In this document: piece after piece, positions 1 through 64,000 of the stretch
Layout of the letters: each line of letters opens with the position of its first letter
Numbering within the stretch: position 1 is the first letter of the stretch
NCBI GenBank assembly: GCA_028023455.1
Contig: JAQFVV010000005.1
Location: forward strand, 20,336,001 to 20,400,000
DNA from: Epiperipatus broadwayi
Lineage: Eukaryota; Animalia; Onychophora
Length of the DNA: 64,000 nucleotides
Direction: 5' to 3'
Notes under the pieces: model-generated
Database searches by the model: none
Told to the model about the DNA's origin: nothing
The model's input: only the letters and a program-made list of their open reading frames with translations
Translations under genes and position numbers: made by a program

Positions 1-1778
1 ATTTTATTTTAATATGATCAATGTGTGATCGTGTGGTAATATAGATATATAACACCAATCCTTACTGAATCCTATGTTCACTCTAAATTTAATTTAAAAT
101 CATTTTTTTTCAAATCCACTTTCTATTATTATATATATATTATTAAAACAATGTTCACTTTAAAATATAAACAAAAAAATTGGCAAAAAATAAAGAAATG
201 AACAGATGATCAACAATATCATTTATATCAGTGAAAACTGAATCAAATAAAAAAATACTGCAAATATATGAAGAATAAAACAAATTTAATGCTAATATTT
301 TAAAATATCAATGAAAATGACTAACCAAAAAATAAAGCAAAAACATTGTTTTCATTTCTTGGGTGATGAAATTTAATCATGACAAAATGCAAAAGATAAA
401 ATATCTAAATGATATTAAATTATTATCTTTAATATCAACTGCATGATTGTTTTACTGGAGGTAGTCATTATTTCCAGCAGATTGCACCATATTGCAACTG
501 TCACACACAATGATTGAAATGTGAATGTTTTATAATATATTTTGGGCTGTGGTTAAGTTAATAAATAGTTATTAAAACAGTGGATATAGAACCCGACCCT
601 AAATTCTTGAAATGGATGTAGACTATTGCAGGTTTTTACATATATGCATTTAATAATAACTGAAAGATTTATTACTGAAGATCATAAGATGTTGAGCACC
701 AGATGTGTCTGAGTTCAACTTTGACCTGTTGAACTTTAACCCTCAAGACTACATATTCTGTCATTGCTCTCAATCATGTAGTGACATTTGGGTATCAAAA
801 ATTAGGCAAATATGTGAACATTATAATAGCAATGGCTAAAATAGCTTTTTAAAATGGGGGAAAATATTTTAGCTGATTAAAATGCTTCACAGGGGTCTGA
901 AATCAGGTTTATCTAGAGCATACTTAGATAACGATCCTTGAGAATTTAGTGCAGAGTTATAGTGGTGGACTCTGGAGTTCGAGTACATAAACTGCCCTGA
1001 TATTTCTGGAGCTCAATCTTCTTATAAACTTCTAAGCAATAAACCATGTGATTATTTTTTTAATAGATAATTAAAAAGGCACTAAAGTTGCAAGAATAGA
1101 CAACAAGGGGAAAAAATGAGTTAGGAAGATAAATGGTTATAAAAGTTATCGTAGAGAAGCAAAATGAAAAGAAATTTCAGCAGGAAGGGAAGAGATTAAA
1201 AAAAAGGTTAAATGAAAGTATTTTATGCTTACTTTTTTTAAAAAAGAAAGCTGAACATAGGGATACATATAAAATGGAGGTGTGCTAATCACTATAATAT
1301 AAGCCCAGCTAGGCTATATTATATACAGTACATAATAGCTCACATTTTGTGTATAAGCATTGATTACTACACAATATATGCTTTTTACTATACTATAGGT
1401 ATGAAGTACTTTTCACACGCACAACACACACATACATAACACTAATATATTTTTATGGGTATAGTGGTGCACATTGAAATTAGAATTATAACAAACAAAA
1501 TTTTTAAAAAAACATAGCTATTAATAAAAATTGAGGGAGCACATTTACATATAATATGTATATATTTATTGCGTTTACTCATTCGCATTCACTCAAATAA
1601 TAATAAATTTACTTTCCCACATCTTTAAAATAAAATGAACAATAAGGTATCAACTTTTCATATAGACTTTAAGCTTTGTGATACAATAACAAATACCAGA
1701 AATATTTTAAAGAATTCGTATCTCTTCATTCCATAAATTCAATACTAAAAATTTAACTTTTAACATGATCATTATTTT

Positions 1779-1869
1779 TTTTTTTTTAATGTGTCAAAGC
1801 GTCGGCTGGGAAGCGAACCCCGGAACAACTGCTTGTAAGCTGTGCTAACCACTCGGCCACCAACGCTTG
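1779..1869 (-). mobile_element. tRNA-Gly(TCC)-derived short SINE, copy 1
   Basis: Minus strand reads GCGTTGGTGGCCGAGTGGTTAGC...GGGTTCGCTTCCCAGCCGACGC-TTTGACAC-poly(A), with A and B boxes. 16-bp direct repeat ACATGATCATTATTTT at 1763-1778 and 1870-1885 (TSD, overlapping the A tail). Confidence 0.9.
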
Positions 1870-2094
1870 ACATGATCATTATTTTAACCATTAAAAGTGC
1901 TCAATACCCATGGTCTGAGGATGTCTTTTTTCCATTATTCTTTTTTCCCATTACTTTGTACAAAGTATCTTACAAATTCTTTTAAATTACATTAGAAATC
2001 ATTTTAATAATCTCAAAAGCTAAATCATTTTATTAAAGAAAATACTGTAGTATATCAACATAGGGGGAAGGGGAACAGAGAAAAAATGTCACAC

Positions 2095-2330
2095 AAAACA
2101 TAAATAATCACCAATACACGTAATTCATGCTAAAACATCACTCATCAATTGGTCCAGTGTGGTTATGTGTTTCAGTAGTATGAGATAGTATGGATAGTTG
2201 AAGGGTGCTTAAAAGTCTGAGTTCAAATCCCCTATATTTACAATTAGGCTCCAGGTATGTGAAGAGTGCCTGTATTTCAAATATTTTAAATGAAATCATA
2301 GTAAATTTAGTCAGCACTCTGAAAGATGAA
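2095..2330. mobile_element. Family-A hammerhead repeat fragment with internal inversion junction
   Basis: 2095-2155 is a minus-strand degenerate hammerhead segment (TTGATGA GTGAT...AGCAT GAAT TACGTG TA TTGG). 2155-2330 is the same family in the opposite orientation (GGATAGTTGAAGGGTGCTTAAAAGTCTGAGTTCAAATCCC). Confidence 0.75.
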
Positions 2331-3033
2331 AAAATAATTGCTGCCATATTATTGTGATTAAGCGCTTCATCTTTACTGAATTTATCAAATTTAATGTACT
2401 TTTTGTTTGCTTGTTTATTTACATTTTTTTTTTTTTTTTTGGATATCATATAAATGAAATAGTATAGATAAACACACATTGGGCTTCACTGCACACACAC
2501 ACAGTCTAATGATAAAGACAAAATATACCATAATCTTAATCAGCTTGCTTAGAGAAAAGATCTAAGTTAAAATAAAAAAGGCATTGAGTACCAGTCGTCA
2601 TTTATTAATTCATAAAAGTTATTGTGATTTTTCTTTTTATTTTGCTCTCTCACTAATAACAACTAAATATTTATTTATTGATCAATAATTGGATAAGTGG
2701 TTGGTTAATTATTAATCAGCTATCTGGATTGAAATCATAATGAGCGGATGGAGTAGTCCCTATTTAGTAAAATCTTTACCATAAATGGAAGCTAGCATAA
2801 AAAGCTTGTTGCACAAAATTTTCATGCAATGGTCATGTACCATAAGTAACAGGTTGAACTTTGATTCAGTAACATTTAGCTCTCAAATTTACATCTCTTA
2901 CCATTAAATACTGTCATTCAATTTAAAAGGTAATGCAACTTCCTCACTAGTGCTGTACATAATATTAAATCAACAATGTTAAATTTGACAATCTGAGACA
3001 TTTAAATGTCTTCAAACCAAGAATTTCTACTCA

Positions 3034-3610
3034 ATGGCTAACTCTTAGATAAATGCTGGTTTGGGATTGGCATTTTTACATCTAGTGTCTGAAACTATCC
3101 TAGTGCCTCACTGAGGAGTGCCAAAGCATGAAACCATTGGTTTGGGTTTGGTTTCTGATAGATATTTTAAATGCTTTCTCTTGCTAAGCATTTATCACAA
3201 AGCTTGTTGAGCAATTAGCAAAACTTTTTGTTTATATTTTACAAGCTTACAAAAAAAGTGGGGTCATGATATATGACTATTTTTTATTGACTATTTATAG
3301 TCTTTACTGTAAGTCTTAAGTGATGTTATATTGCTACTCTATGGTTAACTCTTAGATAAATGCTGGCTTTGGGTTGGTATTTTTAGATCTATTGTCTGAA
3401 ACTACCCTAATGCCTCACTGAAGAGTACCTAAGCATGAAACCATTGGTGTGTTTTCTGATAGAGATATCTTAAATGCTTTCTCGTGCTAAGCATTTATCA
3501 CAAAGCTTGTTGAGCAATTAGCAAAGCTCTTTGTTTATATTTTACAAGCTTGAAAAAGAAGTGGAGTCATGTGATATATGATTCTATTTTTTATTGACTA
3601 TTTACTGTCA
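3034..3610 (+). mobile_element. Family-B tandem dimer (307-bp period), each unit with a minimal hammerhead motif; retrozyme or Penelope pLTR-like
   Basis: Two related units start at about 3034 and 3341. Cores: CTGAGGA-GTGC-CAAA-GCAT-GAAA-CCATTGG-TT (3111-3142) and CTGAAGA-GTAC-CTAA-GCAT-GAAA (3418-3440). Confidence 0.8.
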
Positions 3611-5363
3611 TATATGTTTTTTAAATAATAATTGACTGACTTAAAAAAGTCAGCAAATCCATTTCTTACCTGATACTTTATTTCGAGCATACTTAAGAAT
3701 GCTGTGACATAGTTTAGGTATTCACCGCAAAATATTTAAGGCATTAGCATGACCGGATCATGAGTTATAACATGAAATGTGAGTGTGTTTCATATTCATA
3801 CCTTCTTGATTCATCTTTGTTCTCACTACCATTATGAAAGCTAGCAAACCATTTGAAAATATTTTGTGACTTATGGATTTACTGTCATACATAGTTTGAA
3901 TCATTTCAGTAGTTAAGTAGCAGATTTTACCCAATTTAATGTTAGTGTATTGTTCTATCTTGAGTTAAGGTATGAAACACCCTCTCATATTCAATGTCAT
4001 AACTCATGACGTATAATTTTTATGGAGAATATCTAAATTATATTGCTGCATAATATGTATTGCTTCAGAAATAGTGCTACAGATAGTTTTGATATAAAAT
4101 CAGTCATCTTTTTATTGTAACCAGATATATACATAAACATATGTGTGCGTTTATACATGTAATAAATTTTTTATTAAACACACATTTATCAAGTAAACCT
4201 AATACTACCAACCACATACTGTACATCCGTCTGACACTGAAGATAGTTTGTGTTGCTCATTGTCTGCTTATTCTAATATTCTATCAACACACACACTACA
4301 ACAAAAATATAGTAAGCTGCTATTTTATGCCCTATTTAATTATCACATATTTAAAGTCGCATTGTAAACTTTTTTAATAAGCCTTCTTCATCTCCAGAGA
4401 CAAAGACGCCATAAACAGGAAAGACATATGCTAAGCTTTATCGAGGAAATAGAATGTCTAGCATATTTAGCATAAACTTGCATATCATTGACGGTATTAG
4501 CGCCAAGCTATGATTATGAAGGCTGGACCCTTCGAAAGCGCTAAGCTCGTTCGTTCTTATTTATCTATTTGGTGACAATACACAGCTTTGAGGACAATTG
4601 CGCTACACACGTAAGCGAATTAGAATATTTTATATTTAGTCTATCAGGGAAATGGAAATGGTTTATATCGTTACGATTTTACTTGTAATTTTTATTTTTT
4701 CGAGTGTCTAAGTAATTTTTCTCCCTTCCACATCTTAAAACTTGTAAAATTAGTTTAAACTTTGTGATAAAAGTTTTAATAAATTGCTATCATTTCTTGA
4801 TAAGGTTTCCTGCTTCAATTTGTCGAGAAGACATAAAATGTTGATCTGAATCAGTCCCTAACAATACAACGACAGTTAGCCATCCTATATCTGATTGATT
4901 CCGGAGAAAATAAAACCATTCGGTGTATTAAGAATAAGATTTTTTCCACAATAATATCAAAGAGCGAGAGAGAGAGAGAGAGAGAGTGAGAGAAAAGGTA
5001 ATGAAAATTAAAAAAAAGAAAGTGAATAAAGTCTTGACAATTTCTCAAGATTGCTAACAAATAGTTTTTTTTTTAAATTACTGCTTTATGATTTTATATT
5101 TATAAGAGAAAAAGAAGAGAGGGAGTGGGGGGGGGGGGTTTAAAAGAGAGAATAGTTTAAAAATTAAAAAATCATTTAGCCAAACAGCAGTAATTTACTC
5201 TATATTAGAGTCATCTCTGTATTAGCATGAATAATCACTAGACACCAAATAGTTGCGATAATTAGAGATATAGTAATTTTTTTTTTTTAGAAATAAACTC
5301 AAATCTTCTTCACCTTTTTCTTTTCAAAATGAGCCAGAAACAAAATATACACACGCTACTTAC

Positions 5364-5427
5364 CGTACATTAGTATCACTTCTTTTTTTCGAAGTTTCAA
5401 TCACAACATACGGTCTTAATCAAAGAG
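5364..5427 (-). CDS. Putative stop-containing exon of an unidentified minus-strand gene (SLIKTVCCD*)
   Basis: Strong acceptor TTCTTTATATTCTTTATAG| and donor CG|GTAAGT. Open in phase 2 up to a TGA; phase matches the 9064-9109 exon. It could instead be non-coding. Confidence 0.35.
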
Positions 5428-5589
5428 CTATAAAGAATATAAAGAAATATACATAAGTTATATATTATCAAGTTCTGTAATTTTTATCAGTGGACTTCAC
5501 TTTCCCATATCTCAATCATCATCAGCGCAGAAATTCAGACCATTGTTTCAAATAGCATGTTATATGAATTAGAATTATTAAATATCCTA

Positions 5590-6480
5590 TAGAAGCCTGT
5601 CCATTAAAGTTTGAAAATTTGCTATCTTAATGTAAACTGAATACTAATTATATGCGTGGGAGATGATAATCTGGACCAACTGATGAATGCTGGTTCAGCA
5701 TGAAATACGTATATTGGAAATTATGTATCTTTTTCACATGTATGTTGTCAAGTGTATCGATTATTTAAGATAGAGTGGATATCTGAAGGAGCTTAAAAGT
5801 CTGTATTCAAGTCCCTTTTAATCAAACATCCTGTAAGCAACTTGATTTTCTTCCATTTCATCAAACTTATGAAGATAAAAATATATAATTCTATGCAAAT
5901 ATATATATGACAACTAGTCTTTATATACATATAAGGGATTTGAACACAGACTTTTAAGCTCCAACAGTTATCCACTTCATCTTATGCAAACGATACACAT
6001 ACCCACATACATGTGAACATTTCATGCTGAAACAACACATCAGTTGGTCAAGATCACCACCACACGCGCACACACACATATATATATATATAATTAGTGC
6101 TCAGTAAATGGGCATATTAAGGTCCTATATGTGAGAAGACAGAGTGAAAAATCAACATCGATCTGACAAAAATATGGGCATCAACAAGAGCTTTGAGCAT
6201 TCCATCCTCAGATTTTCAATGATATGGGTAGCCGAAGCTTAACCATTAAAGTTTGAAGATTTACTATCTTAATATAAATTGAGCACTGATTGTACATATG
6301 TGTGGGAGTTGGTAATCTGGACCAACTGGTGAGTACTTGTTCAGCATGACATATATATACTGAAGATCATTTACTTTTTTCATTTGTATGTGGTCAATTA
6401 TATCAGTTGTATAAGATGGAGTGGATAGCTGTAGGGAGCTTAAAAGTCAGTTCAAATCCATTATAATTACATTTAGTATA
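5590..6480. mobile_element. Family-A cluster: plus copy, inverted partial copy, second plus copy
   Basis: About 5665-5820 and 5932-6070 are inverted copies of each other; 6110-6470 is another copy. Shared landmarks: GCCTGTCCATTAAAGTTTGAA, GATGATAATCTGGACCAA, AAAAGTCTG..TTCAA.TCC. Confidence 0.85.
5676..5717 (+). ncRNA. Type-I minimal hammerhead ribozyme (intact consensus)
   Basis: CCAA-CTGATGA-ATGCTG-GTT-CAGCAT-GAAA-TACGTA-TA-TTGG. Stem I is CCAA/TTGG, stem II is 6 bp, stem III is the palindrome ATACGTAT. Predicted AUA cleavage after 5713. Confidence 0.8.
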
Positions 6481-7411
6481 GACAATATACACGTATTTAA
6501 ATATATATTTGCATCATATATATATATATTTATAGCCCTTTGATAAAGATCATATGATATGATTGAAATGCAGGTAGATGGGAAAATATAAAAAAACAAC
6601 CTAATTTATATTACCATTTATTTAAAGCATTAATGTCAAAAATATTGTTTATTTATACATTCATTACTTTATAATTTAATATGCCCAAAATTGTATGTTT
6701 CAATGGATAAACAAAAGCATTCTATCAGGCTGCTGTTCTTAACTAAAGATTATATTTGGAGTAGGGTTTATAAGTATCCTCAAAAATCATGATAAGGTTC
6801 ATTTTTTGGTTAGGTCTTATTTTAGAGGAAACATGTTATATACATGTCAATTTATCTAAAACATGTTATTGCAATATGTTTTAGAATAATCATTTTTATC
6901 TACTTAATTAATAAATACACATTATCAGTGCTATTTTAAATTTGAAATTAATTATTACATCTTCAAGCAATGATTCTATATTTTTTAATTTTATTCTAAA
7001 AATATAATTAAATGGTTTTATTTCTTGGGGTTTGTAAGGAGTTTGACTGCTAGAAATCACAGAGGTGGATGTGAACTGCTGACTTTAAAGGCTTGCGACA
7101 CTATTATTACATCATGCAGCACATTTCTTTCTTTATCTGACAACAAAATAAAAATATTGAAATAACCTTAGAAGAATATATATTTTGGGCAAATTCTCCT
7201 TTCAACAGCCATTGAATGTTAATTTTCTCATCAATATAAGCAACATCTTTCTTATTTAGAGCTATCAATCTGATCCATTTGATATTTTAATTTGAATTTA
7301 TAATACAACATTATTAAGGGCACTTTTTATTTTTTCCCATCATGTAGCAACCCAAAGAATGAAATAGAAATTGCAATAGATGGTGCTTTAATTAATATTG
7401 ATTAAGTTTAT

Positions 7412-8946
7412 TGGTTGTTTTACAATAGCGTGTTGAAACCGCTGGAGGCCGGGCTCGGTTTGTAAACAAAGATAAATATAATGTTGCCGGGGCCGAGTTT
7501 CTTTTCTTTTTTTTTTTTTTGTTTGGCTTTGGTTTTTTGATTTTTTTTTGTTTATCACATTTATAAAAGAAATATCAAATCAAATTTTTTGTTTAAACAT
7601 GACCAAAACAAAAATAAACAAATGCATAAACAAAAAAATTACAAGTAAATGAATTTACAAAAAAAAAGTACTTCATTTTTTTGGCTTTTGATTCTTTTTT
7701 TTTTTATTATTTATAATTTCAAAGGGGACGGGTTTTTTTTTTTTACCGTCTACGTATTTTTTTTTTTTGGTTGTTGTTGTTTAATCACATTTAAAATAAA
7801 AGTACGGCAGCTATCAAATCTATTTTGGCTACCCCAAACAACAACAACAACAAAAAAAACCAAAACCAAAAAAAAAAAAACGGATCGATTAAAACCAATG
7901 ATTTTTAAAAAGTAGTTAACCGATTTTTTGTTTGTTTTGATTTAATTCTCATTAAACCCTTTTCTATTTTCGGTTCGGTATTGTATGACAAACAAAAAAT
8001 CAGCCGATTCAACTACTTCTTCTTTCTTTTTTTCGGTTTGTTTTGTTTTTATTTTGATAAATAAATCTATTGTCCGTTTAACGGTAACATTTACAAGCCA
8101 AAGTCCAACTTTGGGAGAGGGGGAAAGGGAAGGGTGTTTGCAATTGCTAACAGAACGAAACGCCAACAACTCGAAGATTGACCAAGTTTTGACAGTAATT
8201 CCCCCTCAAAAAACATCAATCTATACGGCAATTAAAAGAAACTTTTTGGGCTCTTCAGGCAAAAAAAAACTAAAAAAAAAAAACACAGCAGGCATGCAGC
8301 TTCAAGGTGTTTTGTTTGATAAACCACTGCCGGTTCCAGCAGTCAGAGAAGAATCCTTGTTCTTTCTTTGACATTCGGCAAAACAAGTTGTCCTATTTTT
8401 TACAGCTATTCGATTAATCAGCTCGCAGTTGTTGTCGCACGAAACGTGACTTAGAGCGTGATTTGATGGAAAGCGCGCTTTGAACTACACTTGGTCCATT
8501 TTTTCAGCAGGAAATGGGGGCTAGGGAAGCATGAGACTCTGCTGATAATTGTTAGTAGACCTTCCTAAAAGATGCGAGATAGAGGGGGAGGTGATCTTAA
8601 TGAATATTAAAATAGTTTTGACAATCGTAATTCCAGCCACCCTCAGACAATATTGTAAACAAAAGTGAAATATGATCGCTAGTCCGAAATGCTTAGCCTG
8701 AATCTGAGCCGTAAGCTGACATGATAGCTTCTGTGGCAAGATTGGCTAAATGTTCACATTTACTGTGCATTGGCATAGAAATAAACACAGTCAGCTGGTG
8801 CCCTCCCCCCGTATTAAACGGACTATTTCTAGGCTTACGCGTTAGAAATAGAACTTTCGATAGCGGCGGAGGCGGCCACCTAAACGGCATATTTGCATAG
8901 AAATAATGCCCTCCGGTGGTTTCCACACGCTATTGTAAAACAACCA
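7412..8946. mobile_element. Non-autonomous TIR DNA element with TGGTTG termini and 6-bp TSD (superfamily unassigned)
   Basis: 39-bp TIRs, 35/39 identical with the first 22 perfect (TGGTTGTTTTACAATAGCGTGT). GTTTAT duplicated at 7406-7411 and 8947-8952. CpG-rich interior; no recognisable transposase. Confidence 0.85.
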
Positions 8947-9063
8947 GTTTATTTCATAACTCCATTTTATGCTTTAATGAACCAATGCCACTACATTAAA
9001 AATTCAAACTTTAACACCAAATGCATCAGATTGGTGATATTCAAGTAGGAAAGGATTTCTTAC

Positions 9064-9109
9064 TTTTGATGGAAGAGTTGGTTATCTTCAAAGGCAGTTG
9101 GGCATTTCC
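9064..9109 (-). CDS. Putative 46-bp internal exon (KCPTAFEDNQLFHQ)
   Basis: Acceptor GCATGTTTTAG| and donor AAAA|GTAAGA. Open reading from phase 1 to phase 2, linking the 17458-17523 exon to the 5364-5427 exon in frame. Confidence 0.35.
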
Positions 9110-9687
9110 CTAAAACATGCACCTTTAGAGCATTATTTAATTTGTTTCATTAATTTGGAAAACAAAGAATAAAATGAAAATTGTGACAGATAGTGATTTG
9201 AAAATATAACACCACATTAATTTAACATTAATTGAAGTAATGGTCTCTAGAATTAGCTGAAAATTTCTGGATGTATTCTTACCTGAATAATAAAATCCAA
9301 CATACCTATCTTTCTACCCACCCACTCATTCATCAATCTATCTATCTATCTATCTTTTACATAAAATATAACTATTTTATATAAAATGCTAAATCTGTCA
9401 ATTAGATGTTTGAATGTCATATCATCAGAAAATCTAATCATGTAATTATTATTAATAACAATCAAATTAGATTAAAACTTAAGTTTTCCACTTGATGTAA
9501 AAAGTAAAAAAGATGATATTTTGTTGAAACAGGTAAACCATAGGGTCACATGATTGTACAGGTATCGAAATTTGTTTTTTGCATGATTTATATATTCTGT
9601 GAAAGAATTTTTAAAAGGCATAATTTTCTAACATGATTACTAATAAAAATATTTTTCAGCAGTCACAATATTCTTTTGTGTAAATAT

Positions 9688-10100
9688 AAAATTTTCAAAC
9701 ATCTACATGTCTTCAAACCCAGCTATGCAACTCAAATAGCTATATGGGGCTGATATAGCTATTTGAGTTGGATAGCTGGGTTTGAAGACATGTAGATGTT
9801 TGAAAATTTTAGATTTTCCACTCAATAGATAACTTTTAGATAAGTGCTTGGCTTTGGGTTGGTATTTTTAGATCTAGTGTCTGAACCTACCCTGATATCT
9901 CTCTGAGGAGTGCCAAAGCACGAAACCATGGTCAGGGGTTTGGGTAGGGGTTTTTGACAGAGATATTTTAAGTGCTAGCTCTGGCTAAGCATTTATCACA
10001 AAGCTTGTAGAGGAATTGGCAATCCTCATTGTTTATAACTTACAAGCTTAAGAGATAGGGTCATGTGATCTATGACTCTTATTTTGACTATTTATGGTGA
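9688..10100 (+). mobile_element. Family-B element with 5' fold-back hairpin and hammerhead
   Basis: Inverted arms 9688-9745 and 9753-9810 (57/58 complementary). The body from about 9830 matches the 3034-3610 units. Confidence 0.85.
9898..9938 (+). ncRNA. Type-I minimal hammerhead ribozyme (intact consensus)
   Basis: TCTCT-CTGAGGA-GTGC-CAAA-GCAC-GAAA-CCATGG-TC-AGGGG. Canonical G10.1-C11.1 pair, palindromic stem III ACCATGGT, GUC cleavage after 9933, stem I UCUCU/AGGGG. Confidence 0.8.
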
Positions 10101-12489
10101 TTTGATGTTTTGTTAATATATACCATTTTAGCTAATCAGAGAAACATGCTTACATTTAACATTAAATTGTTACTATTATAATGTAAATATTGGTTTGAAT
10201 ATCAGATCTATATAACTACACAATCAAATTGGTTTTGTTTTAAAATATTGGTGTTTTTTTAATTTCAGGATAATTAGCTAACAGTGACTCTGCTTCATTC
10301 CAAGGAATATATTGGATTCAATATAATTCTTTGTATAGTTCACTTAATATTCATAAAACAGGTAAATTATATTTGGGCAGCTACCAGTGATGATTATCAA
10401 ATATTTTTTTATTACATGATTGTAAGGCTCTTTGCTAAAAGACTGTTAGAGTCAACAAAATCTTCTTTCTAACTAATGACAAAGCAAATGGAAAACACCC
10501 AGAAGACTACAGTTACTGATGAGTGCTGCTTTACTGTTTGATAATAAATGACTCTTTCATATTAGTCAGTTTTGCAATAGATCAACTTTTTATATCTTTT
10601 AACAGATAGTTGTAGAAATTGAGACCTGCACAAAAAACCCAAGTCCTATTTTAATTGGCCAAACCTATTTTTTTTTGTTCTCAACCTAAAATCAATCCAG
10701 CAAACTGCTTCATTCACTGAGCAGACATCCCAGGACAGCAGATCATTAAGCACACATCTCACGATAAGCAAATACCTCAGGATAGCAAACCATTGAGCAA
10801 TAGATCACCAAGTAAACATCCTAGGACAGTAAATCCCTTATCAAACATAAAAATGTATCTGGTGTTTTATTACAGCTATAGAATAGTAAACTCCGAAGCT
10901 CACTAACTATGGATCAAAGATCCACTGTTGTCATTTCTAAGCTCAAACTTCTTATGTATTTCCAAGCAATAAACCACTTGAACACTTTTTTTCTAACAAC
11001 ATACAACATGTTGCCCTTGCTTGAACAGACTTTGTCCTTTTATAAGAATTGATAAAAGAGTTTGTGGATTTTTTTTGATATACATATTAAATTACGAAAT
11101 TGATATTTAAATTAAGACATGAAATAGTATTTCTAAATTAATTATTAGTACCTGTTGGTCATTGACCATTTGTTTATATTATTATTGTTTCATTAGTCAA
11201 CCTATTGAATTCTGAATCGAATCTAATTCTATAGTTTGGACATCTATTTTTGAGTTTCTGGTTAAGGTGAGTTCATAACAACTCATTAAAAAGTTAAGGG
11301 AGCAATGGGTTTAATACCTGTGACATCTATAAATGAGGACAGTTGTATAATATTCCACTTATGATTTTTTTATACCGCTTACAGGCCCAGTCACATTAAT
11401 TTGCACTGTATTTCTAGCTAAAAGTAGTTAATGACCCATTTACCAACCAATATTGAATGGCTATTTTAGTTTTTTTTATCAACCAGTTACTTGAAAAAAA
11501 TATTCTTAGTTATTAGTTTTATTCGATCTCTATGTCACAAGCTAACGCACCAATCACATAATATGCAAGCGAAATTTATTTTCATTAACGCCAGATTTAC
11601 AGATATATTTATTCCTGTATTTCTTATCTAGTAATTGCTTTTAATAATTTAGTTGTCCTTGGTGGAAAAGAATCTTACTTTCATATTTTTTCTTTGCCTG
11701 AAGGTTATTTCTCACTCTCATTATAAGAACAGTTTTTTATTACCTGCTAAAGAAGGCAATTAATGTAAATATCTTATTACGGAAGTTGTCCATAAAATGA
11801 ATTTTATTTTTCTTTATGATTTAACTTACGATTATTTTTACAACTTCTTTAAAGGCATTTCTCAGATTTTATTAAAATAAATAAAATTTTAAAAAAATAT
11901 TTATAATAATTTATAATGTCAATCTTTGCTTAAAATATTAACTTTATATATATATTTTTCCTTTCGCATTTTTTATTTTTTTTACCTTTCATAGCAAATT
12001 CAATTTAACTCTTAATTTTACAAAAAAAAAAAAGTTTTTAGGAGAGTTAGAATTAACAAAGTAAAAATAGTGTAAAATAATATATATGTAATTTATAATT
12101 AATATTACATAATTAATATAAAGGTAACAACACCTATGAACTTACAAGTAATCAGTTGATTTAATCCCTTTTGTAGAATATATATATATAATGTTTTCAT
12201 GGTTATATGATATAAATAAAGTATTTTGGGGATTAAATCATGTATTTTATATTACTTCCCAATATTTCGATAAAATAATATCTGCCATTTTCAAGGTCAA
12301 GTTTATTAAAAAAAATCCATTAGATCTCAAATAGTATTAAAACACGCAAAACTCTCTCTATACGTATTGAGTGTGAGATACAGAAGTGAGGTAGTTGAAT
12401 ATTCAGAATAGTAAATTAACAAAATGTTTATTTTCGTCAGTTTTACCATTAATTGATTTCAAGTTTATATTAAAAGAAATAAATAAAAT

Positions 12490-12652
12490 AAGTGGTCTTC
12501 ATAAGCTAGAATACTTTGTGCTTCATCGGCTTTATTTAAACCAGATGGTCTTTTTAATATTTCAATAGACTCCTTATGGTTTTCAAATCATACTTTTTCA
12601 AACTAGCAAATATTTTAGCATGATCAAAATCAGGTTTGTGACCAGTTTCTAA
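12490..12652 (-). pseudogene. Penelope-like element remnant: C-terminal part of the GIY-YIG endonuclease
   Basis: Translates, with stops and a frameshift, to ETGHKPDFDHAKIFAS...KESIEILKRPSGLNKADE. This resembles the PLE tail pattern H..ETGH.FDF....IL...R..KE.IEI....LN.D. Confidence 0.65.
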
Positions 12653-13047
12653 AAAAATATGAAGTAAAAGCTGATATATTTAATTTCTGAGTGAAAGTAT
12701 TTTTATGTTCCTTATATATATGTATGTGTGTGTTGATGTAAGATAGTTTTATACTTTTATAACAACTTTTAATATCAAATTTAAAAATAAAATACTAGAA
12801 TGAGGTATATCAAGAGATTGGAAAACTACATTCTCTATTGATTAAGGATTATAACTGGTTGTGACCCTCACTGCATTAATATTTTAAACTGTATTTCAAC
12901 AAAATATTTAACCCTTTTCTAAAAAATATCAAGTTAAAAATTATCTGTGTTGCATATTCTGAATTAATTTATCATAGCATGTGACTAGTTTAGATACTGA
13001 TGCTTGCATTGTTAATAAAATATTACTGATTATATATTATAGTTCAA

Positions 13048-13374
13048 TGTTATATATAGAGCTCGCAAAATAAGCTCTTAACAAGCTTTGAGAATATCTC
13101 AACCCCAGACCGGTTTCTGCATTTGGCATCATCAGTGAGGTGCCAGGATATTCAGCACTAGATTAAAAATACCAGGGCAAGCCCAGTACTTTATCTAATG
13201 CATAACTATAAAATAGAAAATCTGAAATTGTCAAACATCCATATGTCTTCCAATCCAGCTATCTAACTTAAATAGCCATATGGGACTGACAAGGTCAGAA
13301 GCAGAAACCAGTCTGGGATTGAGGATATTCTCAAAGCTTGTTAAGAGCTTACTTTGTGAGCTCTATATATAACA
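13048..13374 (-). mobile_element. Family-B fold-back element with minus-strand hammerhead
   Basis: Arms 13048-13120 and 13301-13374 are inverted. Minus strand 13140-13103 reads CCTCA-CTGATGA-TGC-CAAAT-GCA-GAAA-CCGG-TC-TGGGG (palindrome ACCGGT, GUC site). Confidence 0.8.
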
Positions 13375-15467
13375 TTTGTAAATACAAGCTTTATTAAATT
13401 AAGTCATGTGACATCTGACTTGATTTTTTATTATGTTATAGTTCAATTTATATCTAGATAATTAACATATAAAAATATTCTAAAATTCAAGATTTGCCTG
13501 TGAAGTATGGTGGAATTTGCGTATGTTATGCTAGTAAAATAGAAAGGCAATTGTTTTTAACTTCACAAGCTATTTTTTTTATTTCAAAGTTATTTTGATT
13601 ATATTGAAAAATATATTTAACAACAAATATAAAATATATTTTTATATCATGTTGCTCTAAAGTGTTAAGAGTTAATTTGTGCATTATGATAAAGTTGATT
13701 ATAACTACACTACACTAATAAAGTAAAGAAGTAATATTTATAATTTTTAAATTTGTATTTGTTTCCAGTTATTTTCATTATTTTGAAAGATATTTTTAAC
13801 ACTAAATTCAATATATATATATTTATAGAAGAATTTATGCTATTCTAGATCATGTAAAAAGATGAGAACTTTTTTGTTTCTTTAAATAAATGCATTACAT
13901 GTAATTTTTTTTTGTTATTTTAATTAGATCTATAATATTTTTAATAATAATTGTGCTAAAAATAATTTTATTTTCTTACAAGCTGTAATCAAACTGAAGA
14001 ACACATATGTGAGTTTAATTTGATTATATTTACTTTTCTAAACAAGGATTAACTATTTACATTTACATTACAAATACCATTTTATATAAATTGTTTCATA
14101 GCTAATTTGAAAAACCAACCGGTGAAATGGATAATAGTACTAACCTAAACATACCCCTAGCTGAGTTTGCTTATAGTTCTAGGCTTCACAGCTATGGCTG
14201 ATATTCAAATAGAAGTTGAGTCAGATATTTTTAAAGTACAGATGGATCATACTTTATATGAGTAATTCATTCTGTTATTTTTCATAATTTCAGAATATTA
14301 TTAAAATAATTAACAAATAAATTAAGCTTTATATTCTATCACAAAAGAGATTCCAAAGCATGAGATTAAACATTGCACTGCTGATCTAGGAATCATGTGA
14401 TTTTAAATTTTTGTATATATACCAGGAACTTTTTTATATAAGTTCAAATAAGCCAGCATATGAGTATAGCCAATAAACTCAAGATTTTCTCAGGTAGCTG
14501 ATTCATAACCAATTCATGTGGCCATTTACTAGTGGCCAGTAAAAAGTACATAACTAATACTAGCTGAAAGTTATATAATTTAATTAGGTTTTAAATATAT
14601 TGGCAGATCCAAGAAAAGACCAGTGCAACAATGTATATTCAAAACAATAAATTATTTAATAATCCCTTATAAAATATACAATTAAACAAAAAGCTCTTTA
14701 TACTAATGCCATCTATAGTAAACTTGAGTAGACAATGATTTCCAGATAATAATGCATTCAAATCCCCATCTCCATATCAATCTGTAGTTCTTCCTTTTAT
14801 TAATGAAAACTGGAATTCAAAGCTAGAAATAATAAAGTTATGTATCTAGCAACAACCTTTAACTCTATTTTTATTATTCAAGCTAGGTTTTGAAGTCAAT
14901 AAAATCTGATTGAACAGTTATATAGAACTAACTTCAAGCCTGTATCTATATATTATTCTCAGTTCTTTATTGACTACAGGCATCTTTTGTCTCTAACTAA
15001 AAATATTAATGATAACAACATAGTTGACCTAATATATAAAAAAAATGGTAGCAGTTCTCTAGTCTAGTATGTTCTATAGTAAGCTTGAATAATCTGTGAT
15101 TACTAAGTGGTTCAAGCCATGAACCTGCCTACCCAACTATTTCTTTCATTCTTTTCTCCATGTAGTTTTTGTAATGTAACATACATGTGATTGATGAGGT
15201 AGGACAGTAAATGAAATTCCACTTTCAAAAAATAAATACTTTTTTTCAATTCTTAACTCATTATTATTAATTTTTCATTCTGATATTTATTAGAACAAAA
15301 AATCCTATGCTCTTTTGAGTAATGTCTTTAATTAATACAAAGATAAGAGAAAGTATCTGATTAATTATAAATGGAAGTAATTAACTACTTTCTTAAACCA
15401 GCCAGAAGAAGAACAAAGATCACATATATATTTATTCTTAATGCTTACAGCAGTTGTACAATTTTTT

Positions 15468-15573
15468 TTTCCATGTCATAGCATCGGCTGGGAGGTGAAC
15501 CTGTAACAACTGTCTGCAATCAACTGCTTTCTTGCAAGGTAGCTGCGCTGACCTCTTGGCTAACAACACTTGA
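15468..15573 (-). mobile_element. tRNA-Gly-derived SINE, copy 2
   Basis: Same family as 1779-1869, with the variable-arm insertion. 17-bp direct repeat CAGTTGTACAATTTTTT at 15451-15467 and 15574-15590. Confidence 0.9.
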
Positions 15574-15715
15574 CAGTTGTACAATTTTTTGAAGTTCTAA
15601 AACACTGATTGCAAAAAGTGCTGATAAAAAATAATGTTCATATAAGGCTTTATATGTATACATATAAGTCAGTAGGGAATTTATGTGACCAAGAAGAAAA
15701 ATTTGATTTTTTTAA

Positions 15716-15822
15716 TGACAGCATTGGTGGTTGAGAGGTTACCATAGCTGCCTTAAAAGCAGTTGTCCTGGGTTAGCGGGGTTCACTTCCTGGCCGATGC
15801 TATGACACATGAGAAAAAAAAA
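15716..15822 (+). mobile_element. tRNA-Gly-derived SINE, copy 3
   Basis: GCATTGGTGGTTGAGAGGTTACCATAGCTGCCTTAAAAGCAGTTG...GGGTTCACTTCCTGGCCGATGCTATGACAC plus an A tail. Confidence 0.85.
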
Positions 15823-15949
15823 GGAATAAAATCTTTCTCTGAATTCTTCGAATCTAATGTTAAAGCATAAGCATTAAGTAAATGGATATAGGTTCCACTG
15901 TTTTAACATCATTAGCTTTTTATTGATACTTCAAGGAATTCAAGAATTT

Positions 15950-16930
15950 TGTTGACATATTGCTTCTAGTCATAGATGAAAGATTACCAAGAACTCAATG
16001 TGGTCTTTGCAAATTAAAAAGCATTACAGACACAATTTTCATTGTTCAGACAAATGTAAGAAAAGTAACCAAAAGAATAGTTTATATAGTGCTTTTATTG
16101 ATTTGGTCAAGGCATTTGACTTATTTAATTGAAAGGTCTGTGGCACTGTATGAAATTAATCAGTTGTACACCAATATTTAATCTTAATAAACAGTTTCCT
16201 CATGGTGGAGTAAAAGGAAGGATTCTCACTATAGGTGGACAATCCGAGATATTTGAAATGAAAACTGGTATTGAACAGTGATGTATTTCTCCAATATTGA
16301 ATCAATTTTTATGACAGTGGTCTTTGGAACTGTATATTGGGACTTAATGAATTAAGAATCAAGATCCAATATAGTCTTGATGGTGGCATTTTAAAATTGA
16401 ATTGATTTTAAAATAAAACAAAAATATCTTATTGGCTCCGAATTTATAGTGTGCTTATAATTGTTTTTGCCAATTTAAAAGATGATCTAAAGAAGGTACT
16501 TAATGTTTTGAAGGCTTGTGCAAAAATTTTGGTTTAACAATTAATTCTCACTCAAATTCTTTATCAGTCAGTGACGGGGTAAAATAAATCAATTTTTATC
16601 TTGGATGGTTATCAACTTACAAAATATGAGCCAATCTACATAATTAGATCACTTTTAAGTAGAAAATTGATCTTAGATGTTGAAGTGCACCACAGAGACT
16701 AATGTATTGTTGCTGATAAAAGATATATTATTTTATTGTATTGAGATAATTTCTGAACAAAATTATGTGAATATAAACCTGTAATGTTTTAAAATTTTTG
16801 TATGGAAGTGGAACATGGACTATCTATCAACATAACATAAAGGTATCAAAAAATCTGTAAAAATTTAAATATGCAATGGCAAAATCATTAGACCAATCAT
16901 TATATTCTTCAACTTGCTAGATTGATAGTA
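15950..16930 (+). pseudogene. Degraded RTE-clade (BovB-like) LINE reverse transcriptase
   Basis: ERLPRTQCG...TDTIFIV...LYSAFIDLVKAFD...G..QGC.SP, aligned from memory to RTE RT motifs (LPESQCGFR, FVDLTKAFD). Many stops and frameshifts. Confidence 0.75.
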
Positions 16931-17457
16931 TAGCCTACTATTCTAAAATCACATCTTCATTCAATTGAAGATTCATGATTTAAATAAGCATGGGATGTTA
17001 TCATGTGATTATGTGTATATGTATAAAAAAATTCCACTTTACACACTTCAAATACATGAATAAAAACCTCAGAAAAAGAGACAAATGGCTCTCAAAGGTA
17101 TTTTAGACAAAAAAAAATGCATTTTAAACGGAACCAGCACTTGCCCATTGATCACAGCCATAATCTCTTTCATAAGTCTTCATCATGGTCTAATATTTAT
17201 TTATAGAATATTAATACATATTTAAAGATACTATTTTTTTGCACGCATTCATTTAATGACATCATTTTAGCCAAACATATTAATGATATTTAATAATTAT
17301 TTATTATAACATTAATTGGTAGTTTTCAATTACATGTACTGTGGCTGCTAGGTGATGCTGCAGAACCACCAAGAAGTTTGCCATCCTTTTGTCCATTTAT
17401 GTGTATTATCTTAAATATAATTTAAAACTTCTACTTTATGTCCTATGTTTAAAATAC

Positions 17458-17523
17458 CTGAATAAGAACAAATGACTCCTTGTCCAACCAAGATGAATTT
17501 CTGGCTGAACCAGCATTTTTCAA
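17458..17523 (-). CDS. Putative 66-bp phase-1 exon (EKCWFSQKFILVGQGVICSYS)
   Basis: Acceptor ATATTTTTCAG| and donor CAG|GTATTT. Stop-free and GC-richer than its flanks. Confidence 0.4.
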
Positions 17524-17989
17524 CTGAAAAATATTTCAATAGAGTCATTATGAGAATAGAACATAGTAAGATCCTTATAATGTAGCATGAAGCATATTCT
17601 CCACTATTCTCTTAACCTAAGGTTCAATTCCAGTAAAATTTGAACATTTTTCAGAATGTTAAAATATCCAAGGAAGTTTAGGATTTTTTTTCAGATAACC
17701 CATCTTTAAGCAATCTCCACTAGCCATTTAAATTCTTGACAGATAAATGAATATCTTTTTGATTAAAGAATAAAACAACAACAACAAAAAACTATAAATA
17801 AAATTCATTACTTTATGGTGTTGCTGCAGATTGTTTAAAATAATGTAAGATTAATTATCAAGATTGCAAATATTAGATTATTCTTTAAATCATGTATTCC
17901 TTTTCACTTTTCTTTAAAAAAAAATACAAATAAATAAATTGCATACAGGTGATTAAAAAAAACCTCTTCTGATGATGATCAAATGGAAT

Positions 17990-18670
17990 TCTTCTGTGAA
18001 ATCCACTGACTCTGTTCTCACACTAATATTGACTGAATGTTACACTTTTGTGAATCCTATTGACTCTATACCCACTAAGATAACAGAGTTATTCTAATAT
18101 GATGACTATTAACTCTGACTCCTATCAATAATGGTTAATTGTTACACAACTCAAAAGTCAATTGACTCTATACATTGAGTGATTGAGTGTTATACTGGAA
18201 GATTACAAATTCTATATTCCCATTAATAATGAGTGAGTGAGTGTTGAATTTCATGTAAAGAAACAGGTCCTGCACCTTCACCAATGATTATCAAATGTTT
18301 CCCTATAGTGAACATTAGTGACTATGTATCTCGACTACTCTCTTTGCTCATCAATGATGATTGGGTTTTACCCACTTGTGAAGACTCCAGACTCTGTGTT
18401 CTTACCAATGGTGATCGAAAATTATCCTATTGTGAAGTCCACTAATTCTGTACATCTGTAAATGATTGCTACCTTTTTATGAAAATTACTGACTCAAGGA
18501 TGATGGAGTTACCCTCCTGTACTCTCACCAATGATAATTGTTACACTTTTATTAAGCCACTGACTCTGTATTCTTTGAATGCTGATTGGATGTTAGCCTT
18601 TTTTGGAGACCAGTAACTTTGTACTATAGAGTATATACTATATTGTGAAGAATACTGACTCTGTATTTCT
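17990..18670. repeat. Degenerate minisatellite, ~50-55-bp unit
   Basis: Recurring (C/T)TGACTCT(G/A) cores near 18006, 18060, 18109, 18162, 18387, 18441, 18490, 18560 and 18656. Approximate unit TGTGAAGTCCACTGACTCTGTACTCTCACCAATGATGATTGG-TGTTACCC. Confidence 0.65.
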
Positions 18671-18712
18671 TCTTCTGAAGTTTTCCGATTCGGCCTTCAG
18701 GCTAAAAATTAC

Positions 18713-18778
18713 CATTTATCATATTTAATCTGCAGCGAAGATTCAATGATTTTTTTCCCCATTCTACAGAAATCTCAT
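18713..18778 (-). CDS. Putative 66-bp phase-1 exon (EISVEWGKKSLNLRCRLNMIN)
   Basis: Acceptor TTTTAATTTTAAG| and donor ATG|GTAATT. Only the phase-1 frame is open, and it joins 17523 in frame. Confidence 0.4.
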
Positions 18779-19650
18779 CTTAAAATTAAAATCCACACAA
18801 GTTCATGTTAAATTAAATCTTGTTATTCCTTCAAACGTTTTCATTTTTTTTTTTGCCCGGGAAATCTTGTTTCAATAATTTATTTTTCAAGTTGGATAAT
18901 AATTTTGAATGTTATTAAAATTATGTAATTTTTATATTTTAAAAAAATACTGCTGATCTCAGTAGATTTTAGGAGAAAACATTTTATGACGGTAATAAAT
19001 CCAAACTTGATTTCTATGATTCAATTTTGTAGTAATAAATCAAAAACAAACGAGAAACTTGCAATTAATTTTATTCTAAACTGTAACGTCTTGCCGCCAA
19101 CTTTTTCTTTCATCAATTTAAAAAGACAATACAATTATGCCAAACAAAATCAAATCATTTCTCCATAACTAATTAAAATAAAATGTGATTAACCAATCAC
19201 GATTAATAGTACTGATACATACAAAATATCATAATTTCATCCACATATAAGCAAGTATTATTAAATCTTAATGACAGTGGAAATGACAGATGGATACACA
19301 CTTCCATTCTGAATTCAAATCTCGACAAACTTGAAAAATACTTAACTTTTACCATCTGAAAACGGAAAGCCTTAGTAGTAATGCTTTCCTTTTGTGTTTC
19401 TCTTTAAAGGATTATTAGAGAAACATTTGTTCTATAGTGAGTTATTTAAAAGCTGTTTTACCCTTTCTTACCAGCAAGTGTTTTATAGCAGCTGGAAAAA
19501 CACAATCTGAGGTCTCATTGTAATAATTGACTTCTCACTTAAGATATTTATATTGGTATATGGGCCCTTCCTTTTACAGTATTAGTATTTATTGCAGGGG
19601 AACTCTTTCAAATGAATACTAACATTACAAAAAGAGAGAACCATACATAC

Positions 19651-19704
19651 AAATAAAGATTGAAGAACTTCCTCTCCAGTAATTTGTAGTTTTTACTATT
19701 CTGC
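19651..19704 (-). CDS. Putative 54-bp phase-1 exon (RIVKTTNYWRGSSSIFI)
   Basis: Acceptor TTTACAG| and donor TTT|GTATGT. Open in phase 1 and joins 18778 in frame. Confidence 0.35.
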
Positions 19705-19709
19705 CTGTA

Positions 19710-20123
19710 AATCTATTATTATAAAGTGCTGAAAACTTTGAAATTATTCAAACGGAAGTCAATCTCCGATAATGCACTATTTCTTAAATATTATAAATCT
19801 ATGCGCACTCTCCCGCCAGTAAGAGTTTAAAAAACTTAAGTGAATCACTTAAGTTTAGAGTGTACATTCTATATACACCAACTCTCCTGTGATGGTTTAA
19901 ATAGATTCGTACAATTGAATATTTGATTATAACATCAGGCACACAATAGACTCAAGCCCTGATTTAAGCATGGTCTGTAAGAGTTGGTGTATATAGAATG
20001 TATGCTCTAAACTTAAGTGATTCACTTAAGTTATTTAAACTCTTACTGGCAGGCGAGGGTGCACATAGATTTATAATATTTAAGAAATAGTGCATTATTA
20101 GAGATTGACTTCCATTTGGATAA
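19710..20123. mobile_element. Fold-back insertion with ~145-bp inverted arms and a 13-bp direct repeat
   Basis: Arms at about 19743-19890 and 19975-20124. TATTCTGCCTGTA at 19697-19709 and 20124-20136. Each arm has an internal AACTTAAGTGA/TCACTTAAGTT hairpin. Confidence 0.8.
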
Positions 20124-22544
20124 TATTCTGCCTGTAGTAGTCTTAAAATGAAGGTTAATAAACATATAGTTGGTGAACCAAAATTATGTATCTATATTGT
20201 AACGGAAAAAATGACTTTTGTGAACAGAAATGGTTTTTGATGGAAATTCTTATTTGTTGGTTGATTTTATTAGTTTTCTTAGTTCTATTATTTTATTTAT
20301 TTTTATCTTACAACATTTTATTTTCACTTACATTTATCATTTTATTCTCTTTTTATCAATTTAATTAATAGCCAATGCCGTTACAATGCAAGCAAAGAGC
20401 AAATACAGATACAAATTTACTTCATATCTGTACCATTGACCGAACCCCGAGGCAATACGTACATATTATCTTGGCGTTATATTTCCTGGCCAATAGCTCT
20501 TGGCTGCTGAACAAAGCAAAACTATTTCCAAGAAATTTACAAATGTCCAGCGCTTGCTATTTATTTTATTTAATTGGGAAGATTCTCACAAACAAGCAGC
20601 ACACGAATACCTTAAAAAAAAACAGCCTTACCCTTTAATCAATAAATTACAGTTTCCCCCCTGTTGTAGCTTGGTGATAGGAGAATAAAGCAAGTGCAAA
20701 CACTTTAAATATAATGAATAAATGTGTTTAATAACACTCACACACATATATAAAAAAAATACATGATAACAATAATAAAAAATTACACACTTATATAAAC
20801 TACATAGCAATGATAAATAGAGGAACACATATTGAATATTAAAGTTACGTATTTAAGTTCTCCTGAAGTTATATTGGGCAGTGTTCTAAGTCTATCAAGA
20901 TTATTCCTTCCTAATTAGATTTTATTGTCTGGTTCTTTCCTTCTTTATTTATTTGCGAATATAAAAATAAAAATGCATGCATGCTTTTTACCTAGGTTTT
21001 CATTGTAGTTGTTTCCATGGGCATTTCCTTCGATCGCTCTTTACCGTCCAGTGGGAGATCATCCCTTTTTTTTGTAGAGATGGTATATCCTTCACTGTCG
21101 GCTGGATTGATTTTCTCTCTCAGTTTGTGGGGTTATTTCTCATTCCAGTTTTTTTTACTTCTTGTTGATTCTTTAGGTAGATCTTAAGTTGTTCAGTCAC
21201 AGAAGCGGCGGTATCTCTAGCAGGTTGGGCATAGATCTTACATTGTGAGTCAGTGGTGAGACGAATTGAATACGAACCCACGTCCCTTTAACGCCACTAG
21301 CCACACACTTCTTTCATTTTCTTTTTGCTGTTGCTTCCTCAAAATCTCTACTCGGAATGAACAGATAATAATTGTAACTCTCTTACTGTCTTTATTTTGT
21401 TCATTGTTTTTATAAATTTTTAATTAATGTTTTAGATTTTCCGATGAACTCTTATCAACCTATTTGTTTAATTAGTGGCTGGAATGTAGGTTTTAATTAA
21501 TTTAGCTGTAATTATAAGCTTTTCTTTGTTATATATTTTTCTTTGTCCGAGGAATTTAATTAGTCCAACAGACTTTAACACCTCTGATTTATCTGGCCAT
21601 ATTGTTCTTACATTATATATTACATTTAAATTTTACTTAAAAGTTTACAATTCATTTTCAAATTTATGTTTATAATTTTTTTTTTTAAACAAGAGAAAGA
21701 GACGCATTTCTTTATGCACCCCCCTCCCTTTCTCTTACTATTACAAAATCCAAAGTAATTTCGACATTTGAATTTCAACTTTTTTCTTTCTTTCTTTTTT
21801 TTAAAATTTAGTAGCTAATCCATTTACCTTTATTACTTTCTAGTAGCTAAGTTATCTAATTTTATTAATAAATATATATGTGTGACGACGACTTTACGTG
21901 GCCGTCACAATATGTAGGGTTAACAGACATCCTACTTTAATGCCAATAGCATTAGACAACTCTCTCATACGCTTATTCCTATACTTCCAAAAACCAGTTT
22001 TTTCATCCTACTTTGCAGCCATCTATTGTAAATCTGAGTGTCATTGGTCACCAGAGAATCCTAATTTAGAAGAACAAATTTTATAATTTGTCTTTTGATC
22101 CTTTATTCTCCTATTTTGGAACAAACCAACAGCATACCTTATTTTTATGGTTTTGAATTTTAATTTTCAGTTAAAAAGAAATAGTACAATATGTCTGTTA
22201 AATGAGACTTTGACACTGAAATGTCTACATAAGAGAAATTACAACTGACAATTTGAAGTCTATGAATCAAACTGAATAATCACTAAACAAAAAGTGATTT
22301 AAATATTTTCAAACAATAGACACTTCAGCACATCATTCAGAATTCCTTAAATTTATTAATAAATATTCAAAATACTATCCATAATGCCACTATTGTGAGA
22401 ATATTTTATTTAGTGAAATCACCATGACCATTACAAATGAAAAAAAAAAGCTCATTGAAAATGTCAAAAGCACCCATATTCATTGTTTTAAAATCCACTG
22501 AATTACTTATCCATTATTAAAAATATTAAAACTTAAAAATAGTG

Positions 22545-22656
22545 GAGCATTGGTAGCCGAGAGGTCAGCACAGCTGCCTTGCAAGCAGTTGCTTGCAGAC
22601 AGTTGTTGCAGGTTCGCTTCCCAGCTGATGCTTTGGACATATGGGGGGAAAAAAAA
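22545..22656 (+). mobile_element. tRNA-Gly-derived SINE, copy 4
   Basis: GCATTGGTAGCCGAGAGGTCAGC...GGTTCGCTTCCCAGCTGATGC-TTTGGACAT plus a G/A tail. Confidence 0.85.
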
Positions 22657-23432
22657 TTAAAGAAGAAACATATAAAAAATGCAATAACAACACAAATAGA
22701 AATTAAATTTTTTTTCTTCTAAATTTTAGGTCACATTCTAATCATCTTAGCGATTTAAAATCAACCAGTAATTGTATTTTTTGCATTTCATCATCATTAA
22801 TTTTCATCACAAAAAGAAAAAAAAAGATGGTTTTAATGTTTATATGTAATTTATTAACTACATGTACATTTATTTATACTAATAATTTTAATCACACATA
22901 AATGATTTTTACTGTGAATCAAATATGTAACATTTATATATATATATGTGTGTGTGTGCGTGTGTGTGTGTGTGAAAGTATAGTTCTGGTTAATTATTTT
23001 TGATAATGTTTTAAAGAATATACCTAATTTTAAAATTAGAATGTGTAATAGGCTTATGTAAATATAGTATATATGGGTGTGTGTGTTTAAAAGATATAAA
23101 ATATAATAATACAAATTTGGCTAGCTCTAGCTTTAGAATATATTACAGGCAACTTAATGAATTAAGCTTAAATCAAGGGACAAACGAGCATTTTAAAATA
23201 TAAAGTAAAAGTAAAAAAATCTCAGTTGGTGACCATATATATATATTGAATAAGATAGGATAAAGTCACTGCTGGATTTTATTCATAAAAATGATATTGA
23301 AAGTTCACATATATTAAAAATAATATTTACAAATTAGGAAGAAGTAACAAAGTCTTTTTTCATTGAATATTAATCTAGGAGAGAGTTATAAACAAATAAT
23401 TTATAATTTTCTATAAACTATATAAAGGAGAA

Positions 23433-23542
23433 GTCAAGCGTTGGTAGCCGAGAGGTCAGCGCAGCCGTCTTGTAAGCAAGCAGTTGTTTGCAGACAGTTG
23501 TCGCGGGTTCACTTCCCAGCCGATGCTTTGACATAGGGGAAT
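23433..23542 (+). mobile_element. tRNA-Gly-derived SINE, copy 5
   Basis: 14-bp TSD TATATAAAGGAGAA at 23419-23432 and 23543-23556; A and B boxes present. Confidence 0.9.
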
Positions 23543-24060
23543 TATATAAAGGAGAATATAAGTATATATAAAAAAAACAAGGTCAAAATTAAATAATTTA
23601 AACTAAAGTTTTCAAAATTTGAAAATGAATTTTATACTTAAAATAAAATATGTTGTGTAATTTCATTCAACAATTAAATTTAATCAAACAATAGGCAATT
23701 AAAGGGAATTATATGAATTTATTAAAGTAAAATAAATAGAGAAAAACAGTAATTAATAATAATTACTGAAAAGAAAATAATAGTAAAAAACAAGGATTAG
23801 AATACAATGAAAAATAAGATTAAAGCTAGGAAGAAAACAAGTGAAGAATTATGGAAGAGATTGTCCTTTAGACAAAGACTATATAAGGAGAAAGAAAAGG
23901 AGGAAAAAATCATCACTTCATGGAATACCAGCATCAAATAGTTTATAAAATTACAAAGTTCATTGAATGTGGAAAGATTCTCATTCTAGATTCGGGAGTG
24001 TTATTTATCAATTAAAGTATTGCTGTTAAAATACTTTTTAGCAGTAATTTAAATTCAACT

Positions 24061-24174
24061 TGTGAAGCGTTGTTAGCCGAGAGGTCAGCGTAGCTACCTT
24101 ACAAGCAAACAGTTGTTTGCAGACGGTTGTTGCGGGTTCGCCTCCCAGCCAATGCTATGACATATGAAAAAAAA
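24061..24174 (+). mobile_element. tRNA-Gly-derived SINE, copy 6
   Basis: Imperfect 13-bp TSD TTTAAATT(C/T)AACT at 24048-24060 and 24176-24188; A tail. Confidence 0.85.
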
Positions 24175-25029
24175 TTTTAAATTTAACTAGGATGATGAAA
24201 TTCTGCATAGGGAAATAACAGAAATGATGTGCTAAATTAACTGATATGAAGCTTAAATAATATAGTTCTACCAACATTGAAAAAAAATACCTTATTTGCC
24301 CTTAAGAAAACAGCTTTCCAACTCCTGCAGCATGCATATTATTATAAATATTAAGATGATTCCAATGTGAATCAGCCAATTGATATGGATTAATTTCATA
24401 TGGCACTACGAATATATGAAAATAAGAGGTCTCAATTATTTACAAAATTTTTACTACGATATCTTTTATGTCTATACTTTCTTTGTTTATTTGTTTACAA
24501 ACACAAATAAAATTGAGTAACTCGTTATTTTTTTGCAAACATGTATTCATATTTAGTCCTCAGTAGTGTTTTGTTTCCACTCCATATTTTATGTACTTAT
24601 ATTTAATTTTAATAATATTATTCCTTTTCTGTGTTTATTAGTTCATTACATTATTCATAAAGTAATAGCGCCACCTAGGTACTCTCCCGCATACAGGTAA
24701 GCTAATTTAGCTCTAACCTTTTATAAATCAAAAACATCAAAAATATGTTTTTTTCTGATTAATAATCGCATATTAAGTAGCTCAAACATAACCTTTTGTT
24801 TAAGAAGATAAATAGTAAAGTTTTAAGACAATTTAATAGGAAAAGCAAATTATCTAATACTGTGATGGAGTCATGGCCGAAAAATAAAAGAGGTTCGAAA
24901 TAATATGTTTATTTGAACTAACGAAAAAGTTAAAAATAGAAGACAGCAATAAATCAATTGTTTGAGTTGTTAAAAGTACAATTGAAAAACAGTTACCATA
25001 AATAATAATAATAAAAAAAAATAGTTTTA

Positions 25030-26559
25030 ATGAGTAACATTATGGAGACTGATAAAAATTTCAGTCTATCAGCCAACACAGCACAAGCCCCAAGTAACAC
25101 ATATGCTACAATTGCAAAAAAATATAACGTTAACGCAAGCCCTAGTGCTAACGTAAATCAGGAGTAGACCCCACAGATTCAGAAGAACTACAGCGGAAGA
25201 TTTAAAGAATCTAAACATATCAGAACAAGATCAAACATTACCTCCCCCACTCACAGTATGGACAGATGAAATGCTAGAAACAATTGGAGAACAATTTAAC
25301 AACACGATACCTCGGACACTCTTTACAACATTTAAAAGATTCTTCACGGACAACTCAGTAGTGTTAGCAGTAACAGACAATCACTGCTCACTATATACTT
25401 TCCCTAAGCCACTTCTACTTGAAGCACTAGAAAAAAATAAAATTATCGACTCAGTCAGTTGTATAGCTGACCATCCGAATAATAGATATGTGGCACTAGA
25501 ATTCAAAAGCTCCGAACAAATAGAACAGTTTAAAAAAAAATTAAAACAATTGGAAATTTTGCAATAATACAAGTTGACCAAAATAAATATAAAAATATAA
25601 CTGGAGTTATCAAAAATACCTACTTTGGGTACAATCTAGATGACTTTCAAAGGATGATGAACCCTTTTGGAAAAGTAACATTTTTCCAACAAACCTATAT
25701 CAAAGAAGCAGCAATCCCAATATTATCAAACAGTTATGAATACAAAGTCAAATTACACAAAGACATAGAACCAGAAAATATCCCAACACATATCACAGAC
25801 CAAGAAGCCACACTTCATCTGTATATAAGAGGCCTCAAACCAAGATGTTTTGCATGTGGAAAAAGAGGACACATAGCGACTGTTTGTAAGGAAAAAAATC
25901 AAGAAAAAAAAGACCAAAGTAATTCCAATTTAGTAGAAACAACTACAGTAAACACAGATAATAACACACAACCGCCAAATTCACACCTTCAAAAACTCAA
26001 CTTAAACAAAGCTAATACAACAACAGAGAAAAATAAAAATGTAAACACTTCTACATCTGTAAACACAGAACAAATAATTGAAATGAAAAAAAAAGAAAAT
26101 GAAGACTCACAGTCTAATGGAAAAAAACCCAAAGATGACACAACAAAAACAATAGAAAATAAAACAGATATCTCTGGCCAAGATAAACACAGAATTCTAA
26201 ACAAGACAGCTACTGAAATCATGGATAAAATTGCAGAAAGTCTTCCAGCAATTGAAAATATAACAAAAGAAAGCAAAAGAAAACAGCAAAAGGAAACAAA
26301 AAAGAGAGAAATTAAAAAAATCAAACCTAATGCAAAAGAACTCCAACCAGCAGAAACGAAAATGCAAGAAAAAGAAAAGAATATAGAAATGGAAACAGAT
26401 GATGAACGACTAACTGATTCAGAATATGACAGTGAAAGTGATCATTTAAAACACGGGCATATAAACACAGACACATACAACCCACAAGCAACACCAGTTT
26501 TAAAAACCAAAAGTACAGACACAGAGACAATACCAACAACAACTAAAAAAATAAAATAG
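25030..26559 (+). pseudogene. ORF1 (gag-like, CCHC zinc knuckle), frameshifted; ~510 aa when reconstructed
   Basis: Three open segments: 25030-25164, 25157-25567 and 25534-26559. CFACGKRGHIATVC knuckle followed by a K/E/T-rich tail. Frame breaks near 25160 and in the A9 run at 25532-25540. Confidence 0.85.
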
Positions 26560-26603
26560 TCAACACATCTCAAAGCAAAAAAATCTATAAATCAAAAACC
26601 AGT

Positions 26604-29600
26604 ATGATTATAAAGGTAGCTGCACTTAATGTAAGGGGTATAAACTCCAAGACAAAAATACAGAATATAAACAAATGGATACAAATCATACAACCAAGCA
26701 TCTTGGGGCTCCTTGAAACTAAAATACATAGTGGATCAAAAATTGACCCAGCACAAGTCATGAGCACACAAGGTTTTTGTGCATGCTCAAGAGACTCATC
26801 TGCACCAGCCAGTGGGACAGGAATATACATAAGCCGGAGTTGTCCCTTCACTACTTTCAAAATAATCTACATAGACTCAAACCTAATAATTACAACTTTT
26901 TACCACAAAAATCTCTCAATCAATATCATATATGTATATATTCCACCAGGGCCAATTATAATCAATAGAATAATTGCAACAATAAACTCAATGCTGGCAA
27001 ACAATCCTTACCCAACAATACTAACAGGGGATTTTAATATGAGCTACCAAAAGTTTGTTAATAAGTGGATTCACCAATTAGCAATACCACTTATGAGTGG
27101 AGAAGGATTCCTACCACCAAACTCCATATCCTTTTATAACAGCAGATATGGAACTCTGATAGACCTGATGTTCTATTCCCCAATGCTGCATCAAGCAATA
27201 GAAATGAGTCTATCCCCCACACATTTCTCAGATCATGCAGTGCAAATAATAAAAATAAATCTAGATACAAACTATAACCAAAAATACTACCTACAGAAAA
27301 CCATAAGAATTCTACTGCCAATCAATACACAGGAAGTTTTTTTCTCAGAAATATATATAGCAATAAACAAACTAAATCAAATGGACCTTGACCCAATAAC
27401 AAAATATATAGCTTTCACAGAAACCATATCTTATAATATCAATCAAATGACACAAAAAACAACCCCACCAACAAAACTCATAACATTGGCAGAAGAAATA
27501 CATAAAAAGATCATAACAGCAAAACCAATCAAAAATAACCAAGAAATCATTGTTAAACTTACACAACTATACAATCAAACATGTAACCAATTAAAACAAT
27601 ATATTGCCATCAAAAAGAAAAAAATATGTTTAACAGAACAACACACTTGGACCCGTGGTTACATTAGGTGGGCATTAGGATATCCCTCAACTAACAAAGT
27701 ACCTATGGCAATTAAAACAGGAAATAAAGTGATAACAGGCTATAACATGATAGAACCCATCTTTCAATACTTCAGAAGTAAACTCACAACAAACAACCAA
27801 TGGAAGATCCCAGAAAATTACTTTGGAAAACCTGAAAATGAAAACCCCTATAAAATAGAAGATTTTGCAAGAATACTCACAACATTACAAAGCACTTGTC
27901 ACCCAGGACCACCCGGGATCCCAAAATTTGTACTAACTCATCTAAGTCAATTTACAAACAAATTATTATGTCAACTAGCAAATCAACTTTCACAAAAATT
28001 ATATAACATACAAGGTCTAATCCCAATATCAATGGTCCCTTTCATGAAAAAAATAGAATCCATCTCGGAAATTACAAATTTAAGACCCATTTCAATGGAG
28101 CCATTAGGAATCAAAATTTTAGAAAAAGTACTAAAAGAAAAGATAGAGCCCTACATCTTACCAATAATATCGGAACATCAATATGCTAAAAAAGGGTCAT
28201 CAACAGGCCAAGCAGCTCTAATTTTTAAAACAATAGTAAATTCAACAATAAAAAGAAAAAAACATGGGCCCATGGTAGTACAATTGGATTTTGAGAGTGC
28301 CTTTGACTCTGTCCCCATCAACAAACTAATCAATCAATTAAAAAAAACAAAAATACCAAGAACAATCTTATACACAATAGCCAACCTACTCCTAAATAGG
28401 GAGATACACATTACGCTAAATGGAAGAACATCACCCACTTTCCATCCTAACCAATCCATCCCCCAGGGATCTCCACTAAGTACACTACTCTTCACACTAT
28501 ACATAAACCCTCTACTTGAAAAAATCAAGGAAAAATTACAAGGAATACAAATAAAAAACACCAATATTTACATACCCTGTATAGCCTACATGGATGATGG
28601 TACGGTTTTTTTACCTTCAAAGAAACATCTACATACACTCCAAAAAATAATAGAAGACTATACAACAAAATTTCATCTGAAAATAAATACTAATAAATCA
28701 GCTGTGTGGTCAATTTTTACTGGGAAAACCAACACACAAATATACCAAGGAAAACCGAATAAGTTTCTGGGTTTCCCATTTCATTTGGGAATGGGGCAGA
28801 TGAGAAGAACAATACAAGACAAAATTTTAACACAAACAGAAAGAATCACAGACTCACTTGCTAAATCATACCTTTCTCTATACTCAAAGGTTGCTCTCTT
28901 CAACCAACTGATAATGACAAAAATCACATACTACCTACCAGTGATAAAGTTTACCAAAAAATTTATATCAACAGTAAACTCCATGTGCAATAAACTACTT
29001 TGGAATAAAAAGGTGGTAGCAATTTCAATGAGGCAAATAAGCCAACCCACAAAACTAAATGGGCTTGGACTACATACAATTTCAACTTTTTACACACAAA
29101 AAATAATAAACCTGCTGATTACAACATTTACAAAGTTTCCAAATATTCAAAAAATAATAGATATAATACCCACTGACCGACCACCTCCCAAAGACAACTA
29201 TATAGCCACACTTTTAGACAGCATAAGAAATCAAAGGGACAAAATAACCCTGTCTAACCCAATTAAATACACATATTGGCACATACATAGCCTAATAGAG
29301 CAGACACAACAAGATATCAACAACAAAATGGTCCTTGAAATAAACAATGCACAGCTCCTAAAAAAATATAAAAATTGGTACCTGGAGCCTAAATTCTTTG
29401 ACTTCATAGTCAAAGTAAATCTGAATGCCTTGCCTACATCACATTTCATCCATTTTAAAAGGTTCTTTACGAAAATAGACCCACTGTGCAGATTGTGCCA
29501 AAGAGAAGAAGAAACACAACATCATTTTCTAAACGATTGTCTGGGCTTGGAAAAGGTAAGACAAATAATGATAAATAACTACCATCAGAAAGACACAACA

Positions 29601-29840
29601 ATGGCAAAAATTCTCCAGGTATACAAAAAAAATGCAATCCCAACAATAAGAGCAGCAACATTTAGCTTGTATGCATATTGGTACACCAGATGTAAATTCA
29701 ATTTTGACTACAATGCAAAACAAAACCTCAACACTTTCCACCACAAGCTAGAAAAAATAAAAGAAAGGGATAACATGCTAGCACCACCAGATATTTTTGC
29801 TGCAACTTGGTCACTGTTTAAACTAAAATCAGCACTATAG
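26604..29840 (+). CDS. ORF2: apurinic-like endonuclease + reverse transcriptase + C-terminal CCHC zinc finger (1078 aa, intact)
   Basis: APE motifs ALNVRG, LLETK, GDFN, IDLMF, SDH. RT motifs NLRPIS, LDFESAFDSV, PQGSPLS, YMDD. Zinc finger CRLC..EETQHHFLNDC. Confidence 0.97.
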   Translation: MIIKVAALNVRGINSKTKIQNINKWIQIIQPSILGLLETKIHSGSKIDPAQVMSTQGFCACSRDSSAPASGTGIYISRSCPFTTFKIIYIDSNLIITTFYHKNLSINIIYVYIPPGPIIINRIIATINSMLANNPYPTILTGDFNMSYQKFVNKWIHQLAIPLMSGEGFLPPNSISFYNSRYGTLIDLMFYSPMLHQAIEMSLSPTHFSDHAVQIIKINLDTNYNQKYYLQKTIRILLPINTQEVFFSEIYIAINKLNQMDLDPITKYIAFTETISYNINQMTQKTTPPTKLITLAEEIHKKIITAKPIKNNQEIIVKLTQLYNQTCNQLKQYIAIKKKKICLTEQHTWTRGYIRWALGYPSTNKVPMAIKTGNKVITGYNMIEPIFQYFRSKLTTNNQWKIPENYFGKPENENPYKIEDFARILTTLQSTCHPGPPGIPKFVLTHLSQFTNKLLCQLANQLSQKLYNIQGLIPISMVPFMKKIESISEITNLRPISMEPLGIKILEKVLKEKIEPYILPIISEHQYAKKGSSTGQAALIFKTIVNSTIKRKKHGPMVVQLDFESAFDSVPINKLINQLKKTKIPRTILYTIANLLLNREIHITLNGRTSPTFHPNQSIPQGSPLSTLLFTLYINPLLEKIKEKLQGIQIKNTNIYIPCIAYMDDGTVFLPSKKHLHTLQKIIEDYTTKFHLKINTNKSAVWSIFTGKTNTQIYQGKPNKFLGFPFHLGMGQMRRTIQDKILTQTERITDSLAKSYLSLYSKVALFNQLIMTKITYYLPVIKFTKKFISTVNSMCNKLLWNKKVVAISMRQISQPTKLNGLGLHTISTFYTQKIINLLITTFTKFPNIQKIIDIIPTDRPPPKDNYIATLLDSIRNQRDKITLSNPIKYTYWHIHSLIEQTQQDINNKMVLEINNAQLLKKYKNWYLEPKFFDFIVKVNLNALPTSHFIHFKRFFTKIDPLCRLCQREEETQHHFLNDCLGLEKVRQIMINNYHQKDTTMAKILQVYKKNAIPTIRAATFSLYAYWYTRCKFNFDYNAKQNLNTFHHKLEKIKERDNMLAPPDIFAATWSLFKLKSAL

Positions 29841-31167
29841 TTGAAAATCAGTAAAAGAGATACAGAATAACACAGCTAAAAAGAAAAAGAACCCAATACA
29901 CCAAAACCAGCAGGACACACATGACAGGGTCCATCAACATAATGTATATATAAAAAAAAATTAGACAAACTGAATTCAGGCAACTTTTGATGCCTTAAGA
30001 GTAGCAAAAACACAACTTAAAGAACACAAGAGAAAGCTCTTTCTCTCATATATCTGTGAACAAACTTATGCCCTACAGAACTGTTTAGACACAGGAACAG
30101 ACTTATGCTTACTGTGTAAGCTCAATCTTACTTATGTAATCATTGTTTTTTAATCAATAAAATATGCTTTGAAACATAAAGTAATAATGTTTATGAGTAA
30201 TTTCAATATCATCAATCGAGATTACATGAAATGAATTAGTTTTGTTATTTAAATTATTTAGTTGTCTGAGCCATTCTTCTCTCATTGGCCTCATCTCAAA
30301 GGTATATATAATAATTCTCCACAACTACTGACAAGTCATGCTCTAAACTGAGAGAAAGATCATATTGTTATTGGTAAAAATGTTGCTGTCAGAAGGTACT
30401 ATATCCATAATGTTCTTTCTAAGAAGGTAGAACTCCAAACCAGGTTTAGCAATTTGAATCTATCCAGAAAAAATAAATACTTATGAGTGAACATTAAGTG
30501 CGACCCTCTGAGGGATGATTTGATATTTGATGACAGGAAACATAACCAGGATACTTTATACAAGCAGTTGCATAAGGAGCAGAAGGTTTGTTCATCATCA
30601 TCATCAATATCCATTCTAGTCAAATTAAATGAGTTAAATGTAAACTTTAATTAATTTTGTTAAAATGATGATTTACATATTAATTTTTGTTTATATGCCA
30701 GAAGTTATGAAACATCAGTTGAGATGCCATCACCATCATCCATCATTTAAATTCCTGATATAATAGTGTTTGGTGCTATCCACAAATTTTAGGCATTATG
30801 AGGAGGGCTTTGTAACTAAATGACATGTGGGTATAAAACTCCCATTATAATAAAAAAAATTCAATTTTTACGCAGAAATTGTTTTGTTATGTAAAGAGAG
30901 GATAAAAACAAACCATATATATATATATAATGAAGAAATTAACAGATTAAAATTAAAGTACATAAATTATTGTTTTTTTAACTCATATTCTTCATAATTA
31001 ACATTTTCTATAGAAATGAACTTTTTACTACAGTGATATGCGGTAATTGTAGTTACAAAGATATTCTTAAAATATTTGAATTTTCAAGCCATTGATTCTG
31101 AATAAATAAAAGCAAAAAGTGATCATTTAATAAAAAATATTGTAAAATACAGAGCCTCCTACTAGAG

Positions 31168-31353
31168 CAGCAGTCCTCAACTTGTGGGTCGTGATCCCTT
31201 TAAGGGACAAACAACCCTTTCACAAAGGTCACCTAGACCATTGGGAAATACATATTTTCGATTCATAACAGTAGCAAAATTAAAGGTTGGGGGCACCACA
31301 ACATAAGGAACTGTATTAAAGGGTCACGGCATTAGGAAGGGTGAGAGCCACTG
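31168..31353. mobile_element. SPIN/URR1-like non-autonomous hAT (Charlie-group) MITE
   Basis: Perfect 8-bp TSD TACTAGAG (31160-31167, 31354-31361) and CAG...CTG termini. The body closely follows the URR1/SPIN consensus as I recall it (CTCAAC.TGTGGGTC, GATTCATAACAGTAGCAAAATTA, GGAACTGTATTAAAGGGTC, CATTAGGAAGG), with CpG-type changes and a central deletion. Confidence 0.9.
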
Positions 31354-31789
31354 TACTAGAGGAAGGCCAATTAGCCATATCTGAATATTAATGTATTGCC
31401 ATCTAGTGGTCAATGAATTTTTTACTCATTGCTTACATTGTGGTATCTGAAGTTTGAAGAAAGATAATGCTATTGTCAGTTAATGTAAGTTTGGGTAGTC
31501 AGAGAATATTAAATATTTATTATTGATTACAAAAATTACCTATACAAATATGACACATGGTTGGAGTTAAAAGCAATTATTACAATATAAAAAAGAAATT
31601 ATTAATTAAACTAATAAAACACTTTTTTAAATATAAAATTCCAACATTAAAAAGAATTAAATTAAAAATTAGCTTTAATAATTGTATGTTAAGTAAAACA
31701 CACACACAAATTATATAAAAACTAAAAAATATCACATTTTACTTTATTGTACAAATGATTTAGACAATTCAGAAGAATAAAAGTAATAA

Positions 31790-34375
31790 AAAAATCAGAG
31801 TTAGTAAAAGTGGAAAAGAAAGGAAAAAAGCATGCAGAGAATATAAGTGTTCTATTAAGAACAAAGAGAGTGAAAAAGATATTAATGCTAAATGGGAAAA
31901 GTACTTAGAAAAGAAGAAGTTAGCTAAAATAGATAATTATAAAGAGAGGAATTGAATAGGAAATTGTTGGAGGATATTAATAAAAGTGGAAAAAGATGGG
32001 AGTAAAAAATTTTGGAATTACATTAAAAGAAGAAATGTACAAGGGAAAGAGATAGTATTACTAGATGATGAGGGAATAGAGTGTAGCTCTAGAGAAGAAT
32101 TAGAGAGAATTTTGAATAAATATGTAATGGATATAGAAAAGATGTTAGATGTGAAGGACAAGGGGATAGAAAATATGAAAGCATATACTAATGGAAATAT
32201 TAGGTTTACAGAAAATGAACTGAATGAGGCAGGAATTAAATTGAAAATTGGAAAGGCAAGAGGTTTAGATGGATGGGCAGCAGAGATGGTAATGAATTTA
32301 GGGCATAGGGCAAAAGTAAAGCTATTATCATTGTTTAATAAGATGGCACAGAAGAGAGTTTTTCCGGATAGTTGGAGTAATACAAGAGTAAGATTATTAT
32401 TTAAAGAAAAGGGTAAGGATCATAGAAAGTTAAATAATTATGAACCGATAGCGGTAACATCAGTTTTATATAAAAAAATTTTATATATGGTGGCTGGAAA
32501 AGTTGCAAAATGGATGGAAGAGAATAGTGTAGTGGGGGAAATGCAAGGAGGTTTTAGGTCAGATAGGCATATAGGAGATAGTTTATTTGTAGTTACACAA
32601 CTTATGAATATGAGTTGGAAATCAGGTAGACAGTTACATATGAGTTTTATAGATATAGAGAAGGTATATGATAGAGTAAATAGAAATAGATTATGGGTAA
32701 GTTTAGAAAATTTGGAAATGGATGAAGCCTTAGTGGATATTATTAAGAGATTATAGAGAAGGTATATGATAGAGTAAATAGAAATAGATTATGGGTTAGT
32801 TTAGAAAATTTGGAAATGGATGAAGCCTTAGTGGATATTATTAAGAGATTATATGAAAATAATTATTATGCATATCAATTAGGGGATATAGAATCAGTTA
32901 AACTTAAAAATGGGGTGGGACTAAGGAAAGGATGCCCTATGTTACCTACTTTGTTTTTGTTGTATTTGAGTGAAGTGGAGAGAGCATTAGAAAGACTAGG
33001 AAGAAGGATAGAGATACTGTTAATAAATGGCAAGGGAATATATACTTAGTTGGAACTTTTTTTGCAGATGACCTCTTTTTGTGTGCAGAAAAAAAAGAAG
33101 ATATGGAAGTTATGCTGAGGACATGCACAAGGGTGGGTAAAAAGATGGGGATTAAATTTAGTGAAGAAAAATCGAATATAATGATGGTTAATACTGGGAA
33201 AAGAGAAGACGAAGAATTTTTATTGGGGGATATGAAGTTAAGTGTGGTGAATAGATATAGTTATTTGGGAATCATTTTAAGTAATCAGAAAAATTGCTTG
33301 GATGAATGGGAGAAAAAATTGATAAATGAAGCAAAGAAAAAAAAGGGATTGATAAAGAAATTAACATTATTTTCTTATAATAAATATGATGTAGTTAGAA
33401 TTGTATGGAAGGGAGTTGCAGTAGCAGGGTTAACATATGGCAATGGTGTGTTGTGTGTTAGTAAAGGGGTATTAGATTACTTAAAAAAAGTACAAAGGGA
33501 AGTAGGAAGACATGCATTAGATGCAGATGTCAGGGCAGCAAAGGAGGCAATTCAAGAAGAAATGAGATGGTCATGTTTTTATATGAGAGATGTAGAAAGC
33601 AAAATGAAAATTTTTGGTAGATTGCAGTTTAAGGATAATAAAAGAGTAGCCAAAATAGTATTTAATTGGGTTACGAGTAAAGGGCAAGCAACAAGATGGG
33701 GAGAAAGGTAATGTGGTATGCAGAAAATTTGGATAAAGAATTTATATCAGTATATTTGTGTTAGAAGGATTGTTGAGTGTTATAGTGATAAATAATAGGA
33801 TAGAAGAATAGATGCATTAATAAAGAATAGGAAGTTGGAGAGATGGAGAACTAGTATGGAGAGTAAAAAGAGTTTAAATATATATAGAAGTAAATGGAAC
33901 ATTGTGAGCGAGTTAATTTATGATAATAGTAAGAAAAGTAGTTTATTGTTTAAGGCTCAAATGAGATCTTTAGCAACAAGGGAATACATATGTAAATGGA
34001 AAAATATGGGTGATGTAGTCTGCAAGTTTTGTAAGGAAGGCATAGAAAATATTAGGCATCTGTTAATTCAATGTAAATGCTTGGAAGCAGAAAGGGTACA
34101 AATAATGAAATTTATGGAAGAATAAATATGAACAAAGTGATTATACAGAAAATGGGTTATTGGTTTTTATGCTGGGTTTGGGAAAAGATAAAGGGGGATT
34201 TATATATGAAGGCCTTGGAGTTGACAAAGATTATGTTGTGGAAATGGGATGGAGCAGATTATGGGAAAACAGAGTGGGAAATGGAAGGTAAAATGGTTAA
34301 CAGGTTTCTCTGGGTATAGTTGTTGAGCGATTCCTGGCTCCGTATAAGGGAAAGTCACAGTGCATCACATCACAT
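31790..34375 (+). pseudogene. 5'-truncated, decayed non-LTR retrotransposon ORF2 (RT + C-terminal zinc finger); clade not determined
   Basis: ORF pieces 31986-32756, 32810-33049, 33079-33711 and 33835-34125 carry QGGFR, FIDIEKVYDRV, GLRKGCP, FADD and CKFC..E...H.L..C. (CATCA)n-like tail near 34360; 98-bp internal tandem duplication. Confidence 0.9.
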
Positions 34376-34737
34376 GATTAATTATTAAGTAGTCTTTATT
34401 CAAGCATTATACAAAATGCAGTAACCAGTTTAATCACATTATGATACTAAATGTAAACCATCTTGCATATTTGTGTATATTCCCATGTATATACTTCATT
34501 TACTATTTAATTCCTTTTTTTAAATGGTGAAGAAACTCTGAAGAAGATTGTTGGACAATCAAAAGTGTCAGCTATTTTTGGAAATTTGGATATAACATTG
34601 TATTTGTATTTGCCTTCTATGGAGTGTGAAGAAGAGTGTATTAGTATTGTTTGTTTATATTACTGCATATTTTAATGACTTCAGAATTGTCCAGAAACAT
34701 GCACAAGTATTTCAATGTCCTTTTAACTAAATTCATA

Positions 34738-35280
34738 TTGAAATATGAATTTTTTCTACAGTACAGGCTTTTTCATACCTGCACTTCTATATTTAATATA
34801 TAGGGGGTTTGAACTCAGACTTTCAGACGACCCTCAACCATCCATGCTATCTCATACCGCTGATACCCTTGATCACACACATGTCAAAAAGATAAATAAG
34901 CACCAATACATGTCAAAAAGAAATAATCACCAATATTCGTATTTCATGCTAAAACAGCAATCATCAGTTTGTCCAGATTATCATCTCCACACACATATAC
35001 AATCAAAGCTTAGCTTATATTAAGATATCCAATCTTCATAATTTCATGGACAGGCTTCAAACCACTCAACCCAACAACTCTTCAGCTGTTCATTTTATTG
35101 AAAATCTGGTGATGGAATGTTCAAAGCTTACCTTAGTGCCAACCTTCTCATCCTACCATGTTGACCACAAGTCACCCTGACCCCTCATGTACAAGACATA
35201 ATCCATTTACATACATATACAAGGGGTGGGAAAACCTTAAAACACTATATTTTGAAATATGAATTTTTTCTACAGTACTG
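34738..35280 (-). mobile_element. Family-A monomer with 27-bp terminal redundancy and near-intact hammerhead
   Basis: TTGAAATATGAATTTTTTCTACAGTAC at 34738 and 35252 (~514-bp period). The minus strand near 34930-34972 reads CTGATGA-TTGCT-GTTTT-AGCAT-GAAA-TACGAA-TA-TTGG. Confidence 0.8.
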
Positions 35281-36719
35281 GCATAAAAGTTAGGGAAATT
35301 TCAACATTTGTTGAAGTCTAGTAAATAAATCAAGATTCTTGCTGGCTTTCTTAAAGACCTACAGAGGTCCCTAGTGACGATTTTTTCAGATGCTCATTGC
35401 TAAGGTTTACAGCCTTGTTAAAACTATTAAAGAGACAAGTTAAATATCACTACTATCTATCAAATAAGATTACCATAATTACTATAACAACAACATTATG
35501 GGTTTTAGTTATCTTCCTGGTTTACTTTCAGATTTTTGAGATTCAACTACAAAAAATAATTGACTCATAGTAAATATGGCAGTCTTATCAACAAGTATTT
35601 TTATCATCTCTTGTTTCTACAATATGTCTTCTGCTCATTTGTTGAACTCCTGAGTATCCTCTTTCTTTAAGATTATTTATCAGTTTCTTTGTTTCACTAT
35701 CTACGACTCCCTATAATTTCATAATTTCTCTGTCATTAAAAAATATGTTCAATTCAATTTCTTTCTTAATTTTTTTAAATGAATTTTTTAAAAAATCTTT
35801 TATGTTTGCTATTTATAATTTTGTATGCCGAATAATTATAAAAACTCTTTTGTAATAATATTTGATTTGAAAGAAAACTGAAAAAAAATTACCATAAAGG
35901 TACGGAACTGATGCTGAAAATAATAAAATCAAAATTATTAGCACTGTGAGAGAGCAACTGCATGGTTAGAACACATGGAGACAATTCTGAAAAGAAAATC
36001 CACAATGGATTAAATAATAGGCCAGAAGAGCTTTTTTTTAAGTTACTTGGTGAGGCCAAAGACTACAATTGGCAAGTATGCCAGCACTGGTTAGCCAGTC
36101 AGACATGGGACCAACTGGAAATCTGAAGATCAAAACACTTAGGTACTTATCATACTGTCATGGTGAAATTAACTAACTGGACATAATGACTCCTATGCAG
36201 TCTAAAAGTTGTCACATTAATATAATCCAGTCCTTTCCATTTAATTGTTATTGTTAAAACTCTGAATTTGGTGGGCAACTAATTGACCCAAATAATTCCT
36301 AAGTAGCTTATTTTTATGTAATTTTTTTTTTTACCATTAGTTTTCTTATTTATTGTTTTCATTGTAGAGCCACTACACATTGTAAGCATGTAACATGTAA
36401 TAAGAAAGATGTTAAATGATATCCATATGTATCTTCTTAAGGTGTGAATAAAGTTGTTATTTGAAACTAAAATATATAGAATTATTAATGAATCAAAATA
36501 TACCTTCATTTTCAATATCTACCCTACTAATTCTTCTCATTTTTCTATATCAAAAACCTTCAAATTGTTTTGCTTCTTTTAATTATAAACATTTGCACTA
36601 CACAAAGCTATAACCCAAGTAAAATATTTCTGGAATCCCTTTTCTTAAGTTTAATTTTAATAATTCCCAAATTTTCCTATTTAACGAACTATATTATTTA
36701 TATTTATGTTGGGAGTAAC

Positions 36720-37020
36720 AAGAAGAGATCGAAAACGCAATGTATGGGTAAGAGAACAAACAGGTGGTACTAACCTCATTGAAAAAATTAAAAGATTGAA
36801 GTGAAGTTGGGATGGATATATTGCTAGAAGAGATGATAATAGATGGACAATTGAAATCTTAAACCGGATTCCAAGAGATTGTAAAAGACCCAGAAAGAGA
36901 CCACATGTGAGATGGATGGAGGGGTGATGTGGAGAAGAGAAGCTAAAGATCGGAGAAGATGGATTGAACTCGGAGAGACCTTCATCCTGCAGTGGATTAA
37001 TAATGGTTGATGATGATGGC
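36720..37020 (+). pseudogene. RTE-type LINE 3' end
   Basis: RDRKRNVWVREQT...KRLK*SWDGYIARRDDNRWT..IL..IPRDCKRPRKRP..RW...WRREAKDRRRW..LGETFILQW, ending in (GAT)n. Confidence 0.85.
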
Positions 37021-37599
37021 TATTATTATTTAAAAAACGCGAAAACGAATGTTTATTTTCTGTAAAAAGCTTTTATAATAATAAAAATGATTTGACTTTG
37101 ACATACTAGCTTTAAAATTTGTTTTGTTATTGAAGCAATATTTATATTACGATCTTTATGTTTTCTATAGACTAAATCCCCCTTCCCTCTTCACAGTAAT
37201 CTAGCAAAAAAAAAAAAAAAAAAATGTATATAGTTTGGAAATAAAATTATTCTGTCTGAAATTTTATATCCATTTTGATTTATTACCACATTTCTGAGTA
37301 TTAGAAACTCAATCAGGATTTATTGTTTTTATAATGCGTTTTTTTTAATGTGATTCTTTTAAATAAATTAAATTATTCGCAGATAATTTCCATTAATTGA
37401 AAATGATTACCAATAAACATATAATCGAATGATTAGTTTTCTACTAGGTCATGTGACAGGTTAAGCTTTGATCCAGAAAAAATCTCTAGTCTATTGATTC
37501 TACCACTGCATTAAAACACACAAGCGATTATTATTTGTAATTTAATAAAACATGTCCAATATTTACTATATAGTAATAATAATCAACAATGTAACATGG

Positions 37600-37920
37600 A
37601 AGGATGTAAGTTGGAAGTTAATAAGGAGGGATCGAATTCAAAATATTTGGGTGTAAAACAAACAGATATCTTTGACATCACTGAAATAATTGAAAGGCTG
37701 AAATGGGGTCTGGGCCGCACATATTGCTAAAATAGATAATAGTAGATGATCAAATGAAGATGTGATATTTTAGAAGACCTAGAAAAAGACCATATGTGAG
37801 ATAAATAAAGTTTGCTGGAGTGATATGAAGAAGAGAAACTATGAATTGGAGAAAGTAGATTAAAGTTGAAGAGATATCCGTTCTGCAGTGAAATGATAAT
37901 CATGGAAAATGATGATAATG
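37600..37920 (+). pseudogene. Older RTE-type LINE 3' fragment
   Basis: Diverged match to 36720-37020 (…GCACATATTGCTA…GATAATAGTAGATG…GACC.AGAAAA.GACCA…CTGCAGTG…GATGAT). Confidence 0.65.
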
Positions 37921-38834
37921 ATGAATAATCACATGATTAACTGCTAAATGTTCATGTGATGTTAAATCATTTTGGTGGTAGATTCACCAGTTATATCTTG
38001 ATAACCTGAATGGAGTTTTCTTTATATAAAAAAAATAAAATCATTCAAGTGAGACATGATCTTAGATCTTTTAACTCTGAATCTAACACTGTACCATAGT
38101 ATTAAATTGTGCTGTGACAATATTTACATCAAATATGATTCCATGAAACAAATAATGATTCATGCTAATTATACAAATAGTATTTTTCTAAAATTTACTA
38201 TTTTTTAAAAAATTTCTCAATTGCTCATTCATTGATTGATGAAGAATTGATCATCTTATTTTTAGTTGATCTCTTCCTTTGCCATCAACTTTTGTGAGCA
38301 TTATGTTTTTAAGTCACAAATTTGTTTTGCATCTAGAAATGTTAGGTGATTGTTTTAAATGCAAGATTCTTAAGAGTTTCAGGATCAGAAAAAAATAATA
38401 ATAGTAAGCTATTCCCAATGTCCAATCAAGTGTTTTGCTGTTGCTTGATACCAACCTCTTCGCAAAACTAACAAATTTGATTTTCAGCAGATCTCTTAAT
38501 ATTCATTTAAGTGTTAAATGGAAAGCAATGGCAAAACATCATTGCTAACCATAAAATAATTTAGTGAATGACCATTGATGTATGGCCAAAAAGCATTTTA
38601 GAATCAAGGAAACAACTTTATTCATATCATGTAATGGGTCATAGGTAAAATAAAAGTAGAAACTAATAGTAAACTTTCAACAATAAAGATTCAATTGTAA
38701 GAAGACTATTGTGCATCAATCAATCAGCTTTTTAGCAGATCATTCAGCATTCATACAAGTATTAGATAGTGAATAGGCAAGAAACAATAACTGTGAATGT
38801 TTTTCTAAATGTTTGTGATGATAATATTTTAGTT

Positions 38835-39285
38835 GTATTCATATTTTCAACTATTTCCATCATCTTAATGTCTTTAGAAAAATTTAAATATTCTAAATAC
38901 ATTCAACTGTTAGTAATATCACACAACTTAGTATATTCACAATGTTTCAAGAAGTATTCTTCTTCTCTCTTCTTCAGGTATTGCTGACCTGACATATAGA
39001 TTCTAGAATATTACATTTTAAGGTAAGGCTCAGTTGGTTAGAGCATTAGCTTAAAAATTCAATATTCTAGAATCTAAGGGTTCAGGCTCGATTCCCATGC
39101 TAGTACTGTCACTGGTCAGGCCAGCAACACATGAAGAAGAGAGAATAATATCTCTTGAAATGTTGTGCATATACTACCCTGTGTATTATTACTAACAATT
39201 GAATATATTGGGAATATTTAAATAAAGTTACATTTTCTAAAGACATTCAATAGTTATATTAGATGATGAAAATAGTCCATTATAT
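38835..39285 (+). mobile_element. Family-D: tRNA-head + hammerhead-like SINE with inverted 3' arm
   Basis: A box-like GGCTCAGTTGG (~39027), B box-like GGCTCGATTCC (39085), then (A)TGAAGA-A-GAGAG-loop-CTCTT-GAAA (39131-39160). 38835-38990 is an inverted copy of the 3' half, with a second core CTGAAGA...GAAAC on the minus strand (38977-38944). Confidence 0.75.
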
Positions 39286-39359
39286 ATATTCAACAACTTT
39301 GAATGATCAATAATTTATATTATTTGATTATATGTTATTTTAAATACCAGTGTAATATA

Positions 39360-40285
39360 TATACTTAAGTTAGATGTAATTAAAGGGGATTTGAACCCAG
39401 ACTTTCAAGCTCTCTTTAGTCATCTATTCTATCATATACAACCAATACACATTACCACATAATTTGTAAAGATAAATAATCTCAAGTACATGTATTTTGT
39501 GCTGAACCAGCACTCATAATTGGTCCACAGCATTATCTCCCACATATAAACATAATCAGTGCTTGATTTATATTAAGATAAAAAAATCTTCAAACTTTAG
39601 TGGACAGGCTTCAATTTTCTCCACTCTTTAACTTTTCAGCCATCCACATCATGAAAATCTGATGATGGCATGTACAAAGCTCTTGTTTGCAATTTTGTTG
39701 TCATACCCATGTTGACTATAAGTCATTCTGACTCCTCATATGTAGGTCCTTAAGACCATTTAATTACACAGAGGAAAGACAGGCAGATTACAGGCTGAAT
39801 CTGAAATATTTTAAATACAAGTATAGTATATAAACTTAAGCTAGATGTAACTAGAAGGGATTTGAACCCAAACTTTCAAGTTCCCTTTAGACATTCATTT
39901 CTCTTACACAACCAATACACATGACCACATAAATGTGAGGGATCAGAATTACTTATGGTCAACATGAGTATGACAACAAAATTGGCGAACAAGGGCTCTG
40001 AACATGCTATTATCAGATTTGCAATGATATGGATGACTGAAGAGTTGGAGAATGGAGAAGATTGAACCCTGCCCGTTAAAATTTGAAGATTTTCTATCTC
40101 AATACAAACTGGGCACTGATTATATATATATATATATATGGGAGATGATGATCCAAACCAATTGATGAGTGCTGGTTCAGCATGGAGTATGTATATTTTA
40201 CATGTGGTCATGTGCATTGGTTGTATAAGATGGAATGGATGACTGAAGAGAAAGTCTGGGTTCAAATCCCCTCTAATTACTTGAT
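39360..40285. mobile_element. Family-A slightly-more-than-monomer followed by an inverted copy
   Basis: Unit start ACTTAAG.TAGATGTAA..A.A.GGGATTTGAACCC at about 39363 and 39835 (~470-bp period). About 39935-40285 is the same family inverted. Degenerate hammerheads at about 39490 (-) and 40155 (+). Confidence 0.8.
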
Positions 40286-41744
40286 TATAGCAATTGCAAT
40301 GAGGCTAGTTTGAATCAATAAACCTGTATTATATCAGAAGATTGAAATAATACCGATTTTATTAATATAAACTAATATCTATATAAACAGATGTTTACTT
40401 CTATTCATTTGAAAATCTTCAGTCAATTTAACACATTTATAAAAGCAGGGCTTATTTCGACAAACGTTGTTGAGGACAGGCAAAGGTTTATAAAAAATAT
40501 AAAAATACTACGTAATAACTTAGTTATGTTATTATTTCTACTTAATAGCTTGATAGTTATGGAATTTTATTGTAAATTGCAATTTTTTAAAGATAAAATT
40601 TTTATTTTTTACAAATTAAAAGCATCTTGATTTTCAGATATAGTTATTTACAAGCGATTGGTATTTAATGTTTATATTTGCTTTAAAAAAGTAAATTTAC
40701 TTTGTGGGAGAGGGGATTTTATTAAGGGAACAAGATAATTTTAATATCATTTCATTTTTGGCATATTAAAAGTAATTTTCATGGGGAAAAATGAGTGAAG
40801 CTCAGAGACTAAGTAAGATGAAGATAGATGTCATTACTATACTCTAAAAATAATTAGAAAGCAAGAATTGCAGCACCAGATTTAACACATGGGAAACCTT
40901 TACCCAATTCTTGTGGCTATGATAGTGCTTGGCAAGGAATAGTTTTATAGAAGCTTACTAGGCCAGATTTATAGCACATGTGACCATGAACAGTTGATCT
41001 GCACAATCAGTTTTCTTCTTGTAAGACTTGTTCTTTTAAGTTATTAGTTTCCTTTTGATATAATTCAATTATCTTTTGAAGCAGCTCTTTTTTTATTGAT
41101 GATGGCAATTGTAAACATGGCCACCATTCCCAGAGATACTATTATTTTCGTGGGCACTACCCACCATTTTTGTAACCTTTATTTTTCAACTAATATGAAG
41201 GAACTGATTTGAAATAGCTAACTATTAATTTACCCTAATATAATAGGAATTTACAGTGGAAAATTGAATTAAGAGGTATTCCTGATGATTTATGCAATTT
41301 TAATAAATCAGTAATTAAATTATGATTTATCTAATATGTAATGTTGATAATTCACAAGTAATTACAATAATTCACAAATAAGATTATTAAACAATCATTC
41401 AAATAACATTCATTTTCTTATATTAATACTAATCTATTCATCACTAGATTATCATTGAAATAAAAAAGTGGGTGTCATTTGCAAGTTTATTTGGTACTCA
41501 TACTTATGACAATCCATCCCACTTGATGGCGTTGTTCCTCCATACCATTTATTTAAATGATTCTTTGGGAATCTGACATTTGTATTATCATATTACCATT
41601 TTCAGACTTAGTTCTTCTGTAAATAGATTTCTGATTTATGTATTGATGACAAATAAATATCAATTATTCATGTTAAATATTCTATACGCAAATCTACTGC
41701 ATTATATGTCCTAAAAATTCCAAAGAGGAAAAATCATAATTTAA

Positions 41745-42110
41745 ATGTTGGATATGAGAAAATCAAAGCAATTCACAAAGTGATTGATTGGTCAGTTTTT
41801 TATATGAGGAATGCATAAAGCAAATTGAGAAGGTTTGGTAAATTGCAGTTTGTAGACAGTGTCAGAAATACTAAAACAGTTTTAATTGAGTTTAGAAAAA
41901 GAATAAGCAACAAGCAAGATGATGAAGAATAACTGAACCAATCCAGATATTACATTTCTTCAGGAAAAGTAGAATGAATGTGCTGTGAGAATTATTAATC
42001 ATAACAATAGTAATGATTGGGTCAAAAGAAGAGTTCCATTAATAAAATATCAAGAGTCAGGGAGATGGAGAGCATATATAAAATATAAAAGAAGAATGAT
42101 ATCTGGTAAA
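41745..42110 (+). pseudogene. Fragment related to the 31.8-34.4-kb LINE (C-terminal part)
   Basis: W..FYMRNA.SK...FGKLQF.D...TVFN, similar to 33560-33900. Confidence 0.6.
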
Positions 42111-42307
42111 ATGAAATTACACACATAAAAGGTAGTTTTTAAAATAATATTTAACTTTATTGCTGCCTAACATGCTTTCAATATATTTTTACTGTATCTT
42201 ATTCATGGCATATAGTAAAAATATATTGAAAGCATATGAGGCAGTAATAAAGCTGAATATTATTTAAAAGACTACCTTTTCTATGTGTATTTTTATTTTA
42301 TCAGATA
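42100..42307. repeat. ~100-bp-arm inverted repeat
   Basis: AAAAGGTAGT..TAAAATAATATT..CTTTATTGCTGCCT..ATGCTTTCAATATATTTTTACT is mirrored around ~42210. Confidence 0.8.
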
Positions 42308-44436
42308 CTACATTGGCTCAGAAAAGAAGAAAATTAGTAATAAGTGAATTACAAAAGGAGAATGAATATATATGAAGAAATAAGCCGATTATTAGAGTGA
42401 ATAAGAAAAGCAATCTATTCTCAAACATTTGCCACAATTATTTAATGATAAAAGATAATTTTATGAAAATATGACAGAATAAATAAATTGGAATTTTAGA
42501 CACTATGATGATGGAATATAAATAAAGAGAATATATAATGGATATTATGTTTCTTTGGGTCTATTGGCTCAAAGAGATATTTGTCTCAGATAACAGACAA
42601 GCCACATATCATCAAATAAATAATTTATATGTGGATGGTAATGTTAATAATTTAATTATTCTAACATAATAGAAATAGACGGGAATGATCTCTCTATATA
42701 CTGTAGTCACTTTTGCATTAGTGATCTCTAAATAATTACAGACTGTTTACAATTAGATGAGGAATATTAAAAGATAAGGTTACAAGTGTTAATGTATACC
42801 TTTTCATAATGTCATCTTGATTTATTGCAAGGGTCATACACTTTGTCTTCTACTTCATCTTGCAATACTTTTTCAAAACACCTTCATGCCTTGATACAAT
42901 GCTCTCCACGTAGATTAATTCTCATGATAGTTTTTCCAGTTAGAATAATGAAATCTTTCAGAAATATCTTCAAGTTGTCTCTGTGTCTTAGTTTTGATTT
43001 AGTACTCTATTTTTTTCAGAATTCATCAAAAAGTACATATAAAAATGGATATATTATTTATTCTTTTAAAACTTTTTAATGATCTCTACTATAGACTATT
43101 GGTCAGTAATGTATCCCTATATTTGTTATCTTTGGCCTTAATTTGATTTTCATGATTTAAAAAAAACCCCACTTATCTTTTCCTACAGCATCTTAATTAA
43201 TCCAAAGATGCTGATCTTGGTCTTAGGAATTGACTATAATTTTTTTATAAATGCATTTGCTGATTTTCTCAGTCTCACATTAAAAAGCATGTGACATTTA
43301 ATCACTGAAGAGTTGTACAATTTTACAACAGTGACAGCTAATGGTGGTCTCATGATATCCCAAAACATTTATTGATACTAAAAAATTGTTAGAAAAAATA
43401 GTTCACTTAGTATTCATTATGTTAATCTACTAAAATGTAATATGATCAGCATTTCTTTGTGTTTGGCAAGCTCTTAAAGCAGTAACTAGTATGGGAATGT
43501 TGCTTTTGTTTGATTGATATTCTGCCTTTTAGTTGCTCCACTGAATTATTAATGGTGATAAAGAAACACCATCATTTAATTACATATAATTTAAAAGCTA
43601 AGATGAATTAGTTATTGATTTGAAAGATGTTTAGCTTGAAGTGCATTAACATGATATGTCCCATTAGATTTAGCATTCAATATCATATTTGTCTATTTCA
43701 CAATATAAAAACCAATTTCTGCTTCATTAAATACAATGTTTCTTTTGTGTAAAAATTATATTAATAAACTAAAATGCTTATTTCAGAATCCACTCTGTAA
43801 CTCAGAAAGTATATATTCAGTGAGCTTATATTTGCATTTTAGAATAAATATGTCAAAGCTTTGCCTGAAATCATTTAATTGTCTAAACATTATGTATGCT
43901 TTGAAATATCTTATCACTGGTTAAGAATTAAATAAATACATATGGGTGAGTCTTCATTAATCTTGAAATATCATTTTTAAAACATTTCAACAATATGGCT
44001 ATCAGATAATGGAGACATCATTTTATCACAGACATTTATTTATGGCTGTTTAGTAATAGGCTTGCAATGTAGATTATATGAAATGAGTGATCTATGGATT
44101 GCTCATATTTTTATATGTTCCCTAACATCAATAGCAATTTGAATCATAGGCTGTACATTTACAGAACATTGCTCATTTCTTAATTTTTTAACTATTACTT
44201 AGCCAATTCTATACTACTACAGAGTGATTCTGATGGGCAATTTTTTTCAATACATTTGAACTCTTTGTACAGCAACATTATATTCCAATAGAATGGCAAT
44301 TTTATATTTTAGTTTTTACCCATAGATATTAGGAGTTATCAGCAAAAAAGACAGATTAAGTTGTAGAACTCAAATTAGAATAAACCATCAACACTCATTC
44401 ACATTGTAAGTGTAAAGCAGAAAGATTTGTTACGGT

Positions 44437-45094
44437 TGTAATTTTATATTGGACTATTTCCATCATCTAATATGTGTGTTAAATGTCTTTAAAAAGTTTA
44501 ATTTTATTTAAATATTCCAAATGCATTCATCTGTTAGTAATATCACAGCAAACAGGTTAGTATATGCACCAACTGTTAGTAATATCACAGCAAACAGGTT
44601 AGTATATGCACCAACTGTTAGTAATATCACAGCAAACAGCTTAGTATATGCACAATGTTTCAAGAGGTATTTCTCTCCTGTCTTCTTCAGGTGTTGCTGG
44701 CCTGACCAGTGACAGTATTAGCATGGGATTCGAACCTGGGTCTTTAGATTCTTGATTATTGAAATTTTAAGGTAATGCTCTAACCAACTGAGCCATCCTG
44801 CCAAAGGTAACAGTATGTAGTAATTTCATATACAACCTGTTTGCTGTGATATTACTAACAGCTAGAGCATATACTAACCTGTTTGCTGTGATATTACTAA
44901 CAGTTGTTTGCTGTGATATTATTAACGGAGCATATACTATCCTGTTTGCTGTGATATTACTAACAGTTGAATGCATTTGGAATATTTAAATAAAATTAAA
45001 CTTTTCTAAAGACATTCAACACACATATTAGATGATGGAAATAGTCCAATATAAAAATACAGCTAGAACACCATCATCACAAACCTTCAGAAAA
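44437..45094 (-). mobile_element. Family-D tRNA-head + hammerhead-like SINE inside a fold-back, with 10-bp TSD and 42-bp tandem repeats
   Basis: Minus strand: GGCAGGA-TGGCTCAGTTGG (44795-44784)...GGTTCGAATCC (44736-44726)...CTGAAGA (44690-44684)-A-GACAGG-loop-CCTCTT-GAAAC. Inverted arms at about 44440-44650 and 44835-45060. TTGTTACGGT at 44427-44436 and 45095-45104. Three 42-bp repeats from 44531. Confidence 0.8.
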
Positions 45095-47433
45095 TTGTTA
45101 CGGTAATTATTTTTGTTCCAAAGTTGTTTTCATTCATGTGATAATAGTTTTAATTTAACTCTCTCATCACGAATTTTTAAAACCATTTTTGGTCTCAAAA
45201 TGATTTTTTTAACATTCAAAATTATATATATATATATTTACATTCTAGTTATACACTTAAAATTCTAACATTTTTAATACAGATTAAAAAATGTAATATT
45301 TCAATATATATATATCATGAAAATCAGTAAAATTTTGACCTACTAAATTATGTATTTGTACTTAAATCAGTAAAATATTTGATTTAGTAAATTATGGATA
45401 TATAATTGAAATTCTAACACTTTGAAATATTTGTACTTATAAAAGAAATAAATACTATAAAATATTGCAATATTTTAAAATTAAAAAAGAGAGATTTGGA
45501 AAATACTTGCCAAAATTATTTGTACAAGTTTATACTGTTCGTGTGAAATATTTATAAAATCAAACAAAAATATTTTTTACTTACCTATGAAACTATATTA
45601 TAGTGTGCAAGTAAAATTGAAATATATATATATTTTACCAAAAAAAAAAAAGACTTTTGTAAGATAGAACAAATTTTATTTTCAAAAACTGGAAACAAAA
45701 TAGAGGATTTTTTTTACTGTCCACACATGCTAACTAGAAAAAGTGTACAAATTAATATTGTTTCCTAATTGCAGCTGCCACCTAGACAAAATTAATAAAA
45801 AATGAAAGTACTATAAATGTATTAATGAATAAATCTCAAGAACTATGTGACTTATTCAAATATTAGGCAGCTAAAATATCATTTTTTTTATAGACGCAAA
45901 CTGTAAAAACCATAGTTTTCAACAGCATTAATAAAAAAAACAGGGTTTTATTTTTAATAATTATATATTTTTAGAATGATTTAAATTTATATCATGTGAA
46001 GTAAGAAAAAAGTTACATTATTTTGGTTATTAAACATGTATTTAGATATAAATATAACTAAAATATTAAAACAGGCAAAACTCTCCATACAGTAGTGCCA
46101 CCCAGTGCCAACCTGTGCAAGCATAAGAAATGGTGATCATGTGATAAGTAAAATATATTAAATTATTCTAATTAATATAAAAAGATTTGTTTTTATTTCC
46201 TTAAAAAATGTATAGATTTTACAATTTCCCAGTTTTTAGTTAAATTTAAAATTAATTTTAACAATAATTTTAATAGAAAAGTTTTATTTTGTTGCAAACG
46301 TTATTCAAATTGAAGACCATATATGTGAAACATTAAATTTTACAAAGTTAGCCTCCATTTAATAATGTAACTTGGCCACAGAAGGCTTGATGATTTTATA
46401 ATGTGGTGGAATGATAATGATTGAACCCCATCACAAGTTAGTGGTGGTTAGCTCTATAAATATTAATACACTAATGAGCTAAAATATTTTAAAATAAACA
46501 AACATAGATTCAGATTAAAAATATATATTTGTAGATATAATATATACATACACATGATATGTATAATTTATTCAAATGTAATAAAATATATACTTGAAAA
46601 ATTTTATTTTTATGTGCACAAATATTTTCTTCTTTTTTGCATTACAAAGAAAAATTCTGTATATATATTTATCTATCTAGAAAATTTAAAAAAATAAAAA
46701 TTTAGCCATTTTTTAATTTTTATTATCTTGTAAAATTAATTAATTAGAATGAGTAAAATTATCAAAGATGTTTTTTTTATGGCCATATGATATTTCTTTT
46801 GTGAAGAAAAAATAATTTTGTTTTTTTCTCTTATCAAAGCTAGAGAATAGAAAAAAATATATTTTCTTTTTTTTTGTGTGTGTGTGTGTATTGATTAGAT
46901 ATTTTATTTTGTCAATTAATCAAAAAAATTTTCTGAGAATTTAATTAGAAAAAAATAATGATAAGAAAAAGCAGGCTGACAGCAATTTCTTTTCATGTGT
47001 GTCGCTATAAATTAGGTTTTAAAACTAAAGTAGGGAGATTGGTTCTTAGATTGTTATGTAGCAGAGAGAAAATGGCATGTTGCACTGCTGAAAAAAAAAC
47101 TTTGATGAAAAAAGTTAATTGAAGCTTGGTCTTGACATTCCTGGAATTATGGTAAAACTGCCCAATTATATATCATTATGGAATGCCAAAAATTGCTTGC
47201 AGGTAATAAACATCATTATTGAATGTATTATGAATTCTTGCCATGCAAAAATGCTATTTTATAGAATTATTAAAAAAAGCAATATGGAGTAGAACTCATT
47301 TTAATCCATGGACCTTTTTTCCTTGTCAACATGTGAGCCTATACATAATTGTTCTGTACGCAAATGCCTGCCTAATGGAAAAAATGATCCTGTAAAGTAA
47401 ATCTAAATCCTTGTACCTCCTGTTTTACAGTTT

Positions 47434-48758
47434 TGGTTGTGTTCTGATCTATCGTGTCAGCCACTTAATGGCATTGATGCTAAGCAAAAACACATTGATA
47501 TAACATTCCTGGGCCAGCCATTCTTTACAACTATGATATCCATAAAATTAAAAATTAAAAATATATATATATAAATGTAAGCAGACTTTTTGGAACAGTA
47601 ATTAATCAGAGACTGACTTTTTTGTGTGTGTGTGTGTGTGTCGATAAAAAAAGTACATTACTTCCCAATACCAAATAATAATACATTAGAGACTTTTTTG
47701 GACAGTAATTCCAATAAAATTTTACAATGAAAGACAACTTTGACCTTTTTGGGACAGTAATTAATTTGGACAGTAATTAATAAGGGACGGGCTTCTTTTT
47801 TTTTTTTTGTTACTTTGCATATTGGAAAAGTTACAGTACTTTTTAAATACAATATTAAATTACATTTTATCCTTTTTTTTCAGGCAGTAATTAATCAGAC
47901 ACTGTGTTTGGGGGGTAAAATTAAATTATATTGCATGCTTTTTGATGTGTATATATAAAATTACATTACTTTTTTAATAACAAATAATAGTAAATGTAGC
48001 AGAGACTTATTTGGATACTAGTTAATCAGAGACGGGCTTGTTTGGTTTTTTACATTTCGGAAAAGTTATGGTAGTTTTTTAAGAAAAAATTAAATCACAT
48101 TTTATCTTTTTTTAGGACAGTAATTAATCAGACACTGCATTTTTGGAGGTAACTAAATTCGATTGCAATTTACCAAATAAGGTTATTAATAATAATAACA
48201 AACTATTATAATGAAATCTGACTCCGGTGTCTGGCAAGTGGCAATTTTGAGAGTTGGAAGCAGCCATCTTCCCTGTCTCGGACGATTTCTCGCGATACGT
48301 TACTTACATCATGATTTTCAAAATAGTGCTGTGCCCCACCTTAAAATCCAATTTGTAATGCTAACACAGTCCTGATGGAACAGTTACAACACTGTTAAAA
48401 GTGTTAGAAGGTACCAGTAGGTCAGTTCACATGAAACAAAAAAAGGTTGATATGAAAAGTTAAATTATTTAGACATGATGCAGTCAACACACCGTCACCC
48501 AATACTATAGTGAAAATATACAACCCAGCATTACGATAACAACCAACTATGGCAGCTAATAAAGGCATTTTTCTGTGCTTTTAGCATAGAAAAGAAGCAA
48601 CAGTGGTAGTCGGCAGCTAAGTAAACTGACTCTTTCTGTGTTTTATCATAGAAAGAAAGCTATCTGCTTGGCTGTGGCTGTGAAAACCGCATATTTGTAG
48701 CAATTTAGCTAAAAATAGTGCCATCAAGAAGCTGACATGATAGATCAGAACACAACCA
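47434..48758. mobile_element. Second non-autonomous TIR element with TGGTTG termini and 6-bp TSD
   Basis: 40-bp TIRs, 36/40 identical (TGGTTGTGTTCTGATCTATC…). Flanks CAGTTT (47428-47433) and TAGTTT (48759-48764). About 7 internal GGACAGTAATT(AATCAGA) motifs and a ~230-bp tandem duplication. Confidence 0.8.
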
Positions 48759-49139
48759 TAGTTTTACACATGAAGAGTATGCTGAAAGTTTTGAATTGTG
48801 AGTTAATTTTTTTTTTAAAAGATAAAAAAGGATAAAAAAATCAACAAATGAAAACATTTTCTTATTAGAACCATTGAAGAGAACTCTAGATATTTCTTTA
48901 TTTTATTTAAATTTATAAAGCAATACATATGAATGTGTTTGCATGTATATGGGATAATATAATTTTATGTTAAACCTACCAAATTTATAACCATAATTTT
49001 TTTTTTGTATATGCAGTTGATAATTAAATGAAATGCTAATTATTTTATTTTGCATAGTAATATTTAATCTTTAAAAGTCAATATTATTATAATTATTTGT
49101 TAATTTATGATAATATATTTATGTGTATATAACCACATA

Positions 49140-49330
49140 TCTTCATCACATGATCACTATCGCTTATACTAGCACATATGTAATGCTCTCAGATCCAAGG
49201 CTCCTCACTGACGAAGGCCACAAGCCAGAAACTAGTCTGGGAATATTGGATGAGTAGGCACTAGATAGGGATTTTATGCACACACTTTCTGGCATCCATT
49301 GATTACTCTGTTTGGCACAGGGTGTATGGA
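49140..49330 (+). mobile_element. Family-C fragment with hammerhead motif
   Basis: CTCA-CTGACGA-A-GGC-CACAA-GCC-A-GAAA-CTAG-TC-TGGG (49204-49241). Palindrome ACTAGT; A.A mismatch at the base of stem II. Confidence 0.75.
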
Positions 49331-49889
49331 GAGTTTTGCCTTGTCATATATCTTCATGTAACTCAAAGATAATGGGGAGTTTTTCACTAATATCTAGTTA
49401 TATATATATATATATATATCTATAAATGGTTATTTGGGTTTTAAGTGATGATTATGGCTTTTCTTTGTTTTATTAATACTAATAAATTAATCATTAAGTT
49501 GAGTCAACATTTGGTGTTCAATTTATCCACTCATCTCCATGGTAAATACAAATTATAAATTTTGTTTTGTTTTGTATATATTTATACTGTGTACAACTCT
49601 TCTTGAGAGTTTAATAGTATTACTAAGCTTGAACTTGGGGATATGCTGTAGATTACAGCAGATTAATGTCCTATAAGGACTATTTTAGAGGATTCTTTCT
49701 CCGAAAAGGAGAAAGTGGTGCATAGAATTAATAAGATTCAGACTTTATAAAAATACTTTATTAATGGCAAGTTTTGCTGATTATTAAAATAATTGATACC
49801 AAAAATATGATCAGAAAATATAATTAATGATATTAGTTTGATACACTTTTAATAACATAGATTTTTATTTTCAGTAGTTCTAATTTATA

Positions 49890-50385
49890 TTATATAGGGG
49901 CTTTGAACTCAGACTTTCATATAACCCTCAACTATCCATGCTATCTCAGACTGCTGACACACTTGATCATATTGAAAAGATAAATAATCACCAATATACA
50001 TACTTTATGCTAAACCAGCAATCGTCAATTGGACCAGATTATCATCTCCACACATATATACAGTCAATGCTCAGCTTATATTAAGAGTTGTGGGGTGGGG
50101 TGGATTGAAGCCTGTACATTAAATTATGAAGATTGGCTATCTTAATACAAGCTGAGCATTGATTGTATATATGTACAGAGATGATAATTTGGACCAACGA
50201 CAAGTGCTAGTTTAGCAAGAAATATGTATATTAGTGATTTATTTATCTTTTCAACACATGTGTGATCAAGTGTGTCAACAGTATGAGATAGCATGGATAG
50301 TTGAGGGTCATGTAAAAGTCTGAGATCAAACCCCTATTTTTACATATTGGAGTGCAGTATGAAAAAGCCTGTACTTTAGAAAAAA
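49890..50385. mobile_element. Family-A fold-back (arms ~190 bp)
   Basis: About 49893-50086 and 50138-50337 are inverted copies, each with a degenerate hammerhead. Confidence 0.85.
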
Positions 50386-50779
50386 AATTATATATTTATA
50401 GATCTATTTTAATTAGTTTGAAATAATATCATATGCAGATTGCAGATGTATTACAATGTTGATCTGTGTTCTCCACATGTGACACTCCTATAATAGTAAT
50501 TTAAATAAATTAAATGTGGATTTCATTGTATAGAAATTTATACATCCTGTGTAGGTTTTATATTAGATTGTGTAGGGTTATAAATTAGAAGATGGTAGTA
50601 TGAGTACATGGAGTAAGTTCCTTGTACAATAAAGAAGAGTATTTTGGATTTGGGTGTGTAATTAAATGAAGCACTTTCTATCAGACCAATGGAATAAGAA
50701 TGTTGCATTTGCATTAATTATGTAATCATTAAATAATGGCAAAAATTGACTAAATACAATGGAGAAAATATTAAATAAG

Positions 50780-51965
50780 AGTACTAAACTCTCCATACAG
50801 TAGTGCCACATAGTGCAAGCCTTCATAATCAATGGATGCAGGAAAGTTTGTGCATAAATTCTTTATCTAGTGCCTACTAATCCAACATCCCAGACTAGTT
50901 TCAGGTGCCTTTGATTAGGAGCACTGCACCTACATCTTAGGATCTAATGTAACCCCCAGAAGCTGCCTTTTTACCTATTTGGTTAACTATAAAGCTAGGA
51001 GCCCAAGATTAAAAACCATAATGTTTCCAATCTAAGATCATTCATTTGTATACTCATACAGATCTGAATTAAGTTTAGCATGTATTCAATTTAGTGTCTT
51101 TGGTTTTTAAAAACCCACAGTCACCATTATCCTATGGGCAGGATAGAAATAAAACCATCAAAATATCACACAAACACCATTTTATGCTTACACATATTGT
51201 TTACTAAACTCTCCATATAGTAGTACTCATCAAGTGCAAGCCTTCATAATAAATGGATGCAGAAAGGTTTGTACATAAAATCTCTACCTAGTGCATATTC
51301 ATCCAACATCTCCAGACTAGTTTCTTAATTCAAGGCTCATCAAAGCCACAAGCTAGAAACTAGTCTGGGATGTTGGATAAGTAAGCACTATATTGGGATT
51401 TTATGCAAAAACCTTCCTGCATCCATTGATTATGAAGGCTTGCACTTGGTGGAACTACAGTATGAAGAGTTTAGTACTCATATTAACAGGATGTGTTCAC
51501 ATATAAAATGGTGATCATGTGATGTTTTGATGGTTTTATATCTATCTTGCCCTTAGGATAATGGTGACTGTGGTTCTTGAAAAACCAAAGACATCAAAAT
51601 GTATAGATGCTGAAATGAGTTCAGATCTATATGACTATACCAATAAATGAGATAGGGTTGGAAACTATGGTGTTTTCATCTTGGGCTTCTAGCTTTATAG
51701 CTAACCAAATAGACAAAATGTAGCTTCTGGAGAGTTGCATTAGATCCTAAGATCTGGGTGCAGTGCTCTCAATTCATGACTCCTCACTTATGAAAGCCAT
51801 AAGCTAGAAACTAGTCTGGAATGTTGGATAAGTAGGCACTAGATGGGGATTTTATGCACAAATCTTCCTGCATCCATTCATTGTGAAGGCTTGCACTTGG
51901 TGACACTACTGTATGGAGAGTTTAGTACTCTTATTAACAGCATGTATAAGCATATGAAATAGTGA
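50780..51965. mobile_element. Family-C palindromic array: two minus-strand and two plus-strand units centred on the hammerhead region
   Basis: CCAGACTAGTTTC at 50890 and 51312; GAAACTAGTCTGG at 51356 and 51807 (periods ~420-450 bp). The inversion centre is at about 51325-51355. Confidence 0.85.
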
Positions 51966-52319
51966 TGTTTTGATTCTTTGAGAAAATATTGTGGAGATTG
52001 CAAATACTTTGCAAAATAACATTAATATGAAGGGCTCTGTAAAATAGCTATTGTCACAGTCTACATAACAGTTAAGGTTTTTTTTTATTAATTAAATCAA
52101 CTTTTTTGAATTAATGTGCAATACAAAAAGATGTTCTATTTTCACCCAGATCATCTACACAAAATCATTTTCATGAACTAAAATTGAGTACTGATTTTAA
52201 AATGGCATATTATTCAAATTATTTTCATCATATATATTTTGCAAATCAGGAAGAGATAATAATTCGTAAAAGTTAAGTTCACTACTTCTTGAATTCCTTT
52301 GATTTTAACCATCTTATTC

Positions 52320-52565
52320 ATTGAGTTGGGCTGGACATATTGCTAGAAGAGATAATAGTAGATGGACAATTTAAATCTTAAACTGGATTCCAAGAGATTG
52401 TAAAAGACCCAGAAAGAGACCACGTGAGATGGGTGGATGAAATAAGAAAGTGTGCAGGAATGATGTGGAGAAGAGAAGCTAAAGATCGGAAAAGATGGAT
52501 TGAACTTGTAGAGACCTTCATCCTGCAGTGGATTGATAATGGTTGATAATGATGATGATGATTTA
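52320..52565 (+). pseudogene. RTE-type LINE 3' end (same family as 36720-37020)
   Basis: SWAGHIARRDNSRWTI*ILNWIPRDCKRPRKRP…RKCAGMMWRREAKDRKRWIEL.ETFILQWIDNG plus (GAT)n. Confidence 0.85.
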
Positions 52566-53672
52566 TTTCAGAGTGTATGTTTAGAGTTAATGGAGAAACA
52601 TCTTATAAAATACAATATAGATGACATTGAAATAAAATCAACAATGAAGCTAAAGATATTTATGATAACAGTAGAGAAAGATTACTATTCAAAACTAAAA
52701 TAAAAAATATGAGACAGAGGAACAAACTAAGAAGACAAGAAAAGATTTAAATTTATTCCATGATTTATTTTTGGATGTCAATCAGAAAGTGTTATATCAT
52801 TTACTATTAGAATATAACAGGAAAGAAAATGGTAACATTGTGATATATATAATTAGGCAAAAAATAATGGTAAAATTATTATTAATTTTGTTTTTAAAGC
52901 GGCTGAAAAATATCTGAGAAATTAAGAATAGTATGGAAAAAAACAAAAATTTTTGTAAAATACAGTGAAAGAAATATTAAGTATGGACAATAGTTTTATA
53001 AATCCGATATCTCAATAATTGGGCTTTGGACAAGGAATAACTGTGATACGTCATCTCTCACTCATAAATTATTCTTCGACAGGGTAAAAGATTTTACGTA
53101 TTATTGTCATTTATGACAGAGCGTATCTTTCTTAAAATTAGAAATAAAAAAAATATAATTCAAAACAATTTTGTTTGTAGTTTTTTTTCTCTCTTTGGCT
53201 GAGTGAACCAATAAAACCAATTACTAGTAAATGAATAGAAATCAATTTATGTCTCATTTTTATTAGTTTTTTAACTTCTCTTTTTTAATTAAAACTGGCC
53301 TCTGTCAGATATAATCAAATTCTGAAATTATACGTATAAAACATTTAAAAAGGAACAGAAACAAAGAAAATGATTGTAAAAATAAATCACACTAAAATAA
53401 AGTAGATTAGGTCAACATTTTGTATAAAAGGTGATCCCCTATCTTTTCACAATCCAGTATTGTATTGTATTCATGAGATTTTTATTTTAATTTTACTCTT
53501 GAATATATTATTTGTCTGGCTTTTATTTATGTTATTTCATTCAATTTTTTATTACTTCGCTTATACTAAAAACATTAAAAAAAATCTTTTATACAGAAGC
53601 GGTTCTTAATGTTAGTAAATTAATACCAACAACAATACCACATTACTTCCGGCAAGGGCCACTCCTATGATT

Positions 53673-53770
53673 GAGGTTGGTGGCCTAGTGGTTAGCATAG
53701 CTGCCTTCCAAGTAGCTAGGCCCGGGTTCGCTTCCCAGTCAACGCATTTGACATGGGGGGGGGGGGAGAA
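53673..53770 (+). pseudogene. tRNA-Gly(TCC)-like SINE copy or tRNA pseudogene, copy 7
   Basis: Closest copy to canonical tRNA-Gly(TCC): GTTGGTGG..TAGTGGTTAGCATAGCTGCCTTCCAAG…CCCGGGTTCG.TTCCC..CAACGCA, anticodon TCC at 53707-53709. The acceptor stem is mispaired, and it carries the family TTTGACAT + G-rich tail. Confidence 0.8.
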
Positions 53771-55885
53771 AGGAAGATAAAAGAAACCTGAAAAGGAAAT
53801 AGTGACCAATTTCATTAGAAATAGTAGTAATTATTAAGATGATAGTATTCATTCATCTTTCATTCGATCTCAGATAAATACTCTCTTTCTTCAATGACAA
53901 AAATCTTCAGCCAACAGAATATTACCAGAGATGACCATAACAGTAGGAAATCACAAATATTTAATTTAGTAGCTTTTACGAATCTGTTCGGATTTATTTT
54001 CAATTGAGTGTGTTAGTCTACCATCTATTGAACAATATGTGCTTGTTAGCACTCATGTAATCCCTCCCATCATCATTACAAACGATCAATTGCAAATGAA
54101 TAGGACCATAATATAATCATTATAAACATTAGGAGTCAATAAATTAAAACATAATCAGATAGTTATTGCTTGGGAATTCATAATAATCTTAAGCACTGGA
54201 ACTGACCTGATTGGCTTCTATCCATGAACCTTGGGATCTGGAGTCTCCCTCTCTACCACTGCAGTGTATTCAGAGGAAATAAAAAAATAATCAAATAGCT
54301 TATCACTCAAGAAAGTTTAAGCATCAGATGTGATATATGGTCAACTCCAAAATCTACTAACTTTAACCATGAATCAAGTTATGCAGAACATTAAGAGTCA
54401 TGAAGAAATAAAAGTAAATGTTAGAAAGATTATATATAAAATTCATTTATTCCGTGAATAAAATAAACTGTGATGACAATCTACTGTTATTGAGAAAAGA
54501 TCTTTAAATCATACTTTATTTAATAGCCACCCATAGTTAAGTGCAATAATAAATAATGGGCTTGAAAACCCAAGGTTTCAGGACCATCATTTAGTTTGTC
54601 ATTTTCAGTATTGAATATCATGTGACTTTCCAAGAGTCTAGTCATTCCATTTTTTATTTAGGGATATTAGCCCAAGAAATAATTACCAACCTCAATACAT
54701 TTCTTTTACTTTTTAAAAATTTCATTTTAAAAGCTACAATATTTAGACCTAAACATGTCAGCCCAATTGTGACAGTTACAGGTTTTAGAGCTGAAGCATT
54801 CCAAATTGCTTCTCATCAATAAAGAAGTAAAAAACAAAGAGTGCAGTGAATTACTAATTATACTCAGTGGGTCACTTTGATTTGCAAATCTCCCATAATC
54901 TTATGAATAACTGGCATACAATAAATGAAACAATTAAAATTAATAATACTATAGTATCTTCTTGTAGCATGCTCTTTTCAATACATTTTTTGTTATTTCT
55001 TGTAACCGTGATATTACATTTTTTTCTATGAGTCACATGATGCCAATATTAAGACATTTGGCACTAATAAAAAAAAAAAACAATAAAAAATGTCTCTGGC
55101 GACAATGGAGTGTTCATGTATTATTTGAACACCGAAAGGCTCTCCAGTCAATAAAAATCTGTATTTCATCACATCACTCCTAGTGTCACTTATATCAAAA
55201 ACAAATGGTAATAAATAATCGAATGATTTGTTGCTTGGGAGGTTCTAAGAAGTTCGAGCACTGAAAGGGACTGAACGAAGTCTCACTACATTAAATTAGT
55301 ACATATTTAATAATATAATACACCGATCAAGTATTTGCTTAATATTTAATCACAAAAGGTTTTTTAGAATCAACAAACCTGCTTTCCATATCACTTAATG
55401 TACATATATTACTTGATAGATTTCTTTAAATTTAATTTTGCTTATTAATACCTTTCAACAAATTCAGAGGATTTCATCTAAAAATTATTTTTAAAATGAT
55501 TGACGGGATGAGGCAGCGCTACCATTTAGACAGATGGTTTATTTATTTATGTTGCTTTTTTGTAGCAATTCATCTACTTAGCGATATCAATTCCTTAATA
55601 ATTTATTTTTCCGTATCATTATAATATATCAACTTAATTACCTGACAACCGGTTGCATTGAACGTGTTATCAATATAATGAGGCGAGTTAAAACTATCAT
55701 ATTCGTTTTAATCATTTTTTTGGATGATTTAAAATAAGGAAAAAAATCACAGTAAATACAGTTGGTGGAAATTAATATTGCCATTATTTACTTGGAAGCA
55801 ATTAATAAAGTACAAATTACGAAAACATACACAAATTAAGTTTCAGTTGGAAATGAGACTAAAAAAAATGTAGACTAAATATAAA

Positions 55886-56556
55886 AATATTTGAAATACA
55901 GGCATTCTTCATATACCTGCAATTTAAGTGTAAATATAGGGATTTGAACTCAGACTTTCAAGCATCCTTCAACTATCCACACTATCTCATACCACTGATA
56001 CGCATGACCACACACATGTAGAAAAGATAAATAATCACCAATATATGTATTTCGTGCTAAACCAGCACTCATCAAATGGTCCAGATTATCATCTCCCCCC
56101 CACATATATATATATATAATCAGTGCTCAGTTTATATTAAGATAGAAAATCTTCATACTTAATGGAAAGGCTTCAATCTACTCCAACCTCCAACTTCTCA
56201 GACATCCATACAATTGAAAATCTGATAATGGCAAGACAAATCCCATGCTGATGCCAATATTATTGCCATGCCCATGTTGACCTCAAGTTACTCTGACCCC
56301 CATGTATAGGGCCTTATCCATTTAAATGCATAGAAAGAGGGATGGGCAGGATACAGGCTTAATGTGTAAATATTTGAAATACAGACATTCTTAATATACC
56401 AGGGACAATTAAGTTCCAGGTATATGAAGAATGTCTGTATTTTAAATATTTGCACATTATCTTTTCTACATGTGTGTGGTCATGTGTTTCAGTGGTATGA
56501 GATAGTGTGGATAGTTGAAGGGTGCTTGAAAGTCTGAGTTCAAATCCCCTATATTT
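55886..56556. mobile_element. Family-A monomer (483-bp period) + inverted partial copy, 12-bp TSD
   Basis: ACTAAATATAAA at 55874-55885 and 56557-56568. Unit start repeated at about 55888 and 56371; inversion at ~56410. Minus-strand hammerhead TTGATGA-GTGCT-GGTTT-AGCAC-GAAA-TACATA-TA-TTGG (56076-56038). Confidence 0.85.
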
Positions 56557-58389
56557 ACTAAATATAAACCAAACAACACTAATTCTGGCTAATTTAAGTC
56601 AGAAACTGATATGATTCGAAGTCATCTAATCATTATCCATACTCACGTGCAAAGAAAAAATAATATAAAGTAAAACAATCTTTAAAAAGACATCCAAAAG
56701 ATTGCTCTAAAAGTTTTTTAAAAAACAGTGATAGAGAAAATATAACTCACCAGGAATCTCTAATTGCTTTATGATGAGAATTTGAGTGATTTACCATTTT
56801 TATTGTTGTACTCTTTAGCTAAAAACAGATTGATACCCATTTACTGATCAATATTGAACATTTAGATATTCTTAAATAATAGCTACCTATCTGAAAAAAA
56901 AAATGCTAAACCAAAATAAAACTTGAAAACATTTTCAAATTTCCCCAACCAGGTTTAAACCCATGTCATGAAGCATGGAAAGTGTATGTTACAATTGCAT
57001 CTTGTTTCTACATATTTAACATTAATGTTTGTTGCTGTTTTAACACAATTTGATTTAACATTTAATACATAAATCTCCATTTGATGATTTCTGATAACAT
57101 TGGTCTTATTGCTGAAGAAATACTTTAAAACTATAATGACAAAATAATTATAAGAGTTCTTCATTAGTAAAAACTCAGTTCCATAACAGAAGGATGGGAT
57201 GAACAACATTTTATTATGGCAACAGAGTATTCATAGCAGTCAGTCCCTTGGAGAGAATTTTTGAAAAATCTCTGAGTTGAATTCTGATTGAAGAAATAGG
57301 AAGAGATACACAATATCTGGCCAATTGCCTCCCACTTTAGTACTCAACCCATTTCACTTTTCAAACAATTGAACTTGCAAAAAAAAAGTTTTGCTCTGAG
57401 CTTTTGGTTCAATAGTATGAATGGCTTCCTCTAGAGTTTTATAAATACTTATTTTGTACTGGAAGCCACTTAAGTGCTAAATAAAAAATTAAATTTATCA
57501 CGTTATATAATATGTAAAAAAAATATTTTTTGTTTGATTCAAATTTTAAAAAAGATATAATACTAATTCATATTTTTTTCTTAAATTGTTGCAGTGATTG
57601 TAAGATTTTGAAATTTAGCAATTAAAATTCTGACCAACAGTATTTTATTTATGTATTTATACAGAAAAGGGACCTAAAATATTTGAATTGTTTTAATTTG
57701 AAATTGGGCATGTTTTTTGATAAGAATAATAAAATTTGTTTCAAGATTATTGTCCTGCAGTCATCTTCAGAGCTCTTATTTATATCTCCTTATAAAGAGA
57801 TATAAAAACAATATTCTGAAAGAATACTTTTAGACAGTCAAAACTGCCTTGTAATTGAAAGAAACTTATTCTAAAAAGAAAAGGAATGAATTTTTAGAGA
57901 TATATTTAATATAGGCAATATAGAAAGAATGAAAATCTGTTGAACATCATGAAAAGTCTTCATTTCACTGTTCTTATTTCTAAATTCTCTATATATCCAT
58001 ATTTAACTCTGTGAAGGAAGTGACAAACCTGTGATATACAAACACTTTTCATAGATATTGTTACATATAATGAGTATATGGGTTCAATGTAATAACTAGA
58101 TGCTAATTTTAAGCCATAATGTTTAATCTGTCAGTTTGAAAATACGTTTTGTAATGTTGGGATGCTTTCAAAATAAGGTGCTTACCAAACTATTTTCACA
58201 AGGGGTATGGTACAAGTATTTATACACTGAGTATGCCAATATTATTTACAATGATTTTTACAAAAAATCTAATTATTTATTGTTAAAAAACAATTTTTTG
58301 GTTATATTTTTAAAAGTAATATCTATGGTTATGTTATTTGAAAAATAATATATTCTTTATATTTTTATGGTTTTTTTTTTAAATTTAAA

Positions 58390-58659
58390 TACATAAGAAG
58401 AACTTGAACTCAGATTTTCAAGTTCCTCACAGCTATCCACTCCATCTTATACAACAAATAGACATGATCACATACATGTAAAAAAGATAAATGATCTCCA
58501 ATGCACATATTCCATGCTCAACCATCACTCATCAGTTAATCCAGATCATCATATCTCACACACACATATATACAATAGGTGCTCAGTTTATTTCAAGATT
58601 GCAAATCTTCCAAACTTTAATAGATAAGCTTTAATCTTCTCCACTCTCCAGCTATTCAT
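58390..58659 (-). mobile_element. Family-A partial copy
   Basis: GAACTTGAACTCAGATTTTCAAG…AGATAAATGATC…CATGCTCAACCATCACTCATCAG, with a degenerate hammerhead on the minus strand. Confidence 0.75.
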
Positions 58660-61600
58660 TGAAACAGTAAGATTAGCTATGCAAATCTTAGTTTCACCAT
58701 TCCTCACCTATCCTCATTTGAACCCCAGTCTATTATAATGTGTGTGTACTGTGTTAACCGGCCAAGGTATATGCATATGTGAGGTACTTATCATAGATAT
58801 ATGATTATAATTAATATGTAAATTAATAATCCAGCAAACATAATAACAGATTAATTGGTGTTTATAAAGTATGTTCACATGTGGGTGTGTATATATATGT
58901 TTAAGTCAGGTATATACACACATATTCCAATAATACATAGAAATGTACAATTAAAAAACATTATTATTTATTCCTATTTTCAATCTCCAATATCACATTT
59001 AAAACTTACAATCAAACATAATGGTATTTCATTCTTATTTAAATTTGCAGTTAAATTTAAATCTGGCAATTTAAAGTAATATTAATTTGTCCTTATTTAA
59101 ATCTTTAATATTAAATTTAAAACTTGTAGTTAAAAATAATATTATTTTGCTCTTATTTAAAATCAATAAAATATCATGCCACAATTTTATTAGAAAGTAA
59201 ATGAGGGCTAGGAAGTGAACAACAGATTCAATATTTAAACTTCACAGGAATGCACTAATAGCTTAAATAATTAGCCAGCAAAGATGAAAACAACAGGTAT
59301 TCACATCAAATATTTTTATCTTAAATTAGTAAAGTTCGTGACACACAAGGTGGGGTGATAATATTTTGTAATGGATTATTACACCACAGGGCAAAATAGA
59401 TAAGAAATCAATTACATGCTTAACTAGTATATATAGACCAAGAATTTGAAAAGAAAAAAAAAACATTAATTATTTTAAGAACTTTCAAGTCATGGATGAT
59501 GCAAAAAAAGCAGACATGAAGAAAAGGCACACCGGTGATAACAGCCAAGAACAAGAGCAGCTCGATCTATCTGGATTCCCTGAATCCATGCTTAAAATTA
59601 GGAAAACTTCCCATCAAATGTTAGGATTGGGAAATATCAACTTAAAATATATTGAAGAGATGTTCAGACAGAATAAGGAAGAGACTAGGAGAAGAGATAA
59701 AGAAGAATTGAGAAGAAGGGAGAAGGAAGCTAAGAGAAGATGAGGAATATCTGGAATTTAGGGAATTAGTGATGTGAGAGTTAGAAAGGGTAAGAGAGGA
59801 GTATAGAATACCCAGCTTGGAACTAAGGAAGCATATATGGAGGATATAGAGGAGGTGAATGAGCAAATGAAAATGGCAAGCAGAGAGGTAGAGCAATTTA
59901 GTAAAAGGGTTGAAGGGTTAGTTAAAAGTATTGATACCCTAGCAATGACAAACAAGAAGAAAATTACTAATGCCAGGGCTGAAGCAGAACAGACAAAAGG
60001 GGAAACAGGCACGAACCCAATGAAATTATTGAGGAAAGAAGAAAGCAGAATAAGGGAGGTAGAATTTGAGGGCAATATAAAACCAGAAAAAAAATCCCCA
60101 ATTTAGAGAATTTGTTCTGATTGTACAACCAAAGTAATGAAGGATGGTAACACAAACCCAAGTAGAACTATCACAGACCATAACTTGCCAGAGCTCCAGA
60201 CATAAATTAAAACAGAGTATGGAAGTATCACAGACAGTTTAAGAGAGACACTGGGAAATAATGCATTCTAAGGGAAAATAGGACCAGACATAGAGATTCA
60301 AACCCATATGGGTAAGGTTATTCATATTAAGATATTTAGAGGGGAAGTAGGAGATAAACCCCTAACCTTATTTGGAGAGTCTTAAAGAATTTTTCTACTT
60401 TTACAAGACATGACCACATGAGCAAACTGCAATTTCCAGCCACTACCTGCAGGGATTGTAAGAGATTGGTGGGAAATGCTGAGAGAAAAACCTCACACAT
60501 TTGAAAATTATGGTACCACACTGCTGATGAGCACCAAAGTGGTATACTTAATACCAGCTGTCAGGAGAGATACGTATCAGCCATTAATGAAACACACACA
60601 CAATTTTTCATATACTAGGTAACCCAATTCAGGTCTCTTAACAACATTCTCTTTTTCAGATGCTCATATCATCAGTACCATACAGAGAAACATGCTGCTA
60701 CCAATCCAGCAACTGATGGTTCAGGAGTAGAAAGAAAAATGTAGAAGAGATGACTTTGGATTTCAGCTCATGGGCTAAAGAACCACTGGAAAAGATAAGG
60801 AAGCTGGAGAACCCAAGACTGCAGTCATTAATTGTCAGAAGCCAATATCATCCAACTGATCAAGGACTACAATCAGTCAAGGTATACAGATGGCCAGAAT
60901 ACAAAAAAGAGACTTGAACTCATTTATCATGTAACAGCATTTAAAAAAAAATTTTTTGTGTGTTTCGCAACTGAGGGAATATGAAACAGTATGATTCACT
61001 CTGCAAATTTTAGTTTCACCTTCTTCATTCCTCACCTACCCTCATATCCTCATTTGACCTAGTCTATTGTAATATGTGGACACTGCGCTAACCAGACAAG
61101 GTATATGCATATGTGAGGTGCTTATCATAGATGTATGATTATTATTAATATGTAAATTAATAATCCAGCAGAAATAACAACAGATTAATTGGTGTTATAA
61201 TATAAAGTATGTTCACATGTGTGTATATATATAAAAGTTTAAGTCAAGTATGTCAAGGTTACATTCATATTCCAATATTACATAGAAAATGTACAATTAA
61301 AAATAATATTATGTATTCTTATTTTCAATCTTCAATATCACATTTAAAACTTACAATCAAATATAATGGTACTTCATTTTTATTTAAGTTTGCAGTTATA
61401 TTTAAATCTGGTAATTTAAAGTAATATTAATTTGTCCTTATTTAAATCTTTAATATTAAATTTAAAACTTGTAATTAAAAATAATATTATTTTGTTCTTA
61501 TTTAAAATCAATAAAATATGCCACAATTTTACTAGAAAGTAAATGAGGGCTGGGAAGTGAATAATGGGTTCACTAATTAAACTTAGCAGGAATGCAACAA

Positions 61601-61913
61601 TGGCTTAAGTAATTAGCCAGCAAAGATGAAACAACAGGTATTCACTTTAAATATTTTTATCTTAAATTAGTAAAATTTGTGACAAAAGTAAAATGGTAAT
61701 CAGAAGATCTGAATATAAAATAACAAAGGTAAATATGCTTATAACATAATCAGAAAGATAATAAATGCATTAGGCAGAGCAATAATATTTGGTAATGGAT
61801 TATTACACTGCAGGGCAATTAGATAAAAAATTAATTACACATTTAACTGGTATATATAAAGCAAGAATTTGAAAAGAAAAAAACCTTTAATTATTTTGAG
61901 AACTTGCAAGCCA
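58660..61913 (+). mobile_element. Internally deleted LTR-retrotransposon-like element (Gypsy-like?)
   Basis: Direct repeats 58660-59492 and 60982-61913 (TG…CA, diverged). The first is followed by TGG; the second is preceded by GAGGGAA. The interior has decayed coiled-coil gag-like frames (59492-60106) and a TCRDCKR remnant. No TSD found. Confidence 0.55.
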
Positions 61914-62999
61914 GATGCTATGAAGATGGAAATAAAATGTCAGAGTAGAAGCAGGCTGGGTGTTATTTTACTACTCGGAGAATGTTATCCTGTGGCCATA
62001 TACCACCTTCATGCCCTCCAATATAAAAAGAATATGCCTTTGAACTACTATTGCTGCTAAAACCAAGTAAAATGATGCTGCCATTAATCTTAACTTCATG
62101 ACATCATAATAAATGAAAGCCAAATATCCAGTGGAACAGATTCTTCTAAACAGCTTGTGATTATCAATAGACTATAAAGTGCACTAGGACTCTCCAGCTG
62201 ATCACACAAGGTAATTGTTTATCCCAAGAGCTCTTGAGTACTCTTTACACTTTCTCTTATGCTATAGCCATTCAATAATTAATGCATATAGAATTTAAAT
62301 CATCCTATAAATTTATAATTGCATCTCCGTGATGTACTTAATCTCTAGATATGTAACCTAGTTAACCTTTTTTTTCTCAGCTATACTTTCACATTTGGGT
62401 AAACAATTTTAAATGTTTTATTAGATTATTTGCTTTGTATTTAGCCTATATAACCTTCAACCAAGCAAGTAACTTTTCTTCTCTTTAACAATCAGGCCAC
62501 TTCATATTCATGCAGATTAATTATGAAAATGGCCACTATTTGCACCAAATCTATTGCCAATCTGCTAGTTCGAATGTTATCTTCTCAAATATATTATTAC
62601 CTTGTATACATATATTCTTTATGCCAGTCTTAATTTATTTATACTAGTTTATACCAACATGTGCCCCTTTAAATTAAAGATAACAGGCGATGGTGTGTGC
62701 AAAATTATAATTAGGAATATACTCTATACATGCATGATTGTGTATTAAATTTCTGGAATCCTTTCATCATGCACTCCCACCTTCATAGTTATTTTGCTAT
62801 GATAATATTATATATAGTTTTGCTTGTACTTACATATTTAATTTGAATATATATATATATTCTTTAAAGTACTTACATATTTAATTTGAATATATATATA
62901 CTTCTTTAAAGTAAATACTTAGGAAGAGATTAAGCTTCTTTATATCATAATACTCAATTTTAATAATAAGCCCATCTAAATTTATAGCTTAATATCTGT

Positions 63000-63400
63000 A
63001 TACATGTATTGCTGATGTAGATGCATAAAGTGTTGTCATATGCTTTGTCAATCCTTGTCTGCCGGGGTATATACAGTCAAGATCATCACATATTTCTTCG
63101 ATTCCCAGACCAGAGTGGACATGGAAGTCTCACCTGGAAATATGGACTTTTGTCATGCAGTCATAAAGTTTACCTGTACGAGGCCAGTCTCATGATGATG
63201 CTCATGTTGTGAACTTTCTTCAGATATATGATGATCTGCTAATCAGCAATATCTTTACACAAAGCCTTGCAGTTTTAACATATCATTTTCCATTCATATG
63301 TATAAATCTCCATGAGCAACACCGATATCCTATTAATCGTGTACTTCTGCTACATGGCCTTTAGTCATCTTATGACTTAATCTTTTCCTACCCTCACATA
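63000..63400 (-). pseudogene. Possible heavily decayed LINE RT fragment
   Basis: Minus-strand IDKAYDN resembles the RT motif IDxxKAYD; many stops otherwise. Confidence 0.3.
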
Positions 63401-64000
63401 TGCCAACAAATAATGGTCTATGATATTCTGATATCCTAAGTACATGCATGTTATTTGATTAATGTATTAAATCATTGTGATAATGAATTTTCTAATGGAA
63501 TAATTATATTCATGGTTATAAAATGATGATATAATTCTCGTACACCTTCACAGCTACCTGTTATTCCATGAAATACTGCCTTAAAGCATATTGTCATAAC
63601 ATCATGTTTCATACTCTTACCCTTGAAAGTATAGAGATTACATTAGTTAAATATTTTATTATAGGAAATTGTATAGATATGGTTTAACATATATAGGTGC
63701 ACAAATATTAACCATCACCTTGTTGATGTCACTGCTTAATTAACACAGACAATGCATCATATTTTTATTTGTTGTTAGTATTGTTTATCCATGTGATCCA
63801 CACTTTATTAGCTCAGTCTCATATCAACACTTTATAGTATATTAACTTTAGTGTTCTTTTCTTTGTACCATCTATAGAAAATCTGTTAGCAAACATAGGG
63901 CATATTTTATTTAAGTTAGAGCCTCTTATTTCTCCCTGACCCCCAGGACTAGAAAGAAGGTTGACTATTAGTAGCAACAGAAGCATTATTCACATAGCTT

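Follow-up and report, generated by a model that had tools for sequence, protein, structure and literature searches.

Two related non-autonomous inverted-repeat transposons with Merlin-like ends in an onychophoran genomic window

Two transposons with one tip and one junction geometry

The window analysed here, a 64,000-nucleotide stretch of Epiperipatus broadwayi DNA, is A/T-rich, repeat-filled eukaryotic sequence with 29.6% GC. It carries two segments of 1535 and 1325 bp, each bounded by terminal inverted repeats (TIRs) and flanked by a short direct repeat of the kind left as a target site duplication (TSD). The features of the first segment, element 1, are as follows.

7405-7412, no strand: left TSD copy, AGTTTATT (8 bp), or GTTTAT at 7406-7411 (6 bp)
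7412-8946, + strand: element 1, non-autonomous TIR transposon, 1535 bp when read as TGGTTG...CAACCA
7412-7448, + strand: left TIR, identical to the right arm at 34 of 37 positions, with TAGCG at positions 14-18 from the GG tip
7498-7880, + strand: T/A-rich internal block of degenerate direct repeats with a spacing of ~230 bp
8687-8909, + strand: right subterminal region, homologous to that of element 2, with two same-strand CATAGAAA sites (8774-8781 and 8896-8903)
8910-8946, - strand: right TIR, likewise with TAGCG at positions 14-18
8946-8953, no strand: right TSD copy, AGTTTATT (8 bp), or GTTTAT at 8947-8952 (6 bp)

When its ends are instead taken as GG...CC, the same element runs from 7413 to 8945 and measures 1533 bp. 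An earlier sequence-only reading of this DNA had described a transposon with TGGTTG at 7412 and CAACCA ending at 8946, exact GTTTAT duplications and no transposase, and each of these points held on re-examination: the boundaries and the length of 1535 bp are as described, GTTTAT is present at both ends, and no open reading frame (ORF) of element 1 has a Pfam match, leaving it without coding capacity. Its figure of 39 bp for the TIRs has to be revised, as the arms are 37 nt long and agree at 34 of 37 positions (92%), with complete identity over the first 22 nt; these 22 bases, TGGTTGTTTTACAATAGCGTGT, recur as an exact reverse complement at the other end. The 21-nt tip occurs at only two places in the window, namely the two ends of the element itself, against none expected in 100 shuffles, and a chance inverted repeat was ruled out on this count.

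A 39-nt inverted repeat pair (82% identity) at 7266-7304 and 8995-9033 brackets element 1, and therefore the site that received it may itself be a small foldback or MITE-like element of ~225 bp; this putative host element has no second copy within the window.

The second segment, element 2, represents another, related non-autonomous family.

47427-47434, no strand: left TSD copy, ACAGTTTT (8 bp), or CAGTTT at 47428-47433 (6 bp)
47434-48758, + strand: element 2, 1325 bp, or 47435-48757 when read as GG...CC
47434-47473, + strand: left TIR, identical to the right arm at 36 of 40 positions, with TATCG at positions 16-20 from the GG tip
47580-48160, + strand: internal degenerate tandem repeats of ~235-245 bp, with a 173-nt self match at 75%
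48499-48718, + strand: right subterminal region with two same-strand CATAGAAA sites (48585-48592 and 48647-48654)
48719-48758, - strand: right TIR, with TATCA at the motif position, a CpG-to-CpA type of difference from the left arm
48758-48765, no strand: right TSD copy, ATAGTTTT (8 bp), or TAGTTT at 48759-48764 (6 bp), with one mismatch to the left copy

Element 2 was previously said to follow the same rule as element 1. That description stands for the tip, the inverted arms and the junction geometry, and needs qualification for the duplication, which is imperfect at 5/6 positions (CAGTTT and TAGTTT) or 7/8 positions (ACAGTTTT and ATAGTTTT). The flanks of element 2 show additional similarity beyond this repeat because the target is a tandem pair of GTTTTACA. 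No ORF of element 2 matches a protein family, and this element likewise has no coding capacity. With inverted ends, flanking repeats and no coding capacity, both segments are non-autonomous TIR (class II) transposons, as the sequence-only reading had held.

Kinship and age of the two elements

The two elements have the 7-nt tip TGGTTGT in common, and several short blocks are conserved when their right subterminal regions are aligned. They also share two short subterminal stretches of 13-16 nt. Within these regions, each right end carries two same-strand copies of CATAGAAA at less than ~175 nt from the right tip, one of which lies 166-167 nt from the tip in each element. Four of the 12 occurrences of this motif in the window fall within these 360 bases, where ~0.03 would be expected, and none occurs in the left end of either element. 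The overall architecture also agrees, in that a block of degenerate direct repeats, 230-245 bp in length, lies in the left half and the right half is unique sequence. We read the elements as related to each other, representing two diverged non-autonomous families that would be served by related enzymes.

The window is depleted of CpG to a vertebrate-like degree, with an observed/expected ratio (O/E) of 0.28 and an excess of TG and CA. Against this background element 1 looks young, because it has kept 49 CpGs (O/E 1.02), whereas element 2, with an O/E of 0.47 and one mismatch in its TSD, looks older. These values suggest that element 1 is a recent arrival and that the host genome is heavily CpG-methylated.

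Searches for further copies and for a transposase

Comparing both elements and their flanks with the window by blastn, we found no extra copy, no solo end and no paralogous empty site. A scan of all GGTTGT sites in the window yielded no further ends, and a general search of the window for TIRs with flanking duplications recovered nothing else bordered by a repeat of 6 or 8 bp. The sequence-only reading had proposed a search of the genome for TGGTTG-type copies; carried out within the window, this search gave neither a further copy of that type nor a solo end. Pfam comparison of the 135 stop-to-stop ORFs in the window with a length of 55 aa or more identified no transposase family, the matches being to reverse-transcriptase families only.

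Beyond the window, the metagenome, viral and prokaryote genome contigs that were scanned contained no exact match to the 21-nt tip of element 1 or to the 20-nt tip of element 2, and the tip sequences had only chance matches in full-text papers and in the supplements of the published Merlin survey. Because neither a transposase nor a further copy was recovered, the superfamily assignment developed below is drawn from the features of the ends.

The junctions accommodate a 6-bp or an 8-bp duplication

The earlier description of element 1 as flanked by a 6-bp TSD proved correct in that the GTTTAT flanks match exactly, and incomplete in that the full direct repeat is 8 nt long, AGTTTATT, matching at 8/8 positions. 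The same letters can therefore be read in two formally equivalent ways, either as a 6-bp TSD around TGG...CCA ends or as an 8-bp TSD around GG...CC ends. Under the second reading, the direct repeats that lie immediately against GG...CC match at 8/8 positions in element 1 and at 7/8 in element 2, and the 6-bp repeats, which match at 6/6 and 5/6 positions, sit inside these longer ones.

The copies in the window accommodate the two readings equally, because both imply an identical A-N6-T target. Each reading requires the same coincidence in both copies, with a probability of ~0.35^4 = 0.015 if there is no target preference. Since the sequence before insertion is identical under the two models, empty sites of these two copies would agree with either, and it is copies with other flanking bases that can decide the length of the TSD. 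When the base outside a duplication equals the terminal base of the element, single copies are compatible with more than one TSD length and, through it, with more than one superfamily; the main value of the present case is the caution that it advises at such ambiguous junctions.

End features point to Merlin

Merlin is a superfamily of eukaryotic relatives of bacterial IS1016/IS1595. Its elements are diagnosed by TSDs of 8-9 bp, TIRs 24-462 bp long and a conserved 5'-GG at the tip (PMC8101967). Both elements have GGTTG...CAACC termini when the 8-bp reading is taken, and their arms of 37 nt (34/37) and 40 nt (36/40) fall inside this TIR range. The 8-bp, A/T-rich duplications would then be of Merlin type as well, although in these two copies an 8-bp TSD is inseparable from a 6-bp one.

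We compared the ends with published 5' termini from 13 Merlin families (Monocercomonoides, seven; Symbiodinium, three; Euglena, two; Porphyridium, one), taken from the alignments in the survey supplement, where the TSD is followed by the element. Every one of these families starts with GG followed by a pyrimidine (C or T), as do elements 1 and 2, which start with GGT. Nine of the 13, comprising all of the Monocercomonoides and Euglena families, have a TA-(T/G/A)-(N)-(C/G)G core, in which N is optional, with TA at positions 14-16 from the tip. A core of this type is also present in our elements. Both arms of element 1 have TAGCG at positions 14-18 from the GG tip, and the TATCG of the element 2 left arm (positions 16-20) has the same letters at the same position as in Monocercomonoides families F1 and F2, so that a TA(T/G)CG core starts at positions 14-16 in three of the four arms. 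At the 1586 other GGY sites of the window the core is found at a rate of 0.13% under a strict definition and 1.5% under a broad one, and the corresponding rates in random sequence of 35% GC are 0.5% and 2.9%.

The core motif was defined post hoc, after the elements had been seen and from protist families only; the families that bear it come from two organisms, seven of them from one species, and the four other published families are without it. We therefore treat it as moderate support for a Merlin affiliation, and as distinct from a recognised defining feature of the superfamily. Apart from the tip and the core, the TIRs of the two elements are unlike the published Merlin ends to which they were compared.

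The target sites are in keeping with a Merlin affiliation. Published Merlin TSDs (n=32) are A/T-rich, with A as the first base in 16/32 and T as the last in 12/32, and often consist of a run of A followed by a run of T (for example aacatttt and acattttc), a pattern that AGTTTATT and ACAGTTTT fit. Among the canonical Merlin entries of Repbase many are non-autonomous; TIR length varies from 20 to 1000 bp, internal tandem repeats are frequent, and animals with A/T-rich genomes, Hydra and Schmidtea among them, have numerous Merlin families. The internal repeats of elements 1 and 2 have counterparts among known non-autonomous Merlin derivatives.

Judging from these end features, we consider it moderately likely that elements 1 and 2 each belong to a non-autonomous Merlin family, the two families being related. 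The sequence-only reading had concluded that element 1 fits no superfamily, a conclusion that the literature does not bear out under either length of the TSD: an 8-bp duplication next to GG is the Merlin diagnosis (PMC8101967), and a 6-bp duplication with TG...CA ends falls within the range of GingerRoot and IS3EU (PMC6839031, PMC10045372). Because its ends fit Merlin at least as well as they fit an unclassifiable 6-bp type, element 1 is most likely an ordinary transposon. The integrase-type enzyme previously proposed for it also loses ground, since it had been derived from the TG...CA reading, while the TIR evidence points to Merlin and hence to a non-integrase, IS1595/IS1016-like DDE enzyme.

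The elements are probably mobilised in trans by a DDE transposase that binds the inverted ends, with a staggered cut of the target and subsequent gap repair producing the duplication. If the elements are Merlin derivatives, an IS1595/IS1016-like transposase encoded elsewhere in the genome would recognise the inverted ends of ~37-40 nt, and perhaps also the asymmetric repeats of the right subterminal regions. The excised element would then enter an A/T-rich target that is cut with an 8-bp stagger, and repair of the gaps would yield the 8-bp duplications AGTTTATT and ACAGTTTT. A Merlin assignment, if true, would add two more non-autonomous families to a known and widespread superfamily, a result that is unsurprising in itself and helpful for annotation.

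Alternative superfamilies

Taken with a 6-bp TSD (GTTTAT in element 1, CAGTTT/TAGTTT in element 2) and TG...CA ends, the elements could instead be non-autonomous members of IS3EU/GingerRoot, whose DDE enzyme is integrase-related; we regard this as unlikely. What speaks for such an origin is that TGGTTG...CAACCA is indeed flanked by repeats of 6/6 and 5/6, that GingerRoot elements have 6-bp TSDs and show TG...CA ends in 5/77 intact Selaginella copies (PMC6839031), and that fungal IS3EU families combine 6-bp TSDs with TIRs longer than 30 bp, as the two elements would. A review describes Ginger-type elements as ending in TG...CA, with TIRs 40-270 bp long and duplications of 4-6 bp. However, TG...CA is a minority form: IS3EU entries in Repbase "always" have TA..TA (PMC10045372), GingerRoot has TA..TA in 72/77 copies, and the tips of our elements lack these dominant termini. 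Nor does TGGTT match TAYGG, the tip of fungal IS3EU elements. The TIRs of GingerRoot are 100-150 bp long and its targets GC-rich, whereas the two elements have TIRs of 37-40 nt and targets of 17-33% GC, and neither AGTTTATT nor ACAGTTTT fits the GingerRoot preference. The IS3EU/GingerRoot enzyme is rve-like, and no such gene was seen in the ORFs of the elements. An IS3EU/GingerRoot origin would, finally, leave the Merlin-like GGY tip and TA(T/G)CG core unexplained.

It is also improbable that the elements belong to another superfamily with 8-bp TSDs (hAT, Mutator-like, P, Zisupton or Novosib) or to hAT6, whose TSDs are of 6 bp. Asymmetric subterminal short repeats are common in hAT elements, and the short repeats near the right ends of elements 1 and 2 resemble them. 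The usual hAT tip is YARNG and the usual hAT target pattern nTnnnnAn; these commonly given patterns disagree with tips of GGTTG or TGGTTG and with AGTTTATT and ACAGTTTT, in which position 2 is not T and position 7 is not A. The length of the duplication would suit several of these superfamilies, as 8-bp TSDs are typical of hAT, groups of hAT with 5-, 6- and 7-bp TSDs exist, and Mutator-like elements (MULEs) have TSDs of 7-12 bp according to a review. The TIRs suit them less well. Those of hAT are given in the same review as 5-27 bp, shorter than the 37-40 nt found here, and those of MULEs as usually much longer, so that the arms of our elements are short for that family.

Quite unlikely, in our view, is the proposal that an undescribed superfamily, an integrase-type lineage with TG...CA ends and 6-bp TSDs, gave rise to the elements. 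Consistent with it, the tips had no match in the metagenome, viral and prokaryote collections and only chance matches in full-text papers, the autonomous partner has been neither retrieved nor classified, and the TGG tip differs from both the TA..TA of IS3EU and the TGTNR of Ginger. Absence from these collections says little, however, as they contain almost no sequence near this host, to judge from the relatives of a LINE in the same window, which reach at most 37% identity among the matches listed, and Merlin fully accounts for the end features. We think it very unlikely that the TSDs are truly of 6 bp with TG...CA ends and that the partner falls outside IS3EU/GingerRoot, Ginger, Polinton and hAT6, the combination that would amount to a new superfamily. 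Were 6-bp TSDs found genome-wide together with an unclassifiable partner, the elements would represent two diverged non-autonomous families of a new eukaryotic cut-and-paste superfamily, of integrase type or of some other.

Ginger1 and Ginger2, which have TGTNR tips, TSDs of 4 (or 5) bp and CCGG/CCGT or RTATAY targets (PMC2836005), share TG...CA-type ends with our elements under the 6-bp reading and were ruled out by the TGGTT tip and the 6- or 8-bp duplications (GTTTAT/AGTTTATT and CAGTTT/ACAGTTTT); IS481EU, with TNT/TGT tips and TSDs of about 4, 15 or 25 bp, was ruled out as well.

Other repeats of the window

The LINE mentioned above, at 25654-29840, is an apparently intact non-LTR retrotransposon with an A-rich + strand. 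Its ORF1 encodes 301 aa with a weak CCHC zinc knuckle, and its ORF2 encodes 1078 aa with matches to endonuclease and reverse-transcriptase families and a weak match to zf-RVT. Searched against 1.8 billion protein representatives, ORF2 showed 22-37% identity among the 150 matches listed, most of them at 22-30%, the two best lying on eukaryote chromosomes; an exact look-up gave no record, and a word search gave no match at the strict threshold of E<=1e-20.

A sharply bounded block of ~2.5 kb at 31800-34300 has a + strand with 6% C and 25% G, corresponding to a GC skew of ~+0.63. It contains pieces of reverse-transcriptase ORFs and is unrelated to the nearby intact LINE, both at the DNA level and by tblastx, and within it lies a tandem duplication of a 98-bp unit (two copies, 99% identity) at 32654-32853. 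The skew could reflect a family-specific bias in composition or strand-specific C-to-T editing.

Also abundant is a repeat family whose 3' part is tRNA-like (with a T-arm-like GGTTCAAATCCC) and which often occurs as inverted pairs that form long foldbacks, for example at 55939/56548, where the arms measure 92 nt. This family probably represents a tRNA-derived SINE or a foldback family. Two predicted tRNAs are also present, which could be either genes or the heads of tRNA-derived repeats. These features and the tandem arrays of the window are located as follows.

2204 onward, 5788-5962, 39374-40282, 39847-40280, 49892-50313 and 55939-56548: tRNA-like repeat family
15720-15802: predicted tRNA-Leu(TAA), reaching the Rfam tRNA gathering score
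53674-53746: predicted tRNA-Gly(TCC), below the Rfam tRNA gathering score
3023-3604: tandem array, 307-bp unit, 1.9 copies (87%)
44531-44969: tandem array, 42-bp unit, 2.9 copies (98%), adjoining its own inverted copy

The 42-bp array belongs to a large palindromic repeat cluster that extends over 44.4-45.1 kb of the window.

What the first reader, a model, noticed from the sequence alone, without database searches (positions are those of the whole stretch)
31168..31353. SPACE INVADER (SPIN/URR1)-like MITE in an apparently invertebrate genome: possible horizontal transfer
Seen: a 186-bp element with a perfect 8-bp TSD whose long nucleotide blocks match the rodent URR1/SPIN MITE as I remember it, mostly differing by CpG-type transitions and one deletion. 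Known: SPIN hAT transposons spread horizontally among tetrapods and were also reported in Rhodnius prolixus and Lymnaea stagnalis. Inference: if this host is outside the known set, this is a new transfer record. The host species cannot be determined from the window.
Basis: partly seen in the sequence, partly recalled or inferred. Interest (0 to 1): 0.75.

Follow-up and report, generated by a model that had tools for sequence, protein, structure and literature searches.

The report
SPIN jumping gene in a velvet worm
This 186-letter stretch is a dead, shortened copy of the "SPACE INVADERS" (SPIN) jumping gene, sitting in the genome of the Caribbean velvet worm Epiperipatus broadwayi; its full-length relatives there are about 93% identical to a copy in a bat, so the element must have crossed between very distant animals. 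I found no paper reporting it in velvet worms.

Summary

- **The element.** Window 31168-31353 is a 186-bp hAT MITE flanked by a perfect 8-bp duplication, TACTAGAG.
- **The host.** G000 matches the published Epiperipatus broadwayi assembly (Onychophora, Trinidad and Tobago): 18,588 scaffolds and 5.60 Gb.
- **The family in this genome.** It has on the order of 10^3 MITE copies. About 90 copies are 2.6-2.7 kb long and carry decayed hAT transposase frames. I saw no open frame longer than 348 aa.
- **Similarity to vertebrates.**
  - A 6-copy consensus of the long copies is 92.6% identical over 2,704 nt to one copy in the bat Cnephaeus nilssonii (94.4% outside CpG sites).
  - The non-coding 3' end is about 95% identical.
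  - The ends match the published SPIN terminal repeat CAGYGGTTCTCAACCT, and the target motif NTYTARAN fits the published NYYTARRN.
- **Interpretation.** Such identity between two phyla means horizontal transfer.

Direction, vector, date and presence in other velvet worms are untested. SPIN is already published from a bug (Rhodnius), and a SPIN-like hAT from a snail (Biomphalaria). I found no paper linking it to Onychophora. Five other first-reader notes in this scan flag the same family elsewhere in this genome; none showed a follow-up.

The parts
31160..31167 (.). Left copy of the 8-bp target-site duplication, TACTAGAG
   Evidence: family D4, 100% identical to 31354-31361. It fits the family target motif NTYTARAN.
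31168..31353 (+). 186-bp non-autonomous SPIN-family hAT element (MITE). It is a deletion derivative made of about 95 nt of the 5' end and about 90 nt of the 3' end of the full-length element.
   Evidence: at least 1,636 candidates, 87-90% identity; 93.6% identical to the 30-copy consensus; positions 6-95 are colinear with the 5' end of the bat full-length element, and 110-187 with the 3' end.
31168..31183 (+). 5' terminal inverted repeat, CAGCAGTCCTCAACTT. It differs at 3 positions from the published SPIN repeat CAGYGGTTCTCAACCT.
   Evidence: The published repeat is in the table of PMC3014272. In the 30 aligned copies, about 10 carry G at position 5 of the repeat, the CAGCGG state.
31338..31353 (+). 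3' terminal inverted repeat, GGGTGAGAGCCACTG-type end (reverse complement CAGTGGCTCTCACCC)
   Evidence: The family 3' end is ...GGAAGGTTGAGARCCACTG, the same as in the bat element and in the vertebrate-type MITE copies.
31354..31361 (.). Right copy of the 8-bp target-site duplication, TACTAGAG

Best explanation
The element is a dead miniature copy (MITE) of the SPIN (SPACE INVADERS) family of hAT cut-and-paste DNA transposons, in the nuclear genome of the velvet worm Epiperipatus broadwayi.

**How it works.**
- It encodes nothing. It kept only the two ends that a SPIN transposase recognises. These are the 16-bp terminal inverted repeats and, by inference, the subterminal GGGTC repeats.
- It was therefore moved in trans by transposase from full-length SPIN copies in the same genome. 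Each insertion duplicated 8 bp of an NTYTARAN target.

**History in this genome.**
- The family amplified to roughly a thousand or more MITEs and about 90 full-length-type copies.
- It then lost all intact transposase genes and decayed, with extra decay at CpG sites in this CpG-depleted genome.

**Origin.** The velvet-worm elements are about 93% identical in nucleotides to a bat copy over 2.7 kb, non-coding ends included. The family must therefore have passed horizontally, directly or through intermediates, between the velvet-worm lineage and vertebrates long after the two phyla split.

**Shown:** structure, copy family, host identity, and identity to the bat element.
**Inferred:** mobilisation in trans, horizontal transfer as the cause, and present inactivity.
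**Unknown:** direction, vector and date.
For: **Structure**
- Perfect 8-bp duplication and hAT-type ends.
- 21 of 30 copies have duplications matching at 7 of 8 or better. The target NTYTARAN fits the published NYYTARRN of an Anolis SPIN MITE.
- The terminal repeat matches the published SPIN_AC repeat CAGYGGTTCTCAACCT.

**Family size**
- 1,636, 1,559 and 1,084 first-look candidates with three different probes.
- 92 candidates for a 498-nt internal probe; all 40 scored are 89-93% identical apart from the probe's own locus.

**Full-length copies**
- Six fetched loci have the SPIN 5' end 2.57-2.72 kb upstream of the 3' end, with duplications around them.
- Their broken frames carry hAT-like transposase motifs as I recognise them; Pfam scans of these pieces found no hAT-related family.

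**Cross-phylum identity**
- The best of 1.84 billion proteins is KAK1346652.1 from Cnephaeus nilssonii (Vespertilionidae), 84-87% identical at the amino-acid level.
- The bat locus holds a full-length element with the same ends. The host consensus is 92.6% identical to it over 2,704 nt and 94.4% outside CpG sites. The 3' non-coding 300 nt are 94.5-94.9% identical.
- One vertebrate-type MITE copy matches velvet-worm copies at up to 91% over its whole 146 nt.

**Host identity**
- Assembly size and scaffold number match PMC9985152.

**Not contamination**
- The flanks are AT-rich single-copy velvet-worm DNA on a scaffold longer than 20 Mb.
- Host-specific deletion subfamilies exist.

**Decay**
- MITE copies are 91.5-95.7% identical to their consensus; long copies are 94.2-95.8%.
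- No open frame longer than 348 aa appears among the scored SPIN-like matches.
Against: - I could not compare with the curated SPIN consensus sequences (Repbase/Dfam). That the bat element is 'SPIN' rests on its published terminal repeat, its size (about 2.9 kb without an 847-bp insert, against 2,836 bp listed for SPIN_Og), and the published presence of SPIN in vespertilionid bats.
- The bat comparison uses one copy, and the host consensus uses only six.
- Pfam scans of the velvet-worm transposase pieces gave no hAT-related family at E <= 0.01.
- The six long copies lack a 65-nt 5' stretch that both the bat element and the MITE have. They are therefore not the MITE's direct parent.
- Related hAT elements at 72-78% nucleotide identity occur in other invertebrate-type genomes. 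The wider clade may therefore be old in invertebrates, and the velvet-worm lineage could be a donor, not a recipient.
- Copy counts are first-look candidate numbers, not true counts.
- The 30-copy MITE sample was chosen by similarity to the window copy, so its consensus leans toward that copy.
Confidence: 0.85

Rival explanations
1. The family and the transfer are the same, but in the opposite or an indirect direction. SPIN would be an old resident of onychophorans or other invertebrates that was exported to vertebrates. Alternatively, both received it from a third party such as a parasite or a virus.
For: - Related elements at 78% nucleotide identity occur in an unidentified contig without CpG depletion, and at 72% in the myxozoan parasite Thelohanellus kitauei.
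- The velvet worm holds about 90 transposase-bearing copies. For Rhodnius, the paper I could read lists only non-autonomous entries, SPIN_NA_12/13_RP.
- Mismatches between the host consensus and the bat copy are 19, 15 and 44 by codon position. Some divergence therefore arose while the transposase was under selection.
Against: - Nothing here gives polarity. There is no tree of SPIN lineages, no other onychophoran genome, and no dating.
- Three word scans of viral contigs gave only chance matches.
Confidence: 0.3
2. Vertical inheritance: an ancient hAT family kept since the common ancestor of bilaterians, with similarity due to conservation and not to transfer.
For: hAT transposons are ancient. 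This genome has thousands of hAT domains: 5,965 candidates for PF05699.
Against: - 92.6% nucleotide identity over 2.7 kb, with about 95% in the non-coding 3' end, cannot survive in unconstrained DNA between phyla that split before the Cambrian. That date is established knowledge, not tested here.
- Copies within each genome are themselves already 4-8% decayed.
- Other hAT families in the same genome are only about 40% identical in protein.
Confidence: 0.02
3. Artefact: vertebrate DNA contaminating the velvet-worm assembly, or a chance hAT-like look-alike.
For: None found.
Against: - The element sits with a clean duplication inside 29%-GC single-copy DNA on a scaffold longer than 20 Mb.
- Copies lie on very many large scaffolds.
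- The host has its own deletion subfamilies.
- The alignment to vertebrate copies covers the whole length, not only the terminal repeat.
Confidence: 0.01

Closest known systems
SPIN (SPACE INVADERS) hAT transposons of tetrapods, for example SPIN_Ml of vespertilionid bats, SPIN_Og and SPIN_AC
   Same: - The 16-bp terminal repeat is CAGYGGTTCTCAACCT and the target duplication is 8 bp of NYYTARRN type.
- Full length is about 2.7-2.9 kb.
- The alignment to a bat copy runs end to end at 92.6%.
- Short deletion derivatives far outnumber the full-length copies.
   Different: - The host is an onychophoran.
- The velvet-worm long copies lack 65-nt and 53-nt stretches near the 5' end that the bat copy has.
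- I found no intact transposase.
- I made no direct comparison with the curated consensus sequences.
URR1 / SPIN_NA MITEs of murine rodents
   Same: - They share the same ends.
- They share long blocks such as GATTCATAACAGTAGCAAAATTA and GGTCACCACAACATRAGGAACTGTATTAAAGGGTC.
- I checked this on real copies from vertebrate-like metagenome and read-assembly contigs.
   Different: - The 186-bp velvet-worm form lacks a 35-45-bp internal segment (CAGTTATGAAGTAGCAAC...AAAATAATTTTAT) and a few bases near GATATTTACATTAC. It is an independent deletion derivative, not URR1 itself.
- The velvet-worm full-length copies do carry that segment at their 3' end.
- I did not prove that the comparison contigs are rodent.
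SPIN in invertebrates: Rhodnius prolixus (SPIN_NA_12/13_RP) and the SPIN-like hAT of Biomphalaria glabrata (about 1,000 copies)
   Same: An invertebrate genome carries a SPIN-family element at a copy number of about 10^3, read as horizontal transfer.
   Different: - It is a different phylum.
- The paper I read lists only non-autonomous SPIN entries for Rhodnius.
- The Biomphalaria paper says no intact transposases were detected.
- Here about 90 decayed full-length copies are present.
- I made no sequence comparison with those elements.

Membership tests
hAT superfamily (DNA transposons) | 8-bp target-site duplication | tested here: met
   The window copy is a perfect 8 of 8. 21 of 30 MITE copies match at 7 of 8 or better. 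Duplications are visible around 6 of 6 full-length copies, at 6-8 of 8.
hAT superfamily (DNA transposons) | Short terminal inverted repeats with a YARNG terminal motif | tested here: met
   The ends are CAGCA/CAGCG...CACTG. The YARNG motif is quoted in PMC3014272.
hAT superfamily (DNA transposons) | The autonomous partner encodes a hAT transposase | tested here: inconclusive
   - The full-length copies carry broken frames with hAT-like motifs.
- One 204-aa piece is 84% identical to a bat protein whose precomputed Pfam hit is FAM200-GTF2IRD2-like.
- Related hits carry DUF4371 and FAM200-ZBED5 RNase-like.
- My own Pfam scan of five velvet-worm pieces gave only a weak Spin-doc zinc-finger hit.
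SPIN (SPACE INVADERS) family | Terminal repeat CAGYGGTTCTCAACCT and target motif NYYTARRN | tested here: met
   - The published values are in PMC3014272.
- The family consensus is CAGC[A/G]GTTCTCAACCT and the target is NTYTARAN.
- The window copy has 3 changes in the repeat.
- This feature alone is not specific: other Anolis hAT families share a similar repeat.
SPIN (SPACE INVADERS) family | High nucleotide identity along the whole element to vertebrate SPIN | tested here: met
   - The host 6-copy consensus is 92.6% identical to an element in a vespertilionid bat over 2,704 nt.
- The MITE consensus is 89% identical to vertebrate-type MITE copies.
- Caveat: that the bat element is SPIN is inferred from its ends, its size and the published hosts.
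SPIN (SPACE INVADERS) family | Match to the curated Repbase/Dfam consensus sequences (SPIN_Ml, SPIN_Og, SPIN_NA_*) | not testable with these tools
   No repeat library is available here. The primary SPIN papers are not in the held library.
SPIN (SPACE INVADERS) family | Patchy distribution: absent from close relatives of the host | not testable with these tools
   G000 has no relatives in the genome collection. No other onychophoran assembly could be searched.

The most novel reading that the evidence does not exclude
Velvet worms, or the invertebrates they live among and eat, were a reservoir or stepping stone in the spread of SPIN through Neotropical animals. The velvet-worm lineage, with its roughly 90 transposase-bearing copies, would be a donor-side host and not a dead-end recipient. 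This would give the SPIN story a terrestrial invertebrate predator that does not feed on blood, as a link alongside the blood-feeding bug and the snails.
Probability: 0.12. Interest if true: 0.75.

Novelty: new member of a known kind. Interest (0 to 1): 0.55.

Why it matters
SPIN is the textbook case of a DNA transposon that spread horizontally among tetrapods, with a blood-feeding bug and freshwater snails as possible go-betweens.

Finding it in a velvet worm has three consequences:
- It adds a third invertebrate phylum. This animal is a soil-dwelling predator with no obvious parasitic tie to vertebrates.
- It comes from the Neotropics, where several known SPIN hosts live (from the literature).
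- Decayed full-length copies are present as well as MITEs, so the autonomous element itself once lived in an invertebrate germ line.

This widens the set of routes to consider for cross-phylum transposon transfer. It also gives a concrete test: screen other onychophorans. The find is an extension of a known phenomenon, not a new one.

Tried and rejected
**Finding the autonomous copy**
- I first went through the hAT dimerisation domain PF05699 (5,965 candidates). None of the 30 best loci had SPIN ends.
- The long copies were found only later, by probing with a vertebrate-type 3' end.

**Identifying the host**
- I read COX1 pseudogene copies from memory as mollusc, then as arthropod. That was unreliable.
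- A word search with a 160-aa COX1 piece gave no hit above about 80%.
- The window's LINE ORF2 gave nothing at E <= 1e-30 and is not on record.

**Collection scans**
- Two words were scanned in viral contigs. The three contigs hit show only 15-22-nt chance matches in GC-rich or unrelated DNA.
- The prokaryote genome contigs gave no match.

**Naming the comparison contigs**
- Rfam scans gave only a weak mir-297-like hit. Their rodent origin stays unproven.

**Papers**
- Pace 2008, Gilbert 2010, Gilbert 2012 and Schaack 2010 are not held.
- No held paper prints the SPIN repeat as CAGCGGTTCTCAACC.

**Other limits**
Later copies came through the fetch from genomes.
- I considered subfamily structure at the four C[A/G] sites of the MITE. 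These sites vary independently and the sample is biased toward the window copy, so I read them as CpG decay. Indel markers do define three MITE subfamilies.

Full report
**1. The observation**

- Window 31168-31353 is a 186-bp element. It begins CAGCAGTCCTCAACTTG and ends GAGAGCCACTG.
- It is flanked by a perfect 8-bp direct repeat, TACTAGAG.
- It belongs to a repeat family. The 186-bp query has 1,636 first-look candidates in the same genome. All 40 scored matches are 87-90% identical apart from the query's own locus.
- In an alignment of 30 copies the homology stops exactly at the CAG...CTG ends.
- 21 of 30 copies keep flanking duplications matching at 7 of 8 or better, and the target motif is NTYTARAN.
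- The two flanks of the window copy are single-copy. The insertion therefore lies in unique, 29%-GC DNA on a scaffold longer than 20 Mb.

**2. The host**

- COX1 pseudogene copies read with TGA as tryptophan showed an animal genome rich in nuclear copies of mitochondrial DNA. My guesses at the phylum from memory were not reliable, and a protein word search gave no close hit.
- I checked this against Sato et al. 2023 (PMC9985152). The Epiperipatus broadwayi assembly has 18,588 scaffolds and 5,601,407,943 bp. G000 has 18,588 contigs and 5,601,407,764 bases.
- The specimens came from Trinidad and Tobago.
- That paper does not mention hAT, SPIN or transposon transfer.

**3. What the element is**

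*Published hallmarks.* Novick et al. (PMC3014272) give the SPIN_AC terminal repeat as CAGYGGTTCTCAACCT. They give the target motif of a SPIN MITE as NYYTARRN. The velvet-worm family matches both.

*Real vertebrate-type MITE copies.*
- A 21-nt word from the element found eight metagenome contigs.
- A profile of junk translations of the MITE found short open frames on further contigs.
- These contigs have 39-55% GC. Most are CpG-depleted (observed/expected down to 0.07), but three of the eight metagenome contigs are not (0.67-1.30). Most are therefore vertebrate-like. I could not prove the species.
- Their SPIN-type MITEs align with the velvet-worm MITE along its whole length.
- The 30-copy host consensus is 89% identical (162 of 182) to a rough majority of about ten such decayed copies. 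By my inspection of the alignment, about half the mismatches are CG against TG/CA.
- The host form lacks a 35-45-bp internal segment.
- The window is strongly CpG-depleted (observed/expected 0.28). This explains the CpG-type changes.

*Full-length copies in the same genome.*
- One vertebrate-type 3' fragment (L080:1-146) matched the genome over its full length at up to 91%.
- The matches turned out to be the 3' ends of much longer conserved elements.
- In six fetched loci the SPIN 5' end lies 2.57-2.72 kb upstream of the 3' end, with duplications around the whole unit.
- These copies carry broken frames with hAT-like transposase motifs.
- An internal 498-nt probe has 92 candidates. All 40 scored are 89-93% identical apart from the probe's own locus.
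- Among the scored SPIN-like protein matches, no open frame exceeds 348 aa. The family looks extinct.

*Comparison with a bat.*
- I searched a 204-aa piece against 1.84 billion representative proteins. The best hit was KAK1346652.1 of Cnephaeus nilssonii, a vespertilionid bat. BLASTP gives 84% identity, 167 of 198.
- The bat locus (GCA_030846915.1) contains a full-length element with the ends CAGTGGTTCTCAACCT...GAGAACCACTG and an 847-bp foreign insert.
- Individual velvet-worm copies are 88-90% identical to it.
- A majority consensus of the six copies was used only inside the script and not printed. It is 92.6% identical to the bat copy over 2,704 nt, and 94.4% outside CpG sites.
- Identity is as high in the non-coding 3' end (94.5-94.9%) as in the coding part (93-95%).
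- Mismatches by codon position are 19, 15 and 44. Part of the divergence therefore arose under selection on the transposase, and the rest is neutral decay.
- The bat sequence is a single decayed copy, so the founders were probably closer still. That is an inference.

**4. How the MITE relates to the long copies**

- MITE positions 1-95 are colinear with the 5' end of the bat element.
- They match only the first 66 nt of the velvet-worm long copies, which lack 65 nt there.
- The MITE therefore descends from a more complete, more bat-like SPIN than the long copies I sampled.
- Indels define three MITE subfamilies.
- MITE copies are 91.5-95.7% identical to their consensus, which is biased toward the window copy. 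The window copy is 93.6% identical.
- Long copies are 4.2-5.8% diverged from their consensus.
- No neutral rate is known for onychophorans, so I give no date.

**5. Mechanism**

- The MITE has no coding capacity. It retains the terminal repeats and several GGGTC/GACCC subterminal repeats, which I infer to be transposase-binding sites.
- It was mobilised in trans by the SPIN hAT transposase through cut-and-paste, creating 8-bp duplications.
- It is now immobile. Its 5' repeat has three changes, and no intact transposase was seen.

**6. Why horizontal transfer**

- Onychophora and Chordata separated before the Cambrian (established knowledge). Non-coding DNA at about 95% identity cannot be vertical.
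- Contamination is excluded by the insertion contexts, the spread over many large scaffolds, and the host-specific subfamilies.
- More distant relatives exist at 78% nucleotide identity in an unidentified contig without CpG depletion, and at 72% in the myxozoan Thelohanellus kitauei. The velvet-worm/bat pair stands well above that background.
- Direction and vector are open. Three word scans of viral contigs gave only chance hits.

**7. Novelty**

- SPIN transfer is well known. From papers I could read it is reported in tetrapods and Rhodnius. A SPIN-like hAT of about 1,000 copies is reported in Biomphalaria.
- Four searches found no paper linking SPIN to velvet worms. The key primary papers and Repbase/Dfam were out of reach.
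- I therefore file this as a new member of a known kind: a new host phylum, with full-length copies.
- Five other first-reader notes in this scan flag the same family elsewhere in this genome; none showed a follow-up.

Noticed in passing
window:25654-29840: A non-LTR retrotransposon with both frames open: ORF1 of 301 aa with a zinc knuckle, and ORF2 of 1,078 aa. A word search with ORF2 found nothing at E <= 1e-30, and the exact protein is not on record.
   Followed up: partly
window:31986-33711: Two reverse-transcriptase-like open frames (256 and 210 aa) of another retroelement lie 630 bp downstream of the MITE. The stretch 32001-34000 has a strong GC skew (+0.64).
   Followed up: no
G000, e.g. 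C6258:1887564-1888187, C12403:6722423-6723046 and about 30 more: A second hAT family, only about 41% identical in protein to the SPIN piece, has many copies with identical scores and open frames of 636 aa. It looks young and possibly still active.
   Followed up: no
G000, e.g. C73:5801812-5802048, C190:1581087-1581323 (PF05699 hits): A third hAT family has dozens of copies with identical domain scores and open frames of 846-850 aa. The genome has 5,965 first-look candidates for the hAT dimerisation domain.
   Followed up: no
G000, 97 matches, e.g. C2:8155834-8157171; contig C14644: There are very many nuclear copies of mitochondrial COX1, several nearly full length with only TGA codons interrupting them. 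The 30.8-kb contig C14644 mixes mitochondrial gene pieces with retroelement frames.
   Followed up: partly
window:1-64000: Strong CpG depletion (observed/expected 0.28, with an excess of TG/CA) at 29% GC. This suggests heavy germ-line cytosine methylation in this velvet worm.
   Followed up: no
L119 (Thelohanellus kitauei JWZT01000923.1) and L118 (ENA ERZ26859072 ctg12588): SPIN-related hAT elements occur at 72% nucleotide identity in a myxozoan fish parasite, and at 78% in an unidentified genome without CpG depletion. The latter has a matching first 30 nt of the terminal repeat.
   Followed up: partly
window:15721-15801: The only Rfam match in the window at gathering score is a tRNA (32.3 bits). 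It may be part of a tRNA-derived SINE.
   Followed up: no
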